Made by a program: the position numbers and the translations under genes
In this document: one piece after another, positions 1-64,000 of the stretch
How the letters are laid out: each line of letters opens with the position of its first letter
How positions within the stretch are numbered: position 1 is the first letter of the stretch
The notes under the pieces: model-generated
What the model was told of the DNA's origin: nothing
The model's input: only the letters and a program-made list of their open reading frames with translations
Databases searched by the model: none
Assembly: GCA_965240325.2 (NCBI GenBank)
Contig: OZ251231.1
Span: 124,001 to 188,000 of the forward strand
Length of the DNA: 64,000 nt
Reading direction: 5' to 3'
Source: Rebecca billardiae RCC1528
Lineage: Eukaryota > Protista > Haptophyta

Positions 1-572
1 CGCGCCGCGTCCGCGGAGCTGAGCCGGACGATCCGCGGCGCCGACTGCTGCTGCTGCTGCGCGGCGGCGGCGGGGGCGGCGGCGGGCCGGCGCGTGGGCT
101 CGGCGCCGCTGAGGGTGACCACGCGGCCGGGCCCCACGTTCCGCCACTTGGGCCGCGCCGCCAGCGCCGCCAGCCGCGCCGCCTCCGCCTTGGCGCGCTT
201 CTCGGCCGCCTCGGCGTTCGCCGCGGCCGCCAGCTGCTCGACGCGCTCGTCGCGCGTGCCCTCGCGGCGCTTGCGCTCGGCGAACTTGCGCAGGGCCTCG
301 GCCTTGTTCGACACGAGCTTCTCCGGATGCGCGAGCCGCGGCATCACCCACGTCGATCCCGCCGAGATGTCGATCTCGTCCTCGCGGCCGTCGAGGCGCC
401 GCACCTTCACCGGCCGCGGCGCCGGCTCGTCGGCGGCGGCGGCGCGGGCGGCGGCGGCGGCGGCGGGCGGCTTGGGCGGCTTCGAGAGGTTGATGCCCTC
501 GTTGTGGATCCCCTTGAGCGAGACCACGCGGCTCGGCGCGGCCACGGCCGGCGCGCCCGCGCCGCTCGTCAT
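1..572 (-). CDS. 5' part of a hypothetical protein running off the window start (upstream in-frame ATG at 683 also possible)
   Basis: Open minus-strand frame read by eye (MTSGAGAPAVAAPSRVVSLKGIHNEGINLSKPP...KAEALRKFAERKRREG...) with host-like codon usage. It has no stop inside the window, so it is absent from the ORF track. Head-to-head with RidA. Confidence 0.55.
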   Translation of the reverse strand, partial: MTSGAGAPAVAAPSRVVSLKGIHNEGINLSKPPKPPAAAAAARAAAADEPAPRPVKVRRLDGREDEIDISAGSTWVMPRLAHPEKLVSNKAEALRKFAERKRREGTRDERVEQLAAAANAEAAEKRAKAEAARLAALAARPKWRNVGPGRVVTLSGAEPTRRPAAAPAAAAQQQQQSAPRIVRLSSADAA

Positions 573-689
573 GGCCAACGCCCGCGCCGAGTGCACGATG
601 GAGGCGAGCGCTCGCTCGGCTCCTGGAGGCACCCGGACTCTTCTGGAGCCAGCCAGCCAGGCAGGAGAATCCCGAGCCCCCATATCGCC

Positions 690-814
690 ATGGCGACGCT
701 GAGTGCTCGCGCGCTCGCGGTGCCGCTCGCGGTGCCGGCCCTCCTGCTCGCCGGGCGCGCGCTGCGCGCGTGGCTGCGCGCTCGCGCGGTCGTGAGCACG
801 ACGCGCGCGCCCGC

Positions 815-847
<33 letters not shown>

Positions 848-1160
848 GGGCGCGCTCGTCTTTGTGTCGGGCCAGATCCCACTCGACCCGCAGACGGGCG
901 CGCTCGTGGACGGCGGCATCGAGGCGCAGGCGAAGCGGTCGCTGGAGAACCTCAAGGCGATCGTCGAGGCGAGCGGCTGCACCATGCGCGACGTCGTCAA
1001 GTGCACCATCCTCCTCGCGGACATGGGCGACTTTGCCAAGGTGAACGACGTGTACGCGAGCTTCTTCGCCGAGCCGTTCCCCGCGCGCGCGGCGTTCGCG
1101 GTGAAGGCGCTGCCGAAGGGCGCGCTCATCGAGATCGAGTGTGTCGCCGCGCTGCCTTGA
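690..1160 (+). CDS. ridA: RidA/YjgF/UK114 family reactive intermediate (enamine/imine) deaminase
   Basis: APAAIGPYSQAV, VFVSGQIPLDP, NLKAIVEASG, VNDVYASFF, PARAAFAVKALPKGALIEIECVA; short hydrophobic N-terminal extension. Confidence 0.95.
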
Positions 1161-1331
1161 GGCCGCCTGGTACTGCAGCGGCGAGGACTGTAGTCAGACT
1201 CGAGGGACCCTCTGAGGCGACAGCCGTCCGGCTGAGTCACAGGGCGCGATACCGCGCGATTTATTGACCGCTGACCCGAATCATTCGGCGTGGCAGGCGC
1301 TCGAAAAAAGAAAAGCCGCACTCTCGCCAGC

Positions 1332-3413
1332 ATGCCCGCCGCGCGGCGGCCGCGCGGCCGCTCGCCCCGGCTCGTGTCGACGGCGTGCTGCGCTCTCGCG
1401 GCGGCGGTGGTGGTGGTGACCACGGTGTTCCGCGCCACAGTCGTACTGCAGGCCCACGACGGCGCGGACGCGCTCCCCGCGCGGCGGCGCGCGGCGGCGG
1501 GCGGCGGCGCGCACGGCGGCGCGCCCGCCGCGGCCGCGGCCGTGGCGGCCGCCGCCGCCGCGCCGCCGCGCGTCGCCGCGCGGGCGGGTGGCGGCGGCGG
1601 CGTTGACGGCGGCGCGGCGTCGGCGTCGACGACGCCCGCCCCCGCGCCGCCGCCCTTCGACGCCGCCGCCTCCGTGCGCGCGGTCGAGTCCCTGCTCTCG
1701 CGCGTGCGTGCGCGCGTGCACGTGCTTGACCTCACGCCTGCGCTCGGCAACGTGACGGCGCTGGTGGACGGGCTGGCGGGCGGCGAGCGCGGGATCAAGT
1801 GCTCGTACCGCGTCGAGTCGTGCGCGCAGCGCCAGTGGATGACCGAGCTCGTCTTCGCCCAGCAGCTCGCCGCCTCGCCGCACGCGACGGCCGACGCGGC
1901 CAGATCCGATCTCGTGCTGGTGCCGCTGCCGAGCACGCTCATCTTCATGTACGCGCGCGACCTGTCGGTGCACCGCTGCCCGAGGTGCGAGGCGCTGGAG
2001 GAGGCGCTGCTCGCGCAGCTGCGCGCGCACCCGCGCTGGGCGCGCTGCGCGGGCAACGACTTTGTCTTCCTCTCCCTCCGCTGCCCGACCACCTCGGGCT
2101 CAGACATGGCGCAGCGCGGCTGGCAGCGGCTCTTCAACCTGCACCACGAGCCTGTGCGCGGCGTGCACCTGTGCCTCGAGCCGCCGCCCGACTCGACGCC
2201 CGGCGCGCTCTCGCGCGCGCGGCGCGTGCTCGGCTTCCACACCGTGCCCATCCCGTGGTACCAGTGGGAGCCCAACTTTGTCGACGACGACTACGAGGCA
2301 AGGCTCGGGGGCGAGGCGGACGCGCGCGCGCTGCTGCGAGCCGCCGAGCGCGCGGGCGCGGCGGGCGCGGGCGCGGCGGGCGCGGGCGCGGCGGTGGTCG
2401 GCGGCGGTGGCGCGCGGGCGAAGCGCTTCTTCCTCTACTTCAAGGGCGCGCTCCTCTCCGCCGTCCGCGCGTACGTCGCGAGCGCGATGCACGGCTGCGC
2501 CGACTGCGCGCTGCGCGCGCACATGGGCGACCGCTTCACAGTGCGCGGCACGTCCGAGCACAAGGTGGAGATGGCGGCGTCGCTGTTCTGCTACGTGCCG
2601 CGCGGCGACGTGGCGGCGGGGAAGCGGCCGTACGACGCGCTCGGCGCGGCGTGCGTCCCCGTCGTCGCCGCCGACGAGCTCGCCTGGGCGTTCGAGCGCT
2701 TCCTCCCCCCGCAGCTGTACGGAGTGCGCGTGCGCGAGCGCGCCGTCACGCGCTCCAACCGCTCGGGGTACGCGCTGCTGCGCGCGCTGCGCGGGATGCC
2801 GGAGGCGCGGGTGCACGCGATGCGCGCGGCGCTGCGCGCGCACTGGCGCGCCTTCCGCTACGGCCCGGCGTACCGCCCGCGCGAGGCGCTCGACCACACG
2901 ATGATCGAGCTGCAGGCGCGCGCGGACGTGCTGCGCGACGTGGGCTGCGGCCGCGCGCGCGTGGACGACGGCGACGCGCGCGCGGCGAACGGCACGTCGG
3001 AGGGGGCGGGCTCGGCCACCAAGCGCCTCCTCCAGACGCTCGACGCGGACGACTACCGCGCCCTCGCCATCGCGCAGGCGCTGCGCGCCGAGTTTGACAG
3101 ACGGCACGCGCCCGAGGCGCGCCGCCCGGAGTTCTTCGACCTCGCGCCGTGGTCGACGGCGGCGGAGCTCGCGGCGGCGGAGGCGGCGGACGGGGCGGCC
3201 AAGGCGCGCGCCGCCCACGCGCGCGCCGCCGCGGGCGAGCGACGCGCCGCCGTCGCCGCCGCAGCCAAGGCGATGGGCAAGGCCGGCGGCGCCGGCCCGG
3301 GCCGCGCCGCCGCGCCGCGCGGCGCGCCCGCGGCCAAGGCGGGCCAGGCGGCGGCGGGCCAGGCGCGCGGCGGCGGCGGCAAGGGCCCCGCCGCGCGGTC
3401 GTCGCGCCGATGA
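1332..3413 (+). CDS. Exostosin-like glycosyltransferase (GT47 family), type II membrane protein
   Basis: N-terminal TM (CCALAAAVVVVTTVF); ADAARSDLVLVP; HPRWARCAGNDFVF; C-terminal GT47 motif MAASLFCYVPRGD...RPYDALGAACVPVVAADELAWAF. Confidence 0.8.
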   Translation: MPAARRPRGRSPRLVSTACCALAAAVVVVTTVFRATVVLQAHDGADALPARRRAAAGGGAHGGAPAAAAAVAAAAAAPPRVAARAGGGGGVDGGAASASTTPAPAPPPFDAAASVRAVESLLSRVRARVHVLDLTPALGNVTALVDGLAGGERGIKCSYRVESCAQRQWMTELVFAQQLAASPHATADAARSDLVLVPLPSTLIFMYARDLSVHRCPRCEALEEALLAQLRAHPRWARCAGNDFVFLSLRCPTTSGSDMAQRGWQRLFNLHHEPVRGVHLCLEPPPDSTPGALSRARRVLGFHTVPIPWYQWEPNFVDDDYEARLGGEADARALLRAAERAGAAGAGAAGAGAAVVGGGGARAKRFFLYFKGALLSAVRAYVASAMHGCADCALRAHMGDRFTVRGTSEHKVEMAASLFCYVPRGDVAAGKRPYDALGAACVPVVAADELAWAFERFLPPQLYGVRVRERAVTRSNRSGYALLRALRGMPEARVHAMRAALRAHWRAFRYGPAYRPREALDHTMIELQARADVLRDVGCGRARVDDGDARAANGTSEGAGSATKRLLQTLDADDYRALAIAQALRAEFDRRHAPEARRPEFFDLAPWSTAAELAAAEAADGAAKARAAHARAAAGERRAAVAAAAKAMGKAGGAGPGRAAAPRGAPAAKAGQAAAGQARGGGGKGPAARSSRR

Positions 3414-3687
3414 GCGCTCGGCCGGGCGAGGCGCGCGCGCGCTCCCCCCGTTCGTTGTCACGGCCGGCCACGGTCCGGGCCCGCGCCGGACGGACGCGAG
3501 ACGCGCGCATCGCACGGCCCACCTTCAGACTCCTTCGCACTGCGCTGTGCGCATCGTCAGCGAGTGGCAACTCGTCTAGACCCGCGCCCACCCACTGAAT
3601 ATTGGCGCTAATTGGGCAGCAATTAAACCGGCCTAGTGGCCGGCCGAATCGACGCAGCGAATCCACTCCGCGCGCTGCACACCAACC

Positions 3688-3896
3688 ATGGCGGTGGGAG
3701 CACGACCATCTCTGGCGCTCGCCGCGGCCGCGCTCCTGGCGTGGCCGGCGCTGTGCGGCGCGTACGCGGGCGGGCGCCCGCTGCACGCGTCGCGCGTACA
3801 CGCGGCGCGCCCCGCGCGCGCCGCGCTCTCCGCGCTCGCCGCCGCCGACGGCGGCGCGCCGTCGGCGGCGGCCGTGCTGCCGACGGCGGGCGCGGA

Positions 3897-3929
<33 letters not shown>

Positions 3930-5599
3930 GGGCGGCGCGGAGCAGGCGGCGGCGGCGGCGCAGGCGGCGACGAAGGGCGGCGACGCGCCGCCCAAGAAGG
4001 CGGCGGGCGGCAAGAAGAAGAAGCGCGCCTCGGGCGGCGCCGCCGGCCAGCCGCTCGTGATTGGGCTCTCGCACCACACCGCGACCGTCGAGGTGCGCGA
4101 GAAGCTGGCGGTGCCCGAGGCGGAGTGGAACAACGCGTCGGCCGCGCTGCTCGAGGCGTGTCCCTCCGTCCAGGAGGCCGCCGTGCTCTCCACGTGCAAC
4201 CGCTTCGAGCTCCACCTCGTCGCCGCCGAGCGCAACGCGGCGATCCGCGACGTTCTCGCCTTCCTGCACGGCCGCTCGGGCGTGGACATGGACACGCTGT
4301 GGGCGAACCTGTTCATGCTGAGCGGCGAGGACGCGGTGTGGCACCTGCTGCGCGTCTCCGCCGGCCTCGACTCGCTCGTCGTCGGCGAGGGCCAGATCCT
4401 CTCGCAGGTCAAGGCGTGCTTCACGCACGCAACCTCGAAGGAGGGCTCGGCGGGCAAGGTGCTCACCAGGCTGCTCAACGTCGCCGTCGCCGCGGGGAAG
4501 CGCGTGCGCTCGGAGACGGACATCGCGAAGGGCGCGGTGTCGATCTCGTCCGCCGCGGCCGAGCTCTCCGACATGCGCGCGAAGGAGGCGCTCGGCCGGC
4601 CCTTTGACGGTGCGCGCGCGCGCGCGCGCGCGCGCCGCGCCGCCGCCGCCGCCGCCGCGCGCCGCGCGCGCGATCGCCGCCTCACGCGCGCGCGCCCGCC
4701 GCGCGCCCGCTCTCGCGCAGGCACCAAAATCTCGATCATCGGCGCGGGCACGATGTCGCGCCTGCTGCTCACCCACCTCGCCTCCAAGGGCGTCAGCGCC
4801 GCGCGGCTTCTCAACCGCGGGCTCGAGCGCTCGACCGAGCTCGCCGCGCAGTTTCCGGACGTAGACGTGTCCTGTGAGACGATGGACGCGCTCGACGACG
4901 CGCTGGCGAGCAGCGACATCGTGTTCACCGCGTCGGGCGCGCGGCACTGCCTCGTCACGAAGGAGGGGCTGCAGGCCGGCAACCTCGTCACCGACGGGCG
5001 CAAGCTCATGCTCGTCGACATCGCGGTGCCGCGCAACGTGGAGACGGAGTGCAACGACGTGGAGGGCGTGAGCGCGTACAACGTCGACGACCTCAAGGCG
5101 GTCGTCGCGAAGAACCAGGTGCGCGCGCGCGCGCGCGCGTGCGCGTGAGCGCGTGCGTGTGCGCGTGCGCGTGTGCGCGCGCCTTTGCATCGTCTCCCCT
5201 CACCTCCGCGCGCGCGCCCGCTCTCGCCCGCGCCCCTAACCCCCAACCCTCGCTCTCTCTCCGCGCGCGCGCGCGCAGGCGTCGCGCCGGCGCTCTGTGC
5301 TCGAGGCGGAGGCGCTGCTCGGCGGCGAGCTCGCCTCGTTCATGTCGTGGCAGCGCACCCTCGACTTCGTGCCCGTGATCGGCAAGCTGCAGGCCAACGC
5401 GGAGCAGATCCGCGCCTCCGAGCTCGCCAAGGTCAAGTCGAAGCTGGGCAACCTGAGCGACAAGGAGCTGGAGGTCGTCGAGCGCACGACCAAGAGCATC
5501 ATCAACAAGCTGCTGCACTCGCCGATGACGTACCTGCGCAAGGACCAGGGCGAGCAGCTCACCACGCGCGAGATCGTCGAGGGCCTCTTCGACCTCTGA
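3688..5599 (+). CDS. hemA: Glutamyl-tRNA reductase, plastid-targeted; exons 3688-4609, 4721-5118, 5279-5599
   Basis: IGLSHHTATVEVREKLA, LSTCNRFE, VSAGLDSLVVGEGQILSQVK, GKRVRSET, IIGAGTM, LVDIAVPRNV, INKLLHSP. GT-AG introns 4610-4720 (111 nt) and 5119-5278 (160 nt) restore the frame. N-terminal signal plus transit peptide. Confidence 0.95.
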
Positions 5600-6925
5600 G
5601 CACGCCGAGCGCGCGCGCGCACAGCGCCACGGAGCGTGGGCACACAGCTCAGCATGGGCACACACACCGCATGCGGAGGAACACTCAAAACTCAGCGGGG
5701 CATGGGACGACGGCGCATGGCATGGGGCAAGCATGGGCGGCGGGGCGCGAGCGCATCCGACGGCCGCCCGGACGGCACGGCAGCGCGGCGCTGGCTTGGC
5801 GATGAGTGCGGCGTGCGCGGATCCCTCTCGGTTCCGCCGCCGCTCCTCGAGGCTCGACACAGGGCGGTCCGATGACGCTGGACGGCCGCCGCCCCGCGGC
5901 GCTGGCCGACTCAGCGAGCCGTGGCCACTGCGGGCCAGCATGGGCAACTGCTGCCAGTGACTGTGAAGCCTGCTGTATGATGTATATGTACGACGTAGTA
6001 CGAGTGATGCGTCGCGTACTATAGTATTATTCGACGATCCGACCGTATACCGGACGCGTGATACTCGGCGTCATCACTATCAGACGAGTAGTAGGGCGGC
6101 ACTGTCACGGTACCTTCAATAACCTTGCGGAACCGCGGCTCAGACAGTCTGACTCAGAGCCAGACGGCTGACGGTGCGGCGCGCATTCCGAAATCGTGAA
6201 CCGCTGCTACGTACTAGGCAGCTTAACGGTTGAGCTAGAGTACAGCACTGACCGCGGAGTCCGGACCGATGATCGTCTGATGCTGCTGCTGTGATCAGCT
6301 GCTAAGACATGATGCTGCTCGAGTCAGCTGCTGACTGTAGTTAGTGCCCGCCGGCGCTGATCATCGGACTTCGGAGACTCGCCGGCCGAAGTCGTGAGCA
6401 GTCACGTTAGACGACTGACAGCAGTCCGACGTAGTGACCGGGCGTGATGAGTGGCGGTGATCTATCTGATGTACGTGCGTCATGGCGCCGATCGCTCACC
6501 GGTCGCGGAGTCATCACGGTTACTTATTCGTCGGATCGGGATATGCCACCGCAGCGCGTCTGCGCGCGCCCGCGCGGGCCCCGCCCGGGGCCGCCGCTAC
6601 TCGGCCGGGTACTTACTTACTACTGCTAACCGTTACAGTACCGCCGGGCTTATAGCGCCGCTGTGTCGCTGCGCTGAGCACGCGCTTCTGAATCCATTCG
6701 TTCAGTACGCGGTGTACTATAGTTAATCGGCGGCGGCAGTGCCAGTCCAGTGCGGCCCGCACTCTGCGCGGAGTCGGGGGCAGCGCCGTCCGAGACTCCG
6801 ACTGCCCGGGCTACTCGCCGGACGCCGCTCAGCGAGAGCTACCTGGGAGTCAGATCGAAAGAGATCGGAGAGGCCCGCCCGCCCCCTCTCTGACTCTGTG
6901 GCCCCATCACTCGTCAGTCACGTCG

Positions 6926-8501
6926 TCAGCGCACCAGGCCGAGGTTGACAGCCGCCCACGAGGACTGCGGCCACGGCTCGCGCTCGCGCGCGCGGCCGAG
7001 CAGCACGCGCGTCCACGCGACCCACCCCGCCCAGCGCATGCGCTTGTCCCACGAGGTGCCCCACATGGCGTGCAGCTCGAGCGCCGCCGCGGCCGCGCGC
7101 TCCGCCTCCTCGAACCGCCCGTCGGCCAGCCGGCACTGCGCGAGCACGGTCAGCGGCTCGCCCACAAAGGGGTTGAGCTCCGAGGCGTCGGTGAGCGCGT
7201 CCACCGCGGCCGCGCGCGAGCTCGGGCTGTCGGTGACGGCGGTGTCGTTCACGACGGAGACGTACAGGTCGCGCGCGCGCAGCTCGGCCTCTGGCGTGAG
7301 CGTGCGCGAGCAGCCGTCGAAGACGGGCGGCAGCGGCGCGCCCTCCACCTCCGCGCCCGCGCTCCGCGCCGCGAGCGCCAGCCGGCCCACGTGTGACACC
7401 CACAGCCCGGGCTTGCACGCGCCCGGCCACAGCGCGCCCGGCCTGTGCCCCTGCGTCGTGCGCGAGGCGCCGGGCGCGAAGATGGCGCCGCCGCGCGGGT
7501 AGTCGAAGACCTCGTCGTACCAGCCCGCGTACTGCGGCGCACACAACCCCGCGCACGAAGCGCCGCGCGCGCGTGCGCGTGCGGGGTTACGCGGTTGCGG
7601 GGTTGCGCGCGTCAGCCGAGCGCGCGCGCGCGCGCACAGAGTGCGGCGCGCGGCGACGTGGCTGTGTACAGCGCTTCTCGCGCGCACAGTGCACGCGCAC
7701 ACGCACGCACGGACGCACGGACACACACACACATGGCACACGCACGCACACATGGCACACGCACGCACCTGCTCCGAGATGTCCGCCATCGTGAAGACGA
7801 GGAGGTGGCGCAGCTCGGCGCGCGAGAGGTGCACGTCCTCGCCCGTGCGAATGTGCCGCGTCGTCAGCCCCTCCTCCGGCACGCGCCCGGACTCGGCAAG
7901 CTCGTCCCACACGATGTCGTGCCGCGGCACGATGCACAGCTTGTGTGTCAGGCGCTCCGCGTCCGCGCCGATCGCGTCCGCGACGAGCGGCCGGTCGGAG
8001 GCGGCGTCGAAGATGGCGAGGTTGACGTACGAGTTGGAGTACGCCGAGTGGAACAGCCCGAGCCGGCAGAGGTAGTCCGGCTGCCCCCACAGCCGCAGCA
8101 CGTTGTGCGTGTCCGTCAGGTGCTCCTGTGGGCATGAGCGGCGGCGGCGGCGGCGGCGCGCGGGAGGACGGGCGAACGCGGCCGGTGAGCGCGGCGCGCG
8201 TCCGCGGGATCTAACATGTGCCCACGCGCCCGCCCGCGCGCGGCGCGCCCTTCATCCCTTTCCGCGCGCGCACCTTGAACGTGCCGTGCTTGTGCCAGCA
8301 CTCGCCCGCGCCGCGCTCGTCGAGCATGTGCAGCAGTCCGGGCACGGCCGGGTCGAGGGCGGCGAGGTCGTCGCGGAGGAGGGCGCGGGTGACGCGCCAG
8401 CGCTCGGCCGGGATGCTCGCGACGGGCGGGGCCGACGCCGTCGCGAGCGCGCGCGTGCCGCGCCCGGCGGCGGCGAGGGCGGCGCGGCGTGCGCACAGCA
8501 T
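6926..8501 (-). CDS. DUF6817-like conserved plant/algal protein with C-terminal TPR-like helices; exons 8501-8274, 8125-7769, 7531-6926
   Basis: GAGECWHKHGTFK|EHL, LGLFHSAYSNSYVNLAIFD, NPFVGEP, WGTSWDKRMRWAGWVAWTRVL, recalled as a plant/algal family. Introns 8126-8273 and 7532-7768. Mitochondrial-like presequence MLCARRAALAAAGRGTRAL. Confidence 0.8.
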
Positions 8502-8639
8502 GGCGAGCGCGCGGCGCGCGCGGATCCTTGGCGGGCGGTTGGTCGAGTTTTATTTTTTTGGTTTTTGTTGGAGTCCGGGCGCGGCGCCGCAGCCGTCCGT
8601 CCGGCAAAGAAAGCGCCACTTGCGTACCCGCGCGACGCC

Positions 8640-8850
8640 ATGCTGTTCGGGCTGCTGCGCGCACTGCTCGCGCGCGCGCTGGGGCTGATCGAGGGTGCGC
8701 TCGCGCCGCTGCGCGCCCGCCTGGCGGCGCCGTCGACCTCCGCCTTCGACGTGCACGCCGCCGCCGCCGCGCTCGACGGCACGCCGTACGCTCCGGCGTT
8801 TGCGCCCGCGCGCGCCGCCGAGCCCTTCCTGAGCGCTTACGCACCGCTGC

Positions 8851-8887
<37 letters not shown>

Positions 8888-11045
8888 CAAGGTGCTCGGC
8901 GTGGTGGAGTACACGCGCGCCGACTTCCTCGCCCTCGCCTGCCGCGCCGCCTCCGCGCTCGTCGCCGCGGGCGTGCGCGGCCGCGGCGACGCGCACGCGC
9001 ACTGGTTCACCGGCAACGCGCCGGAGGACCTCGCGCTGCGCCTGGCGGCGGTGATGCTGCGCTCGGCGGCGGTGACGATCAACTGGCAGGCGGACGACCC
9101 GAAGCGCGTCGCGTACAAGCTGCGCGCCGCGCGCTGCCGCGTGCTCGTCGTCGACGAGGGCGTGCCCGACGCGGCGCTGGCGGAGGTGCTCGCCGAGTGC
9201 GCCGCGGCCGCGGCCGCGGACGGCGGCGGCGACGCCGCCGCCGAGCCGGTGCGCGTGCTGCGCGCGGCGTCGATCGCGACGCACCCGGCGGCGGCGGTGT
9301 CGCTCTCCGGCGCGCTCGCGCCGCCGCCCGCGCCCGAGGAGACGCGCTTCGTCATCTTCACCTCGGGCACCACCGGACTGCCCAAGGGTGTGGCGCTCGC
9401 GCACCGCTGCTATGACGCCAACGCGGCCACGTTTGATGCCTTCCTGATGCGGCCCGGCGGGTGGCGGCGGCTCGCGTGCGTGCTGACGAACCCGATGCAC
9501 CACACCAACTCGTCGGCGATCGCGGACTGGGCCACGCGCACGCCCGGCGCGCGCGTGCACCTCGTGCGCGCGTACACGACCGCGTACTGGCGCGTGCTCG
9601 CCGCGGCGGCGGCGGGCGTTCCGTACTGCGCGCGCGCCCCGCTGCCGCCGGCCGGCGGCGGCGGCGGCGGCGAGCCGGCGGCGGAGGCGGCGGAGGCGGC
9701 GGCGGAGGCGGCGGAGGCGGCGGCGCCCGGCGGCGGGCTCGGCTCGGCGCGCGTGCGCGCGGGCTGCGCCGCCGCCGCCGCCGCCGCCACCGCCCTCGTC
9801 TGCCCGCTCGTCTCCCGACACTTCGACTTTCTCGACGAGCTCTCGGCGGCGCGCCGGCTGCCGCTGCCGCCGGGCGCGCTCGCGGCCGCGGCCGCGTCCA
9901 GCCACGTGGTGCTGCTGCTCGGCTCGGCGCCCGTCGGCCCGACGACGGTCGCGCGGATCCGGCGGCTGTGCGGCGGTGCGCTCCCCACCGTCCGCTTCGG
10001 CTCCACCGAGACCACGCTGCAGGTGCTCGGCACGCCGCGCGGCCGCGCGCCCGAGCCAACGCTCGCCGCCTTTGAGGCGGGCTGGGCCCACGCGCACGCT
10101 GACGGCGCGCCGTGCGTAGGCTACTACATCGGCCGGCCGCACCCGCCGCACACGGAGGTGGACGTGGTCGCCTCGGTCGAGCGCGGCGAGGAGGGCGGCG
10201 CGCCGCCGGCCGAGTACCTCCGGCCGTGCGCCGCGGGCGTGCCCGGCCGGCTCGTCGCGCGCGGCGCCAACGTAATGGGTGGGTACGTGGGCGACCGCGC
10301 GGCGACGGCGCGCGCGCTCGACCGCGGCGGCGGTTGGTACCTCAACCTGGGAGACGTGTGCTTCTGGCTGCCCGCGGCGGACGGCTCGGGCGCGCGCGAG
10401 TACTACTGGGTCGCGCGCGAGTCGACGCTGCTCATCCGCGGCGGCGCCAACTACGCCTACGAGCAGCTCGAGGCGGAGATCGTCGCCTTTTGCCAGCAGC
10501 AGATGCCGGCGGCGGCCGCGGCGGCGGCGGCGGCGCGCGCCGAGCCGGCGGGCGGCGACGGCGGTGGCGCGGGCGACGGCGCGGAGGCGGAGGAAGAGGA
10601 GGCGCACTTTGCCGCGTCGGTGGTCGGCGTGCGCGTCGCGTCGGAGCACGAGGACGAGTGCTGCGTCGCGCTCGGCTGCCGCACCGCCGCCGCGCACGCC
10701 GCCGCGCCGCTGATCGTGCGCGCGCTGCTCGCAGGCCAGCCGATCGGCGCGCGCGGCGGCGCGGCTCCGGCCGCGGGCGCGCGCGCGCTCTCCAAGGGGG
10801 CGCGGCCGGAGCGCGTGGCGCTGGGCGTGGACGTGCCGCGCAACTTCAAGGGCGCGGTGCTGTACAAGGAGCTCGCGCAGTTCTGGAAGGTGCGCGCGCA
10901 CGCGCGCGGAGGGATCGAGGGGGGCGGCGCGGCCCGGCGTTGGACTCACGCCCGGCGTGTGCGCGCCCTGCCGCCGTCCCGCGCGCCGCAGGACGCGATC
11001 GCGCGCGACCCGGACTTTGGGAAGGCGCCGCCCGCCGAGAAGTGA
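8640..11045 (+). CDS. AMP-binding (ANL superfamily) acyl-CoA synthetase-like enzyme; probable intron 10890-10991
   Basis: IFTSGTTGLPKG (A3), PMHH, RFGSTET (A5), RGANVMGGY (A6), WYLNLGD (A7), RESTLLIRGGANY (A8). Confidence 0.85.
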
Positions 11046-11237
11046 GCCGCCTCGCTCGGGCTTGCCGCGCACTGGTGCGCCTCAGCCTCGACGCCCGAAG
11101 CGCACCACACTGTGATGCCGACGAGCCGCTCGACAAAAGCTCGACGACCTTATGATCGCGCTTAGCTGTCACTATTGACATTGTCATATTATATCGAGAT
11201 TATACTACTGTCGTATATTTTCACGCGCGCGATAATT

Positions 11238-12031
11238 CAGGGCTGCTGGGAGTTCGTGATCACGTGAGCGTGATATCACGGCGTGATCACGTGACACGTG
11301 ATCACGTGACGCGTCACGTCGGCAATGGGTCCGTCACGTGACAGCAGTCCGGTAGTCATGGTGTGCACCCGGACAGCCCTCGCGGGCCCCGCGAGGCCGG
11401 GCAGTGCGCGCCTGCGCGGGGGCCCGCCGGCCGACTCCGCCGAGAGTACCGTCGACGAGCCGCAAGGCGGGTTCGCGGCCGCAGTCGGATGAGCCGCCGT
11501 GGCGGACGCGCCGAGCGCGGAGGCGGGCGCGCCGAGCGCGGAGTCGGCGCGTGAGAAGAAGCGCCTCAAGCCGGGGGAGCGCCAGCTGGGCAAGGCGCGC
11601 CCGATCCCATCCTCGAGCGCACCAATGAATGGCCACGCGCGGCCCGGGCCGCGGAAGGGCTCCGGCGCGGTGAGTGCGCGCGAGCTGGCCAAGTTTAAGA
11701 TGGCTCGGCAGGCGAGCCTCATGCAGGTATTCAAAGACGGGGCTGCTGACCACGACTAGCAGTCGGAGTGCAGCTGTCTAATCGCGCTCTTCATGCCAGT
11801 ACTCAGTCCGCGAGTCTACTACTACTAGTCTGTCGTAGACGATTAGATTTCGTCATTATTCACTCCCAAATAGACCCAAAATTTTTCTTCGCCTCGGGCC
11901 GGCGGGGCCCCGGGGGGACACCCCCCGGACCCCCCCGTGGGCCGGACTCGTCACGTGATGTCACGTGATCACGCCTGTTGGGCAGCCGTGACGACACGTG
12001 ATGGTCACTGTACGACGAATTCCCAGCCCTG
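11238..12031. mobile_element. Degenerate hAT-like non-autonomous DNA transposon/MITE
   Basis: Imperfect TIRs: CAGGGCTG[CTG]GGAGTTCG at 11238 and reverse complement CAGGGCTGGGAATTCG ending at 12031. Both ends carry subterminal clusters of (T)CACGTG(A). TSD not clean. Confidence 0.5.
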
Positions 12032-12137
12032 CGGCGATATTCTTTTGCCCGAACTCACGCCCGGCCCGCCCCGCGGCGCGTTCAAAAAACGCGCCGCGGC
12101 CGTTCAAAAGCGACGGCTCGCCGCCTCGCCCGCCATC

Positions 12138-13889
12138 ATGAGCCTCGCGCAGGTGGCGGCGGGGCGCGCCGCGTCGCTCACCGACGCGCGCGCGCTGCGC
12201 GCGTGCGAGCGCGTGGGCCTGCTCCCGTCCGAGCTGCGCGCGAAGACGCGCGACGACTTCGCCGAGCCCGGCCTCGACCCGCTCGTCGTCGACATGCGCC
12301 TCGAGCACTTTGAGCGCCGGCGGCGCGTCAAGCTCGGCCTCGTGGAGGAGGCGCTGGCCGAGCTCGCGGCGGAGGAGGCGAGGGCGCGCGAGGGCGGCGG
12401 GTTCGAGGGGTACTACAACCTCTCCCTCGCCTCCACCCGCCCCGCCTCCGCGCCGCGCCTCCGCGCCCCCTCGCAGCCCGACGAGGCCGAGCACGCCGCG
12501 CGCGCCGCCAAGCGCGAGGCGCTGGAGCGCGCCGCGCGCAACCGCGCCGCGCTCGAGCTGGAGAAGCACGAGGCGCGGCTCGCGGCGCAGGCGGCGCGCG
12601 AGGCGGAGCACGCCGAGGCGGCCGCCGCGCGCGCCGCCGAGCGCGCCGCCGCCGCCGACTCGCAGCGCCGCGCGTTCGAGGAGCGCAGGCACTCGGCCGC
12701 GCTTCGGATCCAGCAGGCGGCCGCGGCGCGCGCGGCGGAGGTGGCGCGGCGCGAGGCGGCGCGCGAGGCGGCGCGCGAGGGCGCGCGCGCGCGCGCCGAG
12801 GCGGAGGCGCGCGCCGCCGCCGACGCGCGCGAGCGCAAGGTCGCCGCCGCGCGTGCCGAGCAGGCCGCGGCCGCGGAGGCGCGCCGCCGCTCCGTTCTGA
12901 TCCGCCAGACCAAGGGCGAGCTGCGGGCGCGCGAGCTCGAGGGCGCGAGGGAGGCGGAGGCGCGCGCGGCGGCGGAGGGCGCGCGGGAGAAGGCGGAGCG
13001 GCTGCGCGCGGCGCGCGCGCGCGCGTCGGGCGGCCACGACACCCGCCGCGCCGAGCTCGAGCGCCGGCTGGCCGACGCGGAGCGCGCGCGCGCCGAGCGC
13101 GCAGACTCGCTGGCGCGCGACCGCCAGCTCAAGGCTGCGCATGCGCGCGCGCTGGCCGAGCGCGCGGCCGAGGGTGCGCGGCGCTCGAAGGCGGAGAAGG
13201 ACGCGTACCGCGCGCGCGTCGCGCGCAAGCTCGCCGAGGACGAGGCGCGCGCCGAGAACGCCGCACGCCGGCGCGCCGTCGACGGCCTGCTGCGGCGTGA
13301 GGAGAACCGGCTGCGCCAGCTGGACATTTCCGAGAACCTTCAGCGGCTGCGGCGCGCGGAGGGGTGGCGGCGCGCGCAGCTCGAGAGCCGGCTCGCGCAG
13401 GAGGACGCGCGCGTGCACGCGGGCGGCGGCGCGACGGAGCGCGCGCGCCGGTACTCCGCCGCCGCGTCCCACGCCTCGCCGCGCCTCGGCGGCACGAGCG
13501 GCGCTCTCGGCTTCCACTCGGAGGACTCGCCCGGCGCGGCGCGCGGCGGCGGCGACGGCGGTTGGGTCGCGGGCGCGGGCACGGCGCGCCGGCGGCCGCA
13601 CTCGGCGCGGGCGCGCGGCGTGGCGAGCGCGCGCCCGTCCGCCACCGACGAGCTCGCCGCGCTGCGCCGCGCTCAGAACGAGGAGCTCGTCTCCACCTTG
13701 GAGGCGGAGCAGCAGAGGGAGGCCACGCGCGCGGCCGCGATCGCCGAGCTCGCAGACCCGCTCGAGCGGAGGCGGCTCGAGAAGATCTTTGCGGTCGAGC
13801 GCGCGGAGGCGTCGGCCGCCATCGTGCGCGCGACCGCGGAGCACGAGGCGCAGCTCGAGCGGCGCATGGAGCAGCTCGGCCTGCTCTAG
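12138..13889 (+). CDS. Coiled-coil E/A/R-rich hypothetical protein (possibly cytoskeletal/flagellar)
   Basis: Long ORF with host codon bias; N-terminal ALRACERVGLLPSEL...DMRLEHFERRRR motif, then extended charged helices. Confidence 0.7.
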   Translation: MSLAQVAAGRAASLTDARALRACERVGLLPSELRAKTRDDFAEPGLDPLVVDMRLEHFERRRRVKLGLVEEALAELAAEEARAREGGGFEGYYNLSLASTRPASAPRLRAPSQPDEAEHAARAAKREALERAARNRAALELEKHEARLAAQAAREAEHAEAAAARAAERAAAADSQRRAFEERRHSAALRIQQAAAARAAEVARREAAREAAREGARARAEAEARAAADARERKVAAARAEQAAAAEARRRSVLIRQTKGELRARELEGAREAEARAAAEGAREKAERLRAARARASGGHDTRRAELERRLADAERARAERADSLARDRQLKAAHARALAERAAEGARRSKAEKDAYRARVARKLAEDEARAENAARRRAVDGLLRREENRLRQLDISENLQRLRRAEGWRRAQLESRLAQEDARVHAGGGATERARRYSAAASHASPRLGGTSGALGFHSEDSPGAARGGGDGGWVAGAGTARRRPHSARARGVASARPSATDELAALRRAQNEELVSTLEAEQQREATRAAAIAELADPLERRRLEKIFAVERAEASAAIVRATAEHEAQLERRMEQLGLL

Positions 13890-14279
13890 ATCTAGACAGC
13901 TAGCTCTAGTGCCAGACGATGGCGCGGCGATGATCGATCGAGCCGCGCCGCCGAGCGTGTGAGCCGCCTGTGAGTGTATCGTGACTCGACAGGCTACGAC
14001 ACTCGCGTCACTCATTATTATTATACTGCTATACTACACGACGCGACTACTTAGATCGAGTCAGCAGAGTAGTCACCGACTCCCGAGGCCGGGCCCGGGG
14101 GTCGGGGGCGGCGTCGGGCGCGTCGGCAGCCGTCGGCTGAGGTCGAGGCCGCGCAGTGCCCTGCTGGTTTCGAATCAGTGATGGCGGCCGGAGACGAGCG
14201 GCGGCCGGAGCGCCGATTCGCATGCACACCGCGCATTCGCACGCCTGCGCGACCAGCGCACCCGCAGCGGTCGAGGCAT

Positions 14280-15743
14280 TCAGCGTGGCGCACAGCGCAG
14301 GGCCAGGGGCGGCAGCTGCGCCACGCGCTGAAGCGTCGGCTGCTCTCCGGCATCGTCGCCCACGCCCAGGCCGAGCGCGGCCACGCGTCTGCCGCACGCG
14401 TGCACGGCGCCGTCCGCTGTGACGTAGAGGGCGTGCTTGAATCTGAGCGAGCAGTCGAACCCGCGCGCATGCCCGAGGCGCTCCACCCGCTCGGGCAGCG
14501 CGCGACTGATTTGGTCCCCCAGCCCCCGCTGGCCCCAGCCGTTGAACCCAAACGTGCGCACGCTGCCGTCCGAGCAGACCACCGCGCTGCCGCAAAAGCC
14601 CGCGCTGGCGCGCACGGCACGCAGGCCGCCCAGTGCTTCGATGCGCGTGGGCACCACGCGGCGCGCCTGGTCACCATGGCCGAGCGGGCCACACGCATTC
14701 TCTCCGAAGGAGTGCACGCCGCCCGCCGCGTCCACCACCAGGCTGTGCTTGTAGCCTGCGCTCACGTGCACGGCGCGCACGCGTGCGAGCGCCTCGATGC
14801 GCCTGGGCGTGCGCCGCTCTCGCTCGTCGCCGTGGCCGAGGTTGCCGTACCGGCCAAACCCGCACGAGTACACAGCGCCACACGCCGAGAGCAGCAGCGT
14901 GTGCAGATCGCTCGCGGCCACGCCGCCCACGCGCACGCCGTCCAGCGCCTCGATGCGCGTCGGCTGCAGCCGCTGCTTCGTGTCGCCGTGGCCGAGCTGG
15001 CCGAAGTAGTTGTTGCCCCAGCTGTACGCCGCGCCAGCGGTCGTCAGCGCGAGGCTGTGCTGGAGACCGGCGCTGATGCCGACGACAACCTCCACGCCTA
15101 GCGCCGCCACCTGCACGAACGCCCATCGATCAGCCTTGTCGCCCACGCCCAGCTCGCCGCAGTTGTTGCTGCCGCACGCGTACACGGCGCCCGTCTCACT
15201 CAGCGCGAGTAGGCGCTCGCCGCCGGCAGCCACTGCACGCACCCGCACCGCCTGCAGTGAGCGCACGTGTGTCGGTACGAGCAGAAGCGTCTGCCTACTG
15301 AGCTCTGGATGGCCCAGCGGTATGCCGCACGTGTGCACGCGGCCGTCCGCATCGACAAATGCGCTGAACGGGTCGTGGAAGTTGAATCCGTCGGTGGCTA
15401 CAACGCGCGTGTGCTCGTGCGCGAGCTCGAGAACACCCTCGCGCGCGAGCAGCTCCTCCACCCACGTGGACACGCCAACGGGCAGGGTTGTCGGCAGCGC
15501 GGCCGCGTGCCCGCGCGCACGCGCGCGCTCGCGCAGCGCGTGCTCGAGCGGCGCGCCGCGGAAGAGGCGCGCGGCGGCGTTGGCGGCGGCGAGATCACGC
15601 GTGCTAGCAAGTTCGGTCAGGATGCGCGCGACGAGCTCGGGTGGCAGGCCGGTCATCAGCCGCACGGCCGCCGCCGCCGAGCGCGCCTTGGCACGCGCCC
15701 GCGTCGTCGGTGCCATGTCCGTCCGTCCCGACGCGGGAATCAT
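14280..15743 (-). CDS. RCC1-repeat beta-propeller protein with F-box-like N-terminal motif
   Basis: Repeats VYACGSNNCGELG, ISAGLQHSLAL, AYSWGNNYFGQLGHGD, VSAGYKHSLVV, FGFNGWGQRGLGD; N-terminal LPPELVARIL. Confidence 0.85.
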   Translation of the reverse strand: MIPASGRTDMAPTTRARAKARSAAAAVRLMTGLPPELVARILTELASTRDLAAANAAARLFRGAPLEHALRERARARGHAAALPTTLPVGVSTWVEELLAREGVLELAHEHTRVVATDGFNFHDPFSAFVDADGRVHTCGIPLGHPELSRQTLLLVPTHVRSLQAVRVRAVAAGGERLLALSETGAVYACGSNNCGELGVGDKADRWAFVQVAALGVEVVVGISAGLQHSLALTTAGAAYSWGNNYFGQLGHGDTKQRLQPTRIEALDGVRVGGVAASDLHTLLLSACGAVYSCGFGRYGNLGHGDERERRTPRRIEALARVRAVHVSAGYKHSLVVDAAGGVHSFGENACGPLGHGDQARRVVPTRIEALGGLRAVRASAGFCGSAVVCSDGSVRTFGFNGWGQRGLGDQISRALPERVERLGHARGFDCSLRFKHALYVTADGAVHACGRRVAALGLGVGDDAGEQPTLQRVAQLPPLALRCAPR

Positions 15744-15942
15744 TGAGTACTGTCGCCTACCTGAGCTGTGTAGTGCGTCTCTTAATTCTTATAATAGTCA
15801 ACTGTACGTCCCTACTGCTACAGTTTACTATGTCGTTTTAACGTGCGCACACTTGGTTAAGGCGTGATTGACGACAGTACTGTGCAGTCGTACACTGAGA
15901 AGAGTGAGGAGTCGGTCGTCGGACTACTATGATACATCATTA

Positions 15943-17616
15943 CTATGCTGATGACTTGGAAGGCCGCGCTGCGGCGGTGCTGACGACGATGACTGCTGCC
16001 TGAGAGTGAGACTGGCTGCTGCTGCCGCCGTTGCGCGCCACGCCGCGCGCGCTGGTCCGCAGCGCTGCGCCGCGCGCCTCGTCCAGCACGGCGCGCACAA
16101 AGCCCTCGCGCGCCGCCCTCGCGCCCGCGCCGTCGCCCGCGGAGACGAGCGCGCCCCACGGCGCCGCGTCGACCGCCGCCACCGACCATCCCGCCAGCCG
16201 CAGCAGCCGCGCCTTGTGCCGGTCGGCGAGCGCGCGGCGCGCGTGCGCGCGCGCGCCGTGCAGCTCAAGCGCGAGGCGCTCTGGGACGAGCGCCACGTCG
16301 ACGACGCAGCCGGTGCGCGGCACGACATACTCGTCCACGGGCGCCGCGCCGAGCGCCGCGAGCGTGGCGGAGAGGGCGGCGTGCAGCCGCCGCCACCCGG
16401 CCACGTCCTGTGGCCGCGAGCCGCGCGGCGCGCCGGGCGCAAGCAGCTGCACGTCGCGCCGGTGTGCGCTCGCGGCGCGCGCGGACGCGGTGCGCAGCTC
16501 GGGCGAGAGGCGGAGCGCGTCCTCGCGCCCCTCGAGCGCGAGCGCCGCGCGCACCTGCGCCAGCTGCCGCAGCTCGAGGCTGTTGAGTGCGCGCGGCCCG
16601 CGCGCAGAGAGCTCGGCACTCAGCGCCGCCAGCGCGCCGCCCGCGGCCGCGGCCGGCGCCTCGCCCGCGACGAGTGCCCAGAGCAGGTTGGCGATCTCGC
16701 GCGCGGAGATCGCGGGCAGGGCGAGCGGCAGCGGGCCCGTGCCGCCCGCCGCCGCCACGCTCGCCGCGATCGCCGCGAGCACCCGCCGCCGCGCTCCCTC
16801 CGGCTCGGCGAGCGCCGCGTAAGCATAGGCCAACTTGACGGCGACGGCGCCCGCGCGGTGCGGCGCGGCGAGCGCGGCCGCGCGCGCGCGGTCGACGCAG
16901 GAGGGGGCGAGCGCGGCGAGCAGCGCGCGCGGCGCGTCGCGCTCCGCGCTGCCCGAGCGGCCGAGCGCCCACACCAGGTCGACGAGCGCGCGCGGCTCGA
17001 GCGCGGCCGGCAGCGAGCGCGCGCGCGGCAGCGCGGCCGCGGCGATCTCGTCAAAGAGAGCCGGCGCGTGCGCGCCGAGGGCGGCGTACGCGCGCGCGAG
17101 CGTGGCGAGCTCGGCGGGCGCGCACGCGCGCGCGCCTAGCCGCACGAACAGCGGCGCGAGCGTCCGCTCGAGCAGCGCGCGCGGCAACACGCGCGCGGCC
17201 GCGTATGCGTCGGCGACGCGCGCGACGTCCGACGCTCTGCGCCACGCGCGCAGCCGGCGCGGCTCGCCGAGCGCGCGCGCGGCGCGGAGGTAGAAAGCGC
17301 GGTCGAGGGGCGAGCCGAATGCGCACGCCTTGAGCAGGTGCGCCAGCGCGCGCGTCTCGAGCGCGCGCAGCTCCGCGTCCGTCGTGCACGCGCCGACCGC
17401 GCCGAGCCAGCGCGCGTCGGCCGACGCGTGGTGCCGCGCCAACGCCGCCTCGCCGCCGGCGCGGGGCGCGCGGCGGCCGAGCACGCGCGCGCGCACGACG
17501 CGCTGCTCGATGCGCAGCGCCGAGGGCGGCCGGCCCACCCCGCGCGCCGCCGCCGCGCAGAGCAGCCGCCGCGCGCCGCCACCGCCGCTGCGGAGGAGGC
17601 GGCCGGCCGTCGTCAT
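15943..17616 (-). CDS. Helical-repeat (FAST/OPR-like) protein with C-terminal RAP domain, likely organellar RNA metabolism
   Basis: Mitochondrial-like presequence MTTAGRLLRSGGGGARRLLCAA; repeats ELATLARAYAAL, ALVDLVWALG, EIANLLWAL; C-terminal VDEYVV..CVVDVAL..LALELHG...KARLLRLAGWSV. Confidence 0.75.
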   Translation of the reverse strand: MTTAGRLLRSGGGGARRLLCAAAARGVGRPPSALRIEQRVVRARVLGRRAPRAGGEAALARHHASADARWLGAVGACTTDAELRALETRALAHLLKACAFGSPLDRAFYLRAARALGEPRRLRAWRRASDVARVADAYAAARVLPRALLERTLAPLFVRLGARACAPAELATLARAYAALGAHAPALFDEIAAAALPRARSLPAALEPRALVDLVWALGRSGSAERDAPRALLAALAPSCVDRARAAALAAPHRAGAVAVKLAYAYAALAEPEGARRRVLAAIAASVAAAGGTGPLPLALPAISAREIANLLWALVAGEAPAAAAGGALAALSAELSARGPRALNSLELRQLAQVRAALALEGREDALRLSPELRTASARAASAHRRDVQLLAPGAPRGSRPQDVAGWRRLHAALSATLAALGAAPVDEYVVPRTGCVVDVALVPERLALELHGARAHARRALADRHKARLLRLAGWSVAAVDAAPWGALVSAGDGAGARAAREGFVRAVLDEARGAALRTSARGVARNGGSSSQSHSQAAVIVVSTAAARPSKSSA

Positions 17617-17740
17617 GCTGCCGAGACCACGCGATCTCGTCATCCGAACAACCCGCTCGCCACAGTCGCATCGCGTTTTTTTAAAAACAACAAATCAGCA
17701 GTGTTGCGTAGTTTCATTCACATACGTATTCTTGATGCGC

Positions 17741-18847
17741 TCACCGGCGGCGCAGCGCGGTCACGAGGAACTTCTCGTCGGCGTTCTGCAGCGGGCGGTG
17801 CGCGATCACCCGCCACGCCGCACGGTCCAGCCCGCCGAGCTGCGCGAGCACCGCCTCCGCCTCCTCGCGCCCGCCCGCGTGCGCTGGGTAGACCATCACC
17901 GTGATCGCGCCGCCAACCGCGAGCGCGCGCTGCGCGGCGCGCAGGCTCGCCACCGTCGTCTCCGGCCGCGTGACGATGGAGTGGTCGCCGCCGGGGAGGT
18001 AGCCCAGGTTGTACACGACGAGGCGCGCCGTGCCGTCCGCCACGCTCCGCGGGAGCCGCTCGTGCGAGCGCACCGCCACCTCGACCGCGGGCGGCGCGCG
18101 TGCGCCCTCCAGCGCCTCGCGCACGGCCTCGCGCGTCGCGTCGGCCGCGCGCGGCTGGATGTCGACGCACACGAGCCGGCCGCGCGGCGCGGGCGTGCGC
18201 GCGCCCGCCTCCGCGCGCGCCGACGCGTCCGCGAGCACCGAGGCGAGCGCCGCCGCGTCCCGCCCGTTGCCGCAGGTCGCGTCCACCACCAAGTCCCCCG
18301 CGCGCACCGCGGCCGCCCACACGCCGCGCGCGAGCGCCTGCGTGCCCTCGAGGCGCTCCAGCGCGTCGAGGAGCGGCGCGCCGACGGTGCGATCCGAAGC
18401 GTCGCGCGCCGCGCCGTCGGCGGCGCCGACGGCCGACTCCGCCGCCGCGGGTGCGTCGACGGCGTCGACGACGTCGACCGTGATGGGCGCGCCCGCACCC
18501 GAGTCCGCGGGCGCGCGGCCGCCCCGCGCACCGCGCGCGAGCGACGACGCGGCGCGCGCGGCGACGGCCTCGAGCAGCGGGTTCACCCCCGCGCGCGCCG
18601 CGTGCGAGGTGCCGAGCAGCTCGCGCGCCGCGCGCGCCGCCGCGGCCCTTGGCTCCGCGTCGTCGCCGGCCGGCGCGTCCGCGTCTGCCGCCGCGACGCG
18701 TGCGCGCGGTGTGCCAGGCCGCCGCGCGGTGGCCGCCGCAGGCGGTGCGGCGGCGCGCGCGGCGCACGCGCATGCGAGCATGCCGAACAGCGCGAGCCGC
18801 CGCGAGCCCATGACCTCCCACGGCACCGTCCACGTGGCCGCCATCAT
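17741..18847 (-). CDS. SAM-dependent methyltransferase, YtqB/MnmM (putative rRNA methylase) family, with N-terminal signal/transit peptide
   Basis: VVDATCGNGRD, VCVDIQ, SHE, YNLGYLPGGDHSIVTRPETT, YPAHAGGREEAEAV. Start could instead be the ATG at 18811. Confidence 0.85.
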   Translation of the reverse strand: MMAATWTVPWEVMGSRRLALFGMLACACAARAAAPPAAATARRPGTPRARVAAADADAPAGDDAEPRAAAARAARELLGTSHAARAGVNPLLEAVAARAASSLARGARGGRAPADSGAGAPITVDVVDAVDAPAAAESAVGAADGAARDASDRTVGAPLLDALERLEGTQALARGVWAAAVRAGDLVVDATCGNGRDAAALASVLADASARAEAGARTPAPRGRLVCVDIQPRAADATREAVREALEGARAPPAVEVAVRSHERLPRSVADGTARLVVYNLGYLPGGDHSIVTRPETTVASLRAAQRALAVGGAITVMVYPAHAGGREEAEAVLAQLGGLDRAAWRVIAHRPLQNADEKFLVTALRRR

Positions 18848-18940
18848 GAGGGCCTGCAGCCCTCGGTCGGAGTCGGTCGGTGCCAACTGTCGCCTGCCCG
18901 CTCCGCCCCGGCCGAGCCGGGAAACTTCACACGACGCGCC

Positions 18941-19267
18941 ATGGCTTTCGTCGCCGTCGGCGCGAGCGACGGCGCGCACGACGCCGACGCGCACGCGGAG
19001 GAGGCGCGCGTTGGGCACGAGGAGGACAGCCTACTCGCGTCGGCCGAAAGCCCCCGTGCTGCCGAACGCGACGCACGCCGCGACGGCCCGGAGTCGCGCC
19101 TCTTTGCGTGTGCCGTCGCGGTAGTCGTGAGTGTGCTCGCAGTCGCCGGCGCGCTCGGCGCCGCTGCGCTGGCGGCGCAGACGAGCGGCGTGGCCGGCGA
19201 GGTCGGCACGGGCGAAGGCATAGTCGACGAGCGGAGACGACTCGCAGCGCTCGTGCTGGGCGCGTGA
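18941..19267 (+). CDS. Small single-TM hypothetical protein
   Basis: ATG ORF of 108 aa with acidic N-terminus and one hydrophobic segment (LFACAVAVVVSVLAVAGALGAAAL); divergent from the methyltransferase. Confidence 0.4.
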   Translation: MAFVAVGASDGAHDADAHAEEARVGHEEDSLLASAESPRAAERDARRDGPESRLFACAVAVVVSVLAVAGALGAAALAAQTSGVAGEVGTGEGIVDERRRLAALVLGA

Positions 19268-19853
19268 CGCCGGCCGGCGCAGCGGAGGCAAGCGAGCATG
19301 AAGCCGGGCCCCGGCTTGCTGGCAGTGTTCGTGGCCACGGCCGGCGAGGCATGACTGGCCTGAGTGACGAACGAGTGCGGCAGCCCCGAGCCCGCGGGCT
19401 CGTCGGACTGTGTGACACAACTGCTCATGGCTGCCTGCGACTGGGATGGCCGTGTTCAGGGCCGGTCATAGGGGCGGTCGGCCGCATCCGGGTGCCGCCG
19501 CCTGCCATCACCGAAGCCGCGGACCCGCGTCAACGGATTCAACTTATTATAATCAAGGCCTGATGATGAACTTGAAGTTGAAGCCGCCTGGCTCCTGCGT
19601 GCGTACTAGTTACTAGCAGTACGCACTAGATATCAGGACATCATCTATCTGAGGCGCGGCAAGTAGTGAAGTGACCAAGTCGGACGCGACTCACGCGGCG
19701 ACTGTAGTCGGACACTTCCAGGAGAGTTGGACGCGTCCGCGCGCCGCTGGCTGAAACAGGGCCCTGATGACGCCGCCGCCGCCGGGCACCTCCACGGTGC
19801 CCCGGCACCGCCGGGTGCGATCCGACTGGCCCGCGCGCGTGCCCGCAGCCTAG

Positions 19854-20613
19854 CTAGATGTAGAAGGCCCCGCGGGACGGCGAGGCCTCGTCGTGACCCT
19901 GCTGCTGCCGCGGCGCCGCCGCCGCCTGCGGCTGCGGCGGCGGCGCGGCCTGCGGCTGCGACTGTCCGAATGGGTCCCACTGCGGCTCCGGCGCCGCCGC
20001 CCCAGGCCCCGGCCCAGGCCCCGGCGCGGGCTGCAGCCCGAACGGATCCCACGACTGCGGCGGCGCGGACGCGGGCTGCGGCGGCAGCGGCTGCGGCGCC
20101 GCCGCCGGCCGCGCAGGCTCCGGCTCCTCCAGCCCAATCAGTAGCTCAGGCGGCGACGGCTGGCGCGGCGGCGGCGCGGGCGGCGCGAGCGCGCTCGGTG
20201 GCGGCGCCGCCGTTGCAGCCGGCGGCGGCATCACGTTGGGCGAGTAGGTGGGCGCGCCGCCCGCCCGGCCGTCGGGCGGCGCGCCGCCCGCGTAGTACGG
20301 CGCGGCCGACATCTCGACGTCGGCCGACCCCCCGCCGAAGCGCGCGTCGCTGCTGTCGCTGCCAAACGCGACGGCGCCGCCGCGCGCGCCGCCCGCGCGC
20401 GGGTTGCGCGCGCTCGCGGCCCCGCCCTTCCTGCGCTGCCGGTAGACGCAGAAGCCCGCGAAGCAGCACGCCGCGATCGCGAGCAGCACGCCGAGCGCGA
20501 CCACACTCTCGTCCTCGCCGTCGTCGCTCGGCGGCCGCGGCGCCGGCGTGCTCGACGAGCTGTCGTCGTCGTCGTCGTCGTCGTCGTCGCCCCCGCCCCC
20601 GCCGCCGCCACTC

Positions 20614-20650
<37 letters not shown>

Positions 20651-21830
20651 TCGGCGTGGGCCACACCTGCGCGCGCACCGCGGCCGCGCTGAGCAGCGTC
20701 GCGCCCGTTTCGGCGAGTATCGCCGCGCCGAGCGCGTCGACGTTCGCCCCGTCCTCGAACCAGCCCACGTACCCCGAGAGCTTCACCGAGCTGACGAAGC
20801 GCTCGTAGACGTTGAGCGTGACCAGCCCGGAGCTGTCCTCGCTCTCAATCCGGGAGAAGTCCGGGGGACTGAGGCCGAGCGCGGCGGCGAAGGCGCGGGT
20901 GAGGTTGGCGCCCGCCTCGGTGCCCGCGCCCCACGCGCTGATCTCCGTGCTGTTGAGCACGAGCTCCACCTCGGTGATCACGCCGATCAGCGGCGGCGGC
21001 GAGGCGGGCGGCGGCTGCGGCGGCGAGGGCGGCGGCGAGGGCGGAGGCGCGGGCGGCGGCGAGGGCGGTGGCGCGGGCGGCGGCCTCGGCGGCGTGGGCG
21101 GCGGGGGCGGCGGCGAGGGCGGCGGCGCGGGCGGCGGCGCGGGCGGCGGCGCGGGCGGCGGCGAGGGCGGCTGCTGCGTCGTTGGCGGTGCCGCCGGCGG
21201 CGAAGCTGGCGGCGGCGAGGGCGGCGGCGAGGGCGGCGGCGAGGGCGGCGGCGGCGGCGAGGGTGGCGGCGAGGGCGGCGGCGCAGGTGGCGGTGCCGGC
21301 GGCGGTGCGGGTGGCGGCGAGGGAGGCGACGCGGGCGTCGATGCTGGTACGGGCACGGGCGGCGGCGAAGGCGGCGGCAGCGGCTGCGCCGTCGAGGGCG
21401 GCGGCGAGGGCGGCGGCGAGGGCGGCGGCGAGGGCGGCGGCGAGGGCGGCGGCGAGGGGAGTGGCGGCGGCGAAGGCGGCGGTAATGGCTGGGTGCCCGC
21501 GGGCGGCGGCGAGGGCGGCGGTGAGGGCGGCGGTGAGGGCGGCGGCGAGGGCGGCGGCGAGGGGAGCGGCGGCGTCGAAGGCGGCGGTAATGGCTGGGTG
21601 CCCGCGGGCGGCGGCGAGGGTGGTGGCGAGGGAGGCAGTGTGGGCGGCGAGGCTGGCTGCGCGGCCGACGGCGGCGGCAAGGGCGGTGGCGAGGGCGATA
21701 CGGGTGGCGGCGAGGGCGGTGGCAAGGGTGGCGGAGACGGAGGCGGCCTCGGGGCTGGGGACGGCGGCGGCGGCGGGGCTGCTGCGCTCAGCAGCGCTGC
21801 GCCGAGCAGGAGGGCAGCTCGAAGACGCAT
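19854..21830 (-). CDS. Extensin/pherophorin-like proline-rich type I membrane glycoprotein
   Basis: Signal peptide MRLRAALLLGAALLSAAA, long (SPPP/APPP)n region, small globular domain, TM VVALGVLLAIAACCFAGFCVY followed by RQRRK, Pro-rich tail. Confidence 0.8.
20992..21780 (-). repeat. Coding tandem repeats (Ser/Ala-Pro3)n including a 105-bp internal duplication (AGTQPLPPPS unit)
   Basis: GGCGGCGAGG-type units; GGTAATGGCTGGGTGCCCGCGGGCGGCGG at 21481 and 21586. Confidence 0.8.
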
Positions 21831-22265
21831 GGCGGATGGCCGAACCGCGGCGGCGCCCGTCGACAGTCCGGGATGTCCGTTGGTTACTTTTGCGAGGCCG
21901 GACTGTGCAATCATCGGCGCGCGGATACGCGGGGTGATGACAATGACAGTCGGCATCGTCAGGCTTCACTTTCAACTTGTCACATCAAGCCCGGCCTGGC
22001 GCTGTGCGGGCTATACACTGTTCCCTGCTTGATCAGCATACATACTGTATTCGACCACTTCTTCTTCAAAGGTACTAGGTAGTACACCTACAGCAGGCCC
22101 AGCCCACAGGTGAGGGCGCGAGCAGCAACCACGCAACCGCTCACAGGCTGGGCCTGAGTACTAGCGGCGCCCGCCTCGGCAGAGCGCGGACGGCGGATAG
22201 CCGGCTCGCAGCTCGGCTGCGCCTGCGCCGAGCTCGGCGCGCCCCGCGCCGCCCCGCGCGCCCCG

Positions 22266-23027
22266 CTACCCGTTGAAGTTGCGCTCGATCGAGTTGTAGT
22301 GGATGGGCGAGATGTACGTTACGAACAGCCGGCGCACGGGCACGCCCGCGCCCGGCGTGTACACGAGGTGCCAGCCGCCCGTGCCGGGCGTCGAGGTGAT
22401 GACGTGGATGATGCAGCGGAACGTGTCGGCGGCGGCCCTGAGCGTTAGCTCGTCCCCCCACTTCTTCGATTCCTGCATCGAGCGCACCCACGGCTCGAAC
22501 TCGCCCGCCTCGAAGAAGATCTCGAAGTCGTCTCGAGCCTTGAGCAGCTGCGCGCACGCGCGCTCGCGCACGTACGCGTGGTGCTCCTGCGTGCCGAAGA
22601 GCTGGTACGAGAGCGCGCGGAACTGGCAGTTGCCGTCGTCGCCCATCCGCGCCTCCTTCAGCTCGCAGAACGCCAGCCGCTCCCGCAGCAGCTTGAGGCC
22701 GGCCGAGATGTCGTGCTCGCGCCCGCCCACCTCGTCGGCCGAGACCGCGCGGCGCAGGCCGGCGCTCTTGGTGGTCGCGACGGCGGATCCGCTACCCGCA
22801 TACTCGGGTCGCTTCGCCACGCGCGCCGCGTCGAGCCGCCGCTTGAAGAGGATCCGCGCCTTGAGCACAGTCGCAGCAAACTCCTCGGGTGGCACGGCGA
22901 CACCGAGCGCGCTCGCGATCTGCTCGTCCTCGAGCGGCGCGCGCACGATGCGCGGCCCGCCATCGTCCGGCTCGTCCGGAGGCGTGGCGCTCATGACGGG
23001 CGCGGGCGCCGAGCAGCGCACGCCCAT
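22266..23027 (-). CDS. OTU-family cysteine protease (deubiquitinase)
   Basis: MGDDGNCQFRALSYQLFG, WGDELTLRAAAD, YISPIHYNSI. Start at 23027 or 22994. Confidence 0.9.
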   Translation of the reverse strand: MGVRCSAPAPVMSATPPDEPDDGGPRIVRAPLEDEQIASALGVAVPPEEFAATVLKARILFKRRLDAARVAKRPEYAGSGSAVATTKSAGLRRAVSADEVGGREHDISAGLKLLRERLAFCELKEARMGDDGNCQFRALSYQLFGTQEHHAYVRERACAQLLKARDDFEIFFEAGEFEPWVRSMQESKKWGDELTLRAAADTFRCIIHVITSTPGTGGWHLVYTPGAGVPVRRLFVTYISPIHYNSIERNFNG

Positions 23028-23226
23028 CCAAGGGCCAGCCGCGCCAGCGCTGGCGAGCGGCAAGCCCACAGGCGGGTGGTAGAGCGGTGGGTAGCAGACC
23101 ACCGGCAGTGCAGCCGGCTCGATTTTCGTTTTGACGACGACGACGGTGATGATGACAATGGCGGCGGATTGTTTTGTTGGATAAGGAAAAATACGCCGGG
23201 CGCGTCGATCAAGGTCGCTCGCCACG

Positions 23227-23928
23227 ATGCCCGACGCGCTCTTGAGTGTCACGCCGGCGATCCGCTCGGCGGTCGAGGCGCTGGCAGGGAGCGCGGCAGC
23301 GGGCGACGACGCGGACCTCGTGGGCGTGGTCGCGCGGCTCGGCGGCGCCGACCACGCCACGCTCGCCGAGCTGCGCGCCGTCGCCGCCGGCACACGCGCA
23401 CACCTCGCGCCCGCTGAGGCGCGCTGGCTGCACGAGCTCATCGTCGGGAGCACGCTCGTGAGCGCGCCGACGAAGGCGGCGCCGCGCGCGCGCGACCCGG
23501 AGCTGGCGAGGCGGCTCGAGCGCCTCGAGAACGCGCGGCAGAACCAGGAGTACGCGCGCATGGTGCGCGACATCACGAGCAAGGACGTGCACAAGGAGCG
23601 CGAGGCGAACGAGATCGCCTCATACAAGGCGAGCATGGGCGTCGGTGTGAACATGCTGGTCAGCGTCGCGACGATGTTCACCGCCGGGTGGTTCGTCACG
23701 AAGAACGCGCTCGGTGCAGGTCCGACCGACGTGCTCCCCATCATCGGCGGCCTCCTCTCCGCCGCCGCCACGCTGCTGCTCGAGACGTGGCTGTTTGTGA
23801 TCCGCACGTCACGTGTCGACTCGGCGGCGAGCAAGCGCGACGCGACCAAGCGCGACGCGACCAAGCGGTCGAAGGCGCAGCACACGGAGTTCAGCGATCT
23901 CTCCCGCATCCACGATCACTACGACTGA
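23227..23928 (+). CDS. Vma12/TMEM199-like ER V-ATPase assembly factor
   Basis: DPELARRLERL...QEYARMVRDI followed by two TMs (GVNMLVSVATMFTAGWFV; IIGGLLSAAATLLLETWLFVIR). Confidence 0.8.
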   Translation: MPDALLSVTPAIRSAVEALAGSAAAGDDADLVGVVARLGGADHATLAELRAVAAGTRAHLAPAEARWLHELIVGSTLVSAPTKAAPRARDPELARRLERLENARQNQEYARMVRDITSKDVHKEREANEIASYKASMGVGVNMLVSVATMFTAGWFVTKNALGAGPTDVLPIIGGLLSAAATLLLETWLFVIRTSRVDSAASKRDATKRDATKRSKAQHTEFSDLSRIHDHYD

Positions 23929-24780
23929 GCGCCCGCGCTGCTGCTGCTCCGGCCACAGTCCGAAGCACGTGATGTCCACACGCGGCTGACGGGCGCCGCC
24001 AGCGATGAGTGAGCCGAAGCATGCGCATGCGGGGCGCGCCCCCCACTGCCCGCAGTCGGCCCGGGCCCCACGGTCAGGCATGCCTGAACCTGAGACTACT
24101 GAGCCCTGACAGCGCGTGATGCTGCGCATAGATCTGCACTGCTCGGAGAGTGAGGGCGTACGCCTACGGTACCCGCTGACCGAGTGACGGTGAGACGTAC
24201 GGCCGTACCGCCGGCGCGGACTCGCGGACCCGCGAGTGCCGGCGGCGCCGCTCCTGACTAGCTGCTTAGCCTGCTTACGTAATACGACGTTACTTTGATC
24301 GATGAACCAGAACTACGCTGACTCCGGCTATGTGCTGATGCTAAGACTATATTTATTATAATAGCAGTGCTGGCGGCCGAATTTAATAACACCGCGCCGC
24401 CGCCAATATATTCGTCGCTAATAATATATATATGGCGCGGCCGTCGCGGTCGGGCCCGCAGGCGCTGGATTGTGAGCCCGCGGCGACCCGCCCACGGATG
24501 GCCATGTCGCCGAGTCGTCGCGCACTGTCCCGGAGTGTCCGCCGGTCAGTCGCGGACCCGAGTCACGGAGCCGCCGCGCCGTGGCACCGAGCACTCGGAG
24601 CAGTAGAGTGATGCCTATCGTCTGACGATATTAAATAATTATCGCGATCAAGTAAGCAGACGATGAGCACAGGCGCGGATGGAAGTTCTTGCTGATATAT
24701 ATATGACAGGTCACTGAGCCAACGCGGGGCGTGGCCGAACAGCCCGATGGCAATGTCGGCGATGAGGACCCATCCGACGG

Positions 24781-25361
24781 TCAGCGCTTGCGGCTGCGAG
24801 CACGCGCCTGTTTCAACTTGACCTTGCGATTGCGCTTGCGTGCGTCGCCGCGTTTGGCCTGCTTTCGACCGGTCTTGTGCTTTTTGTGCACGCCCAAAGA
24901 CGGCGGCGCATCGATGGCGATGTCCCCGTCCTCGTCCACCTCGAGCGCTGGTGCGGCGGGCGGCAGCTCGGCAGCCGGCTGCGGACGCGACGGCTTGCGC
25001 GACGGCACTGGAATGGCGAGTAGCTCGGTGGCGACCGATTCGAACGCCTCCATGGCGTCTGGTTTAGACGTATCTGCGCCTGCTGCGCGCATCCACCCCC
25101 CATGCCGCCAGCGCTCTCAGATGCGTGCCAGTGCGAGCGCACGAGCGCGCGCGCGCGCGCGCAAAGCGCGCCGCAGTTGCGCCCACCTGGTGGCTTGCGC
25201 GGCTCTGCCCGCTTCACGACGGCGCGCGCACTCGCGGCGACGAGCTCGCGCCGGCGTTCGTTGAGCGACTTGGCGCTCGCTGCCGTTAGCGACGACGGCA
25301 CGGCCGCGAGGAGTCCCTGCTTCCTCAGCCGCTTTGTCTCCTGCCGCTTCGTCTTCCCCAT
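24781..25361 (-). CDS. Small Lys/Arg-rich hypothetical protein (possibly nucleolar); exons 25361-25187, 25079-24781
   Basis: MGKTKRQETKRLRKQG... joined via GT-AG intron 25080-25186 to GADTSKPDAMEAF...KRNRKVKLKQARARSRKR. Confidence 0.6.
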
Positions 25362-25471
25362 CGTGGATGGACGTGCCGGCACGTCCTCCGGCCGGGGAGG
25401 CGATCAGCCGACGCGGTCCGGCTGCTCGGTGGCCGTCTTCATCATCAGTGATCAGGCCGCTGAGGACGATC

Positions 25472-26882
25472 ATGCCTGCCGTCAGCCGCCTCGCGCTCGC
25501 GCTCGTCGCGCTCTCGGGTGGCTCGCGTGCGTTCAGCACGCCGGCGCCCGGGCAGGCGCGCCAGTCGAAAGCGTCGCGCCTGCTGCGCTCCGCCGCCCCG
25601 CGAGGCCGCGACTCCGGCCGCCTCGCCGCGCTGCACGGCGGCGGCGGCGGCGGCGGCGGTGCCGAGCGGCCGCTCGACGTGCTCATCACCGGCGGCGTGG
25701 GCTACATCGGCAGCCACACCGTGGTCGAGCTGCTCAACGCGGGGCACAACGTGATCGTGGTGGACAACCTGTGCAACGCCAACATCGAGTGCCTGCAGCG
25801 CGTCCAGCGCATCACCGGCAAGCCCGTGCCGTTCTACGAGTGCGACGTGCGCGACGCGGCGGCGCTCGAGCGCGTCTTCGCCGCGCACCGGATCGACGCG
25901 GTGATCCACTTCGCCGGGCTGAAGGCCGTGGGCGAGTCGGTGCAGAAGCCCCTCGAGTACTACGACTGCAACGTGCGCGGCGCCGTCACGCTGCTGCAGG
26001 TGATGGGCAAGGCGGGCTGCAAGCAGATCGTCTTCTCCTCGTCTGCGACCGTGTACGGCGACCCCGCCTCCGTCCCCGTCGACGAGAGCTTCCCGACGGG
26101 CGCGACGAACCCGTACGGACGGACGAAGCTGATGATCGAGGAGATCCTGCACGACCTCGCGCGCTCGGACGACGAGTGGCAGGTGCGCGCGCGCGCGCGA
26201 GCGAGCGTGCTCGCGCCGTGGCGCGCGGCGCGCGGGCGCAGCGCGGCGCCACGGCGCGCGCTGACGCGCGCGGCGCCCGCGCATGCGCCGCGCCCGCCCG
26301 CAGATCTCCGTGCTGCGCTACTTCAACCCGGTGGGCGCGCACCGCTCGGGGATCATCGGCGAGGACCCGAAGGGCATCCCGAACAACCTGATGCCCTTCA
26401 TCCAGCAGGTCGCCGTCGGCATCCGGCCGAAGCTCTCCGTGTTTGGCGCGGACTATTCGACCCAGGACGGCACGGGCGTGCGTGACTACATCCACGTGGT
26501 CGACCTGGCGCAGGGGCACGTGGCCGCGCTGCGCCGGATGACGAGCGCGCGCGACGGGTTCGCCGTGTACAACCTGGGCACCGGCCAGGGCTACTCGGTC
26601 CTCGACATGGTCGCAGCATTCAGCGCGGCGTGCGGCAAGGAGCTCCCGTACGAGCTCGCGCCGCGCCGGCCGGGCGACGTGGCCGTCGTGTACGCCGAGA
26701 CGAGCAAGGCGGCGTCCGAGCTGGGCTGGAGGGCGGAGCTGGGGCTGCGCGAGATGTGCGAGGACTCGTGGCGCTGGGCGAGCAACAACCCGAACGGGTA
26801 CGGGCCGTCGCCGCCCGCTGCGCCGCCTGCAGACTCCGAGCAGAGGCCTGCGTCGAGCAGCGCTGCTGGCGCCGCCAAGTGA
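25472..26882 (+). CDS. galE: UDP-glucose 4-epimerase; exons 25472-26182, 26304-26882
   Basis: [82 protein letters not shown]; intron 26183-26303. Confidence 0.95.
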
Positions 26883-27270
26883 GCAGCGAGCCGTCGCGAG
26901 GCTTGGCCATGTCCGTCGGCGACCTCGGACCGGGACCGGCCCCGGCGGCCGACCCCGCTACGGCTCACCCTCGGCGTCATCGTCATCGTGCATCGACTGC
27001 CACTGCTAATAGGACTCATCTGACCGTTGATCGCCACGAAGGATGGCCAACCGATACGGATGCTTCACGGTTTGTCGGTTTCCCTTTCCGTTTCATTCTA
27101 CAAGTATGTAGGCTACGACGGCTGCAGCTCGATTATTTTCGTCAGCATCAGATTGTGAGAAGCGCGCCCCGCTGCCGAGCCCCCGGCCGACGAGTCGACG
27201 ACGCCCCAAGCCCGCCTTTGGCCGGCCGCGAGCGAGCCTACGAGGGTGGCGAGCAAACGCACGCGCACTC

Positions 27271-28104
27271 ATGCTGCGCAAGAAGAAGTCTGACGATCCG
27301 ATGGACCGCATCATGGACCCGGACGGGCCGCAGCTGACGGCCGAGCAGCGGGACGCGCTGCGCATGGCGCAGGCCTCGCTGCGGTCCGGCCTCCGCAACA
27401 TGTACGATGAGTTCTCGACCGAAGCGGGCTGGCGCCTCCGGCTGAAGGTCCCGGGCAAGTTCAAGATCCAGCCCGTGATGCTGATCGTGTACTGCCTGGT
27501 GATGCTCGCCGACTCAGCCCTGAGCTTTGGCCAGCGCATCGTCGACCTCGAGGAGGAGGGCGACGTCCTCGTCCTCTCGTCGCTCACCACGCGCCAGTAC
27601 TTTTGGCTGCTGTTCGCCATCCGCGTGGTCCTCACCTTGCCGGTGATGATGCTCGCCGGGTACGGCGAGTCGTACAACCTGGTGCTGCGGCGGTACGTGG
27701 AGCTGCACGCCGCGTACGTCAAGGTCTGCAAGCGCCTCGGCGAGGAGCCCGCCGAGGACTGGCCGCACCAGAACCTGAAGGAAGTTGCGGCCAAGGAGAT
27801 GCTGCAAGGCACCATCTGCATGGTGACGACCGTCTTCGTGAACGCGATGGCCGAGTCCGTCCTCGACTGCGTGCTCAACCTGATGGCGATCCACTTCCTC
27901 ACCAGCCTCGACGAGTGGGCTGAGAACAACGTCGCGCTCAACGCCTACTCCGAGCTGGATCGCTTCTTCAAGGGAATTAAGCAAGCCCTCTCCAACCCGA
28001 GCTATGATGCCGCGACGAAGAAGAAGATCGAAGAAGCGCCGAGCAAGCACGCCGTGGAGCAATTCCTCCTCTTCTGGAGCGTCGAGAAGGTCGAGGCGCG
28101 CTGA
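27271..28104 (+). CDS. Multi-pass membrane hypothetical protein
   Basis: 277-aa ATG ORF with strong codon bias, 3-4 hydrophobic segments and DCVLNLMAIHFLTSLDEW. Confidence 0.7.
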   Translation: MLRKKKSDDPMDRIMDPDGPQLTAEQRDALRMAQASLRSGLRNMYDEFSTEAGWRLRLKVPGKFKIQPVMLIVYCLVMLADSALSFGQRIVDLEEEGDVLVLSSLTTRQYFWLLFAIRVVLTLPVMMLAGYGESYNLVLRRYVELHAAYVKVCKRLGEEPAEDWPHQNLKEVAAKEMLQGTICMVTTVFVNAMAESVLDCVLNLMAIHFLTSLDEWAENNVALNAYSELDRFFKGIKQALSNPSYDAATKKKIEEAPSKHAVEQFLLFWSVEKVEAR

Positions 28105-28400
28105 GCGCGGCCGTGGAGAGAGAGCCGGGCGGCGCCTCAGTCGGACGGCTGGCACCCGCACTCGGCGCCGGTGTGACGGTGTCCGGCCTGTCCGGGTCGG
28201 CGGCCCGCGGGCCGCACGGCCTCCGAGTCTTAAAGGCAGTCAAGCAAATTGTGGCGGCATCATACATCACTCATCAGTCAGCAGCGGTGATCGGCGCAGT
28301 CGACTCTAGCAGAAGTAGCACTCTGCACTGCACTCGAGCAGCAGCGGTAGTATACGTCGGACTACAGTGTAGAGTTCTGAGCCGCAGTAAATTATTATTA

Positions 28401-29011
28401 TGTTGAGCTGACGCAGCCTGGGGCGCGCATCTCAGCAGATGGCGTCGCCGCTGGGACGTCAGGGCCGGCGCCGCATCAGGCGGGCCGGCGGCATCAGCTA
28501 CGGAGCAATGGCTGGCTGGCGACGCGCGCGCGCGGCGCGCGCGGCGGCAGGAGCGCGAGCGCAGCAGCGTTGGCGCGGAGCGACGTGGACGCGGAGCGCG
28601 GACGCGGCAGCGCGGACGCGGAGCGACACGGACGCGGCGCGTGCGCGGGCGGTACGGCCCGGCGCAGCGCGGCACGGTGACGTCGCACGGGCATGGCCCG
28701 GACGCCATCGTGGGAGTCCATCCGGATTCCAACTTTCGGAAAAGTGGGAATCCGGCTGAGGGCGGACGGACGAGGACGTCCGGGAGTTACGTCGGGACGG
28801 GCGGGTTTTCGGGAAGGTAACGCATTCCCCGGAGCCGGCCGCGACGTGGTCACCCCGCGACCAAAAAGGTCGGCGGGAGGTTAGCTTGTCTTCGTAAAAG
28901 AGCGAAGGGAAGGAGGTTGCCTCTCGTGGTCAACATCGACGACGCGCCCGAGGACGCGCCGGTGAGCTTTTAGCAGGGCTCGAGACGCTTGGAGCTCGCG
29001 TTTACCCAATA
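28401..29011 (+). repeat. 5' LTR of copia element 1 (TGTTG...CAATA)
   Basis: Line-by-line identical to 34941-35551. Confidence 0.95.
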
Positions 29012-31632
29012 TGCATGCAGCGATCGGGAGGGATCGTACGCGCGGCGCTTTCTCATCGATCGCGCCGATGAGCACGAGCGGCCGGTACTACGGCTCGGTC
29101 GACGTTGGGAGCCTCAACGACAAAGGTAATCAGCAGCGTTGGCTCGCGCAATCGGCGAGCAAGCTGGCGGCGCTACCGGCGGGGCAAGGTGCTACGATGT
29201 CCGCACTGAACGGCATCATCGTGACGCACGGCCCGAACGCGGAGCACCGCATCAACACGCTCGAGGAGTACAACTCGACGTGGGAGACATTCAACCCATC
29301 CGCGGCGAAGATGATCAAGGTCAGTGCCGAGCGGATGGACCTGGCGCGTGAGAACTACGCGCTGCAGCAGCGGCTGCTCGACCATCGCCACGAGCACGAG
29401 CGCCGCGAGCACGCCGAGCGCCGGGCCGCGGCGGAACGCGCGGCGGCGGCGGCGGCGGGGGCGAGGCAGGCGCCAAGCTACGCGCAGGCTGCCTCGGCGG
29501 GCGCGGGGAGTGGTTTAGCCACTCCGGGTGGCCCGACGGCGACCGGACCGGGTTCAGGTCCGGCGGCGGGCGGCGGATCCGGAATTTCTCCGGGTCCGGC
29601 GGCCGGCACACCCGGTCCGGGTGTGGGCACAGGCGGCGCGGCAGGTGCGCCGGCTGGGACTGACGGCGCGACGCCTGCGGGCGGCGCCGGCGTCGGCGCG
29701 GCGCCTACGGGCGGCGCCGGCGGGATCGGTGGCGCGGCGCCCGCGGGCGGCGCTGCCGTGACGCTCGATCCGCGCGCGCGCGAGCTCTACCGCCGCGAGC
29801 GCGAGACCGAGGAACAGATGTATGAGCGGCAGGCGAGCGAGCACGCCATGCTGGACATAAAGCTCCGACAGAGCGTGTTGGAGGCAGCGCCGGACGGCGA
29901 CGAGGCGGACCCCGCCAAGTACGCCGGGGCGCAGTACGAGAAAGGGACGGCTTTCTTACGCACCGAGCTGCGGTCGTGGGTGACGGAGGCTGCGTGGCAG
30001 CACATCAACCGCCTCATGGAGACGCAGCCGGAGGTGCAGGAGGAGCGCGCGCGCCGGGGCGCACTTACGCCGGGGCGTGAGTTCCTGTACCTGTGGAAGG
30101 CGATCCTGCGCATGCGCAAGCCCGACGACATGCGGAAGTACATGTCGGTGCGGGCACGCTGGCATCGGACGGTCCTGCCGGACTGCGGCAAGGACGGCGT
30201 CGGCGCACTCGAGCTCTTCCAGGTGCTACAGCACAACCACGTGCTGCTGCAGGAGCTGAGTGACGCAGCGCCAGCGGCGGAGATGCTTGCGCGGCTCATC
30301 GAGTTCATTCCGTCGGTGGGCGCGGGCATCGAGATGCGGACGCGGTACGAGTCGAAGGACTACAGGACCGTGACGAACTTCGACGTGCAGGAGCTCGTGC
30401 ACGAGCTCAACGGCAAGTTCGAGGACTGGGACTTCTCCAAGGGCAAGCGGGTTGACCGCGGCGGCCCTGGGCGCCCAGGGGCGGGTGGCCGCACGCCAGG
30501 AGGCGGCGGCGCTACCCGCGCGCACCCAATCGACGGGCTCCGCCTGGCGCAGGCGGCGGCGGCGTCGGCGGGTGGCGGCGGCGGCGACACGACGTCGCCG
30601 GCTGGCCGTGGTGGCGGCGGCGGAGGTCGTGGCGGTGGCGGCGGCGGCACTGGCCGCGGCGCCGGCCGCGGAGGCCAGGACGACTCCGACGACGCGCACG
30701 GGCCGCGCTGCTACAAGTGCGGCGCCGTGGGGCATATCAAGCGTTACTGCCCGCAGGTGACGCAGGCTGATCGCGACTCGAACGCTGGCGATGACGCGGC
30801 GTCGACGCGGTCGGATCGCAGCCGTGGCTCACATCGGAGCGGCGGTGGCGGTGGCGGCGGCGGTGGCGGGGGCAGCACCCGCGCCGTGGTCGGTAATGGC
30901 AACGGCGGCGGCACGGTCCGCACGCAGGTCGCGTTCGCTCCCGAGCAGGGGGACGAGCCAGACGGCGCCGTTGGTGGCGACGGTGACGCTGACGCCGGAG
31001 ACGGCGGCGGCGCCGGCGCCAGACTCGGCTTGGCGCCTATTGGCGCGGCTATCGGCGGCAGAGCGCAGCGCGACGAGGACATCGAGATCGTCGCGGCGCG
31101 GGCGGCCGAGGCACGCGTGGCGCCGCCGGAGGACAACACGCGGGCGTTGGTGTTTGACACTGGCGCACGGAAGAACATCGCCATGGCCGAGGATTTGACG
31201 AATCTTACCCCGGTGGACGGCGCATGTCAGATCGAGTGGGGGAACGGTGCGCGGGAGCGGGTCACTCACCGCGGGACCCTGGTGGTCAAGCTTGCGGCGG
31301 ACGACGACAGCGACAAGGTCCTCACGCTCGAGATCGAGGCGTGGGCGTCGCGGCGCGTCACGGCGCCGCTGCTGTCGGTCGAGCACTGCGCGGACGCAGG
31401 CATCGAGTTCCACTACTCGCAGCGCGGCAACACTGCGGACTTTACGGCGCTGGGAGGCGGCGTCGTGCAGCTGCCGCGCGATTCCACGCTGCGCGCCGAG
31501 ATCGTACGGCGCCAGGTGGGGCCAGACGTCGGCGATGCGCCGGCGGAGGCGCGCGCACGGCGCAGGGCGCCAGTGCGGCGCGTAGGCGCGGGGCGGGGGC
31601 GCATTGGCGCTGCGCCGCCCCCAAACGCCTAA
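29011..31632 (+). CDS. gag: Copia element 1 Gag-protease ORF
   Basis: CCHC knuckle CYKCGAVGHIKRYC; aspartic protease LVFDTGA; LLSV motif. True start may be the ATG at 29068. Confidence 0.85.
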   Translation: MHAAIGRDRTRGAFSSIAPMSTSGRYYGSVDVGSLNDKGNQQRWLAQSASKLAALPAGQGATMSALNGIIVTHGPNAEHRINTLEEYNSTWETFNPSAAKMIKVSAERMDLARENYALQQRLLDHRHEHERREHAERRAAAERAAAAAAGARQAPSYAQAASAGAGSGLATPGGPTATGPGSGPAAGGGSGISPGPAAGTPGPGVGTGGAAGAPAGTDGATPAGGAGVGAAPTGGAGGIGGAAPAGGAAVTLDPRARELYRRERETEEQMYERQASEHAMLDIKLRQSVLEAAPDGDEADPAKYAGAQYEKGTAFLRTELRSWVTEAAWQHINRLMETQPEVQEERARRGALTPGREFLYLWKAILRMRKPDDMRKYMSVRARWHRTVLPDCGKDGVGALELFQVLQHNHVLLQELSDAAPAAEMLARLIEFIPSVGAGIEMRTRYESKDYRTVTNFDVQELVHELNGKFEDWDFSKGKRVDRGGPGRPGAGGRTPGGGGATRAHPIDGLRLAQAAAASAGGGGGDTTSPAGRGGGGGGRGGGGGGTGRGAGRGGQDDSDDAHGPRCYKCGAVGHIKRYCPQVTQADRDSNAGDDAASTRSDRSRGSHRSGGGGGGGGGGGSTRAVVGNGNGGGTVRTQVAFAPEQGDEPDGAVGGDGDADAGDGGGAGARLGLAPIGAAIGGRAQRDEDIEIVAARAAEARVAPPEDNTRALVFDTGARKNIAMAEDLTNLTPVDGACQIEWGNGARERVTHRGTLVVKLAADDDSDKVLTLEIEAWASRRVTAPLLSVEHCADAGIEFHYSQRGNTADFTALGGGVVQLPRDSTLRAEIVRRQVGPDVGDAPAEARARRRAPVRRVGAGRGRIGAAPPPNA

Positions 31633-34600
31633 GCCCGGAACCCGCGCAGGTGCGAACCACAAACACTACGGAGGCGGCGCGAGGCGCTGATCCGGCGTGG
31701 TTGCGCACTTGGTCGGTTCGAACGGGCACCAATGACCAACGTCTACTCGAGCGCACGCGACGCGTGGCCGAGGGGATGGAGGGGGCGAACGCGCGGCGTG
31801 AGTCGCTCGACGAGCAGTCGGCGGCGGGCATGACGCGGCGGTCGTTCGCGGACGCGATGCCGACGGCGCACTACCCTGGGCAGGTGACGCACGTCGACAT
31901 CTTCTCTATGGCGCGGATCGACTTACCAGTTGGGGCCGATGGCGCACGTGGAGGGTATCCTCATGGGATCATATTCATCGATGGGCATTCACGTCGATGG
32001 CAAGTGTACGCGCTACGCAGCTTGGATGACGCCGAGGTTGGTCGGGCATTCCGCTGGTACGCGCAGTTGCTTGGAACAGGGGCCATGCACATGTCGCATT
32101 GGGTCCTGGCGTCGGGGTGTACTATGGCGCGACGTCATATTCACACCGACGGTGGCTCGACGTTACTGAGTACGTACGTCGAGGGTGAGCTGGCGAAGCT
32201 TGGGTTCTCGTCGACGGTCACGTCGGCGCCCGACTCGCCGAGCTCGAATGGCGTGGCGGAACGCGCTATCCGCACGCTGAAGTCGAGACTGCGCGCCACG
32301 GTCGTTGCGCGTGGAGTCTCGAGGGTCGATTGGCACTACGCGGCGTGGCACGCATGCGCGTCGCGCAATCGACTGGCGTCACGTGGTATCATTCGTGACG
32401 ATGGAGACATCGAGTGGCTCACGCCGGATGAGCTGTTCTTTGGCAAACGTCCGACGTGGAAGCATCACGTGGCGTTTGGCGCGCGCTGCCGCGTGCTGAT
32501 GCTGGGCGCACGGCGCAATGCATTGGGGCAGCTGAAGCAGCGCGCACTACCCGGACGTGTCTATCTCTGGGGTGGGCACGGCGTGCAGTGGCGCGGTACA
32601 TGGCGCTACGTGCTTGGGTACGTATGTCGTTTAGACGACGGACGTCTCGTTCACTCACGTGACGTACGCATCGACGAGACCGACCTGGTCGAGGGGGGGC
32701 ACTCGTCGCTGGGCGCACCTGACGGTGGCGCGTACGTGGGTGATGGTGACGACGCCGCGGTAAGCGGCGGATATCGTCCAGTCGGCGGTGACGCCGACGG
32801 TGAGGACGAGGACGGCGATGGCGGCGAGACGCCAGCCGACGCCGGGAATGACGACGCGACAGAGTTCGACGTCGGGTACGACGACGACGCAGATGCGTCA
32901 ACGTCGGGGCGCGGGCGCAGCAGCGTGGACGCGGGACAACGCGGGTGCAGCAGCGCGGGCGCACAGCCGTCGACGTCGACGCCGCAGGGCGGGCGCGGCG
33001 GGGCAGGCGCGTCAATGACGCAGCCGGGTCGGCAGGATCAGATACCGCCGACGGAATCACGGCGCGGGACCGCAGCAGATGCTGGCGGGTCGCCGCGCGG
33101 CGCAGACGGTGACGACGGCGTGATCGAGGACGCGCCGCCGCCCGGTCTGGATATGGGACACGATCCGCTTCGCAGGGATCGGACATCGCGCCGACGGCCG
33201 CAGCTGCTTACTGCCGTCGTCAGCGCCGCGTCGGTGTTCCAGAAGATCAACGTGAAGGTGCCGACGAACTATCGCGAGGCGATGCGGTCGGCGGAGGCGC
33301 CCCAGTGGCAGGGCGCCATGCTCGAGCACTTGGAAGGTCACAAGTTGCTCGGGACCTCGGAGGAGGTGGTGGTTCCGGAGGGCACGCGGCTGTTGCCGAG
33401 CCAGTGGGTCTTTGACGTGAAGTCGAACCCGGAGGGCGAGGTGACGCGCTTCAAGGCGCGGTCGGTGCTACTGGGGAACCTACAGCGGCCGGGGATCGAC
33501 TTTCAGGAGGTCTTTGCTCCGACGATCCGGCCGGAACAAGTGCGACTACTCGTGGCGATCGCCGCTCAGCAGGCGGGCGCGAGAGTCGACTTGGGAGCAG
33601 CGTCGGTTGCGGCGCTGGGCATACTGTCGAAGGGGGACGTCAAGGACGCGTACCTCAACTCGGAGTTGAAGCCGGATGAGCGGCCTCTCTTCTCGTTCCC
33701 GCCGGGCTACGTGCCGAGCACGCAGGCGCCGCCGGGGTACAAAGTCGTGGGCCGGAGCCTGAAGGCGTATCCGGGCCTACGCCAGTCTGGGCGCGCGTGG
33801 CATCGCACGCACCGCACCCAGCTGCTCGCGCGCGGCTTCTCGGAGTGTCCGAGTGCGCCGTGCATCTACGTCAAGGAGTCGGCGCCGGGCGAGTTCATCA
33901 TCGCGGGCGGCTTTGTCGACGACTTGCTGTTTCTCAACCTGACGCGCGACGCGCGCGCGGTGGAGAAGCTGGCGGCTGACCTGAAGGAGCACTACGAGAT
34001 CAAGCTGAGTGAGCGGCTCGATAAGTTCCTGGGCGCCGTGTTTGAAGTTCATGACGACGGCATCCTGATGCATCTGGGGCCGTACGTCGAGAGCGTGCTT
34101 CAGCGGTTCGGTTTGAACGCGAGCACGCCGGCGCGCACGCCGGAGCCGGCGGCGCGGGCGCAGCTGAGCGACGACGACGAGGCGTTGCTGCAGCGCGCGG
34201 AGATTGAGAACTACCAGGCGATGGTGGGATGCCTCATGTTTGCGATGGTCACGGCGCGGCCGGACATCGCGCACGCGGTGAACATGCTGACGCGACGCAT
34301 GTCACGTCCGCGGGCGGTGGATCTGGTAAGTGCGAAGCGCGTGCTGCGCTACTTACGTGGATGCCCGCGATTGGGAATCTTGTTCAAGTTTGCGACAGAT
34401 TCCGAGCACCCCGACCTACTTGCTTTCGCTGACTCCGATTGGGCAAGCAATCCGGTGGAGACCAAGGGCAGGTCGACGGGTGGGTACATTGTGTTCTACA
34501 ATGGTGCGCCGGTGTCGTGGCACAGCGGGCTGCAAGGTACTGTCTCGCTGAGCTCGACGGAGGCGGAGTACGTCGCGCTGAGCGATTGCTGCCGCGAGGT

Positions 34601-34904
34601 GAGCTACTTGCGGAGCATACTCGAGTCCATGCGGCAGCCGCCGCGGGGCGCGACGGAGGTGCGAGAGGACAACAAGGGGGCTATCGACCTCGTGGAGAAT
34701 CCTGTGCACCACAAGCGCTCGAAGCACATCGAGATCAAGCATCACTATGTGCGTGACGCGCAGGAGGGCGGCAAGGTGAAGGTGGTCAAGGTACACACCT
34801 CACTCAACCACTCTGACATCATGACGAAGGCGACGGACGGTGCGACGTTCAAGCGGCACGTCGACGCCATCATGGTGGAGCGACACCCGACGCGCGCGCG
34901 GTAA
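31620..34904 (+). CDS. pol: Copia element 1 integrase-reverse transcriptase-RNase H ORF (-1 frame relative to Gag-PR)
   Basis: IN: THVDIF, IHTDGG, SNGVAER. RT: WVFDVK, RFKARSV, FVDDLL. RH: FADSDWA, RSTGGY, SSTEAEY, EDNKGAI, KHIEIKHHYVRD, SDIMTK. Confidence 0.92.
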   Translation, partial: PKRLSPEPAQVRTTNTTEAARGADPAWLRTWSVRTGTNDQRLLERTRRVAEGMEGANARRESLDEQSAAGMTRRSFADAMPTAHYPGQVTHVDIFSMARIDLPVGADGARGGYPHGIIFIDGHSRRWQVYALRSLDDAEVGRAFRWYAQLLGTGAMHMSHWVLASGCTMARRHIHTDGGSTLLSTYVEGELAKLGFSSTVTSAPDSPSSNGVAERAIRTLKSRLRATVVARGVSRVDWHYAAWHACASRNRLASRGIIRDDGDIEWLTPDELFFGKRPTWKHHVAFGARCRVLMLGARRNALGQLKQRALPGRVYLWGGHGVQWRGTWRYVLGYVCRLDDGRLVHSRDVRIDETDLVEGGHSSLGAPDGGAYVGDGDDAAVSGGYRPVGGDADGEDEDGDGGETPADAGNDDATEFDVGYDDDADASTSGRGRSSVDAGQRGCSSAGAQPSTSTPQGGRGGAGASMTQPGRQDQIPPTESRRGTAADAGGSPRGADGDDGVIEDAPPPGLDMGHDPLRRDRTSRRRPQLLTAVVSAASVFQKINVKVPTNYREAMRSAEAPQWQGAMLEHLEGHKLLGTSEEVVVPEGTRLLPSQWVFDVKSNPEGEVTRFKARSVLLGNLQRPGIDFQEVFAPTIRPEQVRLLVAIAAQQAGARVDLGAASVAALGILSKGDVKDAYLNSELKPDERPLFSFPPGYVPSTQAPPGYKVVGRSLKAYPGLRQSGRAWHRTHRTQLLARGFSECPSAPCIYVKESAPGEFIIAGGFVDDLLFLNLTRDARAVEKLAADLKEHYEIKLSERLDKFLGAVFEVHDDGILMHLGPYVESVLQRFGLNASTPARTPEPAARAQLSDDDEALLQRAEIENYQAMVGCLMFAMVTARPDIAHAVNMLTRRMSRPRAVDLVSAKRVLRYLRGCPRLGILFKFATDSEHPDLLAFADSDWASNPVETKGRSTGGYIVFYNGAPVSWHSGLQGTVSLSSTEAEYVALSDCCREVSYLRSILESMRQPPRGATEVREDNKGAIDLVENPVHHKRSKHIEIKHHYVRDAQEGGKVKVVKVHTSLNHSDIMTKATDGATFKRHVDAIMVERHPTRAR

Positions 34905-34940
34905 GCGGCGCAGCTCGCGGCTATGGCTGTCGAGGGGGGG

Positions 34941-35551
34941 TGTTGAGCTGACGCAGCCTGGGGCGCGCATCTCAGCAGATGGCGTCGCCGCTGGGACGTC
35001 AGGGCCGGCGCCGCATCAGGCGGGCCGGCGGCATCAGCTACGGAGCAATGGCTGGCTGGCGACGCGCGCGCGCGGCGCGCGCGGCGGCAGGAGCGCGAGC
35101 GCAGCAGCGTTGGCGCGGAGCGACGTGGACGCGGAGCGCGGACGCGGCAGCGCGGACGCGGAGCGACACGGACGCGGCGCGTGCGCGGGCGGTACGGCCC
35201 GGCGCAGCGCGGCACGGTGACGTCGCACGGGCATGGCCCGGACGCCATCGTGGGAGTCCATCCGGATTCCAACTTTCGGAAAAGTGGGAATCCGGCTGAG
35301 GGCGGACGGACGAGGACGTCCGGGAGTTACGTCGGGACGGGCGGGTTTTCGGGAAGGTAACGCATTCCCCGGAGCCGGCCGCGACGTGGTCACCCCGCGA
35401 CCAAAAAGGTCGGCGGGAGGTTAGCTTGTCTTCGTAAAAGAGCGAAGGGAAGGAGGTTGCCTCTCGTGGTCAACATCGACGACGCGCCCGAGGACGCGCC
35501 GGTGAGCTTTTAGCAGGGCTCGAGACGCTTGGAGCTCGCGTTTACCCAATA
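34941..35551 (+). repeat. 3' LTR of copia element 1
   Basis: Identical to the 5' LTR; preceded by the PPT and followed by TSD TATTA. Confidence 0.95.
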
Positions 35552-36327
35552 TATTACGTACTAATTAGTCTCGTTATTATTGGCGTCGATTTGAAGTACG
35601 TAATATCGTCAGTGTTATTAATCAGCACGCCCGGATGACTGGGAGAATGATGACTCGGATATTGTGTGGCTTGTGACGATGCTGTCGCGGCACGGTATGA
35701 CCGAATCGCAAGATCAGAGTAGCTATATGATGGCACGGCTCGGCTCACGGCGGGACCCGGCCTCGGCGGCCGTCACCGGTCTGCGTCCCGCGGACCGTCC
35801 GGCCGCCGTCGCGGGCTCACGCTGCCGCACGGCTGGCACACTGGCACCGCGGCGGCAGGCGGCATGCTGCAGCATCTGATCATCGATCGCGATATCATAA
35901 TCATTCTGCCGCGTAGTCATATTGATGATTCAGATCAGATCGATATGATATGATTATTATATATAATTAATATAATATGCTCGCGCCGGACGAATCCGAC
36001 TCTCAGAGTGTCGATATCGATCCGGGCGGAAGTTAGATAGTCAGGATCGGGCCGGCCGAAGGCGGGGACAGCCCTCTGCAGCAGGGGCCGCGAGCGAGCT
36101 CGACTCTCGAGCCGCAGCCCGTTCGCACTACTCACTTAGTCACTACATCGGCGCAGCAGGAAGTAGCTAGCGAGTAGCGGTAGCAGCCTGCGGCAGCCGC
36201 CGATTGCGTGCAGTCAGATTCACGAGGTGGGCACCGATGGCAGTATGAGTAGCGCGGCGTAGTGACGGCAGCCCCGCCGATTCTTCCCGCTGGGCGACGC
36301 GCAGCAGTGCGCCGCCCATCACCCGGT

Positions 36328-38055
36328 TCACACGCCGAGCTGCCGCAGCGCGAAGTCGCCGCCTGGCAGCACGTGCGCGCTCGCCTGTGCCATCGCCGTC
36401 TCGTTGTACAGCACCTCGGTGTAGTACTCGCGCGCGGGGATGTAGCTCGGCCGGCCGAGCCCGAAGAAGGAGTGCGCGATGTTCTCCGCCATCTGCAGCG
36501 ACGCCTCGGCGAAGCACTGCAGCACGCCCCACGCCTCGTTGGCCACGAACAGGCCGGGCGCGTGCGGCAGCGGCGAGAGCGCCTCGATGGGCACGCGCGC
36601 CTTGGGGATGCCGCGCGGGCTCGCGCCGGGCAGGCTGTCCTCCTGCGTCAGGTGGCACCCCGCCTCGATCCCGTCGGCGCGCTCGTCCCACAGCGAGAGC
36701 ACGCCCGAGTCCGGCCGCAGCGCCGACACGCGCTCGAGCTCGCCCGCCGCCTCCAGCCCGGCGCGGTGCAGCGCCACGAGCGCCGCGTGCACGGCCTGGA
36801 GCAGCTGCGCCTCGCGCGGCACGGCGGGGTCGAGGTCGAGGACGGAGTCGCCGTGGCGGCTCACGCGGTACGAGCCGTAGTGCCGCACCGCCGCCGGGTC
36901 GCCCATGTACGCCGCCTGGATGTACCCGCGGCACTTGGCGGGGCCGGGCCGGTCGCAGCGCACGTCCGCGTCGTGATACATGCCCTGCAGCGGCGCGGGC
37001 GACTGGCGCGCGAGCACGCTGGTGATGCCTGCGTCTGCGAGCTTCCACGCGGCCGAGTTGTTGAACGGCCCCGCGGTGAGCCCGAGCACGTTGCGCCACC
37101 ACGCGTCCTCGTAGTGCACGTACAGCTTGAGCAGCGGGAACGAGTTGACGGCGTGCAGCACCGCCGAGTGCGCGCCACGCTGCTCAGCACGCGCCCCCGC
37201 CGGCTGCGCGCGCGCGCTCGGCTCAGGGCGCGCGCCACGCTCGTGCGAGGGAGAGAGGGGCGCGTCGCCGAGGCCGCGGCTGTTGGCGAGCACGCGGAGC
37301 AGCGGCTGCTGCGGCAGGTTGAGCACCACGCGCTTGGCGCGCGCCAGCTTGCCGTTCGCAAAGCGCAGCGCGTACGGCCGAGCGGCCGGCTCGGCTTCGG
37401 CTTCGGCTTCGGCGCTGGCTTCGGCGCTGGCTTCGGCTTCGGCTTCGGCGCTGGCTTCGGCTTCGGCTTCGGCTTCGGCGCCGTCTCGCTCGATCGAGAT
37501 CAGCTCGTGCTCGAAGAAGACGGCGGCGCGGCCGGGGCCGGCGGTGCGCGCGAGCTCGAGCAGCCCTTCGACGAACGTCAGGTACCCCCGGTCGTGCCCG
37601 TCCTCGTCGACGATCTTCGCCAGCGCGTGGTCCCACGCGCGCGCCTGCGGGTCGTACCGCCGGTGCTTGAGCCCCAGCTGCCGCACGATCACGCCGGTCG
37701 TCACGGGCGTGTGGATGCACACGTTGCCGGACGGGTGCAGGACGGGGTCGCACGTGCGGTTGAGCGCGAAGCGGTACGCGCCGGCCTCGACCACCAGGTC
37801 GCCGCGCGGCCCCTGCCCGCGCAGGCTGTGCACGCGCCCGCCCGGTCGGCCGAGCATCTCAAACACACACACCTCGGCGTACCCGTGCTCCGCGGCGGAC
37901 TCGACGAGGCGCGCGGCGAGGTAGGCGCCGCCGGGGCCCGCACCAACGATGGCCACGTCGCATGTCATGCCCTCCTCCGGCTCGGCGCCGGACGCCGCCT
38001 GCGCGGCGACGAGCGCGGCGAGCGCGAGCAGCAGCAGCGAGAGGACGTGAGCCAT
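36328..38055 (-). CDS. Secreted FAD-dependent amine/L-amino-acid oxidase-like protein
   Basis: Signal peptide MAHVLSLLLLALAALVAAQA; DVAIVGAGPGG; FE..GRPGGRVHS; EAGAYRF; KLYVHYEDAWW; LFVANEAW..FAEASL; internal (AE)n low-complexity insert at ~37390-37480. Confidence 0.85.
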   Translation of the reverse strand: MAHVLSLLLLALAALVAAQAASGAEPEEGMTCDVAIVGAGPGGAYLAARLVESAAEHGYAEVCVFEMLGRPGGRVHSLRGQGPRGDLVVEAGAYRFALNRTCDPVLHPSGNVCIHTPVTTGVIVRQLGLKHRRYDPQARAWDHALAKIVDEDGHDRGYLTFVEGLLELARTAGPGRAAVFFEHELISIERDGAEAEAEAEASAEAEAEASAEASAEAEAEAEPAARPYALRFANGKLARAKRVVLNLPQQPLLRVLANSRGLGDAPLSPSHERGARPEPSARAQPAGARAEQRGAHSAVLHAVNSFPLLKLYVHYEDAWWRNVLGLTAGPFNNSAAWKLADAGITSVLARQSPAPLQGMYHDADVRCDRPGPAKCRGYIQAAYMGDPAAVRHYGSYRVSRHGDSVLDLDPAVPREAQLLQAVHAALVALHRAGLEAAGELERVSALRPDSGVLSLWDERADGIEAGCHLTQEDSLPGASPRGIPKARVPIEALSPLPHAPGLFVANEAWGVLQCFAEASLQMAENIAHSFFGLGRPSYIPAREYYTEVLYNETAMAQASAHVLPGGDFALRQLGV

Positions 38056-38470
38056 TCGTAGATTCGCGGATTTCCCCGCGACAGCCCTCGGTCGGCCCTC
38101 GCCGGCTCACCGGACCAACGGACCATCACTCATCAGGCTGCGCACTGGCTGGGGCGTCGATCCGCGGCGCACTCAGCACTGGCTAGTGGCTGGGGCCGGG
38201 CTCGGAGTCGGACGCCCTGCCAGACGGGCTGTACTGCACAGTAATCGCGCTGAGACCTGAGTGCCACTGCCAGACGACTGCGTGACCCAGACGTGCTGAC
38301 ACTTGAGTATGCGCGAGGCGATGCCTGTCGCGCGGTGACGGACCGACAGCCGCTAGCCAGCTGCAGCCCGCCTGGCGCCCAGCGCGACCGCGAGGCCTCG
38401 TCGCGCACTGCCAGTGCCCGAGTGCCGCGCTCAACTCCGCGAGGCTCGGGCTGTCAAGTCTGTCCGTCCG

Positions 38471-40633
38471 TCAGCGCCTGTTGCACGCCTGCTTGCTCGC
38501 CGAGATGGCGGCGCCGACCGCCAGGTCGCGCTGGAACTTCTGCTGGCTCGACTGCGCGGCGCGCTTGTCGTCCGAGGCCAGCTTGAACTCGATCGCGTCG
38601 ACCAGCGCCTTCCACGAGGCCTGCGGCCGGGCGGAGGGCCAGGCGGGAGGGCGCGGCCGGGGCGGCGGCGATCGGCGATCGGCGCGCGGTCGCGGCCGCG
38701 CCGACGCCTCCGCGCCTCCGCACCCCGCGCGGCGCGCATCGCGCATCGCGCGCGCGGCCCGGCTGCGCGCCGTGCCGCCCCTCTGAGCGCCCGCGCCCCC
38801 TCGCGCACCTCGATGATGTTGGTGCTCACGCCGATGGTCGAGAAGAGCGCGCCCGAGGCCTTGTCGGACGACTCGATGATCACGCGGATCGACGCGGCCG
38901 TCCCCGCCTCGGCGCCGTTCACGACGCGCACCTTGTAGTCGACGAGGTGCAGGTCGGCGAGCGTGGGGTACGCGTCGCGCAGCGCCTTGCGCAGCGACGC
39001 GTCGAGCGCGTCCACCGGCCCGTCCCCCTCGGCCACCTCGTGCCGCTCCGAGCCGTCCGGCAGCCGGACCTTCACCGTGGCCTCGGTCAGCTCGCGCGAG
39101 AGCTCGGAGGCGCACTCCGCCTCCTCGTGCGAGAGGCCCTCGATGTTCACGTTGTACCTGCGAGGCGCGCCGCGCGCGCGCGAGCGCGCGTGGGAGGGGG
39201 CGGGCGCGCGCGCGTGAGCGAGCCTGCCGGCCACGCCACGCCGGCCGGCCGGCGCGCGGCGCGCGGCGCGGCGCGCGGCGCGGCGCGCGGCGCTCGCGCG
39301 GCGCGCACTTGACGCGATGGAAGTGCGAGCAGAACTCGCCCGAGGCCTTGGAGACGAGGAGGTCGAAGGAGGCCTGCGCCGCCTCGAACTGGTACCCGAT
39401 GTTCTCCAGCCGCACCACCTCGCCGAGCACGCGCTTCGTCACCTCCGGGTCGGAGATGTCCTTGCCGGCCGTGAGCGCCGCAATGTTGGAGCGGCCCGAG
39501 AGCTCGGAGACGAGGATGCGGCGCGCGTTGCCGACCAGCTCGGGCGCGAGGTGCTCGTACGAGGTGGGCGCGAGCTGCATGGCGTGCGCGTGCATCCCGC
39601 CCTTGTGCGCGAACGCCGAGCGGCCGACGAACGGCTGCCCCGGCCGCGGCGTCAGGTTGGCCGTTTCATACACGAAGCGGCTCAGCTCGGTGAGGCCGTC
39701 AAAGCCGGCGCCGCGCGTGCAGCCGGCGAGCACGCGGTACCCGTCGCGCTTGAGGCCGAGGTTGGCGGCGATCGAGACGAGGTCGGCGTTGCCGCAGCGC
39801 TCGCCGATGCCGTTGATCGTGCCCTGCACCTGCGCCGCGCCCGCCTCCACCGCCGCGAGCGAGTTGGCGATCGCGAGGTCGCAGTCGTTGTGGCAGTGCA
39901 CGCCGACGCGCGCGCCCAGCTCCGAGACCGCGTCGAGCGCCGCGGCGGTGAGCCGGCCGATCTCCTCGGGCGAGGTGCCGCCGTTGGTGTCGCACAGCAC
40001 GATCGTCTCGGCGCCCGCCTCCGCCGCCGCGCGGATCGTCGCGCGCGCGTGCTCCTCGTTCGCCTTCCACCCGTCGAAGAAGTGCTCGGCATCGTACACG
40101 AGCCGCCGCCCCTGCGAGTGCAGGAACCCGACCGAGCCGCGGATCATGTCGATGTTCTCCTCGAGGGAGACGCGGAGGACGGCGGAGACGTGGAAGTCCC
40201 ACGTCTTGCCCACGATCGTGCACACCGGCGCCTCCGAGCGCAGCAGCGCCAGCATCCCCGGGTCCTCGGACGGCTCGACGCCGCGGCGGCGCGTCATGCC
40301 AAACGCGCACACCGCCGCGTGCCGCAGGTTGAGCGAGCGCACGCACTCGAAGAAGGCGACGTCCTTCTCGTTGGAGAGGGGGTAGCCGCCCTCGATGTAG
40401 TCGAACCCCATGTCGTCCAGCCGCTGCGCGATCTGCAGCTTGTCGTTCAGGCTGAGCGAGACGCCCTCGCCCTGCGTGCCGTCGCGCAGCGTCGTGTCGT
40501 ACAGCTCGATTGTGCGCGGCGACGGGCCGGAGCGCTCGGCGGCGGCGGCGGCGGCGGCGTTGAGCTCGCGCCGCGCCGCCTGGGCGAGCCAGCCGCGCGC
40601 CGCCCACCGCGCGCCGTGCCGCGTCGCGAGCAT
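38471..40633 (-). CDS. cimA: Citramalate synthase (bacterial-type CimA, DRE-TIM family); exons 40633-39309, 39157-38809, 38620-38471
   Basis: [116 protein letters not shown]|ASWKAL. Introns 39158-39308 and 38621-38808. Mitochondrial-like presequence. Confidence 0.85.
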
Positions 40634-40903
40634 CGCGCCGCGCGAGACGATGAACGTGGCCTTGGGCCGGCGGCGGTCGGCGTGCACGCGGTCTCGGTCG
40701 AAACCAAAACAAAATGGCCGGAGCGGCCGCGGCCTCGTGGTTTCTCACGGCGACTCCTCCCCTGGTCGACGCGGGTGGGTAAGCCGTCCAAACGTTTCCT
40801 ACGCGCGCGTTTCGTGGCTGGCACGTCGACGGTCCTGTTCCGCGCAAGGACGGCGCTCCGGCCCGTCCTGGCTGTGGCCACGCACCGCCGCCGCTCGTCA
40901 CTC
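40634..40903. promoter_or_regulatory. Putative bidirectional promoter shared by cimA and leuCD
   Basis: 270 bp between the two divergent ATGs, with A-rich tract AAACCAAAACAAAA at ~40701-40714. Confidence 0.55.
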
Positions 40904-43320
40904 ATGCTGGCGGCCGCGCTCTCGCGCGCCGCGCTGCGCTCACGCGCACGCGGCGTGGTCGTGCCGCTGGGCGCGGGCGCGCGCGCGCTCTCGAGCGGCG
41001 CGCCGCGCACCCTCTTCGACAAGATCTGGGACTCGAAGCTCGTCGACCAGCAGGACGACGGCACGTGCCTGATCTACATCGACCGCCACCTCGTGCACGA
41101 GGTCACGTCGCCGCAGGCGTTCGAGGGGCTGCGCAACGCGGGGCGGAAGGTGCGCCGGACGGACCGCGTGCTCGCGACCGCGGACCACAACGTGCCCACC
41201 TCCAACCGCGCCGGCGGCATCGAGAACCCCGAGTCCAAGGTGCAGGTCGACACGCTCGAGCAGAACTGCAAGGACTTCGGCCTCACCTACTTTGGCATGG
41301 ACGACGAGCGGCAGGGCGTGGTGCACATCATCGGGCCGGAGCAGGGGCTCACGCTGCCGGGGATGACGATCGTCTGCGGCGACTCGCACACCGCCACGCA
41401 CGGCGCGTTCGGCGCCCTCGCCTTCGGCATCGGCACCTCGGAGGTCGAGCACGTGCTCGCGACGCAGACGCTCGTGCAGCGGCCCGCCAAGAACATGCGC
41501 ATCAGCGTGGTGGGCGAGCTGCCGCTGGGCGTGACGTCGAAGGACCTGATCCTGCACACCATCGGCGTGATCGGCACCGCCGGCGGCACCGGCCACGTCA
41601 TCGAGTACGAGGGCCCTGCCATCTCGAAGCTCTCGATGGAGGTGGGCGCGCGCGGCTCCGCACTGCGAGCGCTCGCGCGCGCGCGCGCGCGCGCGCGCGC
41701 GCTCCGCGGCGGAGAGCGCGCCGGCCGCGCCGCGGCTGAGGCGCGCGTCTGCCCGCCGCGCGCGCGGCGCAGGCGCGGATGACCATCTGCAACATGTCCA
41801 TCGAGGCGGGCGCGCGCGCGGGCATGATTGCGCCCGACGACATCACGTTCGAGTACCTCAAGGGACGGCCGATGTCGCCCAAGGGCGCGCTGTGGGAGCA
41901 GGCGGTGGCCTACTGGCGCACGCTGCCGTCGGACGCGGGCGCAAAGTACGACACGGAGGTCACCATCAACGCCGCCGACATCGCGCCGCAGGTCACGTGG
42001 GGCACGTCGCCGCAGGACGTGCGGCCGATCACCGCGGCCGTCCCCGACCCCGCCGCCGAGCCCGACCCGTCGCGCCGCGCGGCGATCGAGCGCTCGCTCG
42101 AGTACATGGGTCTTCGCGCGGGGCAGCCGCTGAGTGAGGTGGCTGTGGACAAGGTCTTCATCGGCTCGTGCACCAACGGGCGGATCGAGGACCTCCGCGC
42201 CGTCGCCGAGGTGGCGCGCGGGCGCAAGGTCGCGGACAGCGTCGCGCACGCGCTGATCGTGCCGGGCTCGGGCATCGTCAAGAAGCAGGCGGAGGCGGAG
42301 GGGCTGCACGAGGTGTTCACCGCGGCGGGGTTTGACTGGCGCGAGCCGGGCTGCTCGATGTGCCTCGCAATGAACGAGGACAAGCTCGCGCCCGGCGAGC
42401 GCTGCGCGTCCACCTCCAACCGCAACTTTGAGGGGCGGCAAGGGCGCGGCGGGCGGACACACCTCGTCTCGCCCGCGATGGCGGCGGCGGCGGCGATCGC
42501 GGGGCGGCTCACGGACGTGCGCGCGCTCGGCGGCAGCCGCGGGCTGCACACGCGCGCGCGCCCGCTCTCGTCCGCCGCCGCGCCCGCCGCCGCCGGCGCC
42601 ATGCAGCCGTTCGTGCGCATGAGCGGCGTGCTCGCGCCGCTGCCGATCGCCAACGTGGACACGGACATGATCATCCCGAAGCAGTTCCTCAAGACGATCA
42701 AGCGCACGGGGCTGGGCAAGAACCTCTTTGACGAGATGCGCTACACCCCGGACGGGCAGGAGATTCCGAGCTTTGTGCTCAACCAGCCCGCGTACCGCGC
42801 GGCGACCATCCTCGTCTCGCGCGAGAACTTTGGGTGCGGCTCCTCGCGCGAGCACGCGCCGTGGGCGCTGCTCGACTTTGGCATCCGCGCGGTGATCGCG
42901 CCCTCGTTCGCCGACATCTTCTTCAACAACTGCTTCAAGAACGGCATCCTCCCCATCGTGCTGCCCAAGGTGCGCGCGCGACCGCGCCCCGCGCCGCCCG
43001 CGCGCGCGCGACCGCGCGCGCGCGCGACGCGCGACGTCGCTCGGCCGACCCCGCGCGCGCGCGCGACGCCTCGCGGCTGGCAGGACGTGTGCGAGGAGCT
43101 GCTCAGCGCGGCCACGGCGTCGCCGGGCACGGAGCTCACGATCGACCTGCCCTCGCAGGCGATCGAGCGCCCCTCCGGCTCGGCGATCAAGTTTGACGTG
43201 GAGGAGTTCCGCAAGCACTGCCTGCTCAACGGCCTCGACGACATCGGGCTCACGCTGCAGAAGGCGGACAAGATCGACACGTACGAGAAGAAGCAGAAGG
43301 AGCTCTACCCGTGGCTGTGA
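40904..43320 (+). CDS. leuCD: 3-isopropylmalate dehydratase/isomerase, fused LeuC+LeuD; exons 40904-41641, 41773-42969, 43084-43320
   Basis: LeuC: [64 protein letters not shown]. LeuD: [56 protein letters not shown]. Introns 41642-41772 and 42970-43083. Confidence 0.95.
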
Positions 43321-43885
43321 GCGCGCTCGGCTGGCGCGGCGGCCGAGCTCGCCTGCAGCACCCACCCTCGATGGACGCATCCGCTGACCTGCGCCGCGCA
43401 GGGCCGCACACTGACACGGCCACGCGGCTCGGCGGCGGCTGCGCGGGCCCAGGCCTGATTGAGCCTCAGTGAGTCTGTGTGTGCGCTGGCTGGCCCCGTA
43501 GATGGATTCTCGCCACGTGCAGCGAGCGAATGCCGCCCGAGCAGGCGCTGCGCCGGCGCATCGGGCCCGCGGCAGGCTGTCGCCGACGCGGTGCCACGAG
43601 GAGTACTTAGCTCCGTCTCGGGCGGCGGACTGCCAAGTGCCATCGTGATCCTTGTGACCTGATGATGACCTGATTCGATCGTCTTTTAGACTTTCACATA
43701 TCGCAGGTGGCAGATTGACGCCAGAAATACGCGCGAGATAATAGCGGAATCCAGGCCGCGTCCAATCAAGGGCCCTTGGTCCAATTAATGATGATGAATC
43801 ACCAGCCTCAAAGCCCTCAATCCGCCCGCCAAACCGCCCGCGGTTGGGGTTGTGCATCGCCCCAGACTGAGCAACCCCGGCAGCA

Positions 43886-45301
43886 ATGTCGACGGTGTTC
43901 GAACGTTGGCAGAGCGCGCACGACAAGGGCGAGGTGTGGAGCGCACCGGTACACGAGGGCGGTGCGTCGAGCTTCTCCGAGAACTATGAGCTCCAGGAGC
44001 TGCTCGGTCACGGCGCCTTCGGCGAGGTGCACCGCGCGAAGCACCGCGCGACCGGCAAGGCGGTGGCCGTCAAGATCATCGCCATCCCGGGCGACGTGAA
44101 AGGCAGCGAGCGGAGCGCGTACGAGGCAAACGTGCGCAAGGAGATGGCGCTCCTGTGCAAGATGTCCCACCCGCACATCATCTCCGTCATTGAGGCGTTC
44201 GCGCCGCCCTCGGAGAAGGGCGGCGTCGCCGCGCAGCCGAGCCCGGCCAAGCCGATTCGCAGCAAGAACGACCTCGAGCTCACGTGGCGCGTGGTGCTCG
44301 AGCTGTGCATGGGGCACGAGCTGCAGTCGATCCTCGACGCGCATGGCGCGCTCGACGTGGAGGACGTGCGCGTGATCGCCGCGCAGCTCGTCTCGGCCGT
44401 GCACCACATGCACGAGAATGGCGGTGCGCGCCGGCCGCGCGTCGCGCGCGCCGCGGAGACGCGCAGCCCTCTCACCGCGCGCGACGCGGTGCGCCCCGCG
44501 CGTCTCCCGCCCGCAGTCGTGCACCGCGACATCAAGCCGGCCAACGTGATGGTCCTCGACGGCGCGCTCGACGGCCCGAACACGCGAATCAAGATCCTCG
44601 ACTTTGGGCTGGCGCACGGGCTGGACGAGCAGTTTGTGCAGCTCTACAGGGACGTGGCGGTGCGCCGCGCGTCGCAGGCGGGCACCGGCGTGATGAAGGG
44701 CGCGAGCAGGGGCAAGGCGGTCGCCCGCGCCGTGGCGGGGTCCAGGCGCGCCGTCCCCTCCGCCGAGGAGAAGATCGAGGAGTCGCACGCCGAGTCCGGC
44801 AGCACCAAGCACCGCATGAGCGTGCCAGAGGTGCAGCTCAACCCGTCTCGGTTCTCGTTTGCGGTCGAGCCCGCAGGCTCGCGGATGTACGCCGCGCCCG
44901 AGATCCAGGACTACCACCGGTACAAGCAGAAGGACGGCGCGGCGGGCGGGCTCGTCGTCGCCACCACCGTCGTCGTCGACGCGTACTCCGTCGGCGCGGT
45001 GCTCCGCCACCTGCTCACCGGCGTGCCGCCCGACCGCGTCGTGCGAGACTTCATCAGCCAGCAGCGGGCGAGCCCGATCGAGTGGCTGATCCGAGTGGTG
45101 AAGGCGTGCGCGGGCAAGCCGGTCGTGCACTACCGCTACCTGAGCGAGCTGCCGGAGGGCGTCGCCGACTTGCTCAGCGGGCTGCTCGACCCGTCGCCGC
45201 GGAAGCGCACGACCATCACGCAGCTGTGCGATCACCCGTGGATCCGAGGCGCCCCTGGCGCCGACGCGCTGCCCTTCCCTCCTCTGCCCCAGCGATCGTA
45301 G
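43886..45301 (+). CDS. Ser/Thr protein kinase; intron 44424-44516
   Basis: LGHGAFGEV, VAVK, HRDIKPAN, DFG, YAAPE, DAYSVG, R..ITQLCDHPW. Confidence 0.92.
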   Translation: MSTVFERWQSAHDKGEVWSAPVHEGGASSFSENYELQELLGHGAFGEVHRAKHRATGKAVAVKIIAIPGDVKGSERSAYEANVRKEMALLCKMSHPHIISVIEAFAPPSEKGGVAAQPSPAKPIRSKNDLELTWRVVLELCMGHELQSILDAHGALDVEDVRVIAAQLVSAVHHMHENGGARRPRVARAAETRSPLTARDAVRPARLPPAVVHRDIKPANVMVLDGALDGPNTRIKILDFGLAHGLDEQFVQLYRDVAVRRASQAGTGVMKGASRGKAVARAVAGSRRAVPSAEEKIEESHAESGSTKHRMSVPEVQLNPSRFSFAVEPAGSRMYAAPEIQDYHRYKQKDGAAGGLVVATTVVVDAYSVGAVLRHLLTGVPPDRVVRDFISQQRASPIEWLIRVVKACAGKPVVHYRYLSELPEGVADLLSGLLDPSPRKRTTITQLCDHPWIRGAPGADALPFPPLPQRS

Positions 45302-46689
45302 GGTCCGTAGGCTCAGCCGACCGTAGGATTCGACTCCAGCGCACCGGTGTCGCCTGCGCAGCTGCCGGCCAAGGCGCGCTCATCGCAGATCACCTTGGAC
45401 GACTCCGAGTCGGCCGAGTGCCTGCTGCCGACCGAGTGCCGTGCATCAGTGATCTGCCGGACTGCCGAGGACCGGCGCTGCCAGTGGCGCAGCGCAGCCT
45501 GGGCCTCAGGCGCGGACCGCGCGCCGCTTCTGCTGCACTCAAGGCTTCTGCTTGCCTTCTTAGCAGTGCCTTCAGGCTCAGCACGCAGCAGTTACAGCCG
45601 ATACGTTCAACTCGTGCGCCTAGTAGCTTATATTATTCAAGGACCGCCGTACATAATTATAACATATATATGTGGGGTTATATATATATATAGTAATTGG
45701 TACATAATAATAACGAACTGATTGTCTAAGAGGCCGACAAGAACGCCGGGCGCCAGCGCCGCTCATCAGCCACATCGCCCTCTACCAGACCATCGCCTCA
45801 AAGGGCGCTGCTCCCGGACAAACAGTCTGTCCGGGTTGTTCTGCCGCCCAGGAGATCGGTTTCCGGCGCCGGCCTCTGCCGCCTGCTTCGCCAGGCGCGG
45901 CGTGCGAGGTGGCTCCAGCCAAGCTCGTCCTGCGTCGCCGGCGGCGGCGGCTCGCACGCGGGTGGCGCGTCGCGTGCACCGACCAACATCTTTCGGCAAG
46001 CAGTTGGCGTCGGCGTTCATTACGAGGACGGCTAGACATATATATATATATACTAGCTGAATTCTCAGTGAGCCCTCCGAGTCCGAGTGCCAGTACTACT
46101 AGTAGCGCGGTGGAACGGTTCGGAACGACGGGCGCCCCGTGGCCGTGTCAGTGAGTACGCCGTGTCAGTACTCACTAATAACTCAGTATGATGCTGCTGA
46201 GTAGTCAGTGCATGTCGTGTCGTAATAACCCCGGGACCCGGTCGGCGCGGCGCGCCGGGCCGCACCCGCCGGCCGCCTGGCTGCAGAGCAGGACCCACTC
46301 ACCTATTCACCCGTGGGCCCGGACGATCCGAATTCCGACTCCGAGTCATTCCGTGCGGCCCGGTAACCCGGACGCTGGGCATGCTTGCTCGGGTGTTGCG
46401 TCGTGCCCTCGGCCGGACGGACGCCGACGGGTGGGGCAGCCTGGCGCTGCCACGGCCTGCCGCTGTCGGAGTGAATCGCACCACGGACTCAGTGCCTCTG
46501 CGGTCCAATGTCACACTGTGTCACATGTGTGTGTAGTGAGTGACCACTCACCGGGCAGTCACCCCGGTACCACTCGCCGCCACCTCTCTCAGCAGTCGGC
46601 GCGCGATCAATTGATCGGCGCGCATAAAAAACTACATGGCGCGCAGGGAAAACATCCCGGCCGCAGCTCATCAGACTCAGTCGGGCGTA

Positions 46690-46809
<120 letters not shown>

Positions 46810-48283
46810 CTGCGCCCTGGCGGGCGGGGGGGTCGGCGGGCCGTGCCAGTGCTGTCGCAATGTTTCCTCTGCGGGTTCGCGTCTTTCCACATTCGCTCGT
46901 GGGCGTGGGTGACGGACAGTCGGACCAGTGACACCTGAAGTTCTCCCAGGCGTGTACACGTCCGAGCGCATCAGCGAGGCCCACACCCACGAGGGAATGT
47001 GCAGCGGCGCGGGGCGTGGCGGGAAGCCCTTTGCTCCGCGCGAGCGTGGGTACGCGCTGTATGTGTCGCATCTCGACCGCGATGGCGTAATCGAGCGCCT
47101 CAGTCGCCGCCGACGAAGCCGCCAGAGTAGATCGTGTGCATGCATGTCCTCCTGCCGCCAGCCGAGAGTGGTCGTCGCGAGGACGCTTGCCGATGTCCGC
47201 TCCGGACATGATGGGCTCGGCGCAGGTCGCGTTGACATCGTACACGGCCGCCACGCTGAGCACGAGCGCGTTGACGTTCGCGCGGTCGTCGCTCTTCGCC
47301 TCGTGCGACAGGTCTGGCGCCCGCGTGTTCGGCGGCACGAGGAGCTGTTGGTCGTGCGCGCGCGCTCACGGCGAGAGCTTGTGCCACTCGCGATCGAGAG
47401 TGGGCACGAGCTGCTCGAGCAGGCACACGAATCGCAGCGCATCCGTCACCGGCGTGACGACGTCCGCCTCGTCCCGCAGCGCCTGCGCCATGGACGAGGA
47501 TGGCGCGGCAATGTTGCATGCTCGACGTTTCATCTCTCTGCGGATGGCATCACGGGCTTGTCTGTGTCGCGCTGCGGCGAGGGTCGCCAACTCGCGAAGA
47601 CGCGGTTGCTGCCACGGCGACAGATTCGAGAGGTGCGTCCGCTGCGCGTCGTACGCCGTTGGCGCTGCGTTTCCGTCGCATTGGTCACCGTCGACGCCAT
47701 GCAGCTGTCGGACGTGGTCTTCGGCTTTGAGGGAGGCCACCGCGACAGACAGTCCGGTGCGCGGATTCCGGCGATCGAGTTCAGAAGGCCGCGCCAAATC
47801 TTGCGTCGTGCGATGGCGCTTCCCGCCCGCGAGACACCTCGTGATGAGTGCCTCTCAGCACCGAACCCGACGCGCGGCGGTGGATCGCGCGAGGCGGCCA
47901 TCGTGCGCAGCGCCTGACGTTATGGCCGGTGCGAGCGCTCGACGTGCAAGTCGGGCGAGGATCGCCCCAGGTCGCACGATCGTGTCGACGCGCCGAGCGT
48001 ACCTCCAAACGCGTCGACTTTGGCCCTCGTTCGACCTGCACGCGAGACGACGAGGGCAGCAATCGCGAATCGGGCGAACACCCGTCTCGGGAGTCCTCTC
48101 GCAATGTCTGCGCCGGCGTTGGATCTGGCGCGCGGCGCCCACGCGCTCCGTGCCATCCGGGAACCCTTTTTCGGCCGAGCGTCCCCAGTGGGAGCTGCGA
48201 GGGCGCCCGGTAGATCTTGAGCTAGGCGATTTTCTTTTCTTTTCTTGGCGAGGCGATTTTCTGTTTTCTTTACGGCCCGCCAA
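46810..48283 (-). pseudogene. Possible decayed ORF (three same-frame segments separated by TGA stops); product unknown
   Basis: ORFs 47855-48283, 47366-47797 and 46607-47338 share one minus-strand frame; no recognisable domain. Confidence 0.25.
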
Positions 48284-48416
48284 ACTGGACGTGAGATCGG
48301 TGAGACGATCGAGACGCAGCGCCCGCCGGTGGCGTGTTGGGTGTGAGAAGCGCCAGGCGATCTGCGCTCAACCGCGCCTCGAGCGAGCTCGCTCGTGTCA
48401 CTCAGTGCGCGCTTCC

Positions 48417-49180
48417 ATGTTCACCTGGCTCCGCAACCGCCAGTACCGCAATCACGACGACGTGAATGTGCGCTTCTACGCCGATTCACTGCGCTGCGCA
48501 CCCGACGACGTGCTCATCAGCGAGCTGCACGAGACATACACAGACCATATGCTCGAGGTGTCGCACGGTTACATCCAGTGCGTGTGCCCGCGCCGCACGC
48601 CCTCACGTGCCCGCAGACGCCCTCGTGCGGCTCTCTGACATCAGGGCGCTGTGTGCGTGTAACGCGTTGCATCAGGTGGCTCTTCCCCGTGTATGAGAAT
48701 CAGGGCATGAATCCGCTCTCGCGGCCGCTGACCAAGGAGGGAGCTGCGGCCATCCGCGGCGATCTGGCCATGTCGCGGCGCGTTATCGCCAGCTACCGCC
48801 TCTTCTTGCGCTTCCTCGGATGCGCGCTGGTGGACGAGCGGACGGGCGAGATTGGGCGCGCCGAGAATTACACTGAGCGGTACGCGGTGCACAACTACGC
48901 CTTCAACCACAACTGGCTGCGCATCTCACGCGTGATCACGTCGCTGGGCGAGCTCGGCTTCGGCCGATACAAACGCCTTCTCCTCGCCCACTTGCGCCGC
49001 GAAGTGGAGGAGGGCCACCTCTCAGAGGCCCGCGACTCGCTCGAGAACTTCTGGGCTCGGCTGGTGGAGGAGGAGGACACTCCGTCGTACAGGCGGAAGA
49101 CGCGCGAAGACGGGCCGCAAGACCGCGGCGAGTCCATCTTCTTTGAGCAGTTCGCCCCGGCAGCCGCGCGTGGTGGCTGA
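48417..49180 (+). CDS. Opioid growth factor receptor (OGFr) conserved-domain protein; exons 48417-48577, 48676-49180
   Basis: NVRFY, LEVSHGYIQ|WLFP, SYRLFLRFLG, HNWLRISRVITSLGELG; intron 48578-48675. Confidence 0.88.
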
Positions 49181-50408
49181 GCCCGTGCCGTGCCGCCGAA
49201 GGCAGCCACTGATCGGCCATCAGTCCCGGAGCGGAACGGCGGATTGAGTGACTCACTCAGTGACTCCGCCCGCCGGGCCCGCCCGCCCGCCCGCGGATTC
49301 GGGAATGACGGACCGGATGCTATGATGACGATGAAGTATTTATACGACCTACAATAATAAATTATATATATATATATATTATCGGCTACGAGGGGGGGCG
49401 GGGGGGACGACGGAGAGCAGGAGCGCTAGCTGATCCTGCTGGTGTTTGTCCCTGCTGCTCGATCTGCTGCTACACTCGCCTACAGCTTGCTGACTCTGAC
49501 GCCAGTGCCCGTTGCAGCACTACTGGCCGGGCACTTAGTTAGATTGAGTACCAGCCGCCAAATGCCATATCTGACCACGTCGTTACTATTTACTATATAT
49601 ATATATAAATTCATCGCCCAGAGCGCGCTAGGCGGCGCGCTCACTCTCCAAGCCCCTCTTCTGCAGCTGCGCGCCGCTTGGCCGGCGCGCGGCGACGCGT
49701 ACTACGACCTGGCATCCTCATCCAGGCACGCACGCGGGCGCACGGGGGCGACAGCCGCGGCTGCCGCTTGCCGGAGCTGCTCGCCGCTAGGTCGGCGGGC
49801 GGCGACATCGACTACGACCTCACCCTTACATCCAAGTGCTCCGGAAGGCGCTCCGGAAGGCGCTCGGCCGCGGCGGCATCTGCCGTCGCCGCCGCGTGCC
49901 CCAGGCCGAGGCGGTGCTCCATCCCGGCCCCGCTCCCATAGGGGGGCAGGGCTGCGGGTGGCGCACTGCCTGACCTGGTTGCAGGTTGGAAGGCGCGGAC
50001 GCATTATTCTATGTGTCTGCTGCACTCTGAGCCTGACGCTTGCCCGTTGGATACCACGTCGTTAAATATATATATATATATATCATATCATATGTCGCAG
50101 TGCGTATATTTAATGAATAATATTATGATGTACGTAGCGTATGATATACAGTTGCATTGCCATATATATATATATATTGTTGCGCGTATCTGAATATGAT
50201 ATAATGACCGCGTTCCGCGGTCCTTTTCCGTAGAACGAACGTAGTTCAGGGCCCGCGGTGGCGGTGCACCCTCCGTCGCAGTCGTCTATTGACAGACCAG
50301 TTGCATATGCCCGTACAACTAGACTCCAGCGGCGCGCCGCCGCCCGCCGCGCCGGGCGGGCCCATTGCAGCCGCCGGCGCGGCGCCGATTGTGTACAGGC
50401 GGATGCGA

Positions 50409-50700
50409 CGAGGCGTGATCGACGCATGAGCGCGACTCCACGTGCACACCAGGCCACGCGGAGCTGACAGCCAGGGAGCACGGTGCGGGGCCGCGGATTC
50501 GTTCGGGCCGCTGCTGCTGACCGCTGTCCCCGGGGTCACCCCCCGCGCCGGCAGCGCCCGGGATGATGCACTGGTCCGAGTAGGGTTCGACCAGCGCCTG
50601 CGCGACGGCCGACAGGCGGGCGCGAGGCGTGATCGACGCATGAGCGCAACTCTACGTGCACGCCAGGCCACGCGGAGCTGACAGCCCGAGGGAGCACGGT
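50409..50700. repeat. Pair of ~76-bp imperfect direct repeats (50409-50483, 50623-50700)
   Basis: CGAGGCGTGATCGACGCATGAGCGC.ACTC.ACGTGCAC.CCAGGCCACGCGGAGCTGACAGCC..GGGAGCACGGT occurs twice. Confidence 0.85.
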
Positions 50701-53665
50701 CGGCCGAGGTGCGAGGGCACCGGTGATCCGGTTCGCGCACTCGCCGCGCGTGCACGGGCGGCTGACACACCTCGATCAGGCTCGGCACGCGTTGCAGAGG
50801 CACGGCCAGCTCTGGGGACGTCACGCACCACCGTCGCCCGCGCAGCTCGTCCTCCTCGTAGAGTACCGTTCAGTTCCGAGGCGTAGCCCTCGCTCAGAGT
50901 CGACCGACGATGGACTCGGATCGTCGGCGCGCCTGCTCTCTCTCAATCAAGAAGAGTTCTGGGAGACCCCGGAAAGGCATGGCAAAGGCGGCGCGTGGTG
51001 AAGTCGAAGGCTCAGAGATCGATCAGTCCGGCATCAGGCGCCGCTGCCCCCGAGCTTGCGAGAGCCCGAACACAGGGCGGCGGCTGCGGCTAGGGGGGCC
51101 AAAGTGGCACTGTAGCGTTACTGACGGCCACGAGCGCGGGTCCTAGCGAGTGTTTAGAGCTGATTTCGGGCTGGATCATTTGCCCTCTGGAGGGGTCTGG
51201 TCCGGCCATGTAAAAAAATCAGGTGCACATACCCTGAATATAGGGCGTAACGGCTAGCATATTTACTTATTAGAATGAGCCTGAACTTACTGGAAACGGT
51301 ATGTAACGGTCGTCCTATATGTGACATATAGACCATGTCGACCTCACTTTGATAGAGCATCTCAGCGAGATCGTTCTGAGTCCCCAGCAGCAGCAGGTCC
51401 CAACATGCGATATAGGCTGTGTACTGGCAGGCTGTCAAATATGTAGTTTCCTAGAAGCCACCGATCGTTACATACCCACTGTGTATATAGGCGCCATGCT
51501 GATGAATACAGCCTCGTCTGATCTCGAGCTGCGAGATACGTTTTCAGACTGTGTATACGGCCACGCGTACGGCGTATTGCAGACATAGTAGACCCAAAGC
51601 ACCGGCCCCACGTCCTTAGCCCGGGAGTGCTCTCGGTCATAGTCAAGGTTTAAAGTGACTCGAGCCAACCGTCACCGCTCCCTGGCCGAGACCTACGAGG
51701 CAGGTCAAATCTGTCGTCGTCGCAGTGCGGCACAGTGCCGAGCATGCGATTCGGCAGCAAACGTCTGCTCCAGGCGGTGGCTGGCGTGTCTGCACCAAAC
51801 CAGGCTGGATGGGATTGGTCCATATAGGTACGCACTACCCTGTTCCGCGCTATTTCTGGGCTTAGGGGCGGATATTCGGCCTACAGAGGCTGATCCGGCG
51901 CTGTTCGGCGCTCCTGGCTGGCTGCGCGGAGCCCAACGGCAAGCGCCGGCGTGTGCAAGGTGTCAAGATTGAGACGGTCTCTGACGCTCCCGCCGGTCTT
52001 GGGCGCACCAGGGTGCATGAGGGCCCATCTGCATCTGCTTCTGCAGGCATGAGCGTCACAGGGGCGCGCTTGCAGGCACGGTCGAGTGCACGTCGGACCT
52101 GTCGAATGAGCCAACCGCTGCCTGCGAGCACGTCCGCGACGTCCTGAGAGGCGAATGGGAGGCGCCCAGACGCCATCAGAGGGCACACGTGACCCATACC
52201 CAACGTACTGACCATCGCAAGTGCCACGGCAGGTGCAAACACGGGCCCTACAAGCGGAACATGACAGTTGCGAGCTCCGCGGAGGTGTTGCGCGCGAGCT
52301 CGCGCCGGTCTGCTGACGGCGATTCCGGCGCAGCAGGGCAGGTTAGGCGAGCTGGGCATCCACATACATACATGGGCACTTGGTGCGAGCATCGATCTCA
52401 ACTGTGCGAGTTGATCATGAGCCACACCGTGCGGTAGCGTGACGGGCGCACGCAGCGCGCCAATTCAAGCCGGCCGACGCGCGCCGCGCACGGCGCGAGA
52501 TGGCCAAGAAGCGGGTGGTGAGCCGCTGGTGGCGCAAAGGCACGGGTCAGTAGCGCCCACCAGCGTCACGCGCGCGCGCACCCGAGACCATCTCGGCGTC
52601 TCAAAGGTCGCGAGCGCGCGGCGGTCCACTGCCTCCGGCCGCTCGCGCTGGAGCGGAACCGAGCTCTGAGCGTCCGAAAGGCGTGAAGCTCGATTTTCGA
52701 GCGGGGTCCGAGAAAAAGGCTCCGCGCCACCCTAAAAGGCCGAGGGCGGAGCGAAAATGCGACGCGACTTTGCTTTTCATTTTTAAATGGGCGGTTTGGC
52801 CCCCCTACTGCGGCGCCGGCTCGCGGACGCGCCGGTGCCGCGCAAGGCCGCGCCGAGGCATCGACAGGGCGGCAGGGGCGGCGGGGGCGCGCGGAGTGAG
52901 CGGGGGCACGACGAACGCGATGTCGACGGCAGTCGGGACCCGCCGCAGCCGCGCGCTCCAGGCGCCATTCGCCGCGCGCACCTGCCCATCGCCGTCCTCA
53001 CCCGTCGGTCGCTCGTGAGCCTCGTGCCCGTGGCTCGCCTCCAAACGCGGGCCGCCTCTGGTGGGCCGCCGCCCGGGGCCGCGCGCGCGCCCAACCAAGT
53101 CCGTTCGCGTCAGATAGTATTGAGATATACGCCGAGCTTGGGCCCTCTGCTACTGACCCTTGCCTTGTCGGCTCCTGATACAGATAGGGCGCGATTGAAT
53201 AGTTGATCAACTGATTCAAGGGACGTACATTGTCACATCGGTTCGCGGCAATCTCACTATCAAACTAAATCGCTCGTAACGAACCGTTACGTTAAAGTCA
53301 CGGCCGCTCACGTCCCGTCCATCGATTGAATAGGGGAATGTCGTGGACGCGGTTATTTCTCCGTAATGCATGTGTAGAGAGGGTCTCAAAAATCGAAACT
53401 CGGTCACCGCCAGCCCTAAAAATCGCCCCCCGTCCCTTTTTTCTGCTTGATCAAAGATCTTTTTGAAACGTGGTTAGGGCCCACGGAGCGGGCTCCACGC
53501 TGCGCGTTCCGCCCTGCACCGCTGGCCATCATATGCATCGCCATATCAGCGCCGGGCCCGGCGTCCGACTACTCTGATATGAGATATCTGAATAATAATA
53601 ACAACGACTGCTAACTAGCTTATACTACTGTACGACTGATGCTACTGCTTATTATTATCGATCTA

Positions 53666-54221
53666 TGATTGGCGCTTCGCGCGTGTCGTGCGGTCCTTAC
53701 TGTGTTTCGTGGGGCGAAGGGGCGTCCCCCTTGCTGATGAGTGATGGTTTCAGGTAACTGATGTTTCAGTCTGGTGAAAGCTGATGGAAGTGGCATCGAA
53801 GATTTTGGAATCTTCGTGTGCCTGCTTCCCTCGGTCGGAATGCTCTCGGAATTCCGTTGATTGCCTTCGGGTCATTGCACGAAAGCTTCCTGTGATGATC
53901 GGGACGTCTCCTCGAAATGAAAAGAAAGTTCTGATGACTGCATGGTAGTCTCTGGTCCAGTTCAGGGTACCTTCCCAAGTGGTGAAGAATCCCTGGACCC
54001 TTGGATGTGTAGTCCGAAGACCTCATGTGTGTGCCGATGCTCCTTATCTTTGGAGTAGTAACTTGCATGAACAATGGCTGCTGTTGGCCTTGCTCTTGAA
54101 TGGTGAAACCGATTGAATTGCATGATGAAAGTCTGTAGCTTGGCGGCTGAAATTGCTCAGCGCCTTGGAATTAAAGTCTCGAGCTGGGGAATGGCGCCGA
54201 TGGCTGCCTTGGACTTTGACA
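53666..54221 (-). repeat. 3' LTR of copia element 2
   Basis: Identical to 61939-62494. Confidence 0.95.
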
Positions 54222-54227
54222 CGCCCC

Positions 54228-54345
54228 CTCAATTCGAAACTGGTGTAACCATGATGTCTCGAAATTTGGTGAACTTGTCCTTGGGTAGCGCCTTGGTCAG
54301 ACAATCGGCGATGTTTTCCGATGTGTGCACCTTGGTGATGTTGAC
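54228..54345 (-). pseudogene. Orphaned C-terminal RNase H fragment of copia element 2
   Basis: Minus strand reads VNITKVHTSENIADCLTKALPKDKFTKFRDIMVTPVSN*, the expected copia ADxxTK end. Confidence 0.9.
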
Positions 54346-54346
54346 T

Positions 54347-55397
54347 CATTCTATGATTTAACGACACAGGTAGGACGGCGCAGGTCTCCTGATTCGTCGT
54401 CGGCAGTGCCCGATCGTCGACACGAAGTCGGCGCTGGTGGCAGAGCATAGCCTGAACCGCGATCGAATGGCTTGAGCGCGGCCTTGAGCTGCTGGAGCGC
54501 GATCCACCTGCGCTGCGCGGCTCGCATGGACCTGCTGTGCCCCGAGCGAGGGCGAGGGTGCAGGTCCGGATGTCAGACGGCCGTCTCAGCCGCTGGGCCC
54601 TGGCGGGTGATCCGGCGGTGATGTAGTCGTCCCCGTGTGCCCTGCGCGGCCGCGTGCGCGCTTGCCGCTCTGCTCAGCTGGCTTGCTGGCGGCGGCTGGC
54701 GCTGCTGCGGCGTGCAGGGTACGCTTTGCCCCCGACTGCTGCGCATCCTCGTCGTCCGAGTCGTCGTCCATGGACGAGTCTCGGTCCGCGTGGGGGACAG
54801 CAGCTGGAGCAGGCGCAGGTGCTGCGGGCAGAGAGGCCGCCAGCCGCGCCGCCTTGCGCTCCTGGCGTTTCTCGACGGCGCGCCGCGACGAGGTGCGGCG
54901 GCTCGATGGAGATCGAATCCGCCTGCCTTGCGCGTCACGCCGAGGCCCGCGCTTCCCGCGCCGAGGCTTCTTCTTCCGCTTCTGAGAGTGCTGCTGCTCG
55001 CCGTTTGCAGCCTGCACTCCAGTACCCGAGCCCTGCGCGGCGAGCGCGCGCGCCGGCGGAGCCGACTTGCGCGCTCGGCGCGGGGCGGGATGCAGGGGAG
55101 CTTTAGAAGGCGCGCCACCACCTCCCTCGCGCCGCTGGCTGCCACCAGCGGGGGTTCCCTGTGGAGAAGCATCAGGCCCTTGTGCATCAGGCGGACGCAC
55201 AGACACCGTCAGACGGACACTCCCATCTGGCAGGAGGGAGATGTGCACCGCGCGCGGGAGGCCGTCGGCGGCGGTGAGCCTTGCTGCGTCACGCCAAAGG
55301 CGGACGTAGAGGCGCACCCAACGATCCGACAGCCCCTCGGGCAGCAGCGCAGTCACGTCGAGGTCGTCCATGCGAGCGTCGCCATGTACACGTGGAC
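54347..55397 (-). mobile_element. 1051-bp unclassified insertion in the RNase H, flanked by ACT repeats, carrying a 261-aa basic ORF (55371-54586)
   Basis: Removing the insertion plus one ACT restores ...DLGA-VNITKV...; no TIR or poly(A) visible. Confidence 0.75.
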
Positions 55398-58300
55398 ACT
55401 GCACCGAGGTCGACACAATCTCGAATAAAATGGTGTCGTACGTCGATGTGCTTGGTGCGCTTATGATGAATGCTGTTCTTTGAGAGATCAATCGCCCCCT
55501 TGTTGTCCTCGTGGATCACAATGGGAGTCTTTGGAATGTTGAGGATATCGCTGATGATGTCGCGTAGGTAAACTGCCTCTTTGGCTCCTTCCGCGAGTGC
55601 GACATATTCGGCCTCACAGGATGAAAGGGTTGTGATTGACTGCTTGAAGGTGCGCCACGATACTGGGCCGCCAGCATGGAAGTAGATATAGCTTCCGGTC
55701 GAGCGGCGATCTTTTGTATCGTTGGCCCAGTCCGAGTCCACAAACATCTCCGTTCGTGGCTGAGTAGTAGCCGTTGATGTGAAAGTGATGCCGGAATTCT
55801 TTGTCCCGGCCAAGTACCTGAGCACTCGCTTGGCACCTTTAAGGTCGTTCGAGCTTGGGCTTGCCATGTGCCTTGCCAACATATTGACTGCGTAGCTGAT
55901 GTCGGGTCGGCAGGTGTTCATGATGAATAGTAGCGCTCCGACAATTGCTCGGTAGGTCTTTGATTCCTCCGGCGAGCACGATGATGAGTCGTCTGTCTCG
56001 ACTGCTGTCGGATGCTCTGCTGCCGATCTGCACGGGTTGTCGTCGGGCGTAATGTCGCTCATGTCGTGCTTCTTGAGGAGATCGGTGATGTACTGTGACA
56101 TGGAGATAGTCGTCGACTTGGGCCCCTGGGCGATACTCATGCCCAGGAAAGTCGTTGCTGGTCCCAGATCCCGGAGGGTGAATTCTTTTCGAATTTCTCC
56201 GATAATCGAGCTGGGTCTTGCGCTGTCGGGGGGGCTGCTCAGAATAAGCAGGTCGTCCACGTACACTGCGATGACGTCGATGATGTCTCCTGAGGTGCGG
56301 ACGAAGATGCACTCCGACTGTGTGAGTTTCTTGAATCCTTTCTCTCGCAGTTTCTGGCTGAGGCGGATGTGCCATCGTCTGCCGCTCTGCTTAAATCCTG
56401 GAAGGGCCATATCCCAGTCAGCCGCGACCACGTGTCCCTCGGGTGGCTTGAGGGCACACGGGTACAGCGGGGGTAGCGTATTGTAGATCTTCAGGCCGTC
56501 CTCCAATGGGGCTTGGAGGTACGCCGTACTCACGTCTGCGGAGTGGATGATCCAAGGTCTTTCTGGTGTTCGTAGCTCCGTCGTCAGTGCCAATAGGAGG
56601 CGTACGTTCTCGTACCGGATAGTAGGCGAGAACACCTCGTCGTAATTGACTCCTTGAATCTGGCGGAAGCCTTGACCCACCAATCTTGCCTTGTACCTTT
56701 CGATGGTACCATCTGGATTGGCTTTGACCTTGAAGACCAGCTTCGATGGGATAATTGCTTTCCCTTTGGGAACAATGACGGGCGTGAATGTGCCCAGCCT
56801 GTCGTGGGCCTCGTATTCTTCCATGATAGCCCTTGTCCAATCGGATGCTTGCTTGCTCTCCATCGCTTCCTTGAACGATGTAGGTACCGGGATATCTGAT
56901 GCGAGCTGCGCGAGCTGCGCGCGCGCGCGCGCGCGCCGCGTCGGCGGGAAGTATGACTTGCCAGTCATGTTGCGAGTCCGCTGTGGGCGGCGATCGGCGG
57001 AGGGAGGAGGCTGCTTTGGCTGCGGTGGCGTATTGCTCTGTGATGGTCCGCCTCCAGCTCCGGGGCCGTCTCCATCACCGTCGTCGCCGTTGCCATCATC
57101 TCCCTTCTCGTCGTCGTCGGGTTTGTCCCTGTCGTCCTCGTCGTCATCGTCGTCTGATTTCTCGTCCGGCGATGGTGGATCGTCTCCTCCGCGCTCGGAG
57201 CCGCTGTCGGCGTCACTGCTGCTGCTGGCAAACTCTTCGTCGCCCTCCTCGTTGGTGTTGCTGTCACGGGTCTTACCAGCATCTGCACCTTGAGGAGGTC
57301 GCCGAGCGCTCCACGCCAGCAGGGGGTCCCGAATTTCGCGGATCTCCTTGAAATGCGTAGAGATTCGATCCAAAATGACTTGCTCGTTGAACTTGACGTG
57401 CCGAGTGATGACGATTTTCCCGTCGTCGGCACTCAAAACGATGTATCCGTGCGATCGCTTGATGGTGCCTCGCTCGAAGATACCGTCAAATCCGTATCCC
57501 AGTAAGATGCCCTCCCGCGCGCGCGGGAGTAGCTTGTTCTGCTTGTTGATCGACTGTACGAGGTAGATGCAGGGCGAGCCCCAGACTCTCAGCTTTTGCA
57601 GGAAGGGCCCGGGCGAGGTGCCAAACATCAACTCGTGCGGTGAAACCAGCTTGCCATCGCTGGTAGGATGCTTGCTCATCAGGTTGCGTTGCGCGGCAGC
57701 GCACTTGGCTGCCCAATACCACCATTTGTGGTGTACGCCTGAGAGGTACAGCATTGTCCTCGCGTCATTCATGATGACTCCGAGGCCACGTTCGGCGACG
57801 CCGTTCAGCTGCTGCGTGTGGGGGGGCGACATGTAGTTGCATAGCATGTCGTACCTGCGAAGGACTCGGTTCCAATTCTTTGAATGTAACTCTCGGCCTC
57901 CGTCGAGGTGAATGGTGCATCCGGCGATGCCCTTGTTCTGCATGGTGGCGGATAGAGAGTTGGCTCCCATCTCGCTGGCCATGAGGTCGAGCTTCTCCGG
58001 CGCTTCAGCCTTGTTTTGCATGTCGTAGAAGCGCATGTATCCGGAAAAATCATCGATGAATAGAGTTCCCCACCTTGGAGTCTTTGCGGGCAGCCCGTTG
58101 ATGGGCCCGATGACATCGTTGTGGAGCATCTCGAGCGGTCGAGTTGTTCTCTCACGTGTGCCCGGGAACGGCTTGGCCTTGAACTTGGCAACGTCGGAGG
58201 GCTGGTACGTGCAGGGCGATGCCTCCGACATCTTGTCGTTCGCGCGGTAGGTTGCGCGTACACGCTTGATATCGGCATATCCTAGTCTGGATTGCCAGAG

Positions 58301-61300
58301 CGTGATCTTCCGCCCGTTCTTGATCGGGTCGACGTCTGGTGGCACGTCGTCCGCGGTGGCCGGCATGGCTGTCTCGGCCTTGGGTACGACTGCCTTGAAT
58401 CCGACCGTGTTGTCGGGGCGCAAATGAACCCTCTTGGGGCCGATGCGGATGTATGGTCGTTCGTCGAACACCACAGCCATTCCGACCGCGGCGAACGCGT
58501 TGACTGAAAAGAGAGTAGTATCGAGATCTTCGACTCCGACGACGTTTTCCAGGCACACCGGCACGGTTGTGTCTGAGTCGGCGTCGAGTAAGTATACGTA
58601 CATGTCGCCTGCCTTGGATGCGTGTAGCTCAATGTCGCGCTTGGCGACCTTGACAGACATGCTGATCGGGTGAGCATTGTGTAGCAGGCTGAGGTTGATA
58701 TCGACAAATGATTGGGACGCGCCCGAGTCCAGATACGCGTATTGCGTCGGCTCGAGATCTGCGTCATCGGGCTCCGGGTCGATGTCCTCGTCTTGCACCA
58801 TCTGGGCCCGTGGCCTCCCCGCCCGCTTTTGGGGCGGAGGTACTTTGATGAACTTGCTGTCGCGCCCGCCGGGCTTGGCGGGCAGCCTGAAGTTGCCCTG
58901 CCTTGGTGCGCCGGGCGGCCTGGGTGGCCGCAAGTCTGGATGTAGCTTCCAGCACCGCTCTGCGGTGTGATTGCGCAGCCCGCAGTGCGAGCACGTGACG
59001 GCTGGTTGTCGGCGGTCCGCCTCCTCAGTATTGAGAGCGTGCGCGGGACCGCCCCGCTTGGGGTCACGTTGCGTTGCCTGTCGTCCCTTGGGCGACTGAG
59101 TCCAACGCCTGTATGCGTCCTCGATCTGGGCGGTGAGCTGTTCGGTCTGCGCCACGCATTGCTGGGGCGACATTGAACCGTAAATAGAGATGACGGTCGA
59201 GTAGACCTCTGGGTGCTCGTGCATCCCGTTGTACAACTTGAAAACGAGGAGTGTGGCGTCGTCTAGCTCTCGATAGCGTGATGCGCGTACCATCTCCACC
59301 GTTTGCTTGATCATCTCGGGGCCGCTCACCGGGGTCGGTCGGTCCGGGTAGAGCTTCTTGAACTCAGCTCGGAGCTCCGACATGGTCGATACGTTCAGCT
59401 CGTGCTCGAAGATTTCGAGCAGAGTATGTAAATTCAGGAAATTCTCATTTGGGTTCACGATGTGCCGTTTCGACTCGAGGTACGAAAAGAGACTCGGCAG
59501 CATCATGTCCTTGATACGCTTGAAAAGTACTTCCACCGATCGCTCGTAGACGATCGTCATCTGCATGATGGTGGTGTCCGCGTCCATGTTTGCGAATGCG
59601 GTTGCGTACGGTTCCCGAATAGCATTTTCGGCTGTCCACACGGCGGCCTCGGCCAGCGCGTATCCGGAGAGCCTGGCCTCGACGAGGGTGACCATGGACG
59701 ACGTAGTGTCGGTCGCTCTTCCCTTGAAGGAAGCCTTGACCTCGGTGACTGCGTCCTTGATCGCTCCGTGGATAGCCATTTTCGATTTGATTGTGAAGAA
59801 ATTCAGCTTGTAGCTTCCGACGCCAGGCTGGCTTGTCTGCACAGCCATCATTGCATGTGCGTCGGGCAAGTAGGTGATGCAAGCGTCGCCTCCATTTCTG
59901 CGCGTTCGTGGTGACGCGTCGAGCGAGCTTGTCTCAATGTGGTCCTCTGCTGTGGCATAGCTGCCCATGTCCGACGATGTAGAAGACTCGTCCCCATCGC
60001 TGCTCTGCTGTGCGCTGTTGTCGTCACCAGTCGTGGCAGGTGGGTAGTTTGTGACACCACCAGGTGGGCCGTCGTCAGCCGGCGAGTGTCCCTCGCTCGC
60101 TTCAGAAGTCAGCCCATAGAACTCTTTGTGCAGGAAGCATGCGACACCTGGCTGTAGGAGTGCGTCATTACAATGGAACATGAGATCGAACTTGCTTTGG
60201 TGAAGCTCGTCCCTCTCCCGCACATAGTCTCCAACTGTGTAGTTGTGACCTTGCCGCTCTGCGGCTGCTGCGATGAAGCCTCCCGAGTAGATAGTGCATC
60301 GTTTGGATGGCCGCCAAGGGCAAATATCATCGAGGCTGGCGCCTGCGTCGTTCACGACGCTCAGGCTGCGGCGATCAGCCGCTGCGACGGGTCCGTCCTG
60401 CCGGTGGAAGTGAATGCCATCATCATCGATGTCAATCCCGTCGTTCATCGCTGCAAACTGGATAATCTGCTCACATTCGAGCTGATGCTGAACTTGGATG
60501 GCGTCTGCGCATCGGTAGCTGCAGACTCTGCCCATCCCACAGATGATGCATTCGAGGGTGCAATGCATCGATGTGCACGACTGATTGTCGCATGGCTGGC
60601 GCGACTTCGGATCATCGTCGTCAATCTCACTCCACTGGCTGCAGTAGATGCCGTTGCCCATGTTCTTGCGCGCCGGGATCTCCGGGATGATGCAATCGAA
60701 GGTCTCGCCTACACCATACCAACTGCTGACAGCCAGGAGGGGGTAAGTGCACAGGTATGAGGACATGCGATGCTTGTCGCGCGCAGCGTGTTCCCATGCT
60801 GCCTTGTTGCAGCACAAGATGGATTGGGGCCGGTCAGTCGAGTCGCTGCACATACCTCCAATGGTGAAGATGTCGTCTCCGATGTCCATCGGATCCTGGT
60901 AGACGAGTCCGTTGATGTCGATGGCCGCATCCTTGAGCACGCTGAGGACATCATTGAGGCTCAACGCGTCCGGCGGCGGGGTCGAGCCGCGCGCGAGGTC
61001 GTCAAGCTGCGGCGCGAACTCCTCGAACGGCTCCGACCGCTCATCGCCAGGGATCTGGCCCGGGTCGAAGGGGTAGTGGCTGTGCGGCTCCTTGAAGTCG
61101 GTCACGACGCTGATGGTCGGGAGGTCGCCCGCCATCGCGTCCGCCTCCGGCGCTGCGACGCTGCTGCCTCCATGCTGGTCGTGTCCAGTCGCAGTCGGCG
61201 ACGCCGAGTCCGGGGATTCCGTCTGTGTCGTAGCGTCGCGATGCAGCGACTGCGACGACGGCGAGTCGTCCTTCTGCGAGGACGGGGGCACTCGCCATTG

Positions 61301-61939
61301 CTCAGGGAGCACGACGGGCTGCTTGTAGTCCCAGCCCAGCGTGCCGGAGGGCCGCGGGCCGTTTGGGTACTTGTCGTGCGCCGACGATCGCTCCTGCGCG
61401 CTGGGGATCGTCATGGGTTCAGTTGCGCGCGCGCCGGTGCGCGGCGCGGCGCGCTCGGCCTCGCTGTGTTGCGAGGGATGGTATCGGTGGCCCCGCGAGT
61501 GGGGCGGGTGCCAGTGCGCATGCGCGGAGTTGGATGGCCTTGTGCTCTCCGCGAACCACGTCCCGTCGTAGGGTACGAGGTTGTCGTCGCTCCGCCGGTG
61601 GTGCTTGTACTCGGTCGGTGCGTGATGCCGGCCGCCGCCGTTGCCTTGGCGACTGGGGCCTTGCTCGCCACGCGGGTAGTGTCCGTCGTGGCGGTCGCGG
61701 TTCTCGATGGAGCTGCGACTGTCCTCGTAGAAAGTACGCGGGCTCCCGCCCTGGTCGTACCATCGCGAGGATGGGAACTCGATGTCTTCCTTGCGGCCGG
61801 TGTCGTTCCGTGCCGATCCGGCGTTGTCGCCGAAGTCGATGTCGAGGAGCATGGGTCTCCCGTGGTGGCGGAGCCGTTCGTTGCGGGTCCGCTTGCGCTG
61901 ATTGTAGGATCGGACGACGTTGTGCACCCGTGAGCTCAT
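55398..61939 (-). CDS. Copia element 2 polyprotein (long N-terminal extension-Gag-PR-IN-RT-RH), RNase H interrupted
   Basis: CSHCGLRNHTAERC; YLDSGAS; LHNDVIG, IHLDGG, LNGVAER; RYKARLV, YVDDLL; FVDSDWA, SSCEAEY, EDNKGAI, KHIDVRHHFIRD. Confidence 0.92.
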
Positions 61940-62494
61940 GATTGGCGCTTCGCGCGTGTCGTGCGGTCCTTACTGTGTTTCGTGGGGCGAAGGGGCGTCC
62001 CCCTTGCTGATGAGTGATGGTTTCAGGTAACTGATGTTTCAGTCTGGTGAAAGCTGATGGAAGTGGCATCGAAGATTTTGGAATCTTCGTGTGCCTGCTT
62101 CCCTCGGTCGGAATGCTCTCGGAATTCCGTTGATTGCCTTCGGGTCATTGCACGAAAGCTTCCTGTGATGATCGGGACGTCTCCTCGAAATGAAAAGAAA
62201 GTTCTGATGACTGCATGGTAGTCTCTGGTCCAGTTCAGGGTACCTTCCCAAGTGGTGAAGAATCCCTGGACCCTTGGATGTGTAGTCCGAAGACCTCATG
62301 TGTGTGCCGATGCTCCTTATCTTTGGAGTAGTAACTTGCATGAACAATGGCTGCTGTTGGCCTTGCTCTTGAATGGTGAAACCGATTGAATTGCATGATG
62401 AAAGTCTGTAGCTTGGCGGCTGAAATTGCTCAGCGCCTTGGAATTAAAGTCTCGAGCTGGGGAATGGCGCCGATGGCTGCCTTGGACTTTGACA
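61939..62494 (-). repeat. 5' LTR of copia element 2
   Basis: Identical to 53666-54221; flanked by TSD ATCTA. Confidence 0.95.
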
Positions 62495-63481
62495 ATCTAT
62501 TTACGTAATAAGCGCTATATAGTACTCATATCGGCTGCTGCCATCTCAATCTGGCCGAGCGCACTCAGCGCTGAAACGCGCACCCGGCCTGAACACGGCC
62601 CAGCCCGTCGGACCCGAGATCGACCATACCCATCCGGCTACTCGATCGCGGCGCTACTATAGCTAAGTACTCTGTCTGAGCCGAGGCAGTAGTGCATGCG
62701 CTCCGCCGCGTGGCTGCCGGCGCAGCGCAAGTAGCGCCAGTAGTTGCGCGGGACTGGTAAACGGGCGCCCGGCCACGGCGGCGGCACCGGACCGCTCACC
62801 GGCGCGGACGGCGGGCCGGCGCAGTCTCCGCCGCCGCCGGCAACGTGAACGGCATCGCGGCGCGGTCGCTGCTGCGTCAGTATGCTGTCGCGCCTCGCGG
62901 CACGGGAATGGGCGGCTCAGTGATGAGTAGCAGTCTGCTATATTAGTTAATTATAAATGCTGATGACGACGACTACCTTGCATAGTATCACTAGTCATAG
63001 TCACTAGTCATGGCGCGACTCAGCGGCAGCACCATTCTTATTCCGAGGACCCTGCTGCTACAGTACTTCTCGGAGTTCTCGGTCATCCTTCCCGCGGAGC
63101 GCCGCCACAGCCAGCGTTGACTGACCGGCACTGAGCGACGAATATTAGCAGGCATCCTCAGACTGTACCACGCGGCCGAGTACCTGTCCGCAGTCCACTA
63201 CTTTATCCGCCTGACCGGCGGCCCCGGGACAGCCGCGCGTCAGCAATGACAGCATGATCATTGTCAACAAGTAGTGATATCAAGTCATCAGCATGTGATC
63301 CATAGCTAGAGTCGCGATCGTGGTCGGCATGGCGGCCTGCTGAGTGCAGAGTGGCCTGTGCTGACGTGATGATGGCGCTGACGCGAATATCATCAGCTGT
63401 CAGCATATATTTATGATCTGACAGACGCACATGCGCGTGGCTGAATCAAGTGTCGGCGCGCCGCGAGCATCTGCATTGCGC

Positions 63482-64000
63482 TCAGCCGAAGTGCAGCTGG
63501 CGGCTGCGAGGATTCGGTGCCTGCTGATGACGACGAGCATGCGCCTGCCGTGGCACCTCGCCATAGCAGGCATCGTCCGTCGCACAGGAGCAATTGCAGG
63601 CGAGGGTGTCGTACAGCTGCTGCTGCCGATTGGACGCACATGGCTGATGGCGGTAAGCCGACGAGCCGCTCGGCAGCGCGCCGAGCTCGATCGCTGGCGA
63701 CGTGGACGGCCACTGCCACTGGCCGAGAGGCGCAAGAGGGCGGCGGCGCCGGGCGTCCATCGTTGCCGCGCACTCGACGATGCCGAGTGCAGCGGGCGAG
63801 GACGCGCTGCTGCTCATGTGCGAGCACACGAGCGTCTCGCCGCCGAGCGCGTGGAGCGTGGGCTTGAAGCGCAGGACAGCGAAGCCTCGCGCTTCGAGCA
63901 TGCGAGTCCGCCAGCACGTCGCGCCATTCGCGTGCGTCGCGCCGGTAAGCGGCTCGGTGAGTAGCCGTTCCGGCCCAGAGTCCACCTCGACCACGAGATT
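63482..64000 (-). CDS. 3' end of a RAP-domain gene or pseudogene continuing beyond the window
   Basis: LVVEVDSGPE...GATCWRTRMLEARGFAVLR resembles a RAP domain; the downstream tail looks degenerate. Confidence 0.5.
   Translation of the reverse strand, partial: NLVVEVDSGPERLLTEPLTGATHANGATCWRTRMLEARGFAVLRFKPTLHALGGETLVCSHMSSSASSPAALGIVECAATMDARRRRPLAPLGQWQWPSTSPAIELGALPSGSSAYRHQPCASNRQQQLYDTLACNCSCATDDACYGEVPRQAHARRHQQAPNPRSRQLHFG

Follow-up and report, generated by a model that had tools for sequence, protein, structure and literature searches.

The 64,000-nucleotide stretch of DNA analysed here (the window) is nuclear DNA from a pavlovophyte-like haptophyte and carries a metabolic pair of two intron-containing genes. 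The cimA gene occupies positions 38471–40633 on the minus strand, where three exons (40633–39309, 39157–38809 and 38620–38471) separated by two introns of 151 and 188 nt encode a protein of 607 amino acids. A fused leuC-leuD gene lies at 40904–43320 on the plus strand, with exons at 40904–41641, 41773–42969 and 43084–43320, two introns of 131 and 114 nt, and a product of 723 amino acids. The preliminary description of this DNA had placed the two genes head-to-head with 270 bp from ATG to ATG, and the spacer, read from the sequence, is exactly that (40634–40903, assigned to neither strand). It had also been right in its reading of both presequences. Codons 1–40 of cimA (40514–40633, minus strand) specify an Arg/Ala-rich extension that is absent from Planctomycete CimA and is presumed to be a mitochondrial presequence; codons 1–33 of leuCD (40904–41002, plus strand) specify a second presumed mitochondrial presequence, containing six Arg, no acidic residue and the motif RALSS. 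Between the LeuC and LeuD portions lies a Ser/Arg/Ala-rich linker with the motif RPLSS (42517–42606, plus strand). The genome of this haptophyte is very GC-rich.

The introns in both genes had been described as host-type, and all four are indeed bounded by GT..AG and share the donor GTG[C/G]GCG. Transcript-derived orthologues align without gaps across every cimA and leuCD exon junction, the cimA orthologues being present as transcripts in MMETSP and in E. huxleyi, and a related genomic open reading frame (P0001) is interrupted at the same two intron positions as cimA. These observations bear on whether cimA could be bacterial contamination or an assembly chimera, an idea that draws on its 66–70% identity to Planctomycete proteins. 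However, the gene contains two GT-AG introns whose donor type is shared with the neighbouring gene, its product carries an extra N-terminal stretch and C-terminal tail relative to the bacterial proteins, the flanks are eukaryotic and include a protein kinase, retrotransposons are present in the window, and there are orthologues in transcriptomes as well as a multi-intron gene in Pavlovales sp. CCMP2436. Contamination was rejected because of the intron evidence, and we consider its probability negligible.

Assignment of the minus-strand gene to the citramalate synthase family was based on profile scores, domain content and tree position. Exon 1 alone scores 467.7 bits against the NCBIfam citramalate synthase model TIGR00977 (cut-off 450), and exon 2 adds a further 101.2 bits. 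The LeuA models compared (TIGR00973, TIGR00970 and NF002085-8) each score the protein at less than half of their own cut-off: the best reaches 227.6 bits against 517, TIGR00973 gives 206.2 against 598.7, and TIGR00970 gives 50 against 697.4. Models for homocitrate synthase and for Leptospira-type CimA likewise fall far under their cut-offs. All three Pfam domains HMGL-like (PF00682), HCS_D2 (PF22617) and LeuA_dimer (PF08502) were found, and phylogenetic analysis placed the enzyme inside bacterial CimA and outside LeuA. The proposed bacterial-type CimA identity is therefore upheld by both the TIGR00977 score and the position in the tree. Across the haptophyte clade, 73 of the 75 columns that are near-invariant over 101 bacterial family members are kept, and relative to the columns invariant in Planctomycetes there is one fixed change, a conservative substitution of Val for Ile; accordingly, there is no sign that the active site has been remodelled. 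A search of the PDB found no structure from the TIGR00977 subfamily, the best matches being 2-isopropylmalate synthases (IPMS) with E about 1e-42.

The same data can be set against a xenologous replacement, in which the planctomycete-derived enzyme would now serve as the haptophyte IPMS and the pair would supply the first and second committed steps towards leucine. LeuA-family enzymes are known to switch 2-oxoacid specificity, as in apple, where a citramalate synthase (CMS) came from an IPMS (PMC7826400); moreover, the haptophyte orthologues are automatically annotated as 2-isopropylmalate synthase (K01649), and IPMS followed by LeuCD would likewise form consecutive steps. Against this stand the passing of the CimA equivalog cut-off with less than half of every LeuA cut-off, the retention of the invariant columns with no non-conservative fixed change relative to the Planctomycete donors, and the report that the bacterial CMS enzymes characterised so far are essentially pyruvate-specific (PMC7826400). 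The function assigned to TIGR00977 rests on a few bacterial members, such as that of Geobacter (Risso 2008, cited in PMC7826400). We regard a switch to IPMS as unlikely, although it is the alternative to which we give most weight.

Turning to the origin of the citramalate synthase, the haptophyte proteins form one clade (support 100/100) nested within CimA of the Pirellulales (Planctomycetes) and dividing into pavlovophyte-like and prymnesiophyte subclades. Together with Rhodopirellula-like sequences they make up a 20-row subclade (100/97) inside a 38-row Planctomycete clade (100/100) whose named members include Rhodopirellula, Blastopirellula, Pirellulaceae and Pirellula staleyi. Identity to Pirellulales proteins is 66–70% and to other representatives at most 55%; in the library used, which was clustered at 50% identity, the value drops from 66% to 55% at the next CimA representative. 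Horizontal acquisition of cimA, raised in the preliminary description, is thus strongly supported by this nested position, with Pirellulales-like Planctomycetes as the donor lineage. From the shape of the tree, a single acquisition would have predated the split between Pavlovophyceae and Prymnesiophyceae, after which the gene would have gained its spliceosomal introns and N-terminal presequence. The haptophyte protein shares its three-domain architecture and invariant residues with Pirellulales CimA (Pirellula staleyi DSM 6068, P0116; Rhodopirellula sp., P0019), but differs in being nuclear-encoded, in having introns and in carrying a presequence of ~40 amino acids and a C-terminal tail of ~30 amino acids. 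The genomic setting also differs: two Pirellulales genomes were examined, and in both of them valS follows cimA and leuCD is not nearby, whereas the haptophyte gene is paired with leuCD.

The partner gene has another history. The window LeuCD scores 343 and 427 bits over two exons against TIGR00170 (leuC; cut-off 560.25), and the same polypeptide scores 188.8 bits against TIGR00171 (leuD; cut-off 116.25). It contains the Pfam domains Aconitase and Aconitase_C together with the motifs GSCTN and GCSMC, whose cysteines we take to be ligands of a 4Fe-4S cluster, as in the aconitase family. As in the eukaryotic fusion of the fungal Leu1 type, LeuC precedes LeuD, and these fusions group in a single eukaryotic clade whose sister group is Alphaproteobacteria; alphaproteobacterial LeuC is 61–76% identical to the window LeuC (18 loci compared), and no planctomycete was present among the best 80 LeuC/LeuD loci. 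The leuCD gene thus encodes the host's own isopropylmalate isomerase, of the fused type found throughout eukaryotes and with alphaproteobacterial affinity: the identity given to it in the preliminary description stands, but the fusion is the ordinary eukaryotic form. Transfer of cimA and leuCD together as a bacterial operon was rejected, LeuC and LeuD being nearest to Alphaproteobacteria and Pirellulales cimA being located apart from leuCD; the two genes have different histories. Within the eukaryotic clade, the window protein belongs to a subgroup (group A) with Hondaea and Amorphochlora, whose members have leaders of the mitochondrial type and a short linker in which an R-x-F/Y/L-S-T motif occurs; the pattern R-x-[FYL]-S-[ST] occurs in the LeuC-LeuD linker of 8 of 9 group-A fusions. 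The other subgroup holds fungal, green, cryptophyte, ochrophyte and prymnesiophyte proteins, and here prymnesiophyte LeuCD is sister to the plastid-targeted ochrophyte LeuCD. Unexpectedly, the leuCD that is paired with cimA is not of the same gene lineage in the two haptophyte classes. The LeuCD of Prymnesium parvum was sought on contigs and not located.

Pavlovales sp. CCMP2436 has the same divergent cimA-leuCD pair. So do two contig lineages of prymnesiophytes, in which the ATGs lie ~183 bp (L005/L006) and ~71 bp (L004) apart, compared with 270 bp in the window. At the CCMP2436 locus, which contains 5,443 N, both first exons fall in the gapped region and the nearest detectable exons are <1.2 kb apart, so that pairing there is defined by orientation and nearest-exon distance only. 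Because the pair recurs in three further haptophyte lineages, its adjacency is not a matter of chance; because it is absent from two other lineages of the haptophyte clade, it is not obligatory. The head-to-head order is thus kept in both haptophyte classes, though not in every lineage, and the genes flanking it differ from one lineage to another. An ancestral pairing in ochrophytes was also considered and rejected, as the neighbours of leuCD in Triparma and Cylindrotheca are unrelated. When public sequencing runs were searched for the locus, a single run matched, sharing 5% of the sequence words, and it yielded two exact short contigs containing no joints.

The arrangement resembles that of yeast GAL1-GAL10 and the algal nitrate-assimilation clusters, eukaryotic divergent metabolic gene pairs in which genes of one pathway face away from each other across a short shared spacer. 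It departs from them in that one of the two genes came from bacteria and that shared regulation is putative. The short common spacer probably drives both genes. Alternatively, the two genes could be neighbours by historical accident and not be co-regulated; the transferred gene might, for instance, have survived beside an active promoter, in an arrangement that some lineages have yet to lose. Such an accident would be in keeping with the absence of the pair from two lineages within the haptophyte CimA clade, and with the spacer, which has no conserved motif: scans of its 270 bp for bacterial promoters and terminators, and searches for repeats, gave GC-rich noise and nothing distinctive. However, the pair persists in both haptophyte classes while its other neighbours differ, the spacer stays at 71–270 bp, and each class has paired cimA with a leuCD of another lineage. 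Simple inertia does not account for this last observation, which points either to re-formation of the pair or to replacement of leuCD in situ. On balance, we find an accident improbable and favour a spacer that serves both genes.

We then asked to which compartment the leaders of the two proteins would direct them, judging targeting by simple sequence features. The extensions of haptophyte CimA orthologues are 29–45 amino acids long, with a median of seven Arg+Lys and one Asp+Glu and without the hydrophobic core of a signal peptide. Both CimA and LeuCD leaders in haptophytes are rich in Arg and poor in acidic residues, their hydropathy peaking at about 0.8–0.9, whereas those of ochrophyte LeuCD show a hydrophobic core (about 2.6) followed by AF, SF or CF, a plastid signal of the "ASAF" type. 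None of the 27 haptophyte leaders has such a core (contrast set: 12 ochrophyte and 2 cryptophyte-type leaders). An MPP-like R-3 motif, scored in CimA leaders as R-x-[FYL]-[SA]-[STA], was present in 5 of 9 haptophyte CimA and 11 of 18 haptophyte LeuCD leaders, with ~1 expected from shuffles, and in 0 of 12 ochrophyte LeuCD leaders. In the window itself the CimA leader has no R-3 motif and three acidic residues, and the LeuCD leader has RALSS. Mitochondrial-type leaders, first noted at this one locus, are thus a conserved feature of haptophyte CimA and LeuCD that sets them apart from the plastid signals of ochrophyte LeuCD, and both proteins are probably imported into the mitochondrion. If branched-chain synthesis instead stays plastidial, as in plants and diatoms, CimA and LeuCD would be plastid proteins or would be shared between the two organelles. 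The simplicity of the features used to assess targeting leaves some room for this, as does the plastid-targeted ochrophyte sister of prymnesiophyte LeuCD. However, protein import into complex red-derived plastids requires a signal peptide, and the haptophyte leaders combine the uniform lack of a hydrophobic core with enrichment in MPP-type motifs; a plastid or dual destination therefore seems to us rather remote.

Taken together, the observations are, in our judgement, somewhat better explained than not by a planctomycete-derived CimA and a resident LeuCD that share a spacer and open a mitochondrial citramalate entry to isoleucine. According to this model, CimA would condense pyruvate and acetyl-CoA to (R)-citramalate in the mitochondrion, LeuCD would convert citramalate to 3-methylmalate, and a dehydrogenase of the LeuB type would yield 2-oxobutyrate, providing a threonine-independent entry to isoleucine, with LeuCD also serving leucine synthesis. 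The chemistry is proposed because of family membership and the unchanged family-invariant residues. The later steps of isoleucine synthesis may take place in the plastid, in which case metabolites would have to be exchanged between compartments.

Bacterial-type CimA had been thought unusual for a eukaryote, a view that needs qualifying, as red and streptophyte algae have a separate clade of the TIGR00977 type, and 77% of an ESM Atlas cluster named "(R)-citramalate synthase family" is Eukaryota, with Chlorophyta commonest. The Archaeplastida proteins (Porphyridium purpureum KAA8495569.1, Cyanidium caldarium KAK4534051.1 and Spirogloea muscicola) are TIGR00977-like, nuclear-encoded and N-terminally extended, but they form their own clade at ~50% identity, unrelated to Planctomycetes, and their leaders are longer (61–87 amino acids) and without MPP-type motifs; we take them to be an independent acquisition. 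The apple enzyme MdCMS reportedly has no regulatory domain, and haptophyte CimA, unlike MdCMS, retains LeuA_dimer. MdCMS is likewise eukaryotic and gives access to 2-oxobutyrate and isoleucine by way of citramalate, but it was derived from a plant IPMS and produces (S)-citramalate, whereas the haptophyte gene is a bacterial-type cimA; before the apple enzyme, no eukaryotic citramalate synthase had been molecularly characterised (PMC7826400). The literature searched contained no paper connecting citramalate with haptophytes. The haptophyte CimA-LeuCD pair is thus real, ordinary in kind and previously undescribed.

A broader proposal is that the mitochondria of haptophytes, including those of the bloom-forming Emiliania huxleyi, produce isoleucine from pyruvate by way of planctomycete-derived CimA, and that selection ties cimA to the leuCD of each lineage by a shared bidirectional promoter of <300 bp, the pair having formed twice or leuCD having been replaced in situ. 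We put this forward tentatively, as a possibility that is more doubtful than not. Haptophytes are major marine primary producers, and the pair with its mitochondrial-type leaders suggests, at the level of sequence, an undescribed pyruvate-based route to isoleucine in this algal group. The cimA gene offers a clean, datable bacterium-to-alga transfer with a donor group that can be named, and because the acquired gene adjoins the gene for the next step, the wiring of foreign genes into host regulation becomes directly testable; if the proposal holds, a gene gained by horizontal transfer would form the core of a metabolic cluster in a eukaryote. A mitochondrial, threonine-independent isoleucine route would alter metabolic models of haptophytes, and it could affect the interpretation of carbon-isotope patterns in essential amino acids as source tracers in food webs.

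The locus lies in surroundings of ~72% G+C, and its two genes are divergent. The citramalate synthase gene cimA occupies the minus strand in three exons (40633-39309, 39157-38809 and 38620-38471; 607-aa product), and leuCD, for a fused isopropylmalate isomerase, occupies the plus strand, also in three exons (40904-41641, 41773-42969 and 43084-43320; 723-aa product). All four introns start with GTG[C/G]GCG and end with CAG. Alignment with transcript-derived or related orthologues was gap-free at every exon junction, and similarity to P0001, a genomic ORF from a public assembly, ended exactly at both cimA intron positions. The gene models therefore hold, and with them the preliminary description of a head-to-head pair with introns in both genes and 270 bp between the ATGs. 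Intron 2 of leuCD (42970-43083; 114 nt) keeps the reading frame and has no stop codon, and thus the protein database contains P0456 (513 aa), a prokaryote-style ORF call that runs through it. Both flanking ORFs are unrelated to amino acid synthesis: the product of one (36328-38055, minus strand; 575 aa) combines a Rossmann domain of the FAD/NAD(P)-binding kind with an Ala-Glu repeat in its interior, and that of the other (43886-45301, plus strand; 471 aa) is a protein kinase in which the match to the kinase domain is broken into three stretches.

The top database matches to the window CimA were eukaryotic (71-78% identity) and included one transcript cluster to which a Pavlovales sp. CCMP2436 protein belongs and another cluster to which an Emiliania huxleyi protein belongs. 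Next below came more than 100 Planctomycete proteins at 66-70% identity, those named including Rhodopirellula, Blastopirellula, Pirellulaceae, Pirellulales and Pirellula staleyi. When the library searched was one clustered at 50% identity, identity to CimA fell from 66% for the top representative to 55% for the next. In maximum-likelihood trees the haptophyte-type eukaryotic CimA forms a single clade (100/100) with two branches, one pavlovophyte-like (the window, P0001, CCMP2436 and a further protein, P0003) and one prymnesiophyte (E. huxleyi and others). This clade is nested within a 20-row subclade (100/97) that contains Rhodopirellula-like sequences and is in turn part of a 38-row Planctomycete clade (100/100). 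Such nesting strongly supports the earlier suggestion that cimA was acquired horizontally, and it allows the donor group to be named. This is how the tree should look if the gene had entered the haptophyte stem once and had then been inherited vertically. Porphyridium, Cyanidium and Spirogloea have another eukaryotic CimA clade, unrelated to the first, and the ESM Atlas holds a mostly chlorophyte cluster carrying the name (R)-citramalate synthase; bacterial-type CimA in algae is thus already annotated in databases. Haptophyte cimA is an acquisition separate from the other algal CimA.

Against TIGR00977, the NCBIfam citramalate synthase equivalog (cut-off 450), cimA exon 1 scored 467.7 bits and exon 2 another 101 bits, while the NCBIfam models for LeuA, homocitrate synthase and Leptospira-type CimA all remained far under their own cut-offs. 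The Pfam domains are HMGL-like, HCS_D2 and LeuA_dimer. Among 75 near-invariant columns, defined over 101 bacterial family members, the haptophyte clade retains 73, and relative to the columns invariant in Planctomycetes its sole fixed change is a conservative Ile to Val; there is thus no trace of the remodelling expected for use of 2-oxoisovalerate. This lack of remodelling in family-invariant columns, together with the essentially pyruvate-specific character of bacterial citramalate synthases (PMC7826400), argues against the alternative that the planctomycete-derived enzyme replaced isopropylmalate synthase in haptophytes, which we consider unlikely. The haptophyte enzyme is probably a citramalate synthase in function. 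Its C-terminal tail continues ~30 aa past the end of the Planctomycete proteins (window 38471-38560), with the stretch ISAS[KR]QAC kept among pavlovophyte-like orthologues.

The leuCD product joins a complete LeuC (TIGR00170) to LeuD (TIGR00171) and carries the cysteine motifs GSCTN and GCSMC. Fused LeuCD occurs in fungi, ichthyosporeans, green algae, cryptophytes, ochrophytes, chlorarachniophytes, labyrinthulomycetes and euglenids, and in trees the eukaryotic fusions are monophyletic and sister to Alphaproteobacteria, which are also the nearest bacterial relatives. Across 18 proteobacterial loci compared, LeuC was 61-76% and LeuD 52-67% identical, Rhodospirillaceae-like genomes giving the top values, and the best 80 loci included no planctomycete. 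The gene after cimA in two Pirellulales genomes is valS, with leuCD not nearby, and it follows that the two genes came together in the haptophyte nucleus. Import of the pair as an operon is ruled out by this Pirellulales arrangement together with the alphaproteobacterial affinity of LeuCD. The valyl-tRNA synthetase gene lies directly after cimA on the same strand in both genomes (L011, 11721-14852; L012, 11645-14791).

The adjacency proposed to reflect an operon-like module was conserved in some related algae and missing from others. A head-to-head pair is also present in Pavlovales sp. CCMP2436, with many introns per gene and first exons among assembly gaps, and in two prymnesiophyte contig lineages, where about 71 bp separate the ATGs in one and about 183 bp in the other, and LeuCD groups with Chrysochromulina and Prymnesium. 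It is absent from two more lineages of the same CimA clade and from the ochrophytes Triparma and Cylindrotheca, and the remaining neighbours of the two genes differ case by case. This cross-species comparison makes a functional pairing of cimA and leuCD plausible. In one prymnesiophyte-clade lineage lacking leuCD beside cimA, a YjgF/RidA-like ORF takes the head-to-head position, 158 bp from cimA (L007, 1927-2325; L008, 1922-2320); its Pfam match, at 30.6 bits, is under the 35-bit cut-off. RidA proteins are tied to isoleucine synthesis in other organisms.

The LeuCD lineage differs between the two haptophyte classes. The window LeuCD and P0457, a related LeuCD, share a subgroup with the Hondaea and Amorphochlora proteins. 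The prymnesiophyte proteins are sister to those of ochrophytes, also under a site-mixture model, inside a strongly supported subgroup with fungi, green algae and cryptophytes; a long LeuC-LeuD linker with a conserved GP-II..RE stretch is common to prymnesiophytes and ochrophytes and is missing from the window. An AU test, for which the haptophyte group was named only after the tree was seen, rejected haptophyte LeuCD monophyly (likelihood difference 160, p = 4e-5). Either the pair would have formed twice, or leuCD would have been replaced in place.

Relative to bacterial homologues, haptophyte CimA and LeuCD have 25-45 extra N-terminal residues, in which the median is 6-7 for Arg+Lys and 0-1 for Asp+Glu, and 10-residue hydropathy peaks at ~0.8-0.9. 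Ochrophyte LeuCD leaders have a hydrophobic core (~2.6) followed by AF, SF or CF, the classic signal-peptide-plus-phenylalanine plastid signal, and two cryptophyte-type leaders resemble them. A motif characteristic of cleavage sites of the mitochondrial processing peptidase (MPP), R-x-[FYL]-[SA]-[STA], was found in 5 of 9 haptophyte CimA leaders (shuffle mean 0.9) and 11 of 18 haptophyte LeuCD leaders (shuffle mean 1.2), and in 0/12 ochrophyte LeuCD (shuffle mean 0.8) and 0/4 archaeplastid CimA leaders (shuffle mean 0.4). Within the window, the LeuCD leader contains the motif (RALSS) and the CimA leader does not. Mitochondrial import of both haptophyte proteins is a plausible and well-supported inference. 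The LeuC-LeuD linker of the window (42517-42606) contains RPLSS, and R-x-[FYL]-S-[ST] occurs in this linker in 8 of 9 fused LeuCDs of the window's subgroup (the window, P0457, P0532, P0470, P0459, P0460, P0461 and P0467); this would fit MPP cleavage of LeuCD into two subunits. In prymnesiophyte leuCD a short intron sits right behind the ...PRTLYDK codons (L004, about 7929-7769; L005, 6006-5775), so that exon 1 codes for little beyond the presequence; window leuCD has no intron at this position.

In the library searched, no paper joined citramalate with haptophytes or Emiliania huxleyi, and for phytoplankton, microalgae and Chlamydomonas the search returned only engineering papers, cyanobacterial work and incidental mentions. 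Before the apple enzyme, no eukaryotic citramalate synthase had been characterised molecularly (Sugimoto et al, 2021; PMC7826400). A study that does not describe a haptophyte cimA notes that isopropylmalate synthase has been laterally replaced in individual lineages of ochrophytes, and treats isopropylmalate dehydratase as polyphyletic in that group (Dorrell et al, 2017; PMC5462543). The haptophyte case falls into known classes, as a member of the CimA family, as a gene transferred from bacterium to alga and as a divergent pair of metabolic genes, and the one truly odd feature of the pair is its non-orthologous leuCD partner.

What the first reader, a model, noticed from the sequence alone, without database searches (positions are those of the whole stretch)
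42517..42606. LeuC-LeuD linker looks like an internal mitochondrial presequence (cleavable polyprotein?)
Seen: between the LeuC end (LTDVR) and the LeuD start (MQPF, ATG at 42601) the linker is [26 protein letters not shown]. It is Arg/Ser/Ala-rich with no acidic residues. It contains R-x-L-H and R-x-L-S-S, echoing the RALSS cleavage-like motif of the same protein's N-terminal presequence. Known: mitochondrial processing peptidase can cut internal presequence-like linkers of tandem precursors (e.g. yeast Arg5,6). Inference: two formerly separately targeted genes fused and are imported 1:1, then processed into a bacterial-like heterodimer.
Basis: partly seen in the sequence, partly recalled or inferred. 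Interest (0 to 1): 0.7.

Follow-up and report, generated by a model that had tools for sequence, protein, structure and literature searches.

The report
Likely cleavable linker in leucine enzyme
In this alga's leucine-pathway enzyme, two formerly separate bacterial subunits are joined by a short spacer that looks like a second mitochondrial import signal with a conserved cutting motif. The protein is therefore probably imported into mitochondria as one chain and then cut in two, a known trick not yet described for this enzyme.

Summary
A three-exon gene (40904-43320, + strand) encodes a 723-aa LeuC-LeuD isopropylmalate isomerase. Residues 497-522 (nt 42523-42600) are an acid-free Arg/Ser/Ala linker carrying RGLHT and RPLSS, echoing RALSS in the N-terminal presequence.

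The intron reading fails. The linker is conserved as protein in two close relatives. A relative's transcripts that have spliced the two shared introns still keep it. Neither relative has an AG at the would-be acceptor. No RNA data exist for this organism, so rare alternative splicing remains open.

The cleavage reading gains strong comparative support:
- All 24 distinct fusions of the mitochondrial type have an aligned R-x-[FYLM]-[SHGA]-[ST] motif just after the LeuC end, with invariant Arg.
- Shuffling predicts 2.5 R-3 motifs in 20 linkers; 20 were observed.
- None occurs in 58 acidic linkers of cytosolic or plastid-type fusions.
- These proteins also lack the C-terminal tail typical of cytosolic Leu1.

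The Met at 42601 aligns exactly with the bacterial LeuD start.

Cleavage itself is unproven. This would be a new member of the Arg5,6-type composite precursors. The claim that two separately targeted genes fused is not supported; co-transfer of an adjacent leuC-leuD pair fits as well. The scan has one similar unchecked note elsewhere in this genome.

The parts
40904..43320 (+). LeuC-LeuD fused 3-isopropylmalate dehydratase gene. Exons 40904-41641, 41773-42969 and 43084-43320 (stop included). The product is 723 aa, 77 kDa.
   Evidence: The spliced protein aligns end to end with P0002, with 83% identity over the compared columns.
40904..40996 (+). N-terminal presequence, aa 1-31. It is acid-free with 5 Arg and ends in the R-3-type motif R-A-L-S-S. 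It sits directly upstream of the position where bacterial LeuC starts ([12 protein letters not shown]).
41642..41772 (+). Intron 1, 131 nt, GTGGGCGCGC...GCAG.
   Evidence: The same position is split in L002 and retained in the relative's transcript isoforms P0121 and P0125.
42511..42522 (+). End of the LeuC domain, T-D-V-R. D and R are invariant in the 49-sequence alignment of eukaryotic fusions. The sampled bacterial LeuC have D-V-R and stop 3-4 residues later.
42523..42600 (+). Linker, aa 497-522. It is acid-free and Ala/Arg/Ser-rich. AlphaFold2 predicts the homologous linker of the close relative P0002 to be disordered. The part with no bacterial counterpart is about aa 501-522.
42535..42552 (+). 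Motif 1, S-R-G-L-H-T (aa 501-506). This is the window's copy of the R-x-[FYLM]-[SHGA]-[ST] element aligned in 24 of 24 mitochondrial-type fusions. It is the proposed primary MPP site, R-G|L-H-T under the R-2 rule.
   Evidence: RGLHT is identical in P0002 and P0011.
42556..42573 (+). Motif 2, A-R-P-L-S-S (aa 508-513), a second R-3-type motif. It is present as RALSA in P0002 and absent in P0011. It is a possible second cut that would trim the new LeuD N-terminus.
42601..42603 (+). Relic LeuD initiator Met (Met523). It lies 17 residues before N-V-D-T-D, the same offset as Met1 in 119 of 120 stand-alone alphaproteobacterial-type LeuD proteins.
42970..43083 (+). Intron 2, 114 nt, in frame and without a stop, GTGCGCGCGC...GCAG.
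   Evidence: The same position is read through in L002/P0011 and retained in the relative's isoform P0122.
38471..40687 (-). Context: a divergently transcribed LeuA/CimA-like (HMGL-like) gene with its own basic N-terminus. The same head-to-head pair is present in a relative's genomic contig, L002.

Best explanation
The 26-residue stretch is a translated, flexible spacer between the LeuC and LeuD halves of a mitochondrially targeted isopropylmalate isomerase. It fills the gap between the ancestral LeuC stop and the ancestral LeuD start.

It acts as an internal presequence-like signal. After import through the N-terminal presequence, the mitochondrial processing peptidase cuts at the conserved R-x-hydrophobic-[S/H]-[S/T] motif (here R502-G|L-H-T) and possibly again at R509-P-L|S-S. 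This would release a LeuC of about 51 kDa and a LeuD of about 23 kDa, close to the bacterial subunits, in 1:1 amounts.

Shown here: the linker is coding, its relative's counterpart is predicted to be disordered, it has presequence-like composition, and the motif is conserved and confined to the mitochondrial type. Inferred: mitochondrial location, the cut itself, and which site is used.
For: 1. The linker is coding.
- The protein-level motifs G-x-R-G-L-H-T and A-G-A-M-x-P-F are shared with P0002 and P0011.
- P0002 belongs to a cluster of MMETSP transcripts. Its isoforms retain intron 1 or intron 2, so that species shares both introns. The fully spliced form and all other isoforms keep the linker.
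- The would-be acceptor AG is absent in L001 and L002.
- The would-be donor GT is the Val codon of the D-V-R that closes LeuC.
- GC3 of the linker is 30/30, like exons (0.97) and unlike the flat 0.89 of introns.

2. The linker is presequence-like.
- The two top-scoring windows of the protein are the N-terminus and the linker, and the linker lies in the longest acid-free run.
- In the AlphaFold2 model of P0002, the only segments with pLDDT below 50 are 1-28 and 503-528.

3. The motif is conserved and specific.
- The a-priori R-3 motif R-x-[FYL]-[SA] occurs 20 times in 20 linkers, against 2.5 after shuffling (0 of 5000 shuffles reach 20). That is 25 times its density in the mature domains. It occurs 0 times in 58 acidic linkers.
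- The first motif aligns in 24 of 24 sequences with an invariant Arg, while the rest of the linker varies from 15 to 49 aa.
- The same proteins' N-termini usually end in the same kind of motif.

4. There is an independent sign of organellar location.
- 23 of 24 end at P-W-[LI] with no tail, and none has the cytosolic CIA tripeptide.
- 112 of 114 acidic-linker fusions have a tail, and 44 have the strict tripeptide (rule from PMC10623007).

5. There is a precedent. Arg5,6, Atp25 and others are cut by MPP at an internal presequence-like junction that follows the R-2 rule (PMC8734313).

6. There is a parallel case. P0139 is a LeuB-LeuC-LeuD fusion whose LeuB-LeuC junction is the old LeuCD presequence, with R-R-G-M-A-T-S just before PQTLFDK.
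Against: - No experiment or proteomic datum shows two polypeptides.
- TargetP, MitoFates and iMLP could not be run.
- The Euglena mitochondrial proteome reports only isopropylmalate synthase of this pathway (PMC7403612).
- Cleavage is not structurally required. Bacterial fusions work with a 6-aa linker, and fungal Leu1 stays in one piece.
- All motif-bearing linkers descend from one ancestral form. The link with targeting is therefore one evolutionary event, and only the persistence of the motif argues for function.
- The window's first motif has His at P2' and the second has Pro at P2 (or at P1 under the R-2 register), which are less typical.
- The second motif is missing in P0011.
- Internal MPP sites also depend on distant features of the precursor (PMC8734313).
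Confidence: 0.55

Rival explanations
1. The fusion is imported into mitochondria but stays in one piece. The basic, acid-free linker serves as an internal targeting-signal-like element that helps import of a long precursor (Tom70 binding, membrane-potential pull), or is simply a flexible tether. The motif is kept for receptor or chaperone binding, not for cutting.
For: Internal presequence-like segments that aid import without cleavage are documented (PMC5881500, listed). Single-chain LeuCD is active in fungi and in the bacterial fusion P0158. Linkers of 15-16 aa (P0089, P0139) can easily span the gap.
Against: General import-assisting segments need composition, not a fixed motif. Here an Arg and a hydrophobic residue two places later are fixed in 24/24 and 23/24 sequences, in exactly the MPP R-2/R-3 register, while everything else drifts. 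The motif mirrors each protein's own N-terminal cleavage motif.
Confidence: 0.25
2. The linker is a functionless relic, either a former LeuD presequence or a translated leuC-leuD spacer. Its composition reflects mutational bias or lack of constraint.
For: The middle of the linker varies freely in length and sequence. The window's genome is 69% GC, which favours Ala, Arg and Gly.
Against: The motif persists in chlorarachniophytes, labyrinthulomycetes, a euglenid and the window's lineage (taxa; alignment). It also persists in linkers rich in Lys, Asn and Phe, whose composition does not look GC-driven (for example P0004). It is 8-fold over the shuffle expectation. Acidic residues are absent or nearly so in 24 linkers, while the mature domains carry 11.5% D+E.
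Confidence: 0.08
3. 42517-42606 is an intron or an alternatively spliced in-frame segment. Its removal would give a linker-less fusion joined as ...RLTD|PFVR...
For: The first 10 nt equal the donor of intron 2 (GTGCGCGCGC). That 10-mer is enriched in the window, 24 matches against 8.3 expected. The segment ends GCAG like both real introns, and its 90-nt length is similar to theirs. No RNA data exist for this organism.
Against: The linker is kept in all six transcript isoforms of the nearest relative, including the fully spliced one. There is no AG at the homologous place in L001 or L002, and the donor match falls to 6/10 in L002. Splicing would delete the Val and Arg of the D-V-R that closes LeuC, and the relic Met. 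Six of the ten donor bases are forced by Val-Arg codons under the gene's GC3 bias. The linker shows exon-like codon-position GC.
Confidence: 0.05
4. The R-x-x-S/T motif is a basophilic-kinase phosphorylation or docking site that regulates the enzyme.
For: Several copies read R-R-x-S or R-x-x-S.
Against: The hydrophobic residue at +2 is not part of those kinase consensus sites, yet it is conserved. The same motif closes the N-terminal presequences of the same proteins, where it is the classical processing site. The window's own first motif has His, not Ser, at +3.
Confidence: 0.04

Closest known systems
Arg5,6 (yeast) / arg-6 (Neurospora) composite mitochondrial precursor. Also Atp25, Etp1, Rsm22-Cox11 and rice SDHB-RPS14 (PMC8734313).
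   Same: Two enzyme parts of one pathway or complex sit on one precursor with an N-terminal presequence. A presequence-like segment sits exactly at the junction and carries an R-2/R-3 motif. The junction signal is conserved across fusion homologues, and the tandem form correlates with mitochondrial location.
   Different: Here the two parts are subunits of a single Fe-S enzyme rather than consecutive enzymes. The lineages are protists and algae rather than fungi or plants. Many members have two motifs in the linker. Cleavage has not been demonstrated. LeuCD is not among the listed cases.
Fungal Leu1, the cytosolic single-chain isopropylmalate isomerase.
   Same: It has the same LeuC-linker-LeuD architecture and common descent. 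Eukaryotic fusions form one clade next to alphaproteobacterial LeuC.
   Different: Leu1 has no N-terminal presequence, a 40-64 aa acidic linker without the motif, and a C-terminal tail ending in the CIA tripeptide. The window protein has the opposite state for all three features.
Bacterial LeuC/LeuD heterodimer and the bacterial leuCD fusion (P0158 in L004).
   Same: Identity is 74-77% for LeuC (measured with P0101 as query) and 69-76% for LeuD (measured with P0002) against alphaproteobacterial proteins. The domain ends and the LeuD start Met align exactly. The proposed products would mimic the heterodimer.
   Different: Bacteria have no presequence. The bacterial fusion has a 6-aa linker with no motif.
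Internal matrix-targeting-signal-like sequences (iMTS-L; PMC5881500).
   Same: An internal segment with presequence composition inside a mitochondrial precursor.
   Different: iMTS-Ls are scattered, are not tied to a domain junction, and are not defined by a conserved cleavage motif.

Membership tests
Composite mitochondrial precursor with an internal MPP site (Arg5,6 type) | N-terminal matrix-targeting presequence | tested here: inconclusive
   Residues 1-31 are acid-free with 5 Arg and end in R-A-L-S-S. This is the top-scoring window in a home-made composition profile, and it sits exactly upstream of the bacterial LeuC start. TargetP and MitoFates were not available and there are no localisation data.
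Composite mitochondrial precursor with an internal MPP site (Arg5,6 type) | Presequence-like segment exactly at the junction of the two parts | tested here: met
   The second-best composition window of the whole protein is aa 501-520. The longest acid-free run is aa 495-541. The homologous segment of P0002 is predicted to be disordered. The segment lies between the ancestral LeuC end and the LeuD start.
Composite mitochondrial precursor with an internal MPP site (Arg5,6 type) | MPP consensus (R-2/R-3) motif at the junction | tested here: met
   R-G-L-H-T (aa 502-506) and R-P-L-S-S (aa 509-513) are present. The R-3 motif occurs 20 times in 20 related linkers against 2.5 expected.
Composite mitochondrial precursor with an internal MPP site (Arg5,6 type) | Junction signal conserved among fusion homologues and tied to mitochondrial location | tested here: met
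   The motif aligns in 24 of 24 mitochondrial-type fusions and is absent from acidic-linker fusions. It co-occurs with short basic N-extensions and with the lack of a CIA tail. Caveat: this is one evolutionary origin.
Composite mitochondrial precursor with an internal MPP site (Arg5,6 type) | Precursor is actually cut by MPP into two stable polypeptides | not testable with these tools
   This needs a western blot, N-terminomics or an in vitro MPP assay. No proteomic evidence was found.
Eukaryotic fused isopropylmalate isomerase (aconitase superfamily) | Aconitase plus Aconitase_C domains in LeuC-to-LeuD order, with the cluster cysteines | tested here: met
   Pfam E-values are 7e-75 and 9e-97 (Aconitase) and 5.5e-40 (Aconitase_C). 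G-S-C-T-N-G-R and G-C-S-M-C are present and invariant in the alignment.
Cytosolic Leu1-type CIA client | C-terminal tail ending in [LIM]-[DES]-[WF] | tested here: not met
   The protein ends ...L-Y-P-W-L with no tail. The rule comes from PMC10623007.
Spliceosomal intron (for 42517-42606) | GT...AG boundaries that match the genome's consensus | tested here: met
   GTGCGCGCGC...GCAG. The donor 10-mer is identical to that of intron 2.
Spliceosomal intron (for 42517-42606) | Absent from mature mRNA and not conserved as protein | tested here: not met
   This was tested in relatives only. The linker is kept in all transcript isoforms of the nearest relative and is conserved as protein in two relatives, which lack the acceptor AG. 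The organism's own RNA was not available.

The most novel reading that the evidence does not exclude
The ancestral eukaryotic isopropylmalate isomerase was already a mitochondrial composite precursor: alphaproteobacterial LeuC, a presequence-like spacer with an MPP site, then LeuD. That design survives in euglenids, chlorarachniophytes, labyrinthulomycetes and this alga. Fungal cytosolic Leu1 and the plastid forms would be later derivatives that lost the presequence, replaced the linker with an acidic one and gained a CIA tail. This would make LeuCD the oldest and most widespread MPP-cut polyprotein, and the first in which the cut separates the subunits of one Fe-S enzyme.
Probability: 0.3. 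Interest if true: 0.75.

Novelty: new member of a known kind. Interest (0 to 1): 0.6.

Why it matters
Only a handful of composite mitochondrial precursors cut internally by MPP are known, almost all from fungi (PMC8734313). A conserved case in several protist and algal lineages, in an iron-sulfur enzyme of amino-acid synthesis, would matter in three ways:
- It would show that internal MPP processing is an old and general way to import subunits in equal amounts.
- It would give a simple sequence signature (basic linker with R-x-hydrophobic-S/T, no C-terminal CIA tail) for telling mitochondrial from cytosolic or plastid leucine synthesis in algae.
- It would offer a natural linker for stoichiometric delivery of two proteins to mitochondria, an approach already being engineered (PMC10450427, listed).

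It also bears on where leucine is made in algae with secondary plastids.

Tried and rejected
- RNA evidence for this organism. Both run searches failed: none was listed for RNA, and only noise-level word shares of 0.05-0.07 appeared in soil and sludge metagenomes. Read laying was therefore not used. The only other contig carrying the gene (L005) is genomic.
- Intron reading. Considered seriously because the donor matches the consensus 10/10. Rejected on the relative's transcripts and on conservation.
- Codon-position GC and (GC)n content. These give only mild support for a coding linker.
- A phylogenetically independent test of linker type against targeting. This was not possible. All basic linkers trace to one group or grade, so I relied on persistence of the motif within the group.
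- Monophyly of the mitochondrial type. It was found in 0 of 200 bootstrap trees, but the AU test gives p = 0.08, so 'ancestral' remains only suggested.
- Search for a stand-alone eukaryotic LeuD with its own presequence. None appeared among the top 120 hits, which are alphaproteobacterial-type proteins of 201-208 aa. This is not exhaustive.
- Literature. No paper was found that describes cleavage of LeuCD. The Euglena mitoproteome was uninformative.
- The large representative search, fold searches and Rfam were not used because they were not needed.
Full report
**What is there.** The window is 69% G+C. On the + strand a three-exon gene runs from the ATG at 40904 to the stop at 43318-43320. Its exons are 40904-41641, 41773-42969 and 43084-43320. 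Two short GC-rich introns interrupt it: 41642-41772 (131 nt) and 42970-43083 (114 nt, in frame and without a stop). The 723-aa product has Pfam Aconitase followed by Aconitase_C and the cluster-binding cysteine motifs. It is a LeuC-LeuD fused 3-isopropylmalate dehydratase.

- LeuC ends at T-D-V-R (aa 493-496, nt 42511-42522).
- The 26 residues from A497 to A522 (nt 42523-42600) contain no Asp or Glu.
- They contain R-G-L-H (aa 502-505) and R-P-L-S-S (aa 509-513).
- The ATG at 42601 encodes Met523, followed by Q-P-F.
- The N-terminus contains R-A-L-S-S (aa 27-31).

The stretch 42517-42606 begins with GTGCGCGCGC, identical to the first ten bases of the second intron. That 10-mer is enriched in the window (24 matches against 8.3 expected). 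The stretch ends GCAG like both real introns. Four lines of evidence argue against an intron.

1. The nearest full-length relative, P0002, sits on a 2819-nt contig with an uninterrupted 730-aa frame. It is 74% identical to the query that still contained intron 2, and 83% over the compared columns. Its 90% cluster holds MMETSP transcripts. Some isoforms begin just after the intron-1 position and one reads into the intron-2 position. That species therefore shares both introns, and every isoform, including the fully spliced one, keeps the linker.
2. The linker is conserved as protein in P0002 and in P0011, which comes from the genomic contig L002 with the same two introns and the same divergent neighbour gene. 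The shared elements are G-x-R-G-L-H-T near the start and G-[AG]-M-x-P-F at the end. The linker lengths of 27, 33 and 32 residues all preserve the frame.
3. Neither relative has an AG where the window has its 'acceptor' (ATGCAG|CCG against ATGACGCCG and ATGGCTCCG). The 'donor' GT is the Val codon of the D-V-R that closes LeuC, in which D and R are invariant among the 49 aligned eukaryotic fusions and which the sampled bacterial LeuC also carry.
4. The linker's third codon positions are 30/30 G or C. Exons show 0.97, while the introns are flat at about 0.89.

No RNA data could be found for the organism itself. One search listed none. One search listed only 5-7% word shares in soil and sludge metagenomes. 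The only other contig with the gene is genomic. Read laying was therefore not used. I put constitutive or alternative splicing at about 5%.

**What the linker is.** Alphaproteobacterial stand-alone LeuC proteins are 74-77% identical to the LeuC part of a related fusion (P0101 as query) and stop three or four residues after D-V-R. Stand-alone LeuD proteins are 69-76% identical to the LeuD part of P0002. They start M-[TDE]-[PK]-F, with N-x-D-T-D at offset 17 from Met1 in 119 of 120 cases. Met523 has the same offset. So the ATG at 42601 is the relic LeuD start codon. The segment with no bacterial counterpart is about aa 501-522, which is exactly the part that carries the two motifs. In the same way, the N-terminal 31 residues sit directly upstream of the bacterial LeuC start (M-A-x-P-R-T-L-F-D-K against the window's [10 protein letters not shown]).

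I built a log-odds composition score from the N-terminal extensions of 14 more distant homologues against their mature domains. With it, the two best 20-residue windows of the whole protein are 1-20 and 501-520. The longest acid-free run is aa 495-541. An AlphaFold2 model of P0002 (mean pLDDT 82.5) has only two segments with pLDDT below 50: the N-terminal 28 residues and residues 503-528 of the linker.

**The comparative pattern.** LeuC-LeuD fusions are widespread in eukaryotes. Among the distinct fusions recovered, the linkers fall into two sharply different kinds.

- **Basic kind.** This includes the window, P0002, P0011, Eutreptiella (P0003), Amorphochlora and Bigelowiella (P0012, P0130), Thraustochytrium, Aplanochytrium and Hondaea (P0014, P0015, P0078; taxa), and several unnamed transcripts. 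These linkers are 15-49 residues long, have no or almost no acidic residues, and are rich in Arg, Ser and Thr.
- **Acidic kind.** This includes fungi, Micromonas and other green algae, cryptophyte-like and ochrophyte-like sequences with signal peptides or long extensions, and many others. These linkers are mostly 38-64 residues long and acidic.

In an alignment of the 24 basic linkers, one element lines up in every sequence a few residues after D-V-R. It consists of an invariant Arg, any residue, F/Y/L/M (one exception), then S/H/G/A, then T/S (one N). About half of the sequences have a second copy 7-25 residues further on. Everything else is unalignable.

The classical R-3 processing motif R-x-[FYL]-[SA], fixed before counting, occurs 20 times in 20 such linkers. 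Shuffling each linker gives 2.5 on average, and 0 of 5000 shuffles reach 20. That density is 25 times the density in the mature domains of the same proteins. The motif occurs zero times in 58 acidic linkers.

The N-terminal extensions of the same proteins are 17-37 residues long, acid-free, and usually end in the same kind of motif a few residues before T-L-F-D-K.

There is also an independent marker. Cytosolic Fe-S clients such as fungal Leu1 carry a C-terminal tail ending in [LIM]-[DES]-[WF], which organellar and bacterial orthologues lack (PMC10623007). Of 24 basic-linker fusions, 23 end at P-W-[LI] with no tail at all and none has the tripeptide. Of 114 acidic-linker fusions, 112 have a tail and 44 have the strict tripeptide.

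**Phylogeny.** With linkers and N-extensions masked, all basic-linker proteins lie on one side of a well-supported branch. In LeuC-only trees rooted with alphaproteobacterial LeuC:
- The eukaryotic fusions form one clade.
- The split (basic type plus bacteria | acidic type) has 100/100 support.
- The basic type is a grade, monophyletic in 0 of 200 bootstrap trees.
- An AU test does not quite reject forcing it together (p = 0.082).

Two consequences follow. First, the association between linker type and targeting is a single historical event, so it is not statistical proof. The argument for function rests on the motif persisting while the rest of the linker has diverged beyond recognition across very distant lineages. 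Second, the mitochondrial type may be the ancestral eukaryotic state, but this is only suggested.

**Mechanism proposed.** The precursor (77 kDa) is imported through its N-terminal presequence. MPP removes that presequence at R-A-L|S-S, or at R-A|L-S-S followed by Icp55-type trimming. MPP also cuts the flexible junction at R502-G|L-H-T, and possibly again at R509-P-L|S-S. This would yield a LeuC whose C-terminus is only a few residues longer than the bacterial one, and a LeuD of about 23 kDa that starts a few residues before the ancestral Met.

This is what MPP does to Arg5,6. In that case the internal site lies in a presequence-like segment at the junction and follows the R-2 rule. It is conserved among fusion homologues and goes with mitochondrial location (PMC8734313). 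LeuCD is not in that paper's list of composite precursors, and I found no paper describing it.

A parallel case was found in passing. P0139, on a gene-dense Logan contig (L003), is a LeuB-LeuC-LeuD fusion. Its LeuB-LeuC junction is plainly the former LeuCD presequence (R-R-G-M-A-T-S... then P-Q-T-L-F-D-K). Its LeuC-LeuD linker carries R-R-S-L-H-T-S, and its own N-terminus carries R-Q-L-H-A-S. This shows that presequences do become internal linkers in this family. It also shows that R-x-L-H-[TA], the window's variant, is used at N-termini.

**What remains open.**
- Cleavage is inferred, not shown.
- It is not needed for geometry. A bacterial leuCD fusion in a trmD-rplS-leuCD-leuB operon (L004) has a 6-residue linker, and fungal Leu1 works uncut.
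- The main rival is therefore an uncut fusion whose linker assists import or merely tethers (about 25%). The fixed register of Arg and the hydrophobic residue is hard to explain that way.
- The Euglena mitochondrial proteome lists only isopropylmalate synthase of this pathway, which neither helps nor hurts.
- Targeting predictors were not available, so 'mitochondrial' rests on the length and composition of the extension, the lack of a hydrophobic signal-peptide core, the motif, and the missing CIA tail.

The claim was that two separately targeted genes fused. It is not supported:
- No presequence-bearing stand-alone LeuD turned up among the top 120 LeuD-only hits (not exhaustive).
- Both halves are alphaproteobacterial.
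- The order C-to-D is the operon order.
- A bacterial fusion exists.

Read-through of a co-transferred adjacent pair, with the spacer later shaped into a processing site, fits at least as well. The data cannot decide between the two.

**Verdict.** This is most likely a composite mitochondrial precursor of the Arg5,6 kind, which makes it a new member of a known kind, conserved in several protist and algal lineages and possibly ancestral. Another agent's note calls this genome a GC-rich haptophyte (unchecked). One further unchecked note (s1-372074) reports a second fusion with a presequence-like linker elsewhere in the genome.

Noticed in passing
L003:1752-5006 (protein P0139): A LeuB-LeuC-LeuD triple fusion of 1084 aa on a gene-dense Logan contig. 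All three junction or N-terminal segments are acid-poor and carry R-x-[LM]-[HA]-[ST]-type motifs. The LeuB-LeuC junction looks like the former LeuCD presequence. The organism is unknown.
   Followed up: partly
window 38471-40687 (-) with 40904-43320 (+); L002:2995-4716 (-) with L002:4872-7493 (+): The head-to-head pair of a LeuA/CimA-like (HMGL-like) gene and the LeuCD fusion is conserved in a relative's genomic contig, with both LeuCD introns at the same places. The upstream gene also has a basic N-terminus.
   Followed up: partly
L004:6001-8010: A bacterial leuC-leuD fusion (669 aa, only 6 linker residues) in a trmD-rplS-leuCD-leuB operon. It shows that the two halves can be joined almost directly.
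   Followed up: partly
window, 24 sites (for example 42970, 42517, 4610, 5119): GTGCGCGCGC occurs 24 times against 8.3 expected. It matches the 5' end of the gene's second intron (intron 1 starts GTGGGCGCGC) and may be the genome's preferred donor context. The introns themselves are about half (GC)n runs.
   Followed up: no
proteins P0217-P0237 and P0238-P0357 against the fusions: Eukaryotic fused LeuCD is strikingly close to alphaproteobacterial LeuC (74-77% identity, P0101 as query) and LeuD (69-76%, P0002 as query). Branches between them are very short, consistent with a mitochondrial-endosymbiont origin of the whole eukaryotic family, fungal Leu1 included.
   Followed up: partly
acidic-linker fusions (for example P0030, P0081, P0053): Cytosolic and plastid-type linkers carry their own conserved short elements (S-K-x-[FY]-L, W-[ES]-[ED]-F-[VL]-G, or T-L-P-K-x-[ED]-Y). 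These may dock on the enzyme surface. Their role was not examined.
   Followed up: no
window 43886-45301 (+): The next gene downstream is a protein kinase (Pkinase domain according to the gene calls on L005). It is unrelated to the finding.
   Followed up: no
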